In this document: one piece after another, positions 1 through 8,229 of the stretch
How the letters are laid out: each line of letters opens with the position of its first letter
How positions within the stretch are numbered: the first letter of the stretch is position 1
IMG/VR virus record: IMGVR_UViG_2645727970_000010
Span: 1 to 8,229 of that record
Source of the DNA: a virus
Lineage: Duplodnaviria > Heunggongvirae > Uroviricota > Caudoviricetes
Reading direction: 5' to 3' (one strand)
Length of the DNA stretch: 8,229 nt
Notes under the pieces: model-generated
The model's input: the letters and a program-made list of their open reading frames with translations, nothing else
What the model was told of the DNA's origin: nothing
Database searches by the model: none
Made by a program: the position numbers and the translations under genes

Positions 1-2040
1 AGTCTTACTAAATTCCGGTCCCATATCTCCGGTTTGCGGATCGAAAAATATTGCACCTATTGAGATGATCGGGGCATCAGGATTTTTTCCCATGGTTTCA
101 AGGTCGATCATTAGATGGTCACACGTCCTGCTGGTGGATGTGATTTCGTGATGACCGTTCACATTAATTAAGGGATCTGTCGCCTCGCCAGTTTCATTAT
201 CGCTATCGTAATGCTGATTGCCGCCAGGGTTCTCCTTGTGTGGATGTTCAGCGCCTTCCATTTCCTCCGGATCATTTTCCTGAACTTCAACCTGATTCTC
301 TTCATTGAATGTTTCCTGGTATGTTGCGTCGCCCATCACAACACCACAATCAGGGCAGTTGCCGCCGCCGCTCTGACCGCAGGCGGTGCAGATTTTTTCC
401 GCTTCCTGTTGCGCTACTGGCTCAGGTTGTTTCGTTTCTGGCTCGTTTTGTAACGCATTTGGGCTGTTTTGTTCCGCTTTCTGGTCGTTCTGTTCCGTTT
501 CTTGCTGGTTCTGGTTCACTGAATCGCGGGTTTCAATCCCCTTCACCCATTTCGGATCATTCGGATCGCTAATCCCTGCAACAAATTCACCACGTGATAC
601 AGCAAGCAACTGATTGGCGTCAGGCTGGCTGATATTGGCTGCCTGCATAATTTTGTTTACTTCGTCAGCGGTAATTTTTACCGGCTCTGGTTGTGCGGTC
701 GTGTCAGATGCACCAGTATTTTGTTGTGAACCTGAGTATGTACCGTTTTTGCGGGCGAAATATTCTTCTTTCGTAATTTCAGTAGCCCCGGCAGCCAGCG
801 CCTTATCCAGACCAGAAAGTTTGTTTGCGCGACCGTATTTTTCGCCATCCTTGTCGGTAAAGAGGAAGTAGAACGGCCCCTCACGCTCTACAGATGGTTC
901 GACTTCCACTTTGCATTCAGTTTTTTCGTTGTCCGGAATTGCCGTTTCCACTGCATCAGTTTCTGGTACTGGCGACGAGAGAGTATCAGTTGCGCTCTGA
1001 TTTGTTCCTTCATCTTCAAACACGCCCTTTGTAGTCAGGTATTTAGTAATGTATTTGTTCAGTGCCACAGGGTCTTTGTGAATGTCGATCGGACGTTCAC
1101 GGACAAGGCCAAAAATAGTCTGGCGGTCGTAGCGAAGGGCATCAGGCTGTTTGCGCATTGATGCCGAGATACGCTTCCAGTCTTCGCGGTCGTTGTCGAT
1201 AACTTCATTTCTTGCCCAGCGATGGATGCTGCCGTCAATGTTTCCGGCATCCACATCACCAGGCCAGAGGGCGTAGGCCAGTTCGTCATCCAGTGTTTTC
1301 CATGTCTGCTTGTATTCGCGATGAGTGGCAGCAATGACCGGGTTGATTTTTCCTGTTGAATTTTCAGTGTGCTGTTGATTGGCTCCGGCGCGGGCGAGAT
1401 CAACAACAGACGTGTATTTTCCGGTTTCCTTGCGTTCATTTTCGCGACGTTTTTTCCAGATGCGCATCTCTGCCTGAATTTCGGGCCATTTAGCTCCAGG
1501 ATTACATTTATGTTTAACCCACCCGATGGCATGCAGCTTAAGCTCCGGATACATGGCGTTAACTTCTGGCATTTTCATCAACGCTTCAACGATATGTCCG
1601 TCGAATGTTGCCATGTCTTCCTGCAACAATTCCTGTGCGCTAATAACCATATCAACGGTGATGTTTTCACATGTGTCGAACTTAACCATGACAGCGTTCT
1701 GTACTTCAGGGGCCAGCTTGTCAAAAGTGACGTTCATCGGATAGGATTCAGTCTCAACCGGGACAAAAGAAGCAGACTCCTCATCCCAACGGTTTTCCTG
1801 CATATATTCAGCATCCCAGGAATCGAGGGCAGGGCGGGGTATACCAGGTTTATCCTCGCAAACAAGAAATTTATAAGCGCAGTCCTGAGCAACCGGATAA
1901 TGTTCCAGGAATTGCCAGTGAAATTTTGCGCGGGCGCGACATTCATCACCGGCTTCAATGGCAGTGGCTACAGCGACTGCACCTTCTTCCTTTATTGCCT
2001 GTTCGTCCGGAATGGCGGCGCAAATAAAGACTTTACTCAT
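1..2040 (-). CDS. RecE-like exonuclease (exonuclease VIII family) candidate; N-terminal ~680 codons, C-terminus beyond window start
   Basis: Uninterrupted minus-strand frame from ATG at 2040 (MSKVFICAAIPDEQ...) to position 1, spot-checked by hand at 1-120, 301-420, 541-660, 1021-1080 and 1921-2040. GAGG about 10 nt upstream of the ATG. Motif GEFVAGISDPNDPKWVKG, a Q/E-rich linker, a CxxC-x7-CxxC zinc-ribbon-like motif (ICTACGQSGGGNCPDCG) and, at the window edge, a DEDD-exonuclease-like motif (LMIDLETMG). The track omits it because no stop lies in the window. Product is recalled similarity plus synteny, not a search. Confidence 0.7.
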   Translation of the reverse strand, partial: MSKVFICAAIPDEQAIKEEGAVAVATAIEAGDECRARAKFHWQFLEHYPVAQDCAYKFLVCEDKPGIPRPALDSWDAEYMQENRWDEESASFVPVETESYPMNVTFDKLAPEVQNAVMVKFDTCENITVDMVISAQELLQEDMATFDGHIVEALMKMPEVNAMYPELKLHAIGWVKHKCNPGAKWPEIQAEMRIWKKRRENERKETGKYTSVVDLARAGANQQHTENSTGKINPVIAATHREYKQTWKTLDDELAYALWPGDVDAGNIDGSIHRWARNEVIDNDREDWKRISASMRKQPDALRYDRQTIFGLVRERPIDIHKDPVALNKYITKYLTTKGVFEDEGTNQSATDTLSSPVPETDAVETAIPDNEKTECKVEVEPSVEREGPFYFLFTDKDGEKYGRANKLSGLDKALAAGATEITKEEYFARKNGTYSGSQQNTGASDTTAQPEPVKITADEVNKIMQAANISQPDANQLLAVSRGEFVAGISDPNDPKWVKGIETRDSVNQNQQETEQNDQKAEQNSPNALQNEPETKQPEPVAQQEAEKICTACGQSGGGNCPDCGVVMGDATYQETFNEENQVEVQENDPEEMEGAEHPHKENPGGNQHYDSDNETGEATDPLINVNGHHEITSTSRTCDHLMIDLETMGKNPDAPIISIGAIFFDPQTGDMGPEFSKT

Positions 2041-2133
2041 TTTGTTTTAACCTCATGACAGATTTAAGGGTGAACAAATCCCTGCCATTGCTGGCATATA
2101 AGAATGAAATCGGATGTTTATTACGGAACTGTT

Positions 2134-2325
2134 TTAAAGACCTGCCGGGATTTCGTTATTATCCTGGTGAATAACTTTATCGACCGGGTAACAGTTACCG
2201 GGAATTTTCTGTTCGGTTGCTGCAGTCACACACTCCTGCATTGTCCTGTGAACACTGACTGCAATATCAACTGGCTCTCCGGAAACAAGAAAAACTGTCA
2301 GAACAAGTGCAAATGCTGTATTCAT
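2134..2325 (-). CDS. Hypothetical small protein (63 aa) with N-terminal hydrophobic signal or membrane-anchor segment
   Basis: ATG at 2325 overlaps the upstream stop as ATGA (coupling). AAGGA-like SD 8 nt upstream. Sequence MNTAFALVLTVFLVSGEPVD... has a hydrophobic stretch and two Cys in the mature part. The track's 81-aa version starts further upstream without an SD. Confidence 0.45.
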   Translation of the reverse strand: MNTAFALVLTVFLVSGEPVDIAVSVHRTMQECVTAATEQKIPGNCYPVDKVIHQDNNEIPAGL

Positions 2326-2510
2326 TGCCACCATCCTTTTTGTATCGGACGTAAACGGGCCAGCATTGAAAGAATGCATATTTTATTTAATAGCTCCCGT
2401 TCTTGTTTTCTCTTGTTAATGGCATCTTCAGTAAATACTGGGTTACTGATAGTGACACCAATTTCAAAACAACCTTCAGACGTATTAACGTTTGGTAATA
2501 ACGTTTTCAT
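2322..2510 (-). CDS. Hypothetical small protein (62 aa), first gene of a leftward small-gene pair
   Basis: Internal ATG at 2510 preceded by GAGGA (complement of 2518-2522) at about 7 nt; the track's 97-aa start at 2615 has no SD. Stop at 2322-2324 overlaps the next start. Confidence 0.5.
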   Translation of the reverse strand: MKTLLPNVNTSEGCFEIGVTISNPVFTEDAINKRKQERELLNKICILSMLARLRPIQKGWWQ

Positions 2511-2546
2511 TATCGCGTCCTCAATAATGAATTTTGTGATGCAGTG

Positions 2547-2586
2547 CCTGGTGCCTCCAGGTGACGTTAACCAGTTAACAATTAAC
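2547..2586. repeat. Palindrome CCTGG-TGCCT-CCAGG followed by three TTAAC repeats at 7-8 bp spacing
   Basis: Read directly: cctggtgcctccagg at 2547-2561; GTTAAC at 2566-2571 and 2574-2579, ATTAAC at 2581-2586. Lies just upstream (minus sense) of the 2510 start; candidate regulatory site. Confidence 0.3.
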
Positions 2587-2858
2587 GCCGGATACAGAGA
2601 ATCCACCCATAACACTGTTTTTGGTTTTAACTGTTCCGCGTGCGCTCAGCCGCATTCACCGCATCACAAAATTCACTTTAAAAAGGGCGGACATCAGCCA
2701 GCAATGAAACTGATGCCGCCAAAGGTACCAATCAACATGGAGTGTTGTGGCAGGGGTGTCACTTAAGCGTATGGTCAACCTGACAACCCGGTGTCCTCAA
2801 CGGGGAAGGAATAACCCCGCCATACTTACCGCCGCGCCATTTCGCGGGTTGCCACAAC

Positions 2859-2926
2859 CGGAAGCGCACGGTCGAATTAAATTTAACGACACCGTACAGT
2901 GAGACGAACTTCGCCGTGCGCTTTCG
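2859..2926. other. Long inverted repeat (10 perfect bp, up to 13 bp with one G-U; ~42-nt loop) in a hairpin-rich non-coding region
   Basis: aagcgcacgg at 2862-2871 pairs with ccgtgcgctt at 2914-2923. Two GC hairpins lie nearby: cgggg/ccccg at 2801-2819 and ccgcg/cgcgg at 2832-2847. No credible ORF here. Confidence 0.4.
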
Positions 2927-3002
2927 TGTTGTGTGCCTGCTTTTAACCACGTCAGGCGAGGTGGTATCCTTCTTATCCCGAATAACCAAGAAGGAAATCT
3001 AT

Positions 3003-3203
3003 ATGACTAAAGAAGAATTTGTCTCTTATATTTTTGATAAAACGGTTGAAATGTATGCCGCTACTTACGGGTCCTGTAATCCTCTGAATAAACCAGAGGG
3101 GAAAGATGATTTCGACAAAATTTACCGCTTCTTGGAGGACCGCTATATCAAAAGGTTAGAGGACGCAGGGATCAAATCCCCAGTGACGTCACCATTGTCC
3201 TGA
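3003..3203 (+). CDS. Hypothetical small soluble protein (66 aa)
   Basis: ATG at 3003 with AAGGAA SD 6 nt upstream. Sequence MTKEEFVSYIFDKTVEMYAATYGSCNPLNK.... 3' end overlaps the convergent minus-strand gene by 32 bp. The track's 95-aa version starts at a non-ATG codon. Confidence 0.5.
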   Translation: MTKEEFVSYIFDKTVEMYAATYGSCNPLNKPEGKDDFDKIYRFLEDRYIKRLEDAGIKSPVTSPLS

Positions 3204-3537
3204 GAACTTGCAGGACGTCATGATCGTAACTTCCATCCAAACCGCGACGGCAAATTGCTTCTCGTATTACCGGAAGCAGTTCGCTGGAAATCTCGGTGCA
3301 TATTTCACCTGATAATACGCTTGGCTCAAGTGAGAATATTGGTGAACTTACGGTCTTGGTCTCGACAGTTTCAGAGTCAGTGCCAACATTATAAAGCTCA
3401 ACGAAAGCGGTCTTGATTTTCCGGGCCAGATCTTTTGCTGGCTCGCTTGCAATATCTTTCCCGATTTCTCGCAGCACAGAATGCAATGTATGAGCTGCTG
3501 TTTTCTGTACATCAGACGGTAAATCTTTAAATTCCAT
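3172..3537 (-). CDS. Hypothetical acidic protein (121 aa; 125 aa if started at 3549)
   Basis: Only long ORF in this span. ATG at 3537 has GAGG 6 nt upstream; the alternative ATG at 3549 shares its A with the upstream gene's stop (3549-3551). No recognisable motif. Confidence 0.55.
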   Translation of the reverse strand: MEFKDLPSDVQKTAAHTLHSVLREIGKDIASEPAKDLARKIKTAFVELYNVGTDSETVETKTVSSPIFSLEPSVLSGEICTEISSELLPVIREAICRRGLDGSYDHDVLQVLRTMVTSLGI

Positions 3538-3548
3538 CGTCAGCCTCA

Positions 3549-3701
3549 TCAGTCAGTGTTTCTGGCTAACCAGCAACGCGCGCCAGATTCGGTTTTAAAC
3601 GTTTTGCTTTTGGTATATGTCATCGCGGTGAACGTACCGTCTTGGTTGGGGAACACGGCACATACTAGAGATTCGCTGTTGCCAAGATCGATAGTATCCA
3701 T
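3549..3701 (-). CDS. Hypothetical small protein (50 aa), first gene of a two-gene operon downstream of the repressor
   Basis: ATG at 3701 preceded by GAGG at 5 nt; the track's longer form starts at GTG 3755 with no SD. Sequence MDTIDLGNSESLVCAVFPNQDGTFTAMTYTKSKTFKTESGARCWLARNTD. A competing antisense plus-strand ORF (3556..3780) exists. Confidence 0.45.
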   Translation of the reverse strand: MDTIDLGNSESLVCAVFPNQDGTFTAMTYTKSKTFKTESGARCWLARNTD

Positions 3702-3778
3702 GCTGACCTCATTTCCCCTTAACGCCGGGGTAGCGGAACTGTTTGCTGAGAACACCGTGCGGTGTCTTGATGGAAAGT

Positions 3779-3807
3779 AATTTAGAATAACCTAACATAA
3801 GAGGCAA
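3779..3807 (-). promoter_or_regulatory. Candidate leftward promoter (minus strand): -35 TTGCCT, 17-bp spacer, -10 TAAATT
   Basis: By-eye match on the minus strand; the -10 overlaps the 3781-3796 site and the -35 sits 10 bp from the 3817-3832 site, so repressor binding would occlude it. Weak consensus. Confidence 0.25.
3781..3796. promoter_or_regulatory. Candidate operator half-site pair TTTAGA-ATAA-CCTAAC (imperfect 6-4-6 palindrome)
   Basis: Matches the GTTAGA-N4-TCTAAC pattern at 5/6 per half-site; overlaps the -10 of a candidate leftward promoter. Confidence 0.45.
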
Positions 3808-3816
3808 GTGTTTTTT

Positions 3817-3832
3817 GTTAGATTGATCTAAC
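3817..3832. promoter_or_regulatory. Candidate operator GTTAGA-TTGA-TCTAAC (perfect 6-4-6), inside a 26-bp extended palindrome (3812-3837)
   Basis: Read directly; the arms extend as tttttgttagat / atctaacaaaaa. Confidence 0.5.
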
Positions 3833-3869
3833 AAAAAGAGTGGGCGCAACTAATCACTTGAAAAGAATG

Positions 3870-4277
3870 TTATTTTATTGATTTATTTTTACGCGCTTTA
3901 AGCATTTCTTCGAAGAGTTTGTTGAAGTTTTCTACTCTTGCGCGCATTTCAGACAGCAAGGCTTCCTGCTCGGAAGATGGAAGAGCATCGAATAATTCGA
4001 TCAATTCTTTGTGGTTGGGAGTTAGCTCTGTTTCCACATGAAGTTCTTGTGCCGGCACTGGTGCCTTGTCTTCGTCACCAAACATTAGCCATGTAGGTGA
4101 GCACTTCAGAGCATCCGCTAAAGCAAACAATCGTTTTCCGACTGGCTGGGTTTCGTCTCTTTCCCATTGTGAAATTGTGACGTGAGCAACTCCAGCGAGG
4201 CGCGCAGCTTCTCGTTGTGTTAAGCGTAATTCTTTTCGTCGCGCCAGAACTCGCTGGCCTAGGGTTCTTGTATCCAT
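3870..4277 (-). CDS. Prophage repressor, XRE-family HTH (CI/RacR-like), 135 aa, no S24 peptidase domain
   Basis: HTH signature LRLTQREAARLAGVAHVTISQWERDETQP. Divergent from a Cro-like gene with palindromic operators in the 77-bp spacer. No obvious SD; a TAGAAT -10 sits 9 nt before the ATG, suggesting a near-leaderless transcript. Too short and without the Ser/Lys motifs of an autocleaving repressor. Confidence 0.85.
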   Translation of the reverse strand: MDTRTLGQRVLARRKELRLTQREAARLAGVAHVTISQWERDETQPVGKRLFALADALKCSPTWLMFGDEDKAPVPAQELHVETELTPNHKELIELFDALPSSEQEALLSEMRARVENFNKLFEEMLKARKNKSIK

Positions 4278-4278
4278 A

Positions 4279-4294
4279 GTTAGGTAATTCTAAT
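4279..4294. promoter_or_regulatory. Candidate operator GTTAGG-TAAT-TCTAAT (imperfect 6-4-6)
   Basis: Two bp upstream of the repressor start codon; overlaps the candidate repressor-gene -10 (TAGAAT on minus strand). Confidence 0.45.
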
Positions 4295-4298
4295 TTTT

Positions 4299-4327
4299 CT
4301 TGACTTAGGTATCCCGCGCACAATAAT
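4299..4327 (+). promoter_or_regulatory. pR-like rightward promoter: -35 TTGACT (4299-4304), 17-bp spacer, -10 AATAAT (4322-4327)
   Basis: Near-consensus sigma70 hexamers with correct spacing, upstream of the Cro-like gene; the next operator starts right after the -10. Confidence 0.5.
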
Positions 4328-4343
4328 GTTAGAAAAGTCTAAC
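4328..4343. promoter_or_regulatory. Candidate operator GTTAGA-AAAG-TCTAAC (perfect 6-4-6) at the rightward promoter start region
   Basis: Read directly; abuts the -10 and covers the expected transcription start. Confidence 0.5.
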
Positions 4344-4357
4344 AAGAGGGGGCTTTG

Positions 4358-4585
4358 ATGCTTAAAGCTGACGCAATTACTTTTTTTGGCAGCAAAACAA
4401 AGCTTGCCAATGCCGCAGGAGTGAGACTGGCAAGTGTTGCTGCTTGGGGGATACTGGTTCCTGAAGGTCGCGCGATGCGTCTACAGGAGGCATCTGGCGG
4501 GGAGCTTCAGTATGATCCCAAAGTTTATGACGAATATCGTAAGACGAAGCGGGCGGGGCGGTTGAACAATGAAAATCACTCCTGA
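4358..4585 (+). CDS. Cro-like / YdaS-family small HTH regulator (75 aa)
   Basis: ATG at 4358 with AGAGGGGG SD 5 nt upstream. Sequence AITFFGSKTKLANAAGVRLASVAAWGILVPEGRAMRLQEASGGEL resembles the YdaS/Cro pattern. Position is right for the first rightward gene. Confidence 0.7.
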   Translation: MLKADAITFFGSKTKLANAAGVRLASVAAWGILVPEGRAMRLQEASGGELQYDPKVYDEYRKTKRAGRLNNENHS

Positions 4586-5090
4586 ACAGGCTTGTGAGGC
4601 TCTGGATGCCTGGATATGTCGACCAGGAATGACACAGGAGCAGGCGACGATATTAATCACTGAAGCATTCTGGGCTTTGAAAGAGCGCCCGAACATCGAT
4701 GTTCAGCGTGTCACATATGAAGGTGGCGCGGTTGATCAGCGAGCGCTTAGCGTTAATCGAGTGAAGATATTCGAACGCTGGAAGGCTATCGACACTAGGG
4801 ATAAGCGTGAAAAGTTCACAGCGCTAGTGCCTGCAATTATGAAGGCTATCCGGATTAGTGATTTCAGGTTGTATCGTGAGATCAGTGATGGAAAAAGTAT
4901 TACGTACATGATCGCCGGGTTAAATAAAGAATATGGCGATGTGGTGGAATCCGGACTACTTTTTGCAGATCCTGCCGTTGTAGATCGTGAAACTGACGAA
5001 CTTATAGAAAAAGCAATTGCTTTCAAGCTTGCGTATCGACAGCAATACCAACAAAAAGCTGGATGGAATTATGAGTCTTCTTTTTGCTGA
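4569..5090 (+). CDS. YdaT-like / CII-position protein (173 aa), function uncertain
   Basis: ATG at 4569 overlaps the Cro-like 3' end by 17 nt. Sits in the YdaT/CII slot between cro-like and the replication gene. Family assignment is from synteny, not a search. Confidence 0.55.
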   Translation: MKITPEQACEALDAWICRPGMTQEQATILITEAFWALKERPNIDVQRVTYEGGAVDQRALSVNRVKIFERWKAIDTRDKREKFTALVPAIMKAIRISDFRLYREISDGKSITYMIAGLNKEYGDVVESGLLFADPAVVDRETDELIEKAIAFKLAYRQQYQQKAGWNYESSFC

Positions 5091-6036
5091 ACGCCCACTG
5101 GTTATAAACACGCAGCTGGCAATGAAAATCGGCTTAAACGAAGCCATTGTTTTGCAACAACTGCACTACTGGTTGAGAGATACCAACTCCGGTATGGAAT
5201 GTGATGGTGTTCGCTGGATTTATAACACAACGGAACAATGGCTGGAACAGTTCCCATTCTGGTCAGAGTCAACGTTAAAGCGCGCGTTTGCAAGTCTGAA
5301 AACGCTGGGGCTTTTGCGTTGTGAAAAGCTCAATAAATCAAAGCGCGATATGACCAATTTCTACACGATCAACTATGGGAGCGAGCTTTTAGATGGTGGC
5401 AAATTGAACGAATCCATCGGTTCAAAATGCGCCGCTCCATCAGGTCAAAATGACACGATGGAAGAGGTCAAAATGAAACGCTCCATTGGTTCAAAACGAC
5501 CCAATGTCATCGGGTCAAAATGGCCTGATGATCTTACAGAGAATACAACAGAGATTACTACAGAGAATAAAAACACTTTTCGTCCGGAAGCTTCGCAACC
5601 GGACCCGCAGACGACTGAACAGGATTTTTTAACCCGGAACCCCGACGCGGTTGTGTTTAGTGTGAAAAAACGCCAGTGGGGTAGCAGGGAGGATTTGGCG
5701 TGTGCGCAGTGGATTTGGGGGCGGATCGTGAACCTTTACGAACAGGCTGCCAGCGACGATGGAGAGATCATGCGACCAAAAGAGCCTAACTGGACAGCCT
5801 GGGCCAATGACGTGCGCACAATGCGGATGCTGGATGGCAGAAGCCACAGACAAATTTGCGAAATGTTTGGTCGGGTACAGCGGGATCCATTCTGGGTAAA
5901 AAACATCATGAGCCCGTCAAAACTCCGCGAAAAATGGGACGAACTGGTCATCCGCCTGGGACGTTCACCTGTACAGCGTTGTGTGAATCATATTTCTGAA
6001 CCGGATACAGAAATTCCGCCTGGTTTCAGGGGATAA
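5071..6036 (+). CDS. Replication initiation protein, lambda O-like / YdaU-position (321 aa from ATG 5071)
   Basis: Long ORF overlapping the upstream gene by 20 nt. N-terminal winged-helix-like segment (ERPLVINTQLAMKIGLNEAIVLQQLHYWL). Tandem iterons inside the coding sequence produce the SIGSK / SIGSKRP / VIGSKWP protein repeats. The track's TTG start at 5017 is less likely. Confidence 0.7.
   Translation: MSLLFAERPLVINTQLAMKIGLNEAIVLQQLHYWLRDTNSGMECDGVRWIYNTTEQWLEQFPFWSESTLKRAFASLKTLGLLRCEKLNKSKRDMTNFYTINYGSELLDGGKLNESIGSKCAAPSGQNDTMEEVKMKRSIGSKRPNVIGSKWPDDLTENTTEITTENKNTFRPEASQPDPQTTEQDFLTRNPDAVVFSVKKRQWGSREDLACAQWIWGRIVNLYEQAASDDGEIMRPKEPNWTAWANDVRTMRMLDGRSHRQICEMFGRVQRDPFWVKNIMSPSKLREKWDELVIRLGRSPVQRCVNHISEPDTEIPPGFRG
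5413..5585. repeat. Candidate origin of replication: five direct iterons (~17-bp core TCCATCGGTTCAAAATG, period 23-25 bp) plus AT-rich tract
   Basis: Iterons start at 5413, 5436, 5459 (degenerate), 5482 and 5507. The AT-rich tract 5530-5580 carries acagagaata twice. Iterons-then-AT-rich inside the initiator gene is the lambda ori layout. Confidence 0.65.
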
Positions 6037-6076
6037 GTGTTGATTTCAGGTCATGAGGTAATTTTAAGGGGGACTT

Positions 6077-6478
6077 GTGGCAAAAGTTTTTACACAAGAA
6101 GAGCGGGAAAAAATTAAAGGGCAGGTGGTGGAACTCGTGCGCCAGAGCGGTCGTGAGACGTTACGGCAACTGGAAGCTAAAACAGGTGCGACTAGATATC
6201 TGATGAGCGTTCTTGCCAGAGAGCTGGTAGCCAGTGGCGATGTATACAACTCCGGCTACGGGGTATTCCCGTCTGAACAGGCGCGTAAGGACTGGCAAAA
6301 CGCCCGCAAAAAACTCTCGAGGGCAAAGGTGAAGAAACCTGCTGTGGTTGATCCGGACCTTATCTGGTCATTACCTGACGGAGAAATACGTCGCTACGAC
6401 AGTCGTCTGAACATAATCTGTCGCGAGTGCCGGAAGAGTGAAGTTATGCAGCGCATACTGGCATTTTATCAGGGATAA
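6077..6478 (+). CDS. Hypothetical protein (133 aa), GTG start, in the slot normally held by a helicase loader
   Basis: GTG at 6077 with AAGGGGGA SD 3-4 nt upstream; no in-frame ATG until codon 43. Basic, possibly winged-helix N-terminus and CxxC near the C-terminus. Not recognised. Confidence 0.55.
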   Translation: MAKVFTQEEREKIKGQVVELVRQSGRETLRQLEAKTGATRYLMSVLARELVASGDVYNSGYGVFPSEQARKDWQNARKKLSRAKVKKPAVVDPDLIWSLPDGEIRRYDSRLNIICRECRKSEVMQRILAFYQG

Positions 6479-6751
6479 TGTTAGGTATTTTAGACGTTAC
6501 TAGATTAAAAAGCATTAGTTCAGGAGTGAATTGACATTCTCATTTTTCATGGCACAGGGTAGATCTGGCGTGGTTGTCCGCTTTGTACCAGGAGCAGACG
6601 TCTAATATATCTACTTGGTTCTTAAATTCAGTGCATCACTGCAAGCTGCTCAACATCAATAAATTAGGGAATAACTCACAACTTTGACTGTTACCACATG
6701 GCATCATAGTGTTTAGAGCATGCATAAGCACCAACGAGGAGTTTTAACATA

Positions 6752-7339
6752 ATGGGACTGGATGATTTCGGCCTTAGTATCTTAGCCGGACTTCTTGCAA
6801 ACAGACTTGATTTCTCAAAACCGAAGGGCACCTCAGCTCAAATGAATGAAGTTATACCAGATGTGATTGAAGAACCAGACAAATTCTCGCTAAGTGCAAA
6901 TTTGCCAAAAAAATTCAAGACATTCGACGTATGGAGTGATTTGGACAAATTGCTAAAGGTTGTGAAAGAACCCAAAATATCTGTTTTGATAGAGGAGCAA
7001 CCATCAACGTACTATCGGCTCCCTAGCTTGGTTCTGGAATCTCAAATCACAGGGGAATGGTATGTTTTCCCGCGAGGCCGCATGAGTTTTGAGGGCAATG
7101 GAGGTGGCATACAGAACGCAGAAGTAATCTTCAATCAGTTGAAAGAAGAAAATGTTCCGGTGGGAGTATGGGTAATCGATCAAGCTCTTCTCGACCGCCT
7201 CGATAACGGACAAGAATGTTGGCCAACCATACGATTACAAATAGTACCATTCTTGGCCGCACCATCGAGCGAATACCCATGGTTCGAAATACAACGAAAC
7301 GTTGCAAAACTCACAGAATTCCATTTGACTAATGATTAA
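6752..7339 (+). CDS. Hypothetical protein (195 aa), orphan cargo gene in an AT-richer segment
   Basis: Clean ORF, ATG at 6752 with GAGGAG SD 10 nt upstream. Composition is AT-richer than the flanking prophage genes by eye (not computed). No Walker, HEPN, HTH or hydrophobic signature found. Confidence 0.7.
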   Translation: MGLDDFGLSILAGLLANRLDFSKPKGTSAQMNEVIPDVIEEPDKFSLSANLPKKFKTFDVWSDLDKLLKVVKEPKISVLIEEQPSTYYRLPSLVLESQITGEWYVFPRGRMSFEGNGGGIQNAEVIFNQLKEENVPVGVWVIDQALLDRLDNGQECWPTIRLQIVPFLAAPSSEYPWFEIQRNVAKLTEFHLTND

Positions 7340-7620
7340 TAGTGAGCCCTAACAGGATAATGGCACACTGGATATGACCACCTAAGCAGAGGCAGTACAG
7401 GGGTAATAAACTATGAACTCCTGCTTTTCGCTCAAAGCGGACTAGAAGGTTAGCTTGTGTCGGACTTTGCGTATTAAAAGAAGTGCTGGTGGTGACTAGT
7501 GGTTGAGCCCCATTTCCACAGAAAAAATCAGAGAAACTATACCCAATAGTTGCATTGAATCACTGACGAGACAGCCTCATATTCATCAGGACTGGTGTAC
7601 ATCCAATACAGGAGGTTGTG

Positions 7621-7710
7621 GTGCTGGTTCTCAAATGTGCGCTGGCTATTACGGCTGTAATGGCGATTTATTGTCTTGCTATTGTTCTTATGGATCGCCT
7701 TTCTGACTGA
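7621..7710 (+). CDS. Candidate small hydrophobic peptide (29 aa), GTG start
   Basis: Perfect AGGAGG SD (7610-7615), 5-nt spacer, GTG at 7621. Translation (M)LVLKCALAITAVMAIYCLAIVLMDRLSD is one predicted membrane helix. Overlaps the frame-0 track ORF 7503..7706 (TTG start, Cys/Gly-rich). Candidate -35 TTGAAT / -10 CATATT at 7555-7583. Very uncertain. Confidence 0.25.
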   Translation: MLVLKCALAITAVMAIYCLAIVLMDRLSD

Positions 7711-7764
7711 TTTCATATTGGCGAGGTAACGGGAGTTAAGTAGAATGGCTGCGGGTGCTTGAGG

Positions 7765-7800
7765 CTATCTGCCTCAGGCATGAACACCAACGGCAGATAG
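7765..7800. other. Hairpin with 9-bp perfect stem (ctatctgcc / ggcagatag) and 18-nt loop
   Basis: Read directly. A second small hairpin gcgtc-ctgcaa-gacgc (7824-7839) is flanked by direct repeats TTAACATTA (7814-7822, 7840-7848). Could be IS terminus, transposase terminator or the small-ORF transcript 3' structure. Confidence 0.35.
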
Positions 7801-7862
7801 AGAAAAGCCCCAGTTAACATTACGCGTCCTGCAAGACGCTTAACATTAATCTGAGGCCAATT

Positions 7863-8229
7863 TCATGCTAGACACATGTAGGTTAGCCTCTTACGTGCCG
7901 AAAGGCAAGGAGATGTATGGGTCCACCACATATTGCAATTTTTATTCTCTTTTAAAATATATTCCACGGGCGTCATTAGTGCGAGCGCCTTGTGGGGTCT
8001 TTTGCTGTTATACAGCACCAGATATTCCGCCAGCTTCTGGTTAAATAGCGCCAGATCTTCAAAGAGTAAAATCTCATTAAATTCAATAAACTGCTCTCTT
8101 AACGTCCGGTTAAAACGTTCACAGATAGCGTTCATTTTTGGCGTGTAGGGATAGGTCCAGAGGTGTTTGATAGCGGCTTCCTGCAGCGTTTTGTCGAAGT
8201 TTCCCAGGAACTCTTTTCCGTTATCTGTG
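7863..8229 (-). CDS. DDE transposase, rve/integrase-core type (IS481-family-like), C-terminal part; N-terminus beyond window end
   Basis: Hand translation upstream of the track ORF gives ...TDNGKEFLGNFDKTLQEAAIKHLWTYPYTPKMNAICERFNRTLREQF...YNSKRPHKALALMTPVEY, carrying the second D (TDNGKEF) and the E (CERFNRTL) of the DDE triad plus the conserved YNxxRPHxxLxxxTP tail. Frame is open to position 8229. Confidence 0.8.
   Translation of the reverse strand, partial: TDNGKEFLGNFDKTLQEAAIKHLWTYPYTPKMNAICERFNRTLREQFIEFNEILLFEDLALFNQKLAEYLVLYNSKRPHKALALMTPVEYILKENKNCNMWWTHTSPCLSARKRLTYMCLA

Follow-up and report, generated by a model that had tools for sequence, protein, structure and literature searches.

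Three small genes downstream of a DicA-type repressor are best read as the promoter-proximal part of a PL-type dicBF operon together with an accessory gene embedded in it in antisense orientation, and we put the probability of this reading at about 0.5. The genes encode proteins of 50, 121 and 66 amino acids and are called here the ydfA homologue, orf121 and orf66 (Table 1). The window, i.e. the whole 8,229-nucleotide stretch of DNA that was analysed, belongs by sequence comparison to a lambdoid prophage of the Qin/mEp460 type and spans its immunity and early-left (dicBF) region. For orf66 and orf121 our best inference is that they may provide a lysogen-expressed accessory protein and an early-expressed partner domain, possibly for exclusion plus self-immunity. 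All three ORFs are genuine genes and not chance ORFs. They had been described with the same lengths and strands in a sequence-only reading of this DNA, and NCBI PGAP annotates the same three genes (50 aa, 121 aa and 66 aa) in BL21(DE3). Position 3755, given earlier as the end of the region, is the end of a GTG-extended 68-aa version of the 50-aa gene, and the ATG version is the one listed in Table 1. As far as the searches reached, the ydfA family and the dicBF operon type are already known, and for orf66 and orf121 no homologue of known function or fold was detected.

Table 1. Features of the early-left region and their positions in the window.
Feature	Position	Strand	Basis and remarks
ydfD	2134-2325	-	distal gene, same operon as dicB
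dicB	2322-2510	-	distal gene, same operon; NF049927, 126.6 bits (cut-off 100)
DicF-like sRNA and terminator	2685..2733	-	downstream, same operon; Rfam RF00039 match
Conserved slot flank TGCGCTTTCGTGTTGTGTGCCTGCTTTTAACCACGTCAGGCGAGGTGGT	2917..2965	+	alignments; common to the lambda and Rac regions upstream of sieB
Mosaic cassette orf66 + orf121, 613 bp, replacing ydfB-ydfC of K-12 Qin	2945..3557		K-12 blastn
Candidate extended -10 for orf66, TGgTATCCT	2962..2970	+	conserved motif upstream of different cargo genes
Inverted repeat CCTTCTT (2968-2974) / AAGAAGG (2988-2994)	2968..2994	+	3' arm over the orf66 Shine-Dalgarno AAGGA (2991-2995)
orf66, 66 aa, predicted soluble two-helix protein	3003..3203	+	phrog_34441, E = 1e-49
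orf66/orf121 3'-end overlap, 32 nt	3172..3203		ORF coordinates
orf121 ('Ybl81' in E. coli B), 121 aa	3172..3537	-	phrog_33007, E = 1e-81
orf121 C-terminal helical hairpin (CTD), aa 78-121	3175-3306	-	AlphaFold2 prediction
orf121 acidic disordered linker	aa 53-77	-	AlphaFold2 prediction; residues 54-80 with pLDDT below 50
orf121 N-terminal helical hairpin, aa 1-52	3382-3537	-	AlphaFold2 prediction
ydfA/ydaF homologue (DUF1391), 50 aa	3549..3701	-	PF07151, E = 4e-25; first early-left gene
PL-type early-left promoter, TTGCCT-17-TAAATT	3779..3807	-	sequence reading; homologue of the stretch that precedes ydfA in K-12
Operators TTAG-N6-CTAA	3782-3795, 3818-3831		exact motif matches; the first overlaps the -10 and spacer, the second lies immediately ahead of the -35
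DicA-type (CI/C2-like) repressor, 135 aa	3870..4277	-	HTH_3, E = 1.5e-14; context, outside the module

Based on profile searches the operon was identified by matches to a DicA-like repressor, a P22_Cro-like protein, a YdaT/CII-like protein, DUF1391, DicB and DUF1482, and the dicB/ydfD stretch (2134..2510) matched Pfam PF05358 and PF07358. The leftward unit runs in the order ydfA, orf121, antisense across orf66, DicF-like sRNA with terminator, dicB and ydfD. Gene order and strand match those of dicA-ydfA...dicF-dicB-ydfD in K-12 Qin throughout, with the exception of positions 2945-3557. In blastn against K-12, positions 2300-2944 were 90.6% identical to the dicF leader, dicB and ydfD side and positions 3558-3988 were 78% identical to the 3' end of dicA and ydfA, with no match between 2944 and 3558. 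The window resembles the K-12 Qin dicBF region in the type of its repressor (57% identity to DicA over 130 aa), in a homologous promoter region, in having ydfA as the first gene (86% identity to K-12 YdfA) and in a homologous dicF leader, dicB and ydfD. It differs in that an unrelated cassette takes the place of ydfB-ydfC, in which orf121 runs with the operon and orf66 against it. Neither ydfB nor ydfC was found within 2945-3557 by blastn or blastp similarity. As orf121 and orf66 showed no blastp similarity to K-12 YdfB and YdfC, the cassette has replaced ydfBC and is no divergent form of it.

The DicF-like RNA of the window is divergent in comparison to K-12 Qin, since it matched RF00039 over the full-length model (1-52, E = 8e-6) with 38.8 bits, which is below the Rfam gathering score of 48. 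A terminator-like hairpin at 2690-2717 is followed by a T run. An additional 76-aa ORF at 2759-2989 on the minus strand was rejected as a gene, because it sits in the conserved non-coding dicF leader (90.6% identical to K-12) and none is annotated there. In K-12 the dicBF operon has a DicA/DicC-repressed promoter upstream of ydfA (PMC5069750). The genes ydfA, ydfB and ydfC are not the source of the toxicity of this operon, and growth inhibition was relieved by deletion of dicF and dicB (PMC5069750). Early genes at the position of ydfA, ydfB and ydfC may therefore show subtle phenotypes.

None of the three proteins had been thought to carry a recognisable motif. This holds for the 121-aa and 66-aa proteins, which had no Pfam match, but not for the 50-aa protein, which is a DUF1391/YdfA homologue matching PF07151 with 87.6 bits (cut-off 27.3) over profile positions 1-47 of 48. 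The PGAP name of the gene is 'DUF1391 family protein'. It is promoter-proximal beside a DicA/RacR-type repressor, which is the position of ydfA in Qin; the position of ydaF in Rac is comparable, though there the gene comes second, after ydaG. A literature search on DUF1391, ydaF and ydaG found no functional study.

The genes lie downstream of the repressor as described earlier, and the repressor itself, an HTH_3 protein encoded on the minus strand, is named 'helix-turn-helix domain-containing protein' by PGAP in BL21. The operator-flanked promoter of the sequence-only reading was also recovered, with two TTAG-N6-CTAA sites flanking or overlapping a minus-strand TTGCCT-17-TAAATT. This PL-type promoter agrees with the consensus at 8 of 12 positions, which is under the promoter-scan threshold, and falls within the block 3558-3988 that is 78% identical to dicA(3' end)-ydfA of K-12. 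The operator motif occurred exactly four times in the whole window (expected 0.1). The remaining two sites (4280-4293 and 4329-4342) lie between the repressor and cro, at the divergent promoters, so that in the whole window operators were found only at the two early promoters and none near orf66. Repression of the PL-type promoter of the window is inferred from K-12 (PMC5069750). As ydfA and orf121 are downstream of this repressor-controlled promoter, the pair should be switched off in the lysogen and come on when the prophage is induced. In Rac, perturbation of RacR derepressed ydaF, ydaG and kilR 40-70-fold, and sieB was not among the listed induced genes (PMC11014345).

The first proposal for this region grouped the three genes into a single module for exclusion, toxin-antitoxin function or host takeover, located in a rexAB-like slot and served by the operator-flanked promoter. 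Such a promoter is present, the genes are small and adjacent to the repressor, and the minus-strand pair is as closely spaced as had been reported, with 11 nt from the stop of the 50-aa gene to the start of the 121-aa gene. We consider a single module scarcely credible, however, as the promoter is the PL equivalent of dicBF, and the genes behind it are repressed and not expressed together with the repressor. In lambda the order is cI-rexA-rexB-OL and rexAB are co-transcribed with the repressor, whereas in the window the promoter and operators stand between the repressor and ydfA, so that ydfA-orf121 are downstream of PL and the rexAB-like placement of this pair does not hold. Moreover, the operator-flanked promoter cannot drive orf66, which is encoded on the other strand. 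Comparative genomics also contradicts the single module: ydfA occurs without orf121/orf66 in K-12 Qin, and among the surveyed loci orf121/orf66 occur without ydfA at L004, L058-L062, L160 and L161.

The protein encoded by orf121 carries the UniRef name Ybl81, of which no mention was found in the literature. Its start is preceded by a GAGG Shine-Dalgarno sequence. A 125-aa version starting from an ATG at 3549 was rejected, as the homologues all start with MEFKDL and both PGAP and the PHROG family give 121 aa. The protein is acidic, as had been stated, with a pI of 4.99 and a net charge of -6. AlphaFold2 predicted helices at residues 8-25, 31-51, 78-97 and 105-118. The N-domain showed dN/dS values of 0.08-0.4, which indicates purifying selection, and may represent a separate, widespread early-gene module. 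The 66-aa protein is likewise acidic (GRAVY -0.64), and was predicted to have two amphipathic helices (residues 3-21 and 31-54, pLDDT 76.5) and no membrane segment. It is also under purifying selection (dN/dS 0.12-0.5), and is conserved to 52% identity with 28 residues invariant.

No relative of orf121 was found in Pfam, NCBIfam, PADLOC or the PDB (sequence profiles and Foldseek), and no family or fold match to orf66 in Pfam, NCBIfam, PADLOC, PDB profiles or Foldseek. An exhaustive phmmer search with orf121 against 1.8 billion representative proteins gave 28 matches, all of them to small hypothetical proteins and mostly to the N-domain only. Word-indexed searches with orf121, orf66 and the orf66 profile matched only enterobacterial hypothetical proteins, and the PHROG families matched by the cassette proteins are without an assigned function. 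Foldseek of the cassette proteins against PDB and BFVD gave nothing at E <= 0.001; the sole credible matches were two 50-52-aa phage proteins, to the N-domain only (e.g. from phage phi191). Among the relatives found in the profile, phmmer and PDB searches there was no known housekeeping phage protein, so that the first proposal is not refuted on this point, and none of the three proteins was linked to a toxin-antitoxin or defence family at E <= 1 (Pfam, PADLOC).

The cassette was 99.3% identical in the Qin-type prophage of E. coli B strains (BL21(DE3), REL606, C41/C43 and T7 Express derivatives) and was present in 368 of 5,426 complete E. coli genomes. Full-length orf66 was found in 55 viral contigs, every one of which (55/55) carried orf121 with the same overlap geometry. 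These contigs were spread over at least five repressor identity classes or had no repressor match, and ydfA was present or absent among them, as were dicB/ydfD. On this distribution the cassette is mobile. In Cedecea, orf66 (71% identity) converges on an ORF consisting of the CTD only, and the pair is located between cro and a cII-like gene. At two further loci (L160 and L161) the convergent partner of orf66 (52-55% identity) is a 129-aa gene whose CTD is homologous and whose N-terminus is unrelated. The CTD gene is always in sense with an early operon and orf66 antisense to it. Counting these loci, the CTD of orf121 is found together with orf66 in three distinct gene arrangements.

The linkage between orf66 and the CTD could exist because the genes physically overlap. 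Independent functions, with orf121 an ordinary early gene (e.g. in host takeover or regulation, as with other small PL-operon proteins) and orf66 an unrelated moron linked to it by the 3' overlap only, are possible but in our opinion rather unlikely. An overlap of 32-56 nt is hardly separable by recombination. The C-terminal tails of the N-domain proteins are often antisense to the neighbouring cargo gene, with overlaps of up to 131 nt, and may be accidental read-through. In Cedecea the ORF reads through the entire antisense strand of orf66, and the dN/dS of the CTD among close relatives was only 0.3-0.7. However, the CTD is kept as a protein, as the comparison with Cedecea gave 59% identity with saturated synonymous sites (pN 0.24, pS 0.78). 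It is also kept in three N-terminal contexts, in Cedecea with its own start codon, and its constant polarity, in sense with an early operon, is beyond what the overlap alone demands.

The earlier comparison with sieB was apt for the 66-aa gene, which sits where sieB does in lambda and Rac, in the same orientation, and shares an upstream block with lambda. In lambda N is followed by convergent sieB, and in Rac ydaG-ydaF are followed by convergent sieB; orf66 is in the same way antisense to the early-left operon and convergent with orf121. The block TGTGCCTGTCTTTTAACCAC.TCAGGCTCGGTGGT, which precedes sieB in lambda, recurs ahead of orf66. The flank at 2917..2965 also precedes at least six further cargo genes, which are unrelated, small and convergent, and the cargo types in the slot number ten, sieB counted. 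About 33 loci with N-domain proteins were surveyed and nearly all had a convergent ORF overlapping the 3' end; a search for the N-domain in genome contigs gave 4 loci only, and a second viral scan contributed little. None of nine alternative cargo proteins had a known function in Pfam and PHROG scans. The slot has been described as variable, with P22 carrying sieB there and phage L lacking it (PMC8022706).

The flank could be a promoter for orf66 or an element of the leftward transcript. A consensus promoter scan found none upstream of orf66, and TGnTA...T was kept without change in 13 sequence variants that precede different cargo genes. A stem at the position of the inverted repeat is kept by most variants with other cargo types, with different sequences. 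As an RNA hairpin it had modest predicted stability (z -0.6 to -2.4) and no clear strand preference. The promoter-like flank is conserved and the cargo coding sequences are variable, and the leftward transcript crosses the whole of orf66 in antisense before it reaches dicF and dicB. This would suit a role at the RNA level, in which convergent orf66 transcription blocks leaky leftward transcription in the lysogen and keeps the toxic dicF/dicB silent, with the peptide being minor. Such a role is nevertheless very improbable, as the orf66 protein is clearly under purifying selection (dN/dS 0.12 in comparison to Cedecea) and keeps its 28 invariant residues at 52% identity, and the K-12 Qin dicBF is silent without any convergent gene.

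SieB is a superinfection-exclusion (abortive-infection) gene located antisense in the PL operon. With SieB of lambda, P22 and Rac, orf66 shares the slot, the orientation and an upstream block of approximately 35 nt. No sequence match to SieB was found in Pfam, NCBIfam, PHROG or PADLOC, and the proteins differ, SieB being about 160-190 aa (163-192 aa; 162 aa in Rac, with a hydrophobic N-terminal half) with hydrophobic N-terminal segments and orf66 66 aa, acidic and predicted to be soluble. Morons are phage accessory genes that have a promoter of their own, frequently run antisense to lytic operons and are active in the prophage. With morons orf66 has in common its small size, its opposite orientation within the early operon, mosaic junctions on both sides and a conserved promoter-like element without a repressor operator. 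Unlike usual morons, it is tied to a cognate domain in the early gene next to it, with overlapping coding regions. Prophage accessory loci are characteristically antisense-oriented (PMC7067206), and there is a precedent for an escape function, as Esc and the sas antisense RNA of P22 counter SieB (PMC7067206, PMC12197685).

We tentatively propose, with the odds clearly against the proposal in its full form, that orf66 and the CTD of orf121 are an unrecognised two-component system in a lambdoid cargo hotspot, made up of a lysogen-made blocker of an early lytic step of incoming or own phage and a convergent antidote delivered from PL. On the main reading of the region, orf66 would be transcribed in the lysogen as a moron from its own repressor-independent promoter, and its product would serve the prophage in an accessory role, most likely by interfering with incoming phages or with an early step of lytic growth. 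Upon induction or infection, transcription from PL would run antisense through orf66 and shut it down. The same transcript would yield Orf121, whose CTD may bind or neutralise Orf66 and thus confer self-immunity, as Esc does against SieB in P22. The putative antidote differs from that of P22, which is an in-frame truncated excluder, in that it is a protein domain of its own, read from the other strand. The ydfA homologue would be an independent neighbour outside the orf66/orf121 pair. On the fuller proposal of a two-component system, the slot with its conserved flanks, extending from the first PL gene to a DicF/KilS-type sRNA, would exchange cargo genes along with corresponding C-terminal tails on the adjacent early protein.

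That the two genes are linked and predicted to be expressed with opposite polarity fits equally well a system with the roles reversed, in which the CTD of Orf121 is an early toxic or host-takeover effector and lysogen-made Orf66 protects against leakage or sets the timing. The operon does contain toxic products, namely DicF, DicB and YdfD (PMC5069750; PGAP 'lysis protein YdfD'). We regard the reversed roles as unlikely, since neither protein matched a toxin or antitoxin family, both are small and acidic, are predicted to form helical hairpins and lack a catalytic signature, and the layout is convergent, whereas type II systems are co-directional, autoregulated bicistrons. In comparison to type II toxin-antitoxin systems, the pair is similar in consisting of two small, tightly linked and co-varying genes on a mobile element. 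It is dissimilar in being convergent, in having one partner under lytic-repressor control, in having no family or fold match and in containing no DNA-binding antitoxin motif.

The E. coli B laboratory strains, which are among the most widely used bacteria, carry this uncharacterised prophage accessory pair. If the pair has no phenotype, it would be an ordinary mosaic filler of the early operon. Should Orf66 be an exclusion factor with the CTD of Orf121 as its antidote, the two would repeat the SieB/Esc logic in a very small protein-protein form. The comparison points to a variable 'sieB slot' with conserved flanks, in which lambdoid prophages exchange diverse small genes that each fall into a PHROG family without an assigned function, and the slot would offer a compact target in the search for new phage-phage interference genes.

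The window is a lambdoid immunity region (see table), with three small ORFs of 50, 121 (orf121) and 66 aa (orf66) downstream of the repressor gene. The last two share 32 nt at their 3' ends, and the 121-aa protein is acidic (pI 4.99, net charge -6). A leftward promoter (TTGCCT-17 nt-TAAATT on the minus strand, 3807 to 3779) was found between the repressor and the 50-aa gene. The sequence TTAG-N6-CTAA is present in exactly four copies in the 8.2-kb window, against 0.1 expected, with two copies on this promoter (3782-3795 and 3818-3831) and the remaining two between the repressor and cro. A sequence-only reading had thus described the small genes and the operator-flanked promoter accurately.

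Features of the immunity region and the conserved block of the slot
Feature	Position	Strand	Remarks
HTH repressor, 135 aa	3870-4277	-	
P22_Cro-type gene	4355-4585	+	
YdaT/CII-like gene	4569-5090	+	followed by a replication gene
50-aa ORF	3549-3701	-	downstream of repressor
121-aa ORF (orf121)	3172-3537	-	begins 11 nt after 50-aa ORF
66-aa ORF (orf66)	3003-3203	+	converges on 121-aa ORF
DicF-like RNA and its terminator	2685-2733	-	38.8 bits, under Rfam gathering score 48
dicB	2322-2510	-	NF049927, 126.6 bits
ydfD	2134-2325	-	DUF1482
Conserved block, ~35-50 nt	window 2917-2965; L155 (lambda) 593-630 (about lambda 34392-34429); L154 (Rac) 2050-2110		

The genes follow the order of the dicBF operon in Qin, a cryptic prophage of K-12 (dicA, ydfA, ydfB, ydfC, dicF, dicB, ydfD), and the window carries a variant of this known operon. 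[quoted passage not shown] The repressor shares 57% identity with DicA; the 50-aa protein falls in the YdfA/YdaF (DUF1391) family, with 86% identity to YdfA. Aligned directly to K-12 by blastn, the window showed 78% identity over 3558-3988 (dicA 3' end through ydfA) and 90.6% over 2300-2944 (dicF leader through dicB), and no similarity at all over 2945-3557. As YdfB and YdfC also had no counterpart in the window, orf121 and orf66 make up a mosaic cassette of 613 bp that stands in place of ydfB-ydfC. The DicF-like RNA retains the terminator stem and T run, with a 5' seed region and loop unlike those of K-12 DicF, and is possibly a variant of DicF whose targets differ. A sub-threshold Rfam STnc100 match (2478-2687, minus strand; 38.1 vs 47 bits) between dicF and dicB corresponds to the dicB leader. 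A 76-aa ORF (2759-2989, minus strand) matched phrog_8854 and, weakly, a PADLOC 'cyclase'; it was set aside as probably a spurious ORF family, lying wholly within the conserved non-coding dicF leader, where K-12 has no annotated gene.

The statement that none of the three small genes carries a recognised motif had to be corrected for the 50-aa protein, which matched DUF1391 (PF07151, E = 4e-25), and held for the other two. For orf66 and orf121 no match of known function was found in Pfam, NCBIfam or PADLOC, no relative of known function or fold among PDB sequence profiles, no known fold with Foldseek against PDB and BFVD, and no link to a known function in two large protein searches; each belongs to a PHROG family of unknown function. 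Both genes are under purifying selection. For orf66, dN/dS came to 0.12 in comparison with a Cedecea homologue and to 0.25-0.5 with closer relatives; for orf121 it was 0.08-0.4 in the first 55 codons, 0.5-0.9 in the linker and 0.3-0.7 in the C-terminal 44 codons, the last part having saturated synonymous sites against Cedecea (pN 0.24, pS 0.78). AlphaFold2 predicted a two-helix hairpin for Orf66 (helices 3-21 and 31-54, pLDDT 76.5) and two helical hairpins for Orf121 (8-25/31-51, pLDDT ~87; 78-97/105-118, pLDDT ~70) joined by a disordered acidic linker (54-80).

The same arrangement was found in phage mEp460_ev081 (99.2% identity) and in E. coli B strains, including BL21(DE3), REL606 and C41/C43 (99.3%), where the PGAP annotation has one 'DUF1391 family protein' plus two genes labelled 'hypothetical proteins'. 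Among 5,426 complete E. coli genomes, 368 had the 1-kb region over at least 80% of its length. The E. coli B version of the 121-aa protein is listed in UniRef as 'Ybl81', a name of which no mention was found in the literature searched. At the right end of the window, a strong sok antitoxin RNA match (7753-7919, plus strand; RF01794, 111.9 bits) marks a type I toxin-antitoxin locus (hok/sok), the counterpart of hokD in the BL21 Qin-type prophage. A 90-aa ORF (7863-8135, minus strand; MNAICERFNRTLREQFIEF...KRPHKAL...), which by eye resembles the C-terminal part of an IS3-family transposase, overlaps this region and suggests an IS insertion or remnant there.

The cassette is a mobile, linked pair. 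All 55 IMG/VR contigs with full-length orf66 also had orf121 in the same overlap geometry, next to repressors that were 100%, ~57%, 52%, 51.5% or 43% identical to that of the window or had no detectable relation to it. The ydfA gene, like dicB/ydfD, was present in some of these contigs and absent in others, and in one locus (L004) the pair directly follows an S24-type CI repressor without ydfA. This independent distribution, together with the position of the promoter and operators, contradicts the proposed single module of all three small genes in a slot like that of rexAB. The genes are neither a type II toxin-antitoxin system nor a rexAB analogue.

The conserved partner of orf66 is the C-terminal hairpin of Orf121 (CTD, aa 78-121) and not the whole protein, as three comparisons show. 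In Cedecea (L005, L006), orf66 is 71% identical, lies between cro and a cII-like gene, antisense to both; its convergent partner is an ORF that has no N-terminal domain (N-domain, aa 1-52) and begins shortly ahead of the CTD. In two further loci (L160, L161), an S24 repressor is immediately followed by a 129-aa gene, on which homologues of orf66 (52-55% identical) converge, overlapping it by 56 nt; the 129-aa protein ends in a homologous CTD (invariant E86, L88, P89, I95, G99, G102, M115, S118 and G120), and its N-terminal part is unrelated to the N-domain (hhalign probability 0.2%). Among close relatives, synonymous divergence was lower in the CTD (~0.13) than in the N-domain (0.3-1.8), and a recombination junction in the linker would fit. 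In all architectures the CTD gene reads in the sense of an early operon (PL or PR), with orf66 lying antisense to that gene. Next to dicB in some prophages (L007 4001-4288, L063, L064, L065), orf66 was seen as truncated or chimeric remnants, its first 15-38 codons fused to unrelated sequence, showing that recombination junctions fall within orf66 too.

The N-domain (52 residues, MEFKDLPSDVQ...AFVELY) defines a small family of enterobacterial prophage proteins of 50-200 aa with unrelated C-terminal tails; the two credible BFVD matches were N-domain-only proteins of 50-52 aa, e.g. from phage phi191. Where context was available (L066, L067, L069), the N-domain gene was the first after a DicA-like repressor. 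A convergent small ORF overlapped its 3' end in nearly all of ~33 loci, the L066 contig being too short. Besides orf66, these cargo ORFs were of eight unrelated types, none with a Pfam match and five in PHROG families of unknown function. In L067, L069, L130 and L132-L153 the unrelated tails varied with the cargo type, and in several proteins 60-130 nt of tail was antisense to the cargo's 3' end. These tails may be functional cognate domains or accidental read-through, only the CTD of Orf121 having been examined. The read-through would be into the antisense strand of the cargo. The orf66-CTD linkage may itself be no more than a by-product of the overlap.

Rac of K-12 has racR, ydaG, ydaF (DUF1391) and then a convergent sieB, and in lambda a convergent sieB comes after N. 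A block TGTGCCTGTCTTTTAACCAC-N-TCAGGCTCGGTGGT about 55 nt upstream of lambda sieB also precedes orf66 (window 2931-2965), its homologues in L004 and L160, Rac sieB and at least six further unrelated convergent cargo types in other prophages. Slot position and this common block make orf66 an alternative occupant of the sieB slot, which is known to vary, since phage L lacks the sieB of P22 at this place of the early-left operon (PMC8022706). Orf66 occupies the slot of SieB but is not its homologue, failing on sequence, size and hydrophobicity; in position, orientation and mosaic boundaries it corresponds to a moron. A DicF-like hairpin/terminator (TTGGCGGTTGGCAG...CTGTTAACCGCCCTTTTT) just past the orf66 cassette of the S24-type repressor prophage L160 (2830-2900, minus strand) indicates that a DicF-family sRNA bounds the slot in distant relatives as well.

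The block could act in transcription, as promoter of the cargo or as part (e.g. tL1-like) of the immediate-early leftward transcript, or it could anchor the recombination by which cassettes are exchanged. The sequence TGgTATCCT (2962-2970), invariant as TGnTAnnnT upstream of different cargo genes, is a candidate extended -10 element; a consensus scan called no promoter upstream of orf66, and the flank's conservation might instead reflect a role in the leftward transcript. Right after the block, an inverted repeat (2968-2974/2988-2994) was seen. Each cargo type has one of 5-10 bp, with a 3' arm that overlaps the Shine-Dalgarno sequence or directly adjoins it (equivalents in L004, L062, L069, L073, L130, L132, L133, L145, L152 and L160). 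The arms vary by type yet stay complementary (CCTTCTT/AAGAAGG for orf66, TCCTTA/TAAGGA, TCTTGG/CCAAGA, TGCTGG/CCAGCA), with T-G pairs in three variants that favour plus-strand RNA and modest predicted stability (z -0.6 to -2.4). The 5' arm would be untranscribed if the -10 element were the promoter.

By analogy with Qin and Rac of K-12, ydfA and orf121 would be silent in the lysogen and transcribed upon derepression. When RacR was perturbed, ydaF, ydaG and kilR rose 40-70-fold, and sieB was not among the listed induced genes (PMC11014345). Given its orientation, the lack of a TTAG-N6-CTAA operator nearby in the window and the sieB analogy, orf66 would be transcribed independently, probably in the lysogen. 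On its way to dicF and dicB the leftward transcript has to run antisense through orf66, so that induction should silence this gene. Convergent transcription may itself be the function, a reading against which the selection on the peptide speaks. The pairing persists across ~50% sequence divergence and three domain architectures, with the CTD on the early transcript, which points to a functional, probably physical, interaction of Orf66 with the CTD. We favor a lysogen-expressed interference protein that would be neutralised by an early-expressed cognate domain, the same logic as SieB/Esc of P22, where the phage has its own escape function (PMC7067206, PMC12197685). Alternatively, the CTD may be the effector and Orf66 the protector, which would reverse the polarity. 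We put the architectural part of our reading at a probability of about 0.9; exclusion or self-immunity as the function is a tentative proposal that we hold to be rather doubtful.

We regard the pair as an accessory cassette, so far uncharacterised, that occupies a slot of lambdoid early-left operons known to be variable; a phage specialist would find nothing astonishing in it. One trait is unusual and worth testing, namely that the overlapping early gene encodes a cognate partner domain. The pair is resident in BL21 and REL606 and directly testable. The slot also seems to be a compact reservoir of small genes, as yet unknown, for phage-phage interference.

What the first reader, a model, noticed from the sequence alone, without database searches (positions are those of the whole stretch)
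3781..4343. Immunity switch with four 16-bp operators of pattern GTTAGA-N4-TCTAAC
Four 6-4-6 palindromes sharing one half-site occur only around the repressor gene: two perfect (3817-3832 GTTAGA-TTGA-TCTAAC; 4328-4343 GTTAGA-AAAG-TCTAAC) and two 5/6-per-half-site versions (3781-3796; 4279-4294). The right pair brackets a near-consensus rightward promoter (TTGACT-17-AATAAT) and a candidate near-leaderless repressor promoter; the left pair overlaps a candidate leftward promoter. Unlike lambda, the left pair sits between the repressor gene and the small operon below it, so that operon would be repressor-controlled rather than co-transcribed with the repressor.
Basis: partly seen in the sequence, partly recalled or inferred. 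Interest (0 to 1): 0.55.

Follow-up and report, generated by a model that had tools for sequence, protein, structure and literature searches.

The report
DicA/DicC prophage immunity operators
The four palindromes are real and are almost certainly the repressor-binding sites of a Qin-like (DicA/DicC) prophage switch in E. coli, a kind of switch first described for E. coli K-12 in the 1980s, so this is a correct but ordinary find.

Summary
The window has exactly four matches to GTTAGA-N4-TCTAAC at two mismatches or fewer (3781, 3817, 4279, 4328; 0.25 expected). All four share the exact core TTAG-N6-CTAA (0.10 expected). They lie only in the two non-coding stretches flanking the 135-aa repressor gene.

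That repressor is a DicA homologue (57% identical to K-12 DicA). Its divergent partner is DicC (86%). The leftward operon is the dicBF early-left operon (ydfA-like gene, DicF-like RNA, dicB).

The sites sit at the same positions as the K-12 Qin operators. One of these, Oc (TTGTTAGTCATAACTAACAA), has been shown to bind DicA in vivo.

Across about 40 related loci the promoter/operator layout is constant, while the palindrome sequence changes together with the repressor's helix-turn-helix. A reverse scan of viral contigs for the motif recovered DicA/DicC gene pairs next to 33 of 120 hits.

The PR spacer is 16 nt, not 17.

Verdict: a new allelic member of a known kind, of low interest. The modestly novel residue is a possible recognition rule (Arg22 with the outer G) and cross-reactive DicC and Rem.

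The parts
4328..4343 (.). Oc-type operator (OR1 analogue). Perfect palindrome GTTAGA-AAAG-TCTAAC, lying directly after the -10 of the dicC promoter and covering its likely start point.
   Evidence: It is the positional homologue of K-12 Oc, which binds DicA in vivo (PMC3441716). A perfect or near-perfect palindrome is found at this position in 19 of the 33 related loci scored.
4279..4294 (.). Oa-type operator (OR3 analogue). GTTAGG-TAAT-TCTAAT, 1 nt from the dicA start codon, containing the candidate dicA -10.
   Evidence: The same position holds a TTAG-N6-CTAA core in K-12 and O157-type loci. K-12 Oa was reported not to bind DicA in vivo.
4304..4319 (.). Candidate vestigial middle operator (Om). 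Only the left half-site CTTAGG is kept; it overlaps the -35 and spacer of the dicC promoter.
   Evidence: Read by eye. The half-site at this position changes with immunity type (TTAGG in the window and O157 types, TTGAGA in type 4; a fuller palindrome in L012, L140 and L141). It is not found at 3 mismatches or fewer. Inference only.
3817..3832 (.). OL2-type operator. Perfect palindrome GTTAGA-TTGA-TCTAAC, 9 nt upstream of the -35 of the leftward promoter.
   Evidence: The operator motif defined from the right intergenic region recurs here with 0 mismatches, against 3-6 mismatches in loci of other immunity types.
3781..3796 (.). OL1-type operator. TTTAGA-ATAA-CCTAAC, overlapping the spacer and -10 of the leftward promoter.
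   Evidence: A type-specific operator lies inside the 17-nt spacer and -10 in 19 of 21 loci.
4300..4327 (+). PR / dicC promoter: TTGACT, 16-nt spacer, AATAAT.
   Evidence: 10 of 12 matches. The TTGACT -35 is conserved across immunity types.
3779..3807 (-). PL / dicBp-type promoter: TTGCCT (3807-3802), 17-nt spacer, TAAATT (3784-3779).
   Evidence: by position and conservation (TTGACC/TTGACG in relatives). It scores 8/12 and is below the threshold of the scan.
4287..4292 (-). Candidate -10 (TAGAAT) of the dicA promoter, giving a leader of about 0-4 nt. There is no good -35.
   Evidence: Sequence. No Shine-Dalgarno precedes the ATG. Yun 2012 found no consensus dicA promoter in K-12 and proposed activation by DicA at Oc. 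Inference.
3870..4277 (-). dicA homologue, a 135-aa repressor. The N-terminal HTH resembles P22 c2, and there is no S24 autocleavage domain.
   Evidence: Pfam HTH_3 only. 57% identical to K-12 DicA. P22 c2 N-terminal domain 1adr/2r1j, E 1e-18.
4358..4585 (+). dicC homologue (Cro analogue), 75 aa.
   Evidence: Pfam P22_Cro. 86% identical to K-12 DicC. P22 Cro 1rzs, E 9e-7.
4569..5090 (+). YdaT-family gene at the CII position.
   Evidence: Pfam YdaT_toxin. Annotated in the source record.
3549..3701 (-). ydfA-like gene (DUF1391), the first gene of the leftward operon.
   Evidence: Pfam DUF1391, 1.6e-25.
2685..2733 (-). DicF-like sRNA in the leftward operon.
   Evidence: Rfam DicF, 38.8 bits, E 9e-7. 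This is below the gathering score of 48, but the position is syntenic.
2322..2510 (-). dicB (cell-division inhibitor) in the leftward operon.
   Evidence: Pfam DicB, 4.9e-37.

Best explanation
The window is the immunity region of a Qin-like lambdoid prophage of E. coli. The four palindromes are the operators of its DicA-type repressor, shared with the Cro-like DicC.

Proposed mechanism (all inferred unless marked otherwise):
- DicA dimers use a P22 c2-like helix-turn-helix. Each dimer reads two 6-bp half-sites separated by four A/T-rich uncontacted base pairs.
- Binding to the perfect site Oc (4328-4343) covers the start point of the dicC promoter and shuts off the rightward early operon (dicC, ydaT-like gene, replication genes).
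- Binding to the perfect site OL2 (3817-3832) and the weaker OL1 (3781-3796) occludes the -10 and spacer of the leftward promoter. This keeps the dicBF early-left operon silent.
- The weaker site Oa (4279-4294) overlaps the probable near-leaderless dicA promoter. It would give negative autoregulation at high DicA, or shut-off of dicA by DicC once the switch flips.
- DicA has no RecA-dependent autocleavage domain, so induction would go through an antirepressor. A Rem homologue is present in the source prophage, outside the window.

Shown here: the sites, their statistics, the gene homologies, the positional homology to K-12 operators, and the co-variation of operator and repressor across relatives. 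Inferred by homology: actual binding, which protein prefers which site, promoter start points, and induction by Rem.
For: Site statistics: 4 sites against 0.25 expected, and an exact TTAG-N6-CTAA core in all four against 0.10 expected. There are no others in 19 kb of the source prophage.

Gene identities: DicA 57%, DicC 86%, plus DUF1391/ydfA, DicB and a DicF-like RNA. The synteny and insertion site match Qin, next to rspAB.

K-12 operators at the same positions: Oa abuts the dicA ATG, Oc follows the -10, and two sites flank the PL -35.

K-12 experiments: Oc TTGTTAGTCATAACTAACAA binds DicA in vivo, and a single A-to-C change in the CTAAC arm abolishes binding (PMC3441716). DicA represses dicBp, Rem relieves the repression, and DicC gives bistability (PMC10448788). 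DicC ChIP-seq shows binding on both sides of dicA with the motif TT(A/C/T)G...C(G/A/T)AA (PMC11430063).

Co-variation: at least 8 operator types track the DicA HTH sequence while the -35 and -10 positions stay fixed. A motif defined from the right intergenic region finds 0-3 mismatches (mostly 0-2) in its own type's left region, against 2-6 in other types.

33 of them have DicA and DicC homologues within 1.2 kb of the motif, including repressors only about 53% identical.

Geometry: the DicA N-terminal domain matches the P22 c2 N-terminal domain. P22 repressor contacts positions 2-7 and 12-17 of an 18-bp site and leaves the central 4 bp uncontacted (PMC4267663). This is the same 6-4-6 plan.
Against: No binding experiment exists for this allele. 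In K-12 the sites at the Oa and Om positions were reported (data not shown) not to bind DicA in an in vivo assay. The two imperfect sites here may therefore not be DicA operators in their own right. The PL -35 in this allele is weaker (TTGCCT) than in relatives, and the promoter falls below the scan threshold. The location of the DicA site at K-12 dicBp is still listed as unknown or low-evidence (PMC7567609). The dicA promoter has no recognisable -35, and no start point has been mapped.
Confidence: 0.9

Rival explanations
1. Only the two perfect palindromes are true DicA operators. The two imperfect sites (3781-3796 and 4279-4294) are mainly DicC (Cro) targets, or need cooperative help. The switch would then have one strong repressor site per promoter plus Cro-preferred sites.
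For: K-12 Oa was not bound by DicA in vivo. Oa is almost identical between the window type and the O157 type, whose DicC recognition helices are identical (VRLASVAAWG), while their Oc sites and DicA helix 2 differ. The DicC ChIP motif is just the shared core TTAG...CTAA.
Against: OL1 sits inside the PL spacer and -10 in 19 of 21 loci and changes sequence with the DicA type. That pattern is what a repressor operator should show. The K-12 negative result was for isolated sites without cooperativity, and the data were not shown.
Confidence: 0.3
2. The right region is tripartite, as in lambda and P22 (Oa, Om, Oc at 25- and 24-bp spacing). There would then be five or six operators, not four.
For: A half-site CTTAGG at 4304-4309 lies midway between Oa and Oc. 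The half-site at that position changes with immunity type, and it is a fuller palindrome in L012, L140 and L141. Three operators per region were proposed for K-12, as cited in PMC10448788.
Against: The right half of the putative Om in this window (CCGCGC) matches 2 of 6 bases, and the site is not found at 3 mismatches or fewer. K-12 Om did not bind DicA. There is no room for a middle site on the left, because the 20 bp between OL1 and OL2 hold the -35.
Confidence: 0.2
3. The palindromes are not protein operators. They would be chance inverted repeats or RNA hairpins, for example a terminator after dicA.
For: 3817-3832 lies 38 nt after the dicA stop codon and could fold as a 6-bp hairpin.
Against: 0 of 200 shuffles reach 4 sites. 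The stem is A/T-rich and is followed by an A-run, not a T-run, on the dicA strand, and the scan found no terminator there. The same motif flanks promoters on both sides of the gene and co-varies with the repressor HTH across loci. Rfam gives no hit in 3600-4400.
Confidence: 0.02

Closest known systems
Qin prophage dicA-dicC immunity locus of E. coli K-12 (operators Oc/Om/Oa and the dicBp operators)
   Same: The gene order is the same (dicB, DicF, ydfA on the left of dicA, with dicC divergent), and so is the chromosomal site next to rspAB. The repressor is also 135 aa and lacks a cleavage domain. Operator positions match relative to the dicA ATG, the -35 TTGACT and the -10. The core TTAG-N6-CTAA and the flanking TT...AA are shared. 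The Rem antirepressor is 96% identical.
   Different: DicA is only 57% identical. The half-site is GTTAGA rather than GTTAGY (positions 6 and 11 differ). Both principal sites are perfect palindromes here, whereas the upstream left site (the OL2 position) in K-12 is degenerate (GTATGC...GCTAAC). The prophage here is less decayed, with ydaT-like, replication, exonuclease, xis and int genes present. ydfB and ydfC are replaced by a 125-aa ORF.
Phage P22 c2 repressor / Cro with OR and OL
   Same: The DicA N-terminal domain aligns with the P22 c2 N-terminal domain over 68-71 residues (E 1e-18), and DicC aligns with P22 Cro. The site plan is the same: an 18-bp site with contacts at positions 2-7 and 12-17 and an uncontacted A/T-rich central 4 bp. 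The genes are divergent, with operator clusters at both PR and PL.
   Different: P22 c2 is 216 aa with a RecA-sensitive C-terminal domain, while DicA has a short, unrelated C-terminal region. The half-site sequence differs; from memory the P22 half-site is ATTTAAG. P22 has three clear operators per region.
Lambda CI/Cro switch (OR1-3, OL1-3, PRM, PR, PL)
   Same: The logic and topology are the same. The repressor and cro are divergent, the operators overlap PR and the repressor promoter, and a second operator cluster lies at a leftward early promoter downstream of the repressor gene. The repressor mRNA is probably leaderless, as for lambda cI from PRM (my own knowledge).
   Different: The repressor fold family and operator sequences differ. 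There are no rexAB genes, no autocleavage, two clear sites per region rather than three, and OL and OR are only 511 bp apart.
Gifsy-1/Gifsy-3 repressors GfoR/GfhR with LexA-controlled antirepressors
   Same: These are short repressors that are not cleaved and are inactivated by a small antirepressor protein. This is the comparison made for DicA and Rem in PMC10448788.
   Different: Homology to the Gifsy proteins was not tested here. The signal that induces Rem is unknown.

Membership tests
DicA/DicC (Qin-type) prophage immunity module | Repressor homologous to DicA over its full length (about 135 aa, N-terminal HTH_3, no S24 peptidase domain) | tested here: met
   135 aa and 57% identical to K-12 DicA across 132 residues, E 4e-55. 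Pfam finds only HTH-type families.
DicA/DicC (Qin-type) prophage immunity module | Divergently transcribed DicC (P22_Cro family) gene across a short intergenic region | tested here: met
   75 aa, 86% identical to K-12 DicC. Pfam P22_Cro. The intergenic region is 80 bp.
DicA/DicC (Qin-type) prophage immunity module | Inverted-repeat operator of the Oc type (TTGTTAG-N6-CTAACAA) between the -10 of the dicC promoter and the dicC RBS | tested here: met
   atGTTAGAAAAGTCTAACaa at 4328-4343, at the same position as K-12 Oc.
DicA/DicC (Qin-type) prophage immunity module | Repressor-controlled promoter downstream of dicA driving ydfA...dicF-dicB | tested here: inconclusive
   The genes and a conserved promoter with embedded operators are present. 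Repression itself was not tested for this allele and is shown only for K-12.
DicA/DicC (Qin-type) prophage immunity module | Physical binding of DicA and DicC to the sites | not testable with these tools
   This needs EMSA, footprinting or ChIP. Only K-12 data exist.
DicA/DicC (Qin-type) prophage immunity module | Rem-type antirepressor in the same prophage | tested here: met
   rem lies in the source record about 6.7 kb beyond the dicA gene, outside the window. It is 96% identical to K-12 Rem.
Classical lambda/P22-type CI repressor switch (SOS-cleavable) | Repressor carries a LexA-like S24 autocleavage and oligomerisation domain | tested here: not met
   There is no Peptidase_S24 hit and the protein is 135 aa. 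The literature notes that DicA lacks the cleavage site.
Classical lambda/P22-type CI repressor switch (SOS-cleavable) | Three operators in each of OR and OL | tested here: not met
   There are two clear sites per region. The right region has at most a half-site in the middle, and the left has no room for a third.
Classical lambda/P22-type CI repressor switch (SOS-cleavable) | Divergent repressor and cro genes with operators overlapping both promoters, plus a second cluster at PL | tested here: met

The most novel reading that the evidence does not exclude
DicA-family repressors may form a heteroimmune series with two properties.

(a) The residue after the invariant Gln21, at the start of helix 2, would read the outermost contacted operator base. 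Arg goes with G in every TQR locus that has a clear Oc palindrome (8 distinct sequences, all three helix-3 types seen among them). Ala or Ser goes with C, and Asn goes with A or T.

(b) Immunity would be type-specific while anti-immunity is not. DicC recognises only the shared TTAG...CTAA core. The window type and the O157 type have identical DicC recognition helices and nearly identical Oa sites. Rem is 96% identical between prophages whose DicA proteins are only 57% identical.

One Qin-like prophage flipping its switch or making Rem could then derepress heteroimmune Qin-like prophages in the same cell. Some E. coli genomes carry up to 8 matching places.
Probability: 0.3. Interest if true: 0.45.

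Novelty: new member of a known kind. Interest (0 to 1): 0.2.

Why it matters
The finding gives a confident, testable operator map for an immunity allele carried by about 10% of complete E. coli genomes. In one search, 561 of 5426 genomes hold at least 80% of the 1.2-kb region. The map also predicts where DicA acts at the dicBp-type promoter, a location still listed as unknown or low-evidence for K-12. The dicBF operon controls cell division, metabolism and phage resistance, so knowing which prophages share or differ in immunity specificity helps predict cross-regulation among the several Qin-like prophages in pathogenic strains. The finding does not reveal a new kind of system.

Tried and rejected
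- Rfam at gathering thresholds over the window, and at E up to 10 over 3600-4400, found no RNA family at the operators. An RNA-element reading was dropped.
- A terminator reading of 3817-3832 was rejected. The scan found no terminator there, and the hairpin is followed by an A-run on the dicA strand.
- The consensus promoter scan did not find the leftward promoter, which scores 8/12. I accepted the promoter only because its position and hexamers are conserved in 19 of 21 related loci.
- I looked for a third operator on each side at up to 3 mismatches and found none. The right-side 'Om' is kept only as a half-site candidate.
- The conserved PL leader (about 3702-3775, minus strand) was aligned and folded across 10 loci. 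RNAalifold gave a weak consensus with no compensatory pairs. A nut- or put-like role is therefore neither supported nor excluded.
- L022, a viral contig with four or five tandem copies of the same motif, has no DicA homologue by tblastn and no obvious repressor ORF nearby. I set it aside as unrelated or unexplained.
- A whole-genome motif scan of the host was not possible with these tools. As substitutes I used the 19-kb source stretch, an arithmetic expectation (12 fixed bases give about 0.3 sites per 5 Mb), and the viral-contig reverse scan.
Full report
**Observation.** Searching GTTAGANNNNTCTAAC with up to two mismatches gives four matches in the 8229-bp window. They are 3781-3796 (TTTAGAATAACCTAAC), 3817-3832 (GTTAGATTGATCTAAC), 4279-4294 (GTTAGGTAATTCTAAT) and 4328-4343 (GTTAGAAAAGTCTAAC). 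The chance expectation is 0.25, and no shuffle out of 200 reaches four. All four share the exact core TTAG-N6-CTAA, with 0.10 expected. Allowing three mismatches adds nothing. A 19-kb stretch of the near-identical source prophage holds only these four. The sites lie only in the two non-coding regions that flank the 135-aa ORF at 3870-4277 on the minus strand.

**What the locus is.**
- The 135-aa protein carries only helix-turn-helix Pfam families and is 57% identical over its full length to DicA of E. coli K-12.
- The divergent 75-aa gene at 4358-4585 is a P22_Cro-family protein, 86% identical to DicC.
- To the right follow a YdaT-family gene and replication-type genes.
- To the left lie a DUF1391/ydfA gene (3549-3701), a 125-aa ORF, a DicF-like RNA, dicB and a ydfD-like gene. 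The DicF-like RNA is at 2685-2733 and scores 38.8 bits, below Rfam's gathering score but at the syntenic place. dicB is at 2322-2510.
- The window is 99.9% identical to a stretch of an E. coli record in which this prophage sits next to rspAB and ynfAB. There it continues leftward into exonuclease, xis and int, and rightward to hokD and rem. This is the arrangement of the Qin prophage of K-12.
- About one in ten complete E. coli genomes carries this immunity allele: 561 of 5426 hold at least 80% of a 1.2-kb query.

**Comparison with the characterised K-12 system.** In K-12 the dicA-dicC intergenic region, read towards dicC, runs as follows. The dicA start codon is followed after one base by GTTAGCTAATGCTAAA (Oa). 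Then come TTGACT (-35), a spacer, a -10, and GTTAGTTATGACTAAC (Oc) flanked by TT and AA, then the dicC ribosome-binding site. The window has the same order and spacing:
- the dicA start codon;
- one base, then GTTAGGTAATTCTAAT;
- TTGACT at 4300-4305;
- a 16-nt spacer;
- AATAAT at 4322-4327;
- GTTAGAAAAGTCTAAC, followed by AA;
- GAGGGGG and the ATG of dicC.

On the left side K-12 has ATTAGCCATGACTAAC and GTATGCTATAGCTAAC around a TTGACC -35. The window has its two sites at the equivalent places.

K-12 Oc (TTGTTAGTCATAACTAACAA) was shown to bind DicA in an in vivo assay. Single-base changes in it, including A to C in the CTAAC arm, abolish binding. The same work reports that Oa and Om did not bind DicA on their own (PMC3441716). 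DicA represses dicBp, the antirepressor Rem relieves this, and DicC gives lambda-like bistability (PMC10448788). ChIP-seq of DicC shows its strongest binding on both sides of dicA, with a palindromic motif TT(A/C/T)G...C(G/A/T)AA (PMC11430063). That motif is the core shared by all four window sites.

**Comparative evidence generated here.** I collected 12 annotated loci from E. coli genomes and phages and 28 loci from one genome per species across Enterobacterales.
- The layout is constant. Oa abuts the repressor start codon, a TTGAC -35 follows, and a strong palindrome lies just before the cro-like gene.
- On the other side of the repressor gene the order is palindrome, 9-10 nt, -35, a 17-nt spacer containing a second palindrome, then the -10. 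This was seen in 19 of 21 loci.
- The palindrome sequence differs between groups and changes together with the repressor's helix-turn-helix. The groups are GTTAGA..TCTAAC (the window type), GTTAGY..RCTAAC (K-12 type), CTTAGG..CCTAAG (O157, Klebsiella, Enterobacter), ATTGAG..CTCAAT, CTTAAC..GYTAAG and others.
- A motif defined only from the right intergenic region finds its best match in the left region of its own type. Own-type matches have 0-3 mismatches (mostly 0-2), against 2-6 for other types. This test is independent of how the motif was defined.
33 of these have both DicA and DicC homologues within 1.2 kb of the motif. 17 loci carry the same allele (99-100% identical DicA; 16 of them with two sites 511 bp apart), and 14 have repressors only about 53% identical. 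The remaining hits are single and are presumably chance matches in a very large collection.

**Mechanism.** The DicA N-terminal domain aligns with the P22 c2 repressor DNA-binding domain (1adr, 2r1j; E about 1e-18), and DicC aligns with P22 Cro (1rzs). P22 repressor binds as a dimer to an 18-bp site. It contacts positions 2-7 and 12-17 and leaves the central four base pairs uncontacted, preferring A/T there (PMC4267663). The window's 6-4-6 sites, with A/T-rich centres (TTGA, AAAG, ATAA, TAAT), fit this plan exactly. From this I infer the following.
- DicA on Oc covers the start region of the dicC promoter.
- DicA on OL1 covers the -10 and spacer of the leftward promoter, which is TTGCCT 3807-3802, 17 nt, TAAATT 3784-3779.
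- OL2, just upstream of the -35, would be a strong anchoring site.
- Oa contains the only plausible -10 for dicA (TAGAAT, 4292-4287), 9 nt from the ATG, with no Shine-Dalgarno sequence and no good -35. This fits a near-leaderless, activator-dependent promoter as proposed for K-12. Oa would then serve for autoregulation or for shut-off by DicC.
- DicA has no S24 domain, so induction should be through Rem. The source prophage's Rem is 96% identical to K-12 Rem.

None of these binding or start-site statements has been tested for this allele.

From my own knowledge of lambda, OL/PL lies downstream of the cI-rexAB unit and drives a separate leftward early operon. The arrangement here is therefore the lambda/P22 one, not a departure from it. 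The 'small operon' is the long dicBF early-left operon. The PR spacer is 16 nt, not 17. No terminator-like site was found between dicA and the leftward promoter, so co-transcription by read-through is not excluded. The count of four may be slightly off in either direction. A half-site CTTAGG at 4304-4309 occupies the K-12 'Om' position and varies with immunity type. Conversely, the two imperfect sites may be bound mainly by DicC or only cooperatively.

**Novelty and interest.** The kind of system has been known since the K-12 dicA/dicC work of the 1980s, as cited. The K-12 Oc site is treated as a gold-standard binding site. I found no description of this particular allele's operators in the papers searched. 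It is a new member of a known kind, and a specialist would not be surprised.

Two by-products are mildly interesting.
- The residue after the invariant Gln21 tracks the outermost contacted base: Arg with G, Ala or Ser with C, Asn with A or T.
- DicC and Rem are much more conserved than DicA across immunity types. This suggests type-specific immunity but cross-reactive anti-immunity among co-resident Qin-like prophages.

Both are correlations from a modest number of lineages and need experiments.

Noticed in passing
window 3702-3775 (minus strand), the leader between the leftward promoter and ydfA: The leader is conserved across heteroimmune DicA-type phages. It has an invariant GTTCCGC and G+C-rich inverted repeats (GACACCGCACGGTGTT; CCCC-GGCGTTAA-GGGG). 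The more distant L012-type phages have a lambda boxB-like hairpin (GCCCG-GAAAGA-CGGGC) at the same place. It might be a nut- or put-like antitermination element. RNAalifold on 10 sequences gave a weak structure with no compensatory pairs, and Rfam gave no hit.
   Followed up: partly
window 7753-7919 (+) and 7863-8135 (-): There is a full-length match to the Rfam sok antitoxin RNA (111.9 bits). Its last 57 nt overlap the 3' end of an IS481-family transposase ORF that runs off the window. In the source record hokD lies on the far side of the IS, so the IS may have split a hok/sok module.
   Followed up: no
L022 2125-2226 (IMGVR_UViG_3300012020_000462): An A/T-rich viral contig carries four or five tandem copies of TGTTAGA-N4-TCTAACA at 23-24 bp spacing in a roughly 290-bp non-coding stretch. 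It has no DicA or DicC homologue by tblastn and no obvious repressor ORF nearby. The same operator-like word appears to be used by an unrelated element.
   Followed up: partly
L002 14896-15147 (source prophage, outside the window): The Rem antirepressor is 96% identical to K-12 Rem, although the two DicA repressors are only 57% identical. The DicA C-terminal part is the better conserved half. Either Rem targets the conserved C-terminal part of DicA, or it is mismatched to this repressor.
   Followed up: partly
window 4279-4320 versus L003 1399-1440: The stretch from Oa to the middle half-site is almost identical between the window type and the O157 type, and their DicC recognition helices are identical. 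Their Oc sites and DicA helix 2 differ. This looks like a recombination joint inside the intergenic region and a possible basis for DicC cross-reactivity.
   Followed up: no
L002 / NZ_CP090612.1: The best-matching record is labelled a 420-kb plasmid (pDCE7-1). Around the prophage it carries chromosomal genes (rspAB, ynfAB). It is probably a chromosomal segment or a mis-assigned replicon.
   Followed up: no
window 2478-2687 (-): There is a sub-threshold match to Rfam STnc100 (38.1 bits against a gathering score of 47). It lies immediately downstream of the DicF-like RNA and runs into the dicB start.
   Followed up: no

Follow-up and report, generated by a model that had tools for sequence, protein, structure and literature searches.

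Where does replication begin in a lambdoid phage module whose only recognisable replication gene is an initiator, and how is the replicative helicase brought to that site? Both questions are raised by the window analysed here, by which we mean the whole stretch of 8,229 nt (positions 1 to 8,229 of the IMG/VR virus record IMGVR_UViG_2645727970_000010, Caudoviricetes). The initial annotation had found no obvious helicase loader after the initiator gene, and this is borne out: the lambda-O-like initiator gene is the sole replication gene, and no P, DnaC or DnaB gene is present in the window or beside the same module in phages mEp460_ev081 and HannyBb. Loader-less modules of this kind are a recognised but unexplained lambdoid type; the accessible part of PMC12315714 (2025) counts “O-only” modules in 34 of 314 Enterobacterales lambdoid phages (for example, LLS and mEp460_4F5) and states that their replication is not understood. 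Very probably, a lambda-like E. coli prophage or phage of the Rac type has its replication origin at 5415-5604, within the stretch of the initiator gene that codes for the linker (Table 1). The module is found at 97% DNA identity, without a nearby loader gene, in the functional phages mEp460_ev081, HannyBb, and PhiR42_1, and the DNA of the initiator plus the neighbouring DUF977 gene is present at a coverage of at least 80% in 1587 of 5426 complete E. coli genomes.

Table 1. Features of the candidate origin, the initiator gene that contains it, and the downstream neighbour (window coordinates).
Feature	Position	Strand	Sequence	Evidence and remarks
Lambda-O-like replication initiator gene, 321 aa	5071..6036	+		PHROG 391 “replication initiation O-like”, E = 1.9e-92
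N-terminal winged-helix DNA-binding domain, aa 1-110 (presumed iteron-recognition module)	5071..5400	+		AlphaFold2 pLDDT 77-90, winged-helix topology
Inter-domain linker, predicted disordered, aa 110-175	5398..5595	+		pLDDT 25-46; codon periodicity of diversity lost
Iteron 1	5415..5437	.	CATCGGTTCAAAATGCGCCGCTC	Dyad 6/10
Iteron 2	5438..5460	.	CATCAGGTCAAAATGACACGATG	Dyad 8/10; least variable unit among alleles (pi 0.006)
Iteron 3	5461..5483	.	GAAGAGGTCAAAATGAAACGCTC	Dyad 5/10; outer arms degenerate
Iteron 4	5484..5506	.	CATTGGTTCAAAACGACCCAATG	Dyad 8/10; centre common to lambda iterons
Iteron 5	5508..5530	.	CATCGGGTCAAAATGGCCTGATG	Dyad 8/10; adjoins AT-rich tract
AT-rich tract (presumed DNA-unwinding element)	5531..5580	.		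Top strand A-rich; three tandem 12-mers; adjoins iterons downstream
GC-rich near-palindrome	5582..5604	.	GTCCGGAAGCTTCGCAACCGGAC	Directly right of AT-rich tract; 7/9 arm positions match; GC 0.58-0.60
C-terminal domain homologous to that of lambda O, aa about 180-297	5608..5961	+		BLASTP vs lambda O; helical model, pLDDT 55-82
C-terminal tail (presumed docking peptide for host, or phage DnaC-type, helicase-loading machinery)	5971..6033	+	VQRCVNHISEPDTEIPPGFRG	Mimics last 21 residues of E. coli DnaT
DUF977 / YdaW / “LygF” gene, 133 aa	6077..6478	+		Pfam PF06163, E = 1.6e-28; PHROG 142 “Ren-like exclusion protein”, E = 3.5e-45

The left part of the candidate origin is an array of five adjoining 23-mers within 5415-5530 (shown in Table 1 in their best register), which was found independently by a repeat search and by Tandem Repeats Finder (TRF; period 23, score 71). 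Five repeats spaced by 23, 23, 23, and 25 bp had been described here before; the array itself is confirmed, but the TCAAAA cores, at 5422, 5445, 5468, 5491, and 5515, put the last interval at 24 rather than 25. Allowing up to two mismatches, the consensus CATYRGKTCAAAAYG has four matches in the window, all of them in the array (0.30 expected; none of 200 shuffles reached four), a test that is partly circular because the consensus was derived from the array copies. The period-23 autocorrelation of 0.67 was reached by none of 500 protein-preserving synonymous-codon shuffles (null 0.49 ± 0.03, maximum 0.61). The repeats had been called direct rather than internally palindromic, which has to be corrected: with dyad symmetry scored on 10-nt arms around AAA, units 2, 4, and 5 are near-palindromes, as lambda's are. 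Dyad scores of at least 8/10 are found in 0.13% of the 23-mers of the window, so that three of five iterons at this level in exact register correspond to P = 2.4e-8. Iterons 1 and 3, whose dyad symmetry is poor, may be weak or non-functional sites. No second iteron cluster was found in the window.

The AT-rich tract that had been reported after the repeats is indeed there, and is more structured than described: it contains three tandem 12-mers, at 5536-5547 (ACAGAGAATACA), 5548-5559 (ACAGAGATTACT), and 5560-5571 (ACAGAGAATAAA) (TRF period 12, 2.8 copies), and overlaps the lowest-GC 50-nt segment between 5000 and 6100 (5525-5574, GC 0.32). The least stable 40-mer of the initiator gene (5534-5573, z = 3.1) lies in it, at a relative position of 0.48 in the gene compared with 0.49 in lambda; the AT skew is +0.41, and the AT content, at ∼68-72%, is slightly below lambda's 78%. 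The near-palindrome that follows may be the right boundary of the candidate origin; lambda also has a palindrome in the equivalent position. DnaA boxes are not enriched near the candidate origin (2 matches, with 0.94 expected by chance), a promoter and terminator scan around it gave nothing above chance except a pR-like promoter at 4300-4327, upstream of cro, and Rfam gave no RNA family in the region.

Repeats and AT-rich tract fall wholly inside the linker-coding segment of the initiator gene, with the array occupying nt 345-460 of 966, the same relative position as lambda's array. Both the homologues and the annotated phages use the ATG at 5071 as start codon (the CDS is also annotated in mEp460_ev081 and HannyBb), and the TTG at 5017 given by the ORF finder is probably not the start in use. 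Since a Pfam scan of the initiator produced no hit, Pfam offers no family name for it; residues 147-294, however, share 34% identity with lambda O (BLASTP, E = 1e-27). Numerous database entries for E. coli genomes and phages call the protein “hypothetical protein” or “Primosomal protein I”. Its N-terminal domain has no detectable sequence relationship with that of lambda O; the best Foldseek matches of the predicted structure are the N-terminal domains of iteron-binding plasmid RepA proteins (4pql/4pt7/5kbj; E = 0.017-0.2, best match 0.017 with probability 1.0), a marginal match (TM 0.56 on the target) that is followed by many generic winged-helix regulators. A protein search with this domain only, which returned mostly fragments of <200 aa, served solely to deepen the alignment for structure prediction. 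Among 31 homologues, the helix region L16-W34 of the domain is nearly invariant. [quoted passage not shown] The RepA_N plasmids of Gram-positive bacteria (pSK41 and pTZ2162 RepA) provide the best, if marginal, structural match for the winged-helix domain, but the initiator has no Pfam RepA_N hit, carries a C-terminal domain of lambda-O type, and belongs to other hosts.

Coding constraint in this part of the gene should be minimal, because the linker is predicted to be disordered. Among 53 distinct alleles, nucleotide diversity was compared between the linker and the rest of the gene. Diversity at third positions and at positions 1+2 was 0.110 and 0.012 in the N-terminal domain, 0.160 and 0.026 in the C-terminal domain, and 0.199 and 0.016 in the tail (the strongest protein-level constraint in the gene), against 0.024 and 0.027 in the iterons and 0.006 and 0.023 in the AT-rich tract; synonymous-site diversity in the iteron and AT-rich stretch is 5-25 times below that of the folded domains. 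Of the third positions, 11 of 56 vary in the candidate origin and 137 of 243 in the folded domains plus tail (Fisher p = 5.6e-7), whereas the linker just 3′ of the candidate origin varies freely (25/60 sites vs. 32/168; p = 9e-4). Selection in the candidate origin stretch is therefore on the DNA and not on the protein. Diversity is heterogeneous along the initiator gene, and because it is also low at nt 151-260, in the N-terminal domain, recombination history could add to the low diversity, yet it would not erase the codon-position periodicity.

These comparisons bear directly on whether the repeats might be nothing but a slippage by-product of a low-complexity SIGSK protein linker, with no function in cis. 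Copy number does differ among relatives, a natural variant, an allele of 290 aa with one hybrid iteron, has lost four iteron units, and (S)IGSK is encoded by units 1, 4, and 5; units 2 and 3, however, give SGQN and EVKM, so that the earlier description of the repeats as translated into SIGSK-type protein repeats applies to three of the units and fails for two. The reading frames of units 1-5 are 1, 0, 2, 1, and 1, that is, one DNA repeat is read in three frames, and its synonymous positions are constrained like its non-synonymous ones. Against a protein-level origin of the repeats there are, in addition, the dyad symmetry of the DNA, the predicted disorder of the peptide, and the codon-shuffle null, which never gives the periodicity; we regard such an origin as extremely improbable.

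Comparison with relatives shows that the repeats follow the class of the N-terminal domain. Period-23 arrays are found in all relatives of the same class, at 0.31-0.37 of the gene, including Rahnella, Edwardsiella, Proteus, Citrobacter, Raoultella, and Izhakiella (47-73% identity); in these arrays the core GGTCAAAATGAC is conserved and the outer arms are lineage-specific. The Proteus and Edwardsiella initiators have, in addition, a long extension at the C-terminus. The same relatives have 2-5 copies of the 12-mer, irrespective of their C-terminal tail class, and every other N-terminal domain class among the relatives has its own repeat, in 4-8 copies, at the same location in the gene. We take this as relevant to which protein binds the iterons. 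Another protein of the module, DUF977 or the YdaT/CII-like protein, could in principle be the binder in place of the N-terminal domain of the initiator, as DUF977 weakly matches a PHROG “DNA binding protein” family (phrog_2391) and the K-12 record annotates YdaT as a DNA-binding transcriptional activator. This is very improbable: loci from Citrobacter, Raoultella, and Izhakiella (L018-L021) keep near-identical iterons although blastx detects no DUF977 within 2.5 kb downstream, and, whichever tail class and downstream gene a locus has, its iterons and 12-mers go with its N-terminal domain class.

A site bound by the initiator need not be an origin, and the repeats could be initiator or regulator sites with another role (autoregulation of the operon, titration in copy-number control or incompatibility, or exclusion of related phages), the origin then being elsewhere. 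Plasmid iteron arrays also serve control and incompatibility. According to the accessible parts of PMC3349717 and PMC4488673, lambda origin fragments carried on plasmids inhibit related phages. Such a role alone is nevertheless improbable, given that the array runs straight into the gene's least stable stretch, an arrangement whose order and position match those of lambda's mapped origin, that iterons and the 12-mer tract of unwinding type are inherited together, and that the window holds no other iteron cluster.

The reading as an origin is consistent with what is known of lambdoid origins, which combine 19-bp iterons (imperfect inverted repeats with a central A-tract) with an AT-rich region, both located centrally in the O gene (PMC7466680). 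Here, as in lambda ori, imperfect inverted-repeat iterons (18-23 bp) with a central A-tract recur at a spacing of about 20-24 bp, and the array is followed to the right by the least stable, A-rich DNA of the gene, in the linker of the initiator; iteron 4 shares its centre, TCAAAACGA, with lambda's iterons. The differences are the number and type of elements (five 23-bp iterons with other arms, and an AT-rich tract of three 12-mers), an N-terminal domain unrelated in sequence, the lack of a P gene, and a tail that is DnaT-like instead of ending in ..DWIYGVDL. Stx phages P27 and 933W have origins of the lambda kind with 6 iterons each. The lambda-like layout proposed in the initial annotation, with iterons and an AT-rich tract inside the initiator gene, is upheld by the homology of the C-terminal domain to lambda O, the shared relative position, the constraint on the DNA, and the co-variation with N-terminal domain class. 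The candidate origin is a further case of the classic lambda-type design hidden in an initiator linker, and mainly useful for annotation. The literature that we searched contains no description of this candidate origin, of its iterons or 12-mers, or of a role for the DnaT-like tail.

The Rac prophage of K-12 (ydaS-ydaT-ydaU-ydaV-ydaW; oriJ) has the same type of module, with repressor, Cro/YdaS, YdaT, and DUF977/YdaW, and its YdaU ends in the same ..PDSAIPPGFRG tail. It differs in that its initiator YdaU belongs to another family (DUF1376) and is followed by the DnaC-like YdaV. We rejected Rac and oriJ as a direct precedent: given the different initiator family, and since TRF found no 23-bp array in ydaU or ydaV, the oriJ literature does not describe the candidate origin studied here.

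The question of helicase loading leads to the end of the initiator and to its neighbour. The last 21 residues are nearly identical in the initiator (VNHISEPDTEIPPGFRG) and in DnaT (VNTVSEPDSQIPPGFRG), and the tail matches the C-terminal residues of the DnaT chains 2ru8, 6aep, and 9zbt as well as positions 160-179 of the NCBIfam DnaT model. Beyond these 20-21 residues nothing aligns with E. coli DnaT (primosomal protein I), and the NCBIfam DnaT model gives the initiator 16.3 bits where the cut-off is 201; the label “Primosomal protein I” in phage records is a misannotation that reflects the tail only. The type of tail switches with the presence of P. For non-redundant initiators, and with shared ancestry ignored, a W-containing acidic (lambda-type) tail is followed by a gene of the lambda-P family in 38 of 38 cases, and a DnaT-type tail (..IPxGFRG) in 0 of 18; P was identified by Pfam PF06992 for the 12 proteins scanned and by blastx against those 12 for the remainder, and tails of the form HWNSxEAWExxL were assigned to a class by reading the sequences. 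At one of the DnaT-tail loci (L032), a weak P-like match lies 958 nt downstream. The gene next to the 18 DnaT-tail initiators is DnaC-like in 2 cases, DUF977 in 3, and something else in 13 (among them DUF1627, PerC-like proteins, methyltransferases, and a ParB-type HTH domain).

The same tail is also found on initiators outside the O-like family: K-12 Rac YdaU (DUF1376), Gifsy-2 gpO, and the initiator of Shigella phage 75/02 Stx all carry it and have a DnaC-like gene next to them, and the SPN1S initiator carries it with no loader. In the Shigella phage, the DUF977 gene is found two genes beyond the DnaC-like gene.

The 133-aa protein encoded after the initiator, listed as unrecognised in the initial annotation, is the DUF977 protein, also known as the “Ren-like exclusion protein” of PHROG 142 (Table 1), and its gene occupies the place of ren in lambda. 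We ruled it out as the missing helicase loader: it is next to only 3 of the 18 DnaT-tail initiators, the rest having unrelated families in this place, and as it is missing beside most related loader-less initiators it is not a cryptic loader. DUF977 is probably outside the origin and initiator machinery.

Taken together with the lambda precedent, the features of the candidate origin suggest the following sequence of events. Dimers of the winged-helix domain would bind the five 23-bp near-palindromic iterons, in which arms of the form CATCrGGTCA flank the A-tract and the ∼23-bp spacing amounts to about two helical turns. The nucleoprotein complex so formed, a counterpart of lambda's O-some, would bend the DNA and melt the A-rich 12-mer tract (5531-5580), and host DnaB helicase would then be loaded at the melted tract. 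P would play no part in this, with the DnaT-like end of ∼20 residues taking the place of the acidic-aromatic tail of lambda O. We infer each of these steps (binding of the iterons by the N-terminal domain, unwinding of the 12-mers, and firing of the origin), as well as the partner of the tail; by means of this tail the initiator would make direct contact with the DnaB/DnaC loading system of the host, or with PriA. The choice of partner is a guess, because the role of the extreme C-terminal tail of DnaT is not established in the literature consulted; a binding partner for its last 20 residues is not given in PMC13377028, PMC4132743, PMC4129139, PMC5778457, or PMC13220808.

It may also be that the origin is correctly placed while its DnaT-like tail serves something other than recruitment of the helicase, such as cooperative binding of single-stranded DNA at the melted tract, or binding of PriA/PriB that diverts restart proteins, with loading achieved by other means (for example, host DnaA or transcription). 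We consider this rather unlikely. In its favour, a structural study of 2026 (PMC13377028) proposes the N-terminal domain of DnaT, and not its tail, as a possible recruiter of DnaB/DnaC. On the other hand, the clean switch of tail type with P, the company of DnaC-like genes that the tail keeps on unrelated initiator scaffolds, and the lack of DnaA-box enrichment noted above all speak against it.

A broader version of the recruitment reading is that the C-terminal ∼20 residues of DnaT (..PDxxIPPGFRG) are a portable DnaB/DnaC docking peptide that several unrelated phage initiator families have captured, and that this lets a lambdoid phage dispense with P; we put this forward tentatively, as a conjecture with somewhat less than an even chance of being right. 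The proposed captors are the O-like family, DUF1376/YdaU, Gifsy gpO, the SPN1S initiator, and three further PHROG families. If true, the docking peptide would explain the O-only modules and would point to how DnaT hands the preprimosome to DnaB/DnaC, and the extreme C-terminal tail of lambda-type O would likewise be the determinant that selects P. The switch between tail and P gives a concrete, testable mechanism for the loader-less lambdoid phages, which make up about one in nine in Enterobacterales according to the accessible part of PMC12315714. It also provides a natural experiment for finding the part of DnaT that touches the machinery of helicase loading; the 2026 structural paper calls this step unknown. 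DnaT-type tails are present, in addition, on the initiators of Stx-converting phages.

The five-repeat array and adjoining AT-rich tract that the initial annotation had proposed as an origin, inside the lambda-O-like initiator gene, are both present; the array was detected by two independent repeat finders and needed small corrections (Table below). Its TCAAAA cores give the first three intervals as 23 bp, as originally reported, and the last as 24 rather than 25. The register that fits best divides the array into five adjoining 23-mers of the form CATCrGGTCA-AAA-TGACnyGATG. These repeats had been described as direct rather than palindromic, which is wrong: units 1 to 5 score 6, 8, 5, 8, and 8 of 10 for dyad symmetry, and since, across the window, just 0.13% of 23-mers score 8/10 or higher, three such units of five in exact register have P = 2.4e-8. 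The units resemble the lambda iterons, and the centre TCAAAACGA is common to iteron 4 and lambda. The AT-rich tract contains three tandem 12-mers, is A-rich on the top strand, and has a GC of 0.32, the minimum between 5000 and 6100; the gene's least stable 40-mer (z = 3.1) lies at relative position 0.48, compared with 0.49 in lambda, and a GC-rich near-palindrome follows on the right.

Coordinates of features in the window and of two comparison genes
Feature	Position	Strand
Second tandem array	427-510	
HTH repressor	3870-4277	-
Cro/YdaS-like gene	4355-4585	+
YdaT/CII-like gene	4569-5090	+
O-like initiator	5071-6036	+
Iteron starts, units 1-5	5415, 5438, 5461, 5484, 5508	
TCAAAA cores	5422, 5445, 5468, 5491, 5515	
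AT-rich tract	5531-5580	
Least stable 40-mer	5534-5573	
GC-rich near-palindrome	5582-5604	
DUF977 gene	6077-6478	+
sok antitoxin RNA	7753-7919	+
Transposase fragment	7863-8135	-
290-aa initiator allele P0018	L165:1380-2252	
K-12 Rac YdaU	L164:2620-3477	

With a period not divisible by 3, the units fall in turn in frames 1, 0, 2, 1, and 1; the SIGSK-type protein repeats noted earlier thus hold for units 1, 4, and 5 ((S)IGSK), but not for units 2 and 3, which are in other frames. None of 500 synonymous-codon shuffles that kept the protein sequence reproduced the period of 23. We also compared nucleotide diversity at third codon positions with that at positions 1+2, per gene region, in 75 copies of the 321-aa initiator gene (53 distinct).

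Nucleotide diversity by region of the initiator gene
Region	Third positions	Positions 1+2
N-terminal domain	0.110	0.012
Iterons	0.024	0.027
AT-rich tract	0.006	0.023
Next 60 nt of linker	0.056	0.068
C-terminal domain	0.160	0.026
Tail	0.199	0.016

Both domains and the tail carry the ordinary signature of protein-level selection, strongest in the tail, and variable third positions number 11/56 in the origin vs 137/243 in the folded domains plus tail (p = 5.6e-7). In the AlphaFold2 model the origin-encoded residues 110-175 are predicted to be disordered; on their N-terminal side is a winged-helix domain modelled with confidence, and on their C-terminal side a helical domain. The diversity pattern and the predicted disorder together argue that this region is constrained as DNA and that almost any sequence is tolerated at this place in the protein.

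A natural 290-aa allele (P0016-P0021) lacks exactly 93 nt with the reading frame kept, and retains a single hybrid iteron, the left part of iteron 1 joined to the right part of iteron 5. It is probably an origin-dead, protein-competent variant, parallel to the in-frame origin deletions of lambda: in some of these the O protein still complements in trans, and initiation at ori-lambda is defective in prophages r95 and r96 (PMC6022878).

Scanning one genome per species yielded 79 loci. All relatives that share this N-terminal domain class ('MSLL...', 47-73% identical; Rahnella, Edwardsiella, Scandinavium, Proteus, Citrobacter, Raoultella, and Izhakiella) contain an array of period 23, located at 0.31-0.37 of the gene. 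The core GGTCAAAATGAC is conserved in these arrays, the outer arms differ by lineage (CATC..GATG, CAAG..GTTG, GAAC..GTTC), and the L16-W34 helix region in the domain itself is nearly invariant. The 12-mer TACAGAGAaTAC, in 2 to 5 copies, goes with this class whatever the C-terminal tail class; there are 4 copies in L007, 5 in the Edwardsiella locus L009, and 2-3 elsewhere, which indicates that the unwinding tract expands and contracts in frame. Other N-terminal domain classes have different repeats, in 4-8 copies, at the same place in the gene, for example TGCGG..CCGCAAAC (period 23), TAAGCCGAA..AAACGGCTCT (period 22), and CGCGAAATCGCGGAAC (period 22), and lambda has its own distinct repeat there, ATCCCTCAAAACGAGGGA. 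Such modularity is what one would expect of an N-terminal domain that recognises the iterons, so that domain, iterons, and unwinding tract would together make up a single specificity cassette. Computational support for the origin interpretation is strong; the predicted origin is of the lambdoid kind, its N-terminal domain and the specificity of its iterons are apparently undescribed, and its putative unwinding tract is built of 12-mers.

The window comes from a Rac-type lambdoid prophage of Escherichia and comprises its immunity and replication region. Positions 5017-6478 have 100% DNA identity with E. coli record NZ_CP090612.1, an E. ruysiae genome carries an identical initiator, and the initiator-plus-DUF977 DNA occurs at >=80% coverage in 1587/5426 complete E. 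coli genomes and, 97% identical, in phages PhiR42_1, mEp460_ev081, and HannyBb. Contigs with this module (95-97% identity; L005, L007) lie inside MAGs labelled Bacillota and Veillonella parvula, probably by mis-binning. Contamination with lambda DNA most likely accounts for the O-P genes (L076-L082) that match lambda's exactly or almost exactly, some on very short contigs, in assemblies labelled Kitasatospora, Pseudoxanthomonas, Shewanella, Chromatiales, Pseudomonas, and Leeuwenhoekiella; the E. albertii contig L080, whose O has one amino-acid difference, may be a real prophage.

As first noted, no obvious helicase loader follows the initiator, and no P (lambda-type loader), DnaC, or DnaB gene was found near the module in the mEp460_ev081 and HannyBb records. 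The 133-aa protein encoded next, originally called unrecognised, is DUF977 (PHROG 142, 'Ren-like exclusion protein'). That it might be a disguised loader we rejected because of this Ren-like family, its position where lambda has ren, its occurrence directly after only 3/18 related loader-less initiators, and, in Shigella phage 75/02 Stx, its location two genes past one that is DnaC-like. At five other loci (L017, L021, L022, L024, L031), DnaT-tail initiators are followed by 139-164-aa proteins with a weak PerC-like match, a family absent from the window; these genes overlap the initiator stop codon in 3/5, as P does in lambda, and could encode a partner protein in those modules.

The initiator ends in 21 residues copied from the C-terminus of E. 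coli DnaT, hence the database name 'Primosomal protein I', with no DnaT likeness beyond this tail. We sorted all non-redundant loci by initiator C-terminus and next gene. A W-containing acidic tail (..HWNSxEAWExxL, ..DWIxGVDL) is accompanied in 38/38 loci by a P gene that overlaps or directly adjoins the stop codon (12 were scanned and assigned by Pfam PF06992, the remainder by blastx against those 12). The 18 loci with a ..IPxGFR[GSTV] tail have P in 0/18, a DnaC/IstB-like gene in 2, and no recognisable loader gene in 16; seven loci with a longer C-terminal extension have no P. The sole possible exception is a DnaT-tail initiator of Citrobacter sp. Cu233 (L032), with a weak P-like blastx match (E = 4e-13) 958 nt downstream. 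A third O-like class of 363-385 aa, in Proteus, Edwardsiella, Sodalis, Acerihabitans, and Morganella (L009, L011-L015, L038-L040, L042-L043), has a longer C-terminal extension that ends in ..WNSIWKQ.. or ..IWAECSQR.., and P is absent downstream.

The DnaT-like tail is also present on several other initiators: K-12 Rac YdaU, an unrelated DUF1376 protein, has it (..VNTVSLPDSAIPPGFRG) and is followed by the DnaC-like YdaV. Gifsy-2 gpO and the 75/02 Stx initiator have the tail and then a DnaC-like gene, the SPN1S initiator has it with no loader, and three more PHROG families end in it. In lambda, the mutation Oam205 turns codon 295 into an amber, so that O lacks no more than its last five residues (PMC6022878 Table 1); if, as its classical O amber status suggests, it abolishes O function, the extreme C-terminus matters in lambda O too. 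In the DnaT literature examined, truncation data indicate that the C-terminal part contributes to cooperative ssDNA binding, and no further function is assigned to the last ~20 residues. We suggest that the choice of loading system lies with the initiator's tail, and that a DnaT-type tail would link the initiator to the DnaB/DnaC system or PriA, without P. The replication module is a P-less variant with a DnaT-mimicking tail. PMC12315714 counts an O homologue alone in 34/314 Enterobacterales lambdoid phages and states that O-only replication 'is not yet understood'; such a tail would offer a testable explanation for this replication type.

Elsewhere in the window, the second tandem array (period 21, 4 copies, 71% matches, consensus TTGTTCCGCTTTCTGGCTCGTT) lies far from the origin, in a region without convincing ORF assignment. 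A full-length sok antitoxin RNA (Rfam RF01794, 111.9 bits, E = 1.7e-25) suggests a hok/sok-type toxin-antitoxin locus; it is overlapped on the opposite strand by a 90-aa integrase-core (rve_3/rve_2) transposase fragment, and a MokW gene is annotated at the equivalent place in related phages.

Follow-up and report, generated by a model that had tools for sequence, protein, structure and literature searches.

A candidate anti-phage defence gene in an exchangeable cassette of a lambdoid prophage

A prophage gene that resembles nothing in the domain databases poses two questions: with which DNA does it move, and what does it do for its carrier? We pursued both for an 8,229-nucleotide stretch of a Qin/mEp460-like lambdoid prophage of Escherichia coli (the window), in which the original prediction had singled out positions 6480-7339 as an AT-richer orphan gene lodged between the replication module and an insertion sequence (IS), a typical site for accessory cargo such as defence or abortive-infection genes. 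Our results suggest that this gene, ORF195, alone makes up the payload of an exchangeable cassette of the Z/fun type and is, by context, a candidate stand-alone anti-phage defence protein, a reading whose chance of being correct we put at about even.

The coding sequence of ORF195 occupies 6752..7339 of the plus strand and specifies 195 aa with a pI of 4.7. As predicted, it possesses its own Shine-Dalgarno sequence, GAGGAG at 6736-6741, 10 nt ahead of the ATG. Comparison with three orthologues gives dN/dS values of 0.14-0.29, and the gene is under purifying selection. Because of these values, and because a search of 1.84 billion proteins recovered 75 cluster representatives of the family, ORF195 is a real gene and no chance ORF. 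The only other ORF of at least 60 aa in the payload is internal and antisense (69 aa).

The position of the gene is also as described, between replication-region genes (YdaT-like, O-like and DUF977) and an IS of the IS481 family. The DUF977 (YdaW/LygF-like) gene at 6077..6478 on the plus strand (Pfam PF06163, E 1.6e-28) is the last conserved backbone gene to the left, and it adjoins the slot on the left also in phage mEp460_ev081 and in those IMG/VR backbones that have flank types 0 and 1. To the right, the backbone flank (7443..7913, plus strand) extends up to hokD and includes the sok antitoxin RNA/hok leader at 7753-7919 (Rfam RF01794, 111.9 bits). The left part of the 1,095-bp IS, assigned by annotation and an rve_3 domain, follows at 7914..8229 on the minus strand, in the hokD ribosome-binding region. 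IS-free relatives align through 7913 and resume past the IS, which is bordered by a 6-bp target duplication, AGGAGA. Since these relatives have the ORF195 gene, the IS is a later and incidental insertion. We accordingly reject the IS as the carrier of ORF195: the same cassette is present in IS-free strains, and the target duplication falls in the hokD ribosome-binding site.

Adjacency to the IS, given as a reason for regarding the gene as cargo, is therefore irrelevant, and the compositional contrast proves modest. The GC and GC3 of ORF195 (0.429 and 0.403) are lower than those of the DUF977 gene (0.507/0.515) and the O-like gene (0.477/0.512), but close to those of the repressor gene (0.458/0.382) and ydaT (0.452/0.414), and the description 'AT-richer' is confirmed only in part. 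Among 588-bp tiles of the window, the GC of ORF195 lies at the 11th percentile, while the payload as a whole (6600-7418, GC 0.420) falls below all non-overlapping 819-bp tiles. In six other hosts, too, the GC of the family gene is below that of its own locus.

Accessory status is instead strongly supported by a precise swap of DNA between two 24-bp sites, by the presence of other payloads (PD-T7-1, AIPR) on the same backbone, and by copies of the cassette in unrelated islands. These comparisons also redraw the limits of the unit. Positions 6480..6575 (plus strand) are conserved intergenic backbone outside the cargo, 97.5% identical to mEp460_ev081 in an alignment that runs up to 6601; the cassette, of about 870 bp and with ORF195 as its only payload, spans 6576-7442 between two palindromic sites. 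The left site, B (GTCCGCTTTGTACCAGGAGCAGAC, 6576..6599, plus strand), conforms to the consensus GTCCGCT-NTGTGCCANN-AGCGGAC, composed of 7-bp inverted arms and a 10-bp centre; the window copy fits the pattern with 0 mismatches, against a chance expectation of 0. The right site, A (TCCTGCTTTTCGCTCAAAGCGGAC, 7419..7442, plus strand), has the consensus (G/T)TCCGCT-NNTCGCTCNN-AGCGGAC. The arms of A and B are thus alike and their centres differ. Located 16 nt 5' of B, at 6550-6559, is TGGCACAGGG, which repeats the left half of the B loop in inverted orientation, and all three main phage backbones have a TGGCACAGRG motif 16-17 nt 5' of the site.

The same cassette occurs in CP4-like islands of E. coli O157:H7 and of Citrobacter, where homology to the window covers 6571-7442 and 6575-7442, respectively, with the break points inside the sites. 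Such islands hold arrays of the form B-payload-A-18 nt-B-payload-A. The converse arrangement, in which the backbone is retained and the payload replaced, is seen in strain GN25, which carries an AIPR (Abi-type) gene; homology to the AIPR-carrying strain ends at 6594 and restarts at 7449, from where the right flank is 97% identical. Phage mEp460_ev081, which shares this right flank, combines identical flanks and the same B and A with PD-T7-1 as payload (E 4e-157). A scan of IMG/VR for site B returned 120 contigs, 85 B..A cassettes and 50 payload types, and three backbones bear 8-10 payload types apiece. Slots delimited by B and A are found in lambdoid Qin/mEp460-like prophages (DUF977 to hok/sok), in P2-like phages (G to FI, the classical Z/fun locus and the third backbone, flank type 2/1) and in CP4-like islands.

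Position-wise analysis of the sites in 54 representative cassettes located the exchange within them. The backbone dictates the outer half of B and the payload its inner half: in 151 pairs that share a flank and differ in payload, positions 1-11 show 100% identity, and positions 16, 17 and 21 track the payload. Site A behaves likewise, as the mirror image. All informative comparisons place the exchange between positions 12 and 16 of the 24-bp site and never in the arms, and this, with the boundaries above, establishes the anatomy of the cassette.

Payload replacement proceeds by crossovers at the centre of each site, and the way in which these crossovers arise bears on the nature of B and A. 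Exchange confined to positions 12-16 is unexpected if crossovers are spread evenly, which counts against regarding the sites as conserved 'linker' or insulator sequences, with swaps made by ordinary or phage-recombinase homologous recombination. So does the shape of the sites, which is that of recombinase core sites (7-bp inverted arms, a 10-bp centre, arms shared by A and B, centres different), and so does a review in which the repeats flanking fun are said to 'enable site-specific recombination' (PMC8987985). The linker explanation is nevertheless a serious contender, to which we give somewhat less than an even chance. No recombinase gene consistently adjoins the sites, a 200-aa 'site-specific integrase' being near the island arrays at two loci only (L014 and L015), and the prophages encode an exonuclease/RecT-type module. 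Arm mismatches are common among the sites, and the window copies of B and A fold weakly (dG -1.9 and -4.2 kcal/mol, no better than shuffles). Our search of IMG/VR found neither an 'empty' hybrid site (B-left/A-right) nor a circle junction (A-left/B-right); for this reason, simple insertion or excision between A and B is also without support.

Two further ideas about the palindromes were discarded. A role for the boundary hairpins as intrinsic terminators is unsupported, as the T-tract is absent and the folding weak. Complementarity between the payload-proximal arms of B and A, as might remain from one cassette-borne hairpin, was suggested by the ORF195 copies and is not general (Fisher p = 0.21).

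Between the sites, the cassette appears equipped for its own expression. The 5' region of the payload (6600..6751, plus strand) contains, as read from the sequence, a promoter-like element composed of a -35 TTGACT (6684-6689), a 17-nt spacer and a -10 TAGTGT (6707-6712), the putative promoter of ORF195. All three parts are unchanged in the O157:H7 island copy, and one spacer base is altered in the Citrobacter copy; a consensus promoter scanner made no call for the element at its threshold. The 3' untranslated region (7340..7418, plus strand) moves with ORF195, since homology to both island copies reaches 7442, and a search of 7340-7442 called no intrinsic terminator after the gene.

The protein is divisible into three regions, all encoded on the plus strand: a conserved, short hydrophobic N-terminal motif, MGLDDFGLSILAGLLANRLDF (residues 1-21, 6752-6814); a variable linker of low confidence (residues 22-55); and a conserved alpha/beta domain (residues 56-195, 6917-7336) in which E81, E96, W103, F106, G115, G119, G153, W157 and P166 are near-invariant. 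AlphaFold confidence is low at residues 1-51 and 169-195. The statement that ORF195 lacks a recognisable motif was borne out by Pfam, PADLOC, NCBIfam and PHROG models, none of which matched: the best PHROGs value was E 0.35, and 0 family HMMs of PADLOC-DB v2 were hit at E up to 1. A profile search with 46 family members produced nothing besides HTH domains on two fused members, sequence and profile searches of the PDB with ORF195 returned only noise, and Foldseek against BFVD gave no meaningful match. A literature search had no hits for the protein accessions. The N-terminal motif was found on no other ORF in roughly 150 loci. We considered and rejected a transmembrane or amphipathic membrane helix at the N-terminus: the maximum Kyte-Doolittle mean over 19 residues is 0.98, and residues 1-22 have a hydrophobic moment of less than 0.1, which argues against a membrane-anchored effector.

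The sole structural resemblance of the C-terminal domain is to PDB 1wn9, a superposition that spans most of the domain. This entry, from structural genomics, is hypothetical protein TT1805 of Thermus thermophilus HB8; it is 12-14% identical to ORF195 and, unlike ORF195, has neither the N-terminal peptide nor the linker. Sequence homology between the two is not apparent, since a profile search of the PDB with hits to E 10 did not list 1wn9, and a literature search on TT1805/1wn9 gave irrelevant papers only. Remote homology and structure prediction thus supplied a likeness of fold, but no profile match to any characterised family. The likeness yields no mechanism for ORF195, TT1805 being itself a protein of no assigned function.

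Homologues of ORF195 occur in Beta- and Gammaproteobacteria, Chlamydiae and Spirochaetota. The gene is present in 38 of 5,426 complete E. coli genomes, and 185,579 species genomes contain the family at 10 loci in 8 organisms of scattered phyla (three of the loci in one Spirochaetota MAG). The family is rare and horizontally spread. Some relatives have exchanged the N-terminal module, for an HTH domain in P0034 and P0078 and for an RHH-like module, recognised by eye, in P0073. A DNA-binding domain joined to a C-terminal domain is the architecture of one-component regulators and phage repressors, and these relatives invite the view that the C-terminal domain senses a ligand or partner and that ORF195, as a truncated cousin of the XRE one-component regulators, modulates transcription or another protein by sequestration without any part in killing or defence. 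We regard this as very unlikely: most members, ORF195 included, have no DNA-binding domain, the HTH-fused member likewise stands alone, without an evident regulated operon alongside, and HTH fusions are common on defence and toxin effectors as well, where they serve autoregulation.

The surroundings of the distant homologues point elsewhere. Among the genes beside them are type I restriction-modification (RM) systems, Tmn, AbiE, NsnB, MazF, a caspase, a YobI ATPase, integrases and TraG. We rejected a conserved partner gene, as in type II toxin-antitoxin systems, or a conserved operon, no neighbour being conserved in 12 contexts. Two betaproteobacterial loci do have two same-strand genes upstream, not homologous to one another.

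The other payloads of the slot add to the case for defence. Many of the 50 types match known or candidate defence families, including PD-T7-1, PD-T7-5, Drt1a, ThsB/TIR, DarTG, AbiH, AIPR, HEPN and GmrSD, together with PDC-S06, PDC-S15, PDC-S33, PDC-S39, PDC-S51 and PDC-S66, and the small cassettes of one to three genes on phage backbones mostly encode defence-type domains. ORF195 is a good defence candidate because related phages carry known anti-phage genes in the same slot. The prediction of a defence or Abi site is partly supported: the slot houses PD-T7-1 and AIPR; for ORF195, which has no homology to known defence proteins, the case is purely one of guilt by association, and we propose it as a candidate prophage-expressed protein that may act alone against phages or other mobile elements.

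Membership of the slot is suggestive rather than diagnostic, because 11 of 18 sampled payload types (~60%) carry no defence annotation (PADLOC matches were obtained for the other 7) and some B..A intervals hold non-defence genes, for example those for a BCCT transporter, LysR, an alkyl sulfatase and dehydrogenases. Both observations would suit a lysogenic-conversion 'moron' with a role in host fitness (stress tolerance, envelope or metabolism) in a slot open to any cargo, as would the report that the other P2 hotspot includes genes for partitioning and toxins (Rousset et al., PMC9122126). We consider such a role unlikely. Mis-paired sites or island segments probably account for the long non-defence intervals, in distinction to the small phage-backbone cassettes; RM, Abi and toxin-antitoxin genes accompany the distant homologues in unrelated phyla; and ORF195 has no signal peptide, transmembrane segment or metabolic domain.

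A function in counter-defence or competition between elements, for instance by inhibiting a system of the host or of a rival element, would be in keeping with a small, acidic protein devoid of an enzymatic signature, and the CP4-like islands of O157:H7 and Citrobacter that share the cassette also carry antirestriction and DUF932 genes. It is, however, very unlikely in our estimation. Anti-defence genes are typically phage-borne, yet a search of IMG/VR viral contigs with peptide patterns did not find the family; the HTH and RHH relatives resemble chromosomal regulators or effectors rather than inhibitors; and the annotated payloads of the slot are defence, not anti-defence, genes.

How a stand-alone defence protein of this design might operate can be sketched speculatively. 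The cassette, bounded by B (left) and A (right), would bring its own promoter-like element and ribosome-binding site. The C-terminal alpha/beta domain, with its TT1805-like fold, might be a sensing or catalytic module; in the model, neighbouring strands would carry two near-invariant glutamates and a helix would begin at a GxGGG loop, and the ligand would most plausibly be phosphate-bearing or a phage component. The hydrophobic N-terminal peptide, on its flexible linker, could serve as an output module for partner binding or oligomerisation, one that some relatives seem to have swapped for an XRE helix-turn-helix or ribbon-helix-helix-like DNA-binding module. A bolder proposal joins two claims: that ORF195 founds a new single-gene defence family, in which a TT1805-like sensing or catalytic domain is paired with an interchangeable output module (hydrophobic peptide, XRE HTH or RHH), and that B and A are heterospecific targets of a putative recombinase, amounting to a natural 'recombinase-mediated cassette exchange' by which defence genes would pass between P2-like phages, lambdoid prophages and CP4-like islands. 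We judge that both together are quite unlikely to be correct. Should ORF195 prove to be a defence gene, it would be a one-gene candidate that is easily cloned in about 0.9 kb with its native signals, from a family that is annotated nowhere and has an orphan structural-genomics entry as its single structural relative. On the same reading, the slot would be of practical use for discovery, one 24-base pattern having led to 50 payload types from 120 viral contigs.

How does the cassette relate to known systems? The lambdoid 'morons', reportedly described by Juhala and colleagues in 2000, are said to be extra genes between backbone genes, each with a promoter/terminator pair. ORF195 resembles them as an extra gene of lower GC, inserted in the backbone with putative expression signals of its own and suited to expression from a prophage, but its unit is limited by specific palindromic sites and no intrinsic terminator was found after the gene. 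Integron cassettes are similarly small, mostly promoter-poor or single-gene, and form arrays split by imperfect palindromes, as at the A-18 nt-B junctions of the islands. They have a single 3' attC, a fixed orientation and an adjacent intI/attI, whereas cassettes of the ORF195 type have sites on both sides with different centres and payload genes on either strand. No IntI-type integrase or attI is adjacent, an integron integrase being absent from the window and the loci; in further distinction, the ORF195 cassette has its own promoter-like element, and no hybrid site of the circle-junction type was found.

Closer parallels come from phage defence. PD-T7-1, which has been validated as an anti-phage gene of E. 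coli (Vassallo et al. 2022, PMC9519451), shares with ORF195 the slot, the B and A sites, the backbone and the form of a single gene with its own expression signals; it differs in its length (449 aa), in its opposite strand, in having a PADLOC model and in showing no sequence similarity. In phage P2, B (15335-15358) and A (17432-17455) flank fun(Z), so that Z/fun has B-type and A-type sites of the same consensus, although the phage is P2-like, the window slot is lambdoid (DUF977-hok/sok) and Fun(Z) is unrelated to ORF195. The fun(Z) gene, which is AT-rich and dispensable, is a defence cargo that phages and bacterial genomes exchange (PMC8987985). A passage of the same review credits the inverted repeats at Z/fun to Nilsson, Karlsson and Haggard-Ljungquist (2004, Mol Biol Evol 21:1); on that attribution the cassette type is probably already known, and A and B would be the repeats of Nilsson et al. 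The hotspots of P2 and P4 (Rousset et al. 2022, PMC9122126), old/tin near cos and psu-int in P4, are likewise fixed places in temperate elements that accept many alternative small defence systems with native promoters. They were described without boundary sites, exchange being tied speculatively to cos, and what drives the rapid swapping of defence genes at fixed positions was left open. The ORF195 slot, by comparison, has two defined 24-bp sites that serve three unrelated backbones; as these sites delimit P2 Z/fun, the lambdoid DUF977-hok slot and the CP4-like arrays, they make that question directly testable.

A Z/fun-type cassette (6576-7442) carries as its payload ORF195, the 195-aa open reading frame at 6752-7339 (+). 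The gene lies between two 24-bp palindromic sites, B (GTCCGCTTTGTACCAGGAGCAGAC, 6576-6599) on the left and A (TCCTGCTTTTCGCTCAAAGCGGAC, 7419-7442) on the right, which have common arms (GTCCGCT / AGCGGAC) and distinct 10-bp centres (TGTGCCA in B, TCGCTC in A). In mEp460_ev081 the flanks are identical and both B and A recur, but they enclose another payload, PD-T7-1 (E 4e-157), a defence gene validated by experiment (PMC9519451). Homology to the ORF195 copy in an O157:H7 CP4-like island covers exactly 6571-7442 (98.5% identity), and that to a Citrobacter braakii island copy covers 6575-7442 (92% identity). The O157:H7 copy sits beside a YeeP-like GTPase, in company with dynamin, patatin and DUF932 genes. 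The islands carry units arrayed as B-payload-A-18 nt-B-payload-A, one of the payloads being a 1,229-aa Drt1a reverse transcriptase with a small gene; 1,125 of the 5,426 complete E. coli genomes contain sequence matching the 86-nt A-18-B junction, which occupies unannotated intergenic DNA in all the matches listed. The swapped cassette and its presence in unrelated islands are what carry the original prediction of an orphan cargo gene, which was right in substance, while the composition and IS adjacency from which it had been drawn are weak or irrelevant grounds.

Scanning IMG/VR with the B pattern returned at least 120 contigs, holding at least 85 B..A intervals and at least 50 payload types, mostly of one to three genes on either strand. 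Of three backbones that each hold at least 8-10 differing payload types, two correspond to the DUF977-hok slot known from lambdoid prophages. The third, a P2-like one, has its slot between the tail-fibre assembly gene G and the sheath gene FI, at the classical Z/fun locus; P2 itself has fun(Z) flanked by B (15335-15358) and A (17432-17455). At least five payload types occur in more than one backbone. One B/A pair thus delimits three slots, namely the P2 Z/fun locus, the lambdoid DUF977-hok slot and the CP4-like island arrays, with further site positions at 7849-7914 in L002, 3966-4030 and 6782-6847 in L013, 6004-6069 in the island L014, and 836-859 and 2933-2956 in the P2 locus (L151). The sequence TGGCACAGRG, which repeats the left half of the B loop in inverted orientation, stands 16-17 nt 5' of B in each of the three phage backbones (6550-6559 in the window; left flanks of L018, L021 and L151), and the left boundary is thereby a larger nested palindrome. 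In a strain with the Abi-type gene AIPR at the same position, homology to the window ends at 6594 and returns at 7449. In that strain (L004, 9581-9604 and 11765-11813) B is degenerate (GTTGCAGCTTTGTACTAGGAGTGAC) and no A site is present; the boundary sites seem to have been lost or worn down in this replacement.

The point of exchange was mapped on 54 non-redundant cassettes. Among 151 pairs with a common left flank and differing payloads, positions 1-11 of B show 100% identity, and this includes position 8, although it varies between backbones; positions 16, 17 and 21 change with the payload and are identical where the payload is shared and the flank different. A mirrors B, its positions 1-9 tracking the payload and 13-24 the right flank. 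This pattern indicates that each site is a hybrid, with an exchange point near the centre, at about positions 12-16. Neither an 'empty' B-left/A-right site nor an A-left/B-right 'circle junction' was found in IMG/VR, a result that fits the exchange of payloads through paired crossovers (B x B with A x A), not insertion or excision. B and A look like heterospecific recombination sites; their arms are often mismatched, and the window's own copies show weak single-strand folding, while consensus copies fold well (z about -3.8). Either a dedicated recombinase or short-homology recombination may effect the exchange. An annotated 200-aa 'site-specific integrase', located one gene away from the arrays of two CP4-like islands (L014 7611-8213, L015 7607-8209) and adjoining dynamin-family genes there, could be a candidate enzyme for A and B; the prophage contexts lack it.

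The annotated alternatives to ORF195 in its slot are anti-phage genes. Payload proteins match PD-T7-1, PD-T7-5, Drt1a, ThsB/TIR, DarT/DarG, an Argonaute-associated nuclease, NsnA, several PDC candidate families, AbiH, AIPR, HEPN, GmrSD and RelA/SpoT. Of 18 payload types sampled protein by protein, 7 had PADLOC matches at E <=1e-5, and the remaining types are, as ORF195, unknowns. A few long B..A intervals contain genes of ordinary metabolism and probably do not represent true cassettes. We estimate it unlikely that ORF195 is a non-defence moron.

ORF195 is a real gene, since it is under constraint (Nei-Gojobori dN/dS 0.14 in the comparisons with the O157:H7 copy and with a metagenomic homologue of 72% identity, and 0.29 in that with the Citrobacter copy), its family forms sixteen clusters at 90% identity and 75 representatives at 50%, and the length of about 190 aa and the architecture are conserved. 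The frame, its length and its own Shine-Dalgarno sequence (GAGGAG, 10 nt 5' of the ATG) are all present as predicted, and the expected lack of a recognisable motif extended to Pfam, PADLOC, NCBIfam and PHROG, in which profile searches matched no model. The predicted AT-richness holds against the two upstream genes (GC 0.477-0.507, GC3 about 0.51, against 0.429 and 0.403 in ORF195) and for the whole payload (6600-7418), whose GC of 0.420 is under that of every non-overlapping tile of its size, but ORF195 itself resembles the repressor and ydaT in GC and GC3 and stands at the 11th percentile among same-size window tiles. In six other hosts, too, the family gene is lower in GC than its locality, as expected of a horizontally moving gene.

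The window matches a stretch of record NZ_CP090612.1, from E. coli isolate DCE7, at 99.9% identity, and the prophages of numerous bovine and STEC strains at about 96.6%. Like Qin in K-12, the prophage is integrated next to rspB, and it is closely related to phage mEp460_ev081. The record is labelled a 420-kb 'plasmid' (pDCE7-1), with the core chromosomal genes ynfE, speG, ynfA and rspAB around the prophage, and could represent either a segment of chromosome, wrongly assembled or labelled, or a very large chromid. The gene order from record annotation and domain scans begins with an exonuclease, ydfD and dicB (-), followed by an HTH repressor (3870-4277, -), Cro (4355-4585), a YdaT-family gene (4569-5090), an O-like gene ending at 6036, the DUF977 gene (6077-6478), ORF195 and the IS481-family IS; past the window end the annotation continues with hokD, rem, DUF968, RusA and Q. 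Beside dicB, DicF-like (2685-2733, -) and STnc100-like (2478-2687, -) RNA matches fall slightly under the Rfam gathering scores. The IS, to whose proximity significance had been attached, is a red herring. IS-free relatives align to 7913 and again past the 1,095-bp IS, across a 6-bp target duplication (AGGAGA) in the hokD ribosome-binding region, so ORF195 was present before the IS arrived. The IS takes up 7914-8229 of the window and continues to about 9008 (coordinates of the source record, L003, minus 8000); the annotated transposase CDS (7863 onward, -) runs about 51 nt past the end of the IS-free homology. A full-length sok/hok-leader RNA match (7753-7919, +; 111.9 bits) precedes hokD, which the insertion in its Shine-Dalgarno region probably uncouples from the mok/sok leader.

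Read from alignments, the acidic ORF195 protein opens with a conserved N-terminal motif of 21 residues (MGLDDFGLSILAGLLANRLDF; roughly F-x-L-x3-A-x3-A-N across the family), which a variable linker of about 35 residues connects to a conserved C-terminal domain of about 140. Near-invariant in 46 diverse members are E81, E96, W103, F106, G115, G119, G153, W157 and P166, a set within which a G-x-G-G-G loop directly precedes a helix. The AlphaFold model has a mean pLDDT of 68 (core 74-91, residues 1-51 <50) and the strand/helix order b-b-b-a-b-a-(a)-b-a. By simple measures the N-terminal motif is neither transmembrane nor amphipathic; an XRE HTH takes its place in two members (P0034, P0078), and the corresponding part of P0073 reads as a ribbon-helix-helix. 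Another member (P0088, 531 aa) is embedded in a protein with a C-terminal FliG_C domain. A regulatory sensor, to which such DNA-binding modules might point, is a very improbable reading of ORF195.

The gene occurs in 38 of 5,426 complete E. coli genomes; with the search patterns used, the family was absent from IMG/VR. A survey of 185,579 species genomes gave 10 loci, distributed over 8 organisms (Oxalobacteraceae, Aquabacterium, Pseudomonas simiae, Ferrimonas, Collimonas, Pectobacterium, a Chlamydiae MAG and a Spirochaetota MAG); three copies on different contigs of the last (L146-L148) suggest a repeated mobile element. Two betaproteobacterial loci have two close-spaced same-strand genes 5' of the family gene (360+320 aa, L140 3778-5825; 271+285 aa, L144 4264-5930); the pairs show no homology between loci and may be lineage-specific operon partners. 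No neighbour gene is conserved among the family loci, and ORF195 is a selected, horizontally mobile gene without a partner. The surroundings resemble mobile elements and defence islands (integrases, TraG, DUF2274, type I RM, Tmn, AbiE, NsnB, MazF, caspase, YobI ATPase and NERD helicase). A role as a counter-defence factor we consider very doubtful for ORF195. That it is a stand-alone anti-phage or anti-mobile-element protein we infer with about even confidence. Speculatively, the C-terminal domain of such a protein would sense or act on a phosphate-bearing ligand or phage component via the E81/E96/Gly-loop region, and the N-terminal peptide would be a partner-binding or oligomerisation output, for which relatives substitute DNA-binding modules.

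ORF195 is a well-defined and easily testable candidate defence gene from a wholly unannotated family, and two 24-bp sites common to three kinds of mobile element offer a handle on defence-gene exchange. A limited search of the searchable literature turned up no account of the slot in lambdoid prophages, of the arrays in islands or of the exchange-point mapping. The boundary sites have very probably been described already, at least for P2, and the cassette type is probably known from there.

Follow-up and report, generated by a model that had tools for sequence, protein, structure and literature searches.

Organization of the locus

The window (the whole stretch of DNA analysed, 8,229 nucleotides of a Caudoviricetes virus record) carries, towards its right end, a candidate gene of 29 codons at 7621-7710, the promoter and 5' leader of a hokD/mokD/sokD type I toxin-antitoxin locus at 7718-7913 and, from 7914 on, one end of an IS481-family element. 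A 67-codon open reading frame at 7503-7706, also on the plus strand, overlaps the first of these in another frame; it has been judged not to be a gene.

The 29-codon gene is preceded by the Shine-Dalgarno (SD) sequence AGGAGG at 7610-7615, which can be read directly. After a 5-nt spacer comes the GTG start at 7621, and the frame closes with the TGA at 7708-7710, all on the plus strand and all at the positions claimed in an earlier note on this DNA. Its predicted product, MLVLKCALAITAVMAIYCLAIVLMDRLSD, has a GRAVY value of 1.74 and a single uninterrupted hydrophobic stretch, with Lys5 near the N-terminus, an acidic/polar C-terminal tail (M-D/E-R-x-S-D) and a net charge of about -0.5. The peptide gave no match in Pfam, NCBIfam (E <= 1), PHROGs or PADLOC, so that it is its composition which points to a membrane function. 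An exact-sequence look-up and an exhaustive HMMER search returned nothing but the peptide, under the names 'hypothetical' or 'membrane protein', and of the records examined a single one has the ORF in its RefSeq annotation. It was not described in the literature found with the peptide strings, with hokD plus small protein or with icsP plus hok, nor in the hokW-sokW paper (PMC8621323) or the Pas-sRNA preprint. A decayed hok duplicate was considered and rejected: BLASTP gave no alignment of the 29-aa peptide to HokD, and there is no second Rfam hok/sok match at E <= 1. A lipoprotein signal peptide was likewise rejected by eye, neither Cys being preceded by a lipobox.

Selection on the two overlapping frames

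The earlier note had held that which frame is translated, if either, could not be decided from sequence. This is true of a single sequence, but it no longer holds once some 200 homologous loci are compared (90 unique alleles for ORF intactness); that comparison of each frame across homologous loci, which the note itself had proposed as a check, clearly favours the 29-codon frame. Much of the allele sample was gathered with a search pattern designed in this same frame, and the statistics were therefore repeated on the half of the gene that is free of the pattern and on lineages found by BLAST.

Variable sites in the 29-codon frame are distributed over codon positions 1, 2 and 3 as 12, 3 and 20 (chi-square p = 0.002) and, outside the search pattern, as 9, 1 and 13 (p = 0.008), while dN/dS is 0.14-0.19 overall and 0.10-0.26 in BLAST-ascertained pairs between the deepest lineages. 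Second codon positions are nearly frozen (pi 0.001, versus 0.099 at the third), the hydrophobic positions are under strong purifying selection, and two motifs, Y-C-L and M-[DE]-R-x-S-D, are conserved; in the 3' half of the ORF synonymous sites vary somewhat less. Of the 90 unique alleles, 87 have the frame intact. Its start codon is ATG instead of GTG in the copy on the Shigella pINV plasmid, and AGGAG is kept in all lineages, including pINV and the class that lacks hok, the only exception being two frameshifted alleles with AGAAAG. Taken together, these substitution patterns show a frame that has evolved under purifying selection, with its SD and start codon kept in three genomic settings. 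The SD-GTG hydrophobic peptide to which the earlier note drew attention has thus become a real gene candidate, one that by its codon-position pattern and dN/dS is not accounted for by chance.

The behaviour of the 67-codon frame is quite different. The Cys/Gly/Tyr-rich ORF with its TTG start is present at 7503-7706 as described before; its dN/dS is 4.6-5.8 over the overlap with the 29-codon frame and 2.1-6.8 in deep pairs, and, counted from the first start, it has anything from 11 to 102 codons depending on the allele. The conserved TGA with which it ends exists because of the Ser-Asp codons in the 29-codon frame. Nearly all sites 5' of 7621 are variable, with no periodicity; within this flank 7425-7510 evolves at the synonymous rate, and the non-coding segments 7511-7550 and 7586-7620 are more conserved than synonymous sites. 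The earlier note had likened the ORF to the core of a modified peptide, though it saw no modification enzymes nearby. The latter observation stands, the neighbours being a hypothetical protein, hokD and rem; the likeness does not, given a dN/dS of 2-7, a start that is not conserved and this same lack of enzymes. As far as substitution patterns can tell, the 67-codon ORF is not a gene but a shifted reading of the 29-codon one, extended into upstream DNA that evolves neutrally, and some of the GenBank 'hypothetical protein' records for it are annotation artefacts. By the same evidence only the 29-codon member of the pair is a conserved prophage gene candidate, unannotated and unnamed. Here the question of overlapping frames has been settled by substitution patterns alone.

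Putative promoters and RNA features of the small gene

A putative sigma-70 promoter for the small gene has been placed at 7555-7583 on the plus strand, with TTGAAT (7555-7560) and CATATT (7578-7583) 17 nt apart (8/12). The pair is kept at this position in 49 of the 61 unique alleles, with a variable spacer sequence, and the upstream sequence families, which differ among loci, converge at about 7550-7570, just 5' of it. TTGAAT is not found in every allele, the whole promoter element has been lost from the E. coli B copy, and a stricter promoter scan did not report the pair. In the only two frameshifted alleles CATATT has become TGTATT, besides the change in their SD.

Near the end of the ORF, CUUUCUG (7699-7705, plus strand) is complementary to the SD region CAGGAGG (7609-7615) and forms with it the outermost helix of the RNAalifold consensus. 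This pairing is kept in 97.7% of cells, versus at most 72% when it is slid; all the changes seen are wobbles on one side, none of them compensated on the other, and shuffled controls reach equal values. It is possible, on this predicted fold, that the SD is sequestered by long-range pairing with the 3' end of the 29-codon ORF.

On the minus strand, a weak and allele-dependent promoter-like site for an RNA antisense to the small gene lies at 7710-7739 (TTAACT, 18 nt, TGAAAT). Its -10 hexamer is TAAAAT in other alleles, the window's allele being without the A at position 2. The site reaches 9/12 with a proper -10 in only 21 of the 61 unique alleles, and the hok-less class has another -35 region. 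No conserved antisense RNA to the small gene was found, the minus-strand consensus folds having an energy of about zero.

The whole of 7340-7862 had been described earlier as a structured region. From 7753 onward this is borne out; for 7410-7752 it is not, with fold z-scores of -0.31, +0.44 and +0.54 (either strand), and an Rfam search gave no match upstream of 7753. A conserved RNA structure or sRNA in 7410-7752 was accordingly rejected, z being near 0 on both strands and 7425-7510 behaving as synonymous sites do. A terminator-like hairpin at 7645-7664 was also set aside, its arms being unpaired in the hok-less class as judged by eye.

The hokD/mokD/sokD leader

The hokD/mokD promoter (7718-7746, plus strand; TTGGCG, 17 nt, TAGAAT) begins 7 nt past the stop codon of the small gene. 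No other promoter-like site was reported between 7200 and 8000; this one is found in 51 of the 61 alleles and lies 6 nt 5' of the Rfam-defined start of the hok mRNA at 7753. From there to 7913 extends the 5' leader of the hokD/mokD mRNA, with the tac stem, ucb, the mok SD, dcb and the hok SD, on a stretch that also encodes the antisense Sok RNA. The corresponding Rfam model, RF01794 'sok', is matched over its full length (1-157) with 111.9 bits and E = 1.7e-25, the gathering score being 59; the last 6 bases of the match (7914-7919) are in fact IS sequence, since the leader is cut by the IS at 7913/7914. Its minimum free energy is -56.6 kcal/mol (z = -4.30), and none of 200 shuffles was as stable.

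The 7-bp inverted repeat reported in the earlier note, GCCTCAG at 7771-7777 and CTGAGGC at 7851-7857, is present and, with the hairpins from 7753 on, exceeds chance. Its left arm is the ucb (anti-SD) box GCCUCAG and its right arm, CUGAGGC, includes the mok Shine-Dalgarno GAGG. Each of the 54 unique leaders retains the full set of 7 pairs; four of the pairs vary one-sidedly, always to G-U wobbles that are valid only in plus-strand RNA. These hairpins and the repeat, which the note had listed without recognizing them, are the leader of the hokD/mokD/sokD type I toxin-antitoxin locus. The pairing of ucb with the mok SD in the closed hok mRNA has been described (PMC9841398), and hokW-sokW, a hokD-type locus of a lambdoid prophage, aids lysis and phage release (PMC8621323).

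The mokD frame starts with the ATG at 7865, and its first 16 codons, MLDTCRLASYVPKGKE, occupy 7865-7912. The ORF that can be read from 7865 to 8044 turns into IS sequence after codon 16, a break that is visible against intact loci, where the mokD frame continues in frame into hokD. In phage HannyBb the extended frame is annotated as 'MokW-like host killing protein' and ends where hokD ends in the near-identical NCTC10537 locus. In uninterrupted loci hokD itself (WP_000813254.1) lies about 10 nt beyond the leader, or about 60 nt past 7862. Since 7913 is followed by IS sequence, the window holds no Hok coding sequence; in the source replicon this is intact, on the far side of the IS. The -35 of the Sok promoter would coincide with the IS junction, and the window does not reach the 3' fbi element.

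The IS481-family insertion

About 50 nt past the right edge of the region described in the earlier note (7862), and missed there, an IS481-family element has inserted at 7914. The window holds only its end (7914-8229); the element, of about 1.1 kb, runs on beyond, with its transposase on the minus strand. The identical record NZ_CP090612.1 is annotated with an IS481 family transposase (WP_001178385.1) at this place and with an intact hokD beyond it. The IS ends are TGT...ACA with imperfect inverted repeats, and the target duplication is the 5-bp GGAGA, the left copy of which (7909-7913) is also the hokD Shine-Dalgarno. In pDCE7-1 the left junction reads directly as ..CAAGGAGA|TGTATGGG.. and the right one as ..CTTACACA|GGAGAAGCAGGCTATG. 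Promoter, leader and mok start are thereby separated from the hokD coding sequence by about 1.1 kb. Given this distance and the position of the IS at the hokD SD, the arrangement suggests that the toxin gene is most likely silenced.

Distribution and genomic settings

Of 5426 complete E. coli genomes, 1951 (36%) carry the small gene, each with 1-3 copies and with roughly 2,200 E. coli copies altogether; it also occurs in E. albertii, E. ruysiae and Shigella. A tblastn search of phage records gave four Escherichia phages (mEp460_ev081, Tritos, Evi and HannyBb) and no others, and a scan of 185,579 species genomes with a degenerate pattern gave only chance matches outside Escherichia and Shigella. 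Judging from these searches, the peptide is an orphan confined to the two genera.

In 155 loci the small gene adjoins a hok leader. In another 28, with a QueH/DUF1971 context, it is kept without hok, and it is only there that a terminator is seen. In Shigella pINV it lies upstream of icsP, next to a decayed hok leader. The sequence common to all of these contexts amounts to only about 170 nt.

Interpretation

The explanation that fits these observations best, with a probability that we put at roughly 0.75, is that two separable prophage modules lie side by side -- the small gene, and the hokD/mokD/sokD promoter and leader -- and that the 67-codon ORF is an artefact of reading the first of them in the wrong frame. 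The small gene module would consist of the putative weak promoter, the SD and the ORF. We infer that the peptide is translated and inserted into the inner membrane as the single helix predicted for it. Our best guess is that it serves lambdoid prophages as a membrane-active accessory peptide, expressed from its own promoter and, on induction, by read-through from the early right operon as well, and that its action at the membrane would resemble that of Hok or accompany it. Its translation may be damped as the SD pairs with the 3' terminus of the ORF. In the second module, the ucb/mok-SD pairing that forms the 7-bp repeat would hold the full-length hok mRNA untranslatable. A toxin role for the peptide is plausible but hypothetical.

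A stronger version of that role is a good deal less probable, namely that a new type I system, complete in itself, has the 29-aa peptide as its toxin. A cis-antisense RNA, starting at about 7703 and running leftwards from a minus-strand promoter set back to back with the hok promoter, would repress the peptide mRNA at the level of translation, and loss of this RNA would leave the peptide free to depolarize the inner membrane. The size of the peptide, its hydrophobicity (GRAVY 1.7-2.1, similar to TisB, ShoB and Ibs) and its strong SD are typical of type I toxins, and the gene adjoins another such toxin. The 9/12 promoter-like site stands in the right place and orientation in 21 of the 61 alleles; the pairing between SD and ORF end is reminiscent of the locking of toxin mRNAs; and the somewhat lowered synonymous variation in the 3' half of the ORF also counts in its favour. 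However, the window's allele and the hok-less class both have a degraded antisense promoter, the minus strand shows neither a conserved structure nor a conserved terminator, and the stretch shared by all contexts is confined to some 170 nt. In addition, the peptide is slightly acidic, where type I toxins are cationic, and it neither matches a toxin family model nor aligns with HokD by BLASTP.

With much the same low odds, the peptide may represent an undescribed type I toxin family, or a partner or modulator of Hok in a two-peptide membrane-attack module with hokD/sokD. Were this so, the promoters of the module would stand back to back, lambdoid prophages would be using it to time lysis or for exclusion, and the Shigella virulence plasmid would have kept one copy, 5' of icsP.

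Less probable again is that neither frame is translated and that the conservation reflects a role of the DNA or RNA itself, such as that of an sRNA or of an upstream regulatory or UP-like stretch serving the hok promoter. The ORF does end 7 nt 5' of the hok -35 hexamer, and the flanking segments 7511-7550 and 7586-7620, too, are more conserved than synonymous sites. Yet neither a three-base periodicity of substitutions nor a dN/dS of 0.1-0.26 is expected of a non-coding element; the conserved block is intact where hok is absent; the start codon switches from GTG to ATG and is not lost; and upstream of 7753 the fold is no better than shuffled and Rfam has no match. The least credible proposal, that the 67-codon ORF yields a true product such as the precursor of a modified or disulfide-rich peptide, can draw on a frame that is open throughout the overlap in all alleles, on the many GenBank records that enter it as a 'hypothetical protein' and on a weak PHROG match (phrog_24899, E = 0.019), but with its elevated dN/dS, its shifting first start and length, a TTG that no SD precedes, an N-terminal half in neutral-rate DNA that is wholly replaced in other lineages and no modification enzymes near it, it is refuted as far as the comparative data reach.

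In the preferred reading of two adjacent modules, a strongly conserved gene for a predicted membrane peptide is carried by about one third of complete E. coli genomes and is mostly unannotated in the RefSeq records examined. Laboratory strains of E. coli B carry it too, for example NEBExpress (NZ_CP053599.1, 2843822-2843911), as do several active lambdoid phages and those pINV plasmids of Shigella that were examined, where icsP, just downstream, encodes a virulence protease. It offers a concrete and cheap target for work on small proteins, and public ribosome profiling of E. coli B may already hold the answer. The fixed distance of 7 nt to the hokD promoter raises the question whether prophages are pairing two membrane-active peptides.

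Comparison with known systems

The stretch from 7718 to 7913 is a member of the group that includes hok/sok of plasmid R1 and the chromosomal or prophage loci hokD (relF) and hokW-sokW, with the promoter, leader, tac, the ucb/mok-SD pair, the mok start and the hok SD. It differs from hok/sok in that the IS splits it at the hokD SD, leaving the toxin coding sequence and fbi outside the window, and the hok/mok/sok architecture as described has no counterpart of the upstream 29-codon gene.

With TisB, IbsC, ShoB, LdrD, ZorO and DinQ the 29-aa peptide shares its size class, a hydrophobic helix, a comparable GRAVY, a strong SD, a possible SD-masking pairing and a location on mobile elements; unlike them, it has no sequence relation to the group and a slightly negative net charge. 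Unlike those of E. coli type I toxins, moreover, the mRNA of the small gene is not unusually structured, and no antisense or divergent sRNA was seen to be conserved with it. MgtS, AcrZ, KdpF and CydX are small membrane proteins of one helix that modulate larger ones. The peptide is like these in having about 30 residues, nearly all of them in the predicted transmembrane helix, and a short polar/acidic tail, but differs in being encoded by prophages and pINV, with no partner membrane protein evident in the conserved neighbourhood. The morons of lambdoid prophages are self-contained promoter-gene units lying between phage genes. Like them, the small gene forms a compact unit of about 170 nt, bordered by a putative promoter and a stop codon, and sits between differing neighbours in the replication-to-Q region; it differs from the morons in that its promoter is a predicted one.

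Coding frame of the overlapping ORFs

The segment at 7340-7862 is the gap between the stop codon of a 195-aa orphan ORF (6752-7339, + strand) and a minus-strand ORF (7863-8135) that was listed mechanically. Direct reading of the sequence located every element listed in the earlier note: on the plus strand, a Shine-Dalgarno AGGAGG (7610-7615) 5 nt before the GTG at 7621 that opens a 29-codon ORF ending in TGA at 7708-7710, and an overlapping 67-aa Cys/Gly-rich ORF with a TTG start (7503-7706); and a 7-bp inverted repeat, GCCTCAG at 7771-7777 being complementary to CTGAGGC at 7851-7857. Which of the two frames is translated had been thought undecidable from sequence, but a comparison of some 200 homologous loci picks the 29-aa frame, the codon-position pattern and dN/dS both favoring it. 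The homologs were collected by BLASTN, which is independent of any frame, and by scanning genome, viral and metagenome collections with a degenerate pattern that left the N-terminal half of the 29-aa ORF unconstrained; together these routes yielded the ~200 loci and 90 unique 380-nt alleles.

Variable sites in 7621-7710 fall 12/3/20 at the first, second and third codon positions of the 29-aa frame (chi-square p = 0.002), and 9/1/13 in the pattern-free N-terminal half (p = 0.008); nucleotide diversity is 0.001 at second vs 0.099 at third positions. Pairwise dN/dS averages 0.19 (0.14 in that half), as against 4.8 (5.8) when the same bases are read in the 67-aa frame. Four lineages are the deepest: that of the window and three that BLASTN recovered, namely the Shigella virulence plasmid (pINV), the hok-less 'strain 2-1' type and the HannyBb/E. 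coli B type. They form six pairs, five of which have a dN/dS of 0.10-0.26 in the 29-aa frame vs 2.1-6.8 in the 67-aa frame; the sixth has just 8 differences and is uninformative for dN/dS. Of the 90 unique alleles, 87 keep the 29-aa frame intact, with GTG as its start codon, or ATG in pINV. Loss of the Shine-Dalgarno (AGGAGG to AGAAAG) together with alteration of a conserved CATATT box occurs only in two frameshifted alleles, which have the look of co-decay in a dead gene. These comparisons demonstrate selection on the 29-aa coding frame and conservation of its translation signals, and at the level of sequence it is the coding one.

The 67-aa ORF is ruled out as a gene by its dN/dS, its variable start and length and the neutral evolution upstream, and is a by-product. 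Its start is not conserved, the length from the first start ranging from 11 to 102 codons among alleles, and its upstream half is swapped for unrelated sequence in other lineages. Nearly all sites upstream of 7621 vary, with no periodicity, and 7425-7510 evolves at the synonymous rate (pi 0.11 vs 0.10). Its conserved TGA arises from TCT GAY, which encodes Ser-Asp in the real frame. In the main allele class, 7511-7550 has a pi of 0.026, about 4x below that of synonymous sites (0.10), with 0.11 and 0.08 in its left and right flanks; this block is missing from other lineages, and its minus strand carries a TATAGT box (7541 to 7536) as well as a weak AT-rich hairpin and a T-run.

The 29-aa peptide and its gene

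The peptide, MLVLKCALAITAVMAIYCLAIVLMDRLSD, has a GRAVY of 1.74 and is predicted to form a single hydrophobic helix, with Lys5 and a tail of polar residues. The four deep lineages share K5, Y17-C18-L19, M24, [D/E]25, R26, S28 and D29, except that the HannyBb/E. coli B lineage has R26H. Searches of Pfam, NCBIfam, PHROGs and PADLOC gave no match to the peptide, and it does not align with HokD. HMMER, run exhaustively against 1.84 billion representatives, returned only 9 clusters, all 83-100% identical; these are the peptide itself, bearing spurious N-terminal extensions. Some GenBank submitters label it 'hypothetical' or 'membrane protein'; in RefSeq it is unannotated in all examined records but one. 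The exception is the E. coli B copy, whose ORF lies under an overlapping annotation for a fused DUF977 protein. None of the papers searched gives the sequence of the peptide or describes it. That the ORF is an undescribed small membrane-protein gene is a well-supported reading.

Only about 170 nt (~7550-7720) are common to all lineages. This shared block opens with a TTGAAT-17-CATATT pair (7555-7583, + strand), which 49 of 61 unique alleles share, the spacer sequence being variable; it is probably a weak promoter of the small gene. In other alleles (L033, L034, L036, L051, L066, L123 and L157; window-equivalent 7553-7569) TTGAAT is replaced to give a perfect 17-bp palindrome, TCTCATCAATGATGAGA, a three-base patch between the putative -35 and -10 hexamers converting TTGAATCAATGATGAGA to it; this might serve as an operator, or it might be a quasi-palindrome that template switching has corrected. 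A deletion in E. coli B took the whole TTGAAT/CATATT element, leaving the Shine-Dalgarno, the GTG and all 29 codons intact. In the laboratory strain NEBExpress (L223, NZ_CP053599.1, 1480-1602) it joins the 3' portion of DUF977 to the small-gene leader, so that the last residues of the annotated DUF977 protein come from the small ORF read out of frame. The Shine-Dalgarno region (7609-7615) can also form 7 bp with CUUUCUG at 7699-7705, paired in 97.7% of cells (slid controls, at most 72%); its variation is one-sided wobble only, no different from shuffles, and the pairing is a possible, unproven control element.

The hok leader and the insertion sequence

The region had also been described as structured. 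This holds for its right-hand part, 7753-7912, which folds at -56.6 kcal/mol (z = -4.30, with 0 of 200 shuffles equally stable), but not for 7410-7752, on either strand, or 7588-7752, which show no excess stability over shuffles (z = -0.31, +0.54 and +0.44). The hairpins noted there are the leader of a hokD/mokD/sokD locus severed by an insertion sequence: Rfam RF01794 (hok/sok leader) matches 7753-7919 over its full length (111.9 bits, gathering score 59, E = 1.7e-25). This part is known biology in an IS-disrupted copy. A promoter, TTGGCG-17-TAGAAT (7718-7746, + strand), lies 6 nt before the modelled hok mRNA 5' end. The inverted repeat is the upstream complementary box (ucb) paired with the mok Shine-Dalgarno, a pairing that holds full-length hok mRNA closed and untranslatable (PMC9841398); 3' of it, at 7865, is a mok-type ATG. 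The 54 unique leaders retain all seven pairs; at four of these pairs changes are confined to one side and are always C-to-U opposite G or A-to-G opposite U, so that pairing is preserved in the plus-strand RNA and not in its complement.

In related E. coli chromosomes the leader continues uninterrupted into hokD (WP_000813254.1), which starts ~60 nt past the region, with rem and the Q region beyond it. In the window an IS481-family element with TGT...ACA ends starts at 7914, leaving the promoter, leader and 16 mok codons to its left and hokD to its right. It duplicated GGAGA, the hokD Shine-Dalgarno itself; with this as its target, a copy is retained on both sides, and an intact hokD coding sequence with its own GGAGA lies ~1.1 kb rightwards, outside the window. 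The hokD gene is probably silenced in this split locus, and the -35 of a putative sok promoter would coincide with the IS junction. The minus-strand transposase frame has no stop codon within the element; it crosses the terminal repeat and extends 16 codons into the hok leader, to a TGA read from 7865-7863 (-), out to which the RefSeq CDS is annotated.

Genomic setting and distribution

The window comes from a Qin-like lambdoid prophage and represents its immunity and replication region, with a DicA-like repressor gene (3870-4277, -), dicC (4355-4585, +) and YdaT-like, replication and DUF977 genes. The 195-aa product, annotated just as hypothetical protein WP_024242771.1, matched nothing significantly when Pfam, NCBIfam, PHROGs and PADLOC were searched. 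Downstream of a ydfA-like gene lie sub-threshold Rfam matches to DicF (2685-2733, -; 38.8 bits, gathering score 48) and STnc100 (2478-2687, -; 38.1 bits, gathering score 47), which suggest a diverged dicBF-type operon. Positions 7340-7862 are 100% identical to E. coli plasmid pDCE7-1 (NZ_CP090612.1).

The small gene occurs, in 1-3 copies, in 1951 of 5426 complete E. coli genomes, as well as in E. albertii, E. ruysiae, Shigella and four deposited Escherichia phages; it was not found in other genera among 185,579 species genomes scanned. (A 3.3-kb contig of a metagenome-assembled genome binned as Collinsella sp., JAIHTM010000277.1, locus L009, carries it and is probably a binning contaminant.) It lies directly upstream of a hokD-type leader in 155 loci (in the window 7 nt separate its stop codon from the hok -35 hexamer) and without hok, in a QueH/DUF1971 context, in 28. 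In the latter context a short hairpin beside it, flanked by A- and T-runs, is, as read by eye, a possible bidirectional terminator. Many hokD-type loci in turn have no small gene, 4366 genomes matching a leader-containing query vs 1951 for the ORF core. The two modules are thus separable both ways, though usually adjacent, which establishes the autonomy of the small gene from hok. In Shigella/EIEC pINV, icsP lies ~290 nt downstream of it, and the small gene is followed by a hok promoter and 5' leader that are decayed but still recognizable. More than 120 of these virulence plasmids carry a 76%-identical copy with an ATG start (in S. flexneri pINV NZ_CP020337.1, locus L005, at ~1590-1760, with icsP at 1977), in DNA treated as non-coding regulatory.

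Possible role of the peptide

The 29-aa ORF is presumably translated and its product inserted into the inner membrane, and the small gene is easy to test. That the peptide is a type I toxin seems unlikely, the antitoxin being the missing piece. A promoter-like site (9/12) that could start an antisense RNA near 7703 is present in 21 of 61 alleles, but the window's allele and the hok-less class have degraded versions of it, and no structural conservation was found on the minus strand. Unlike TisB, ShoB, Ibs and Ldr, moreover, the peptide is slightly acidic. Our best guess is rather that it is a membrane-acting prophage accessory, produced both from a weak promoter of its own and, upon induction, by read-through of the early operon. 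Its proposed membrane role would parallel that of the related hokW-sokW locus, which has been demonstrated to aid lysis and phage release (PMC8621323).
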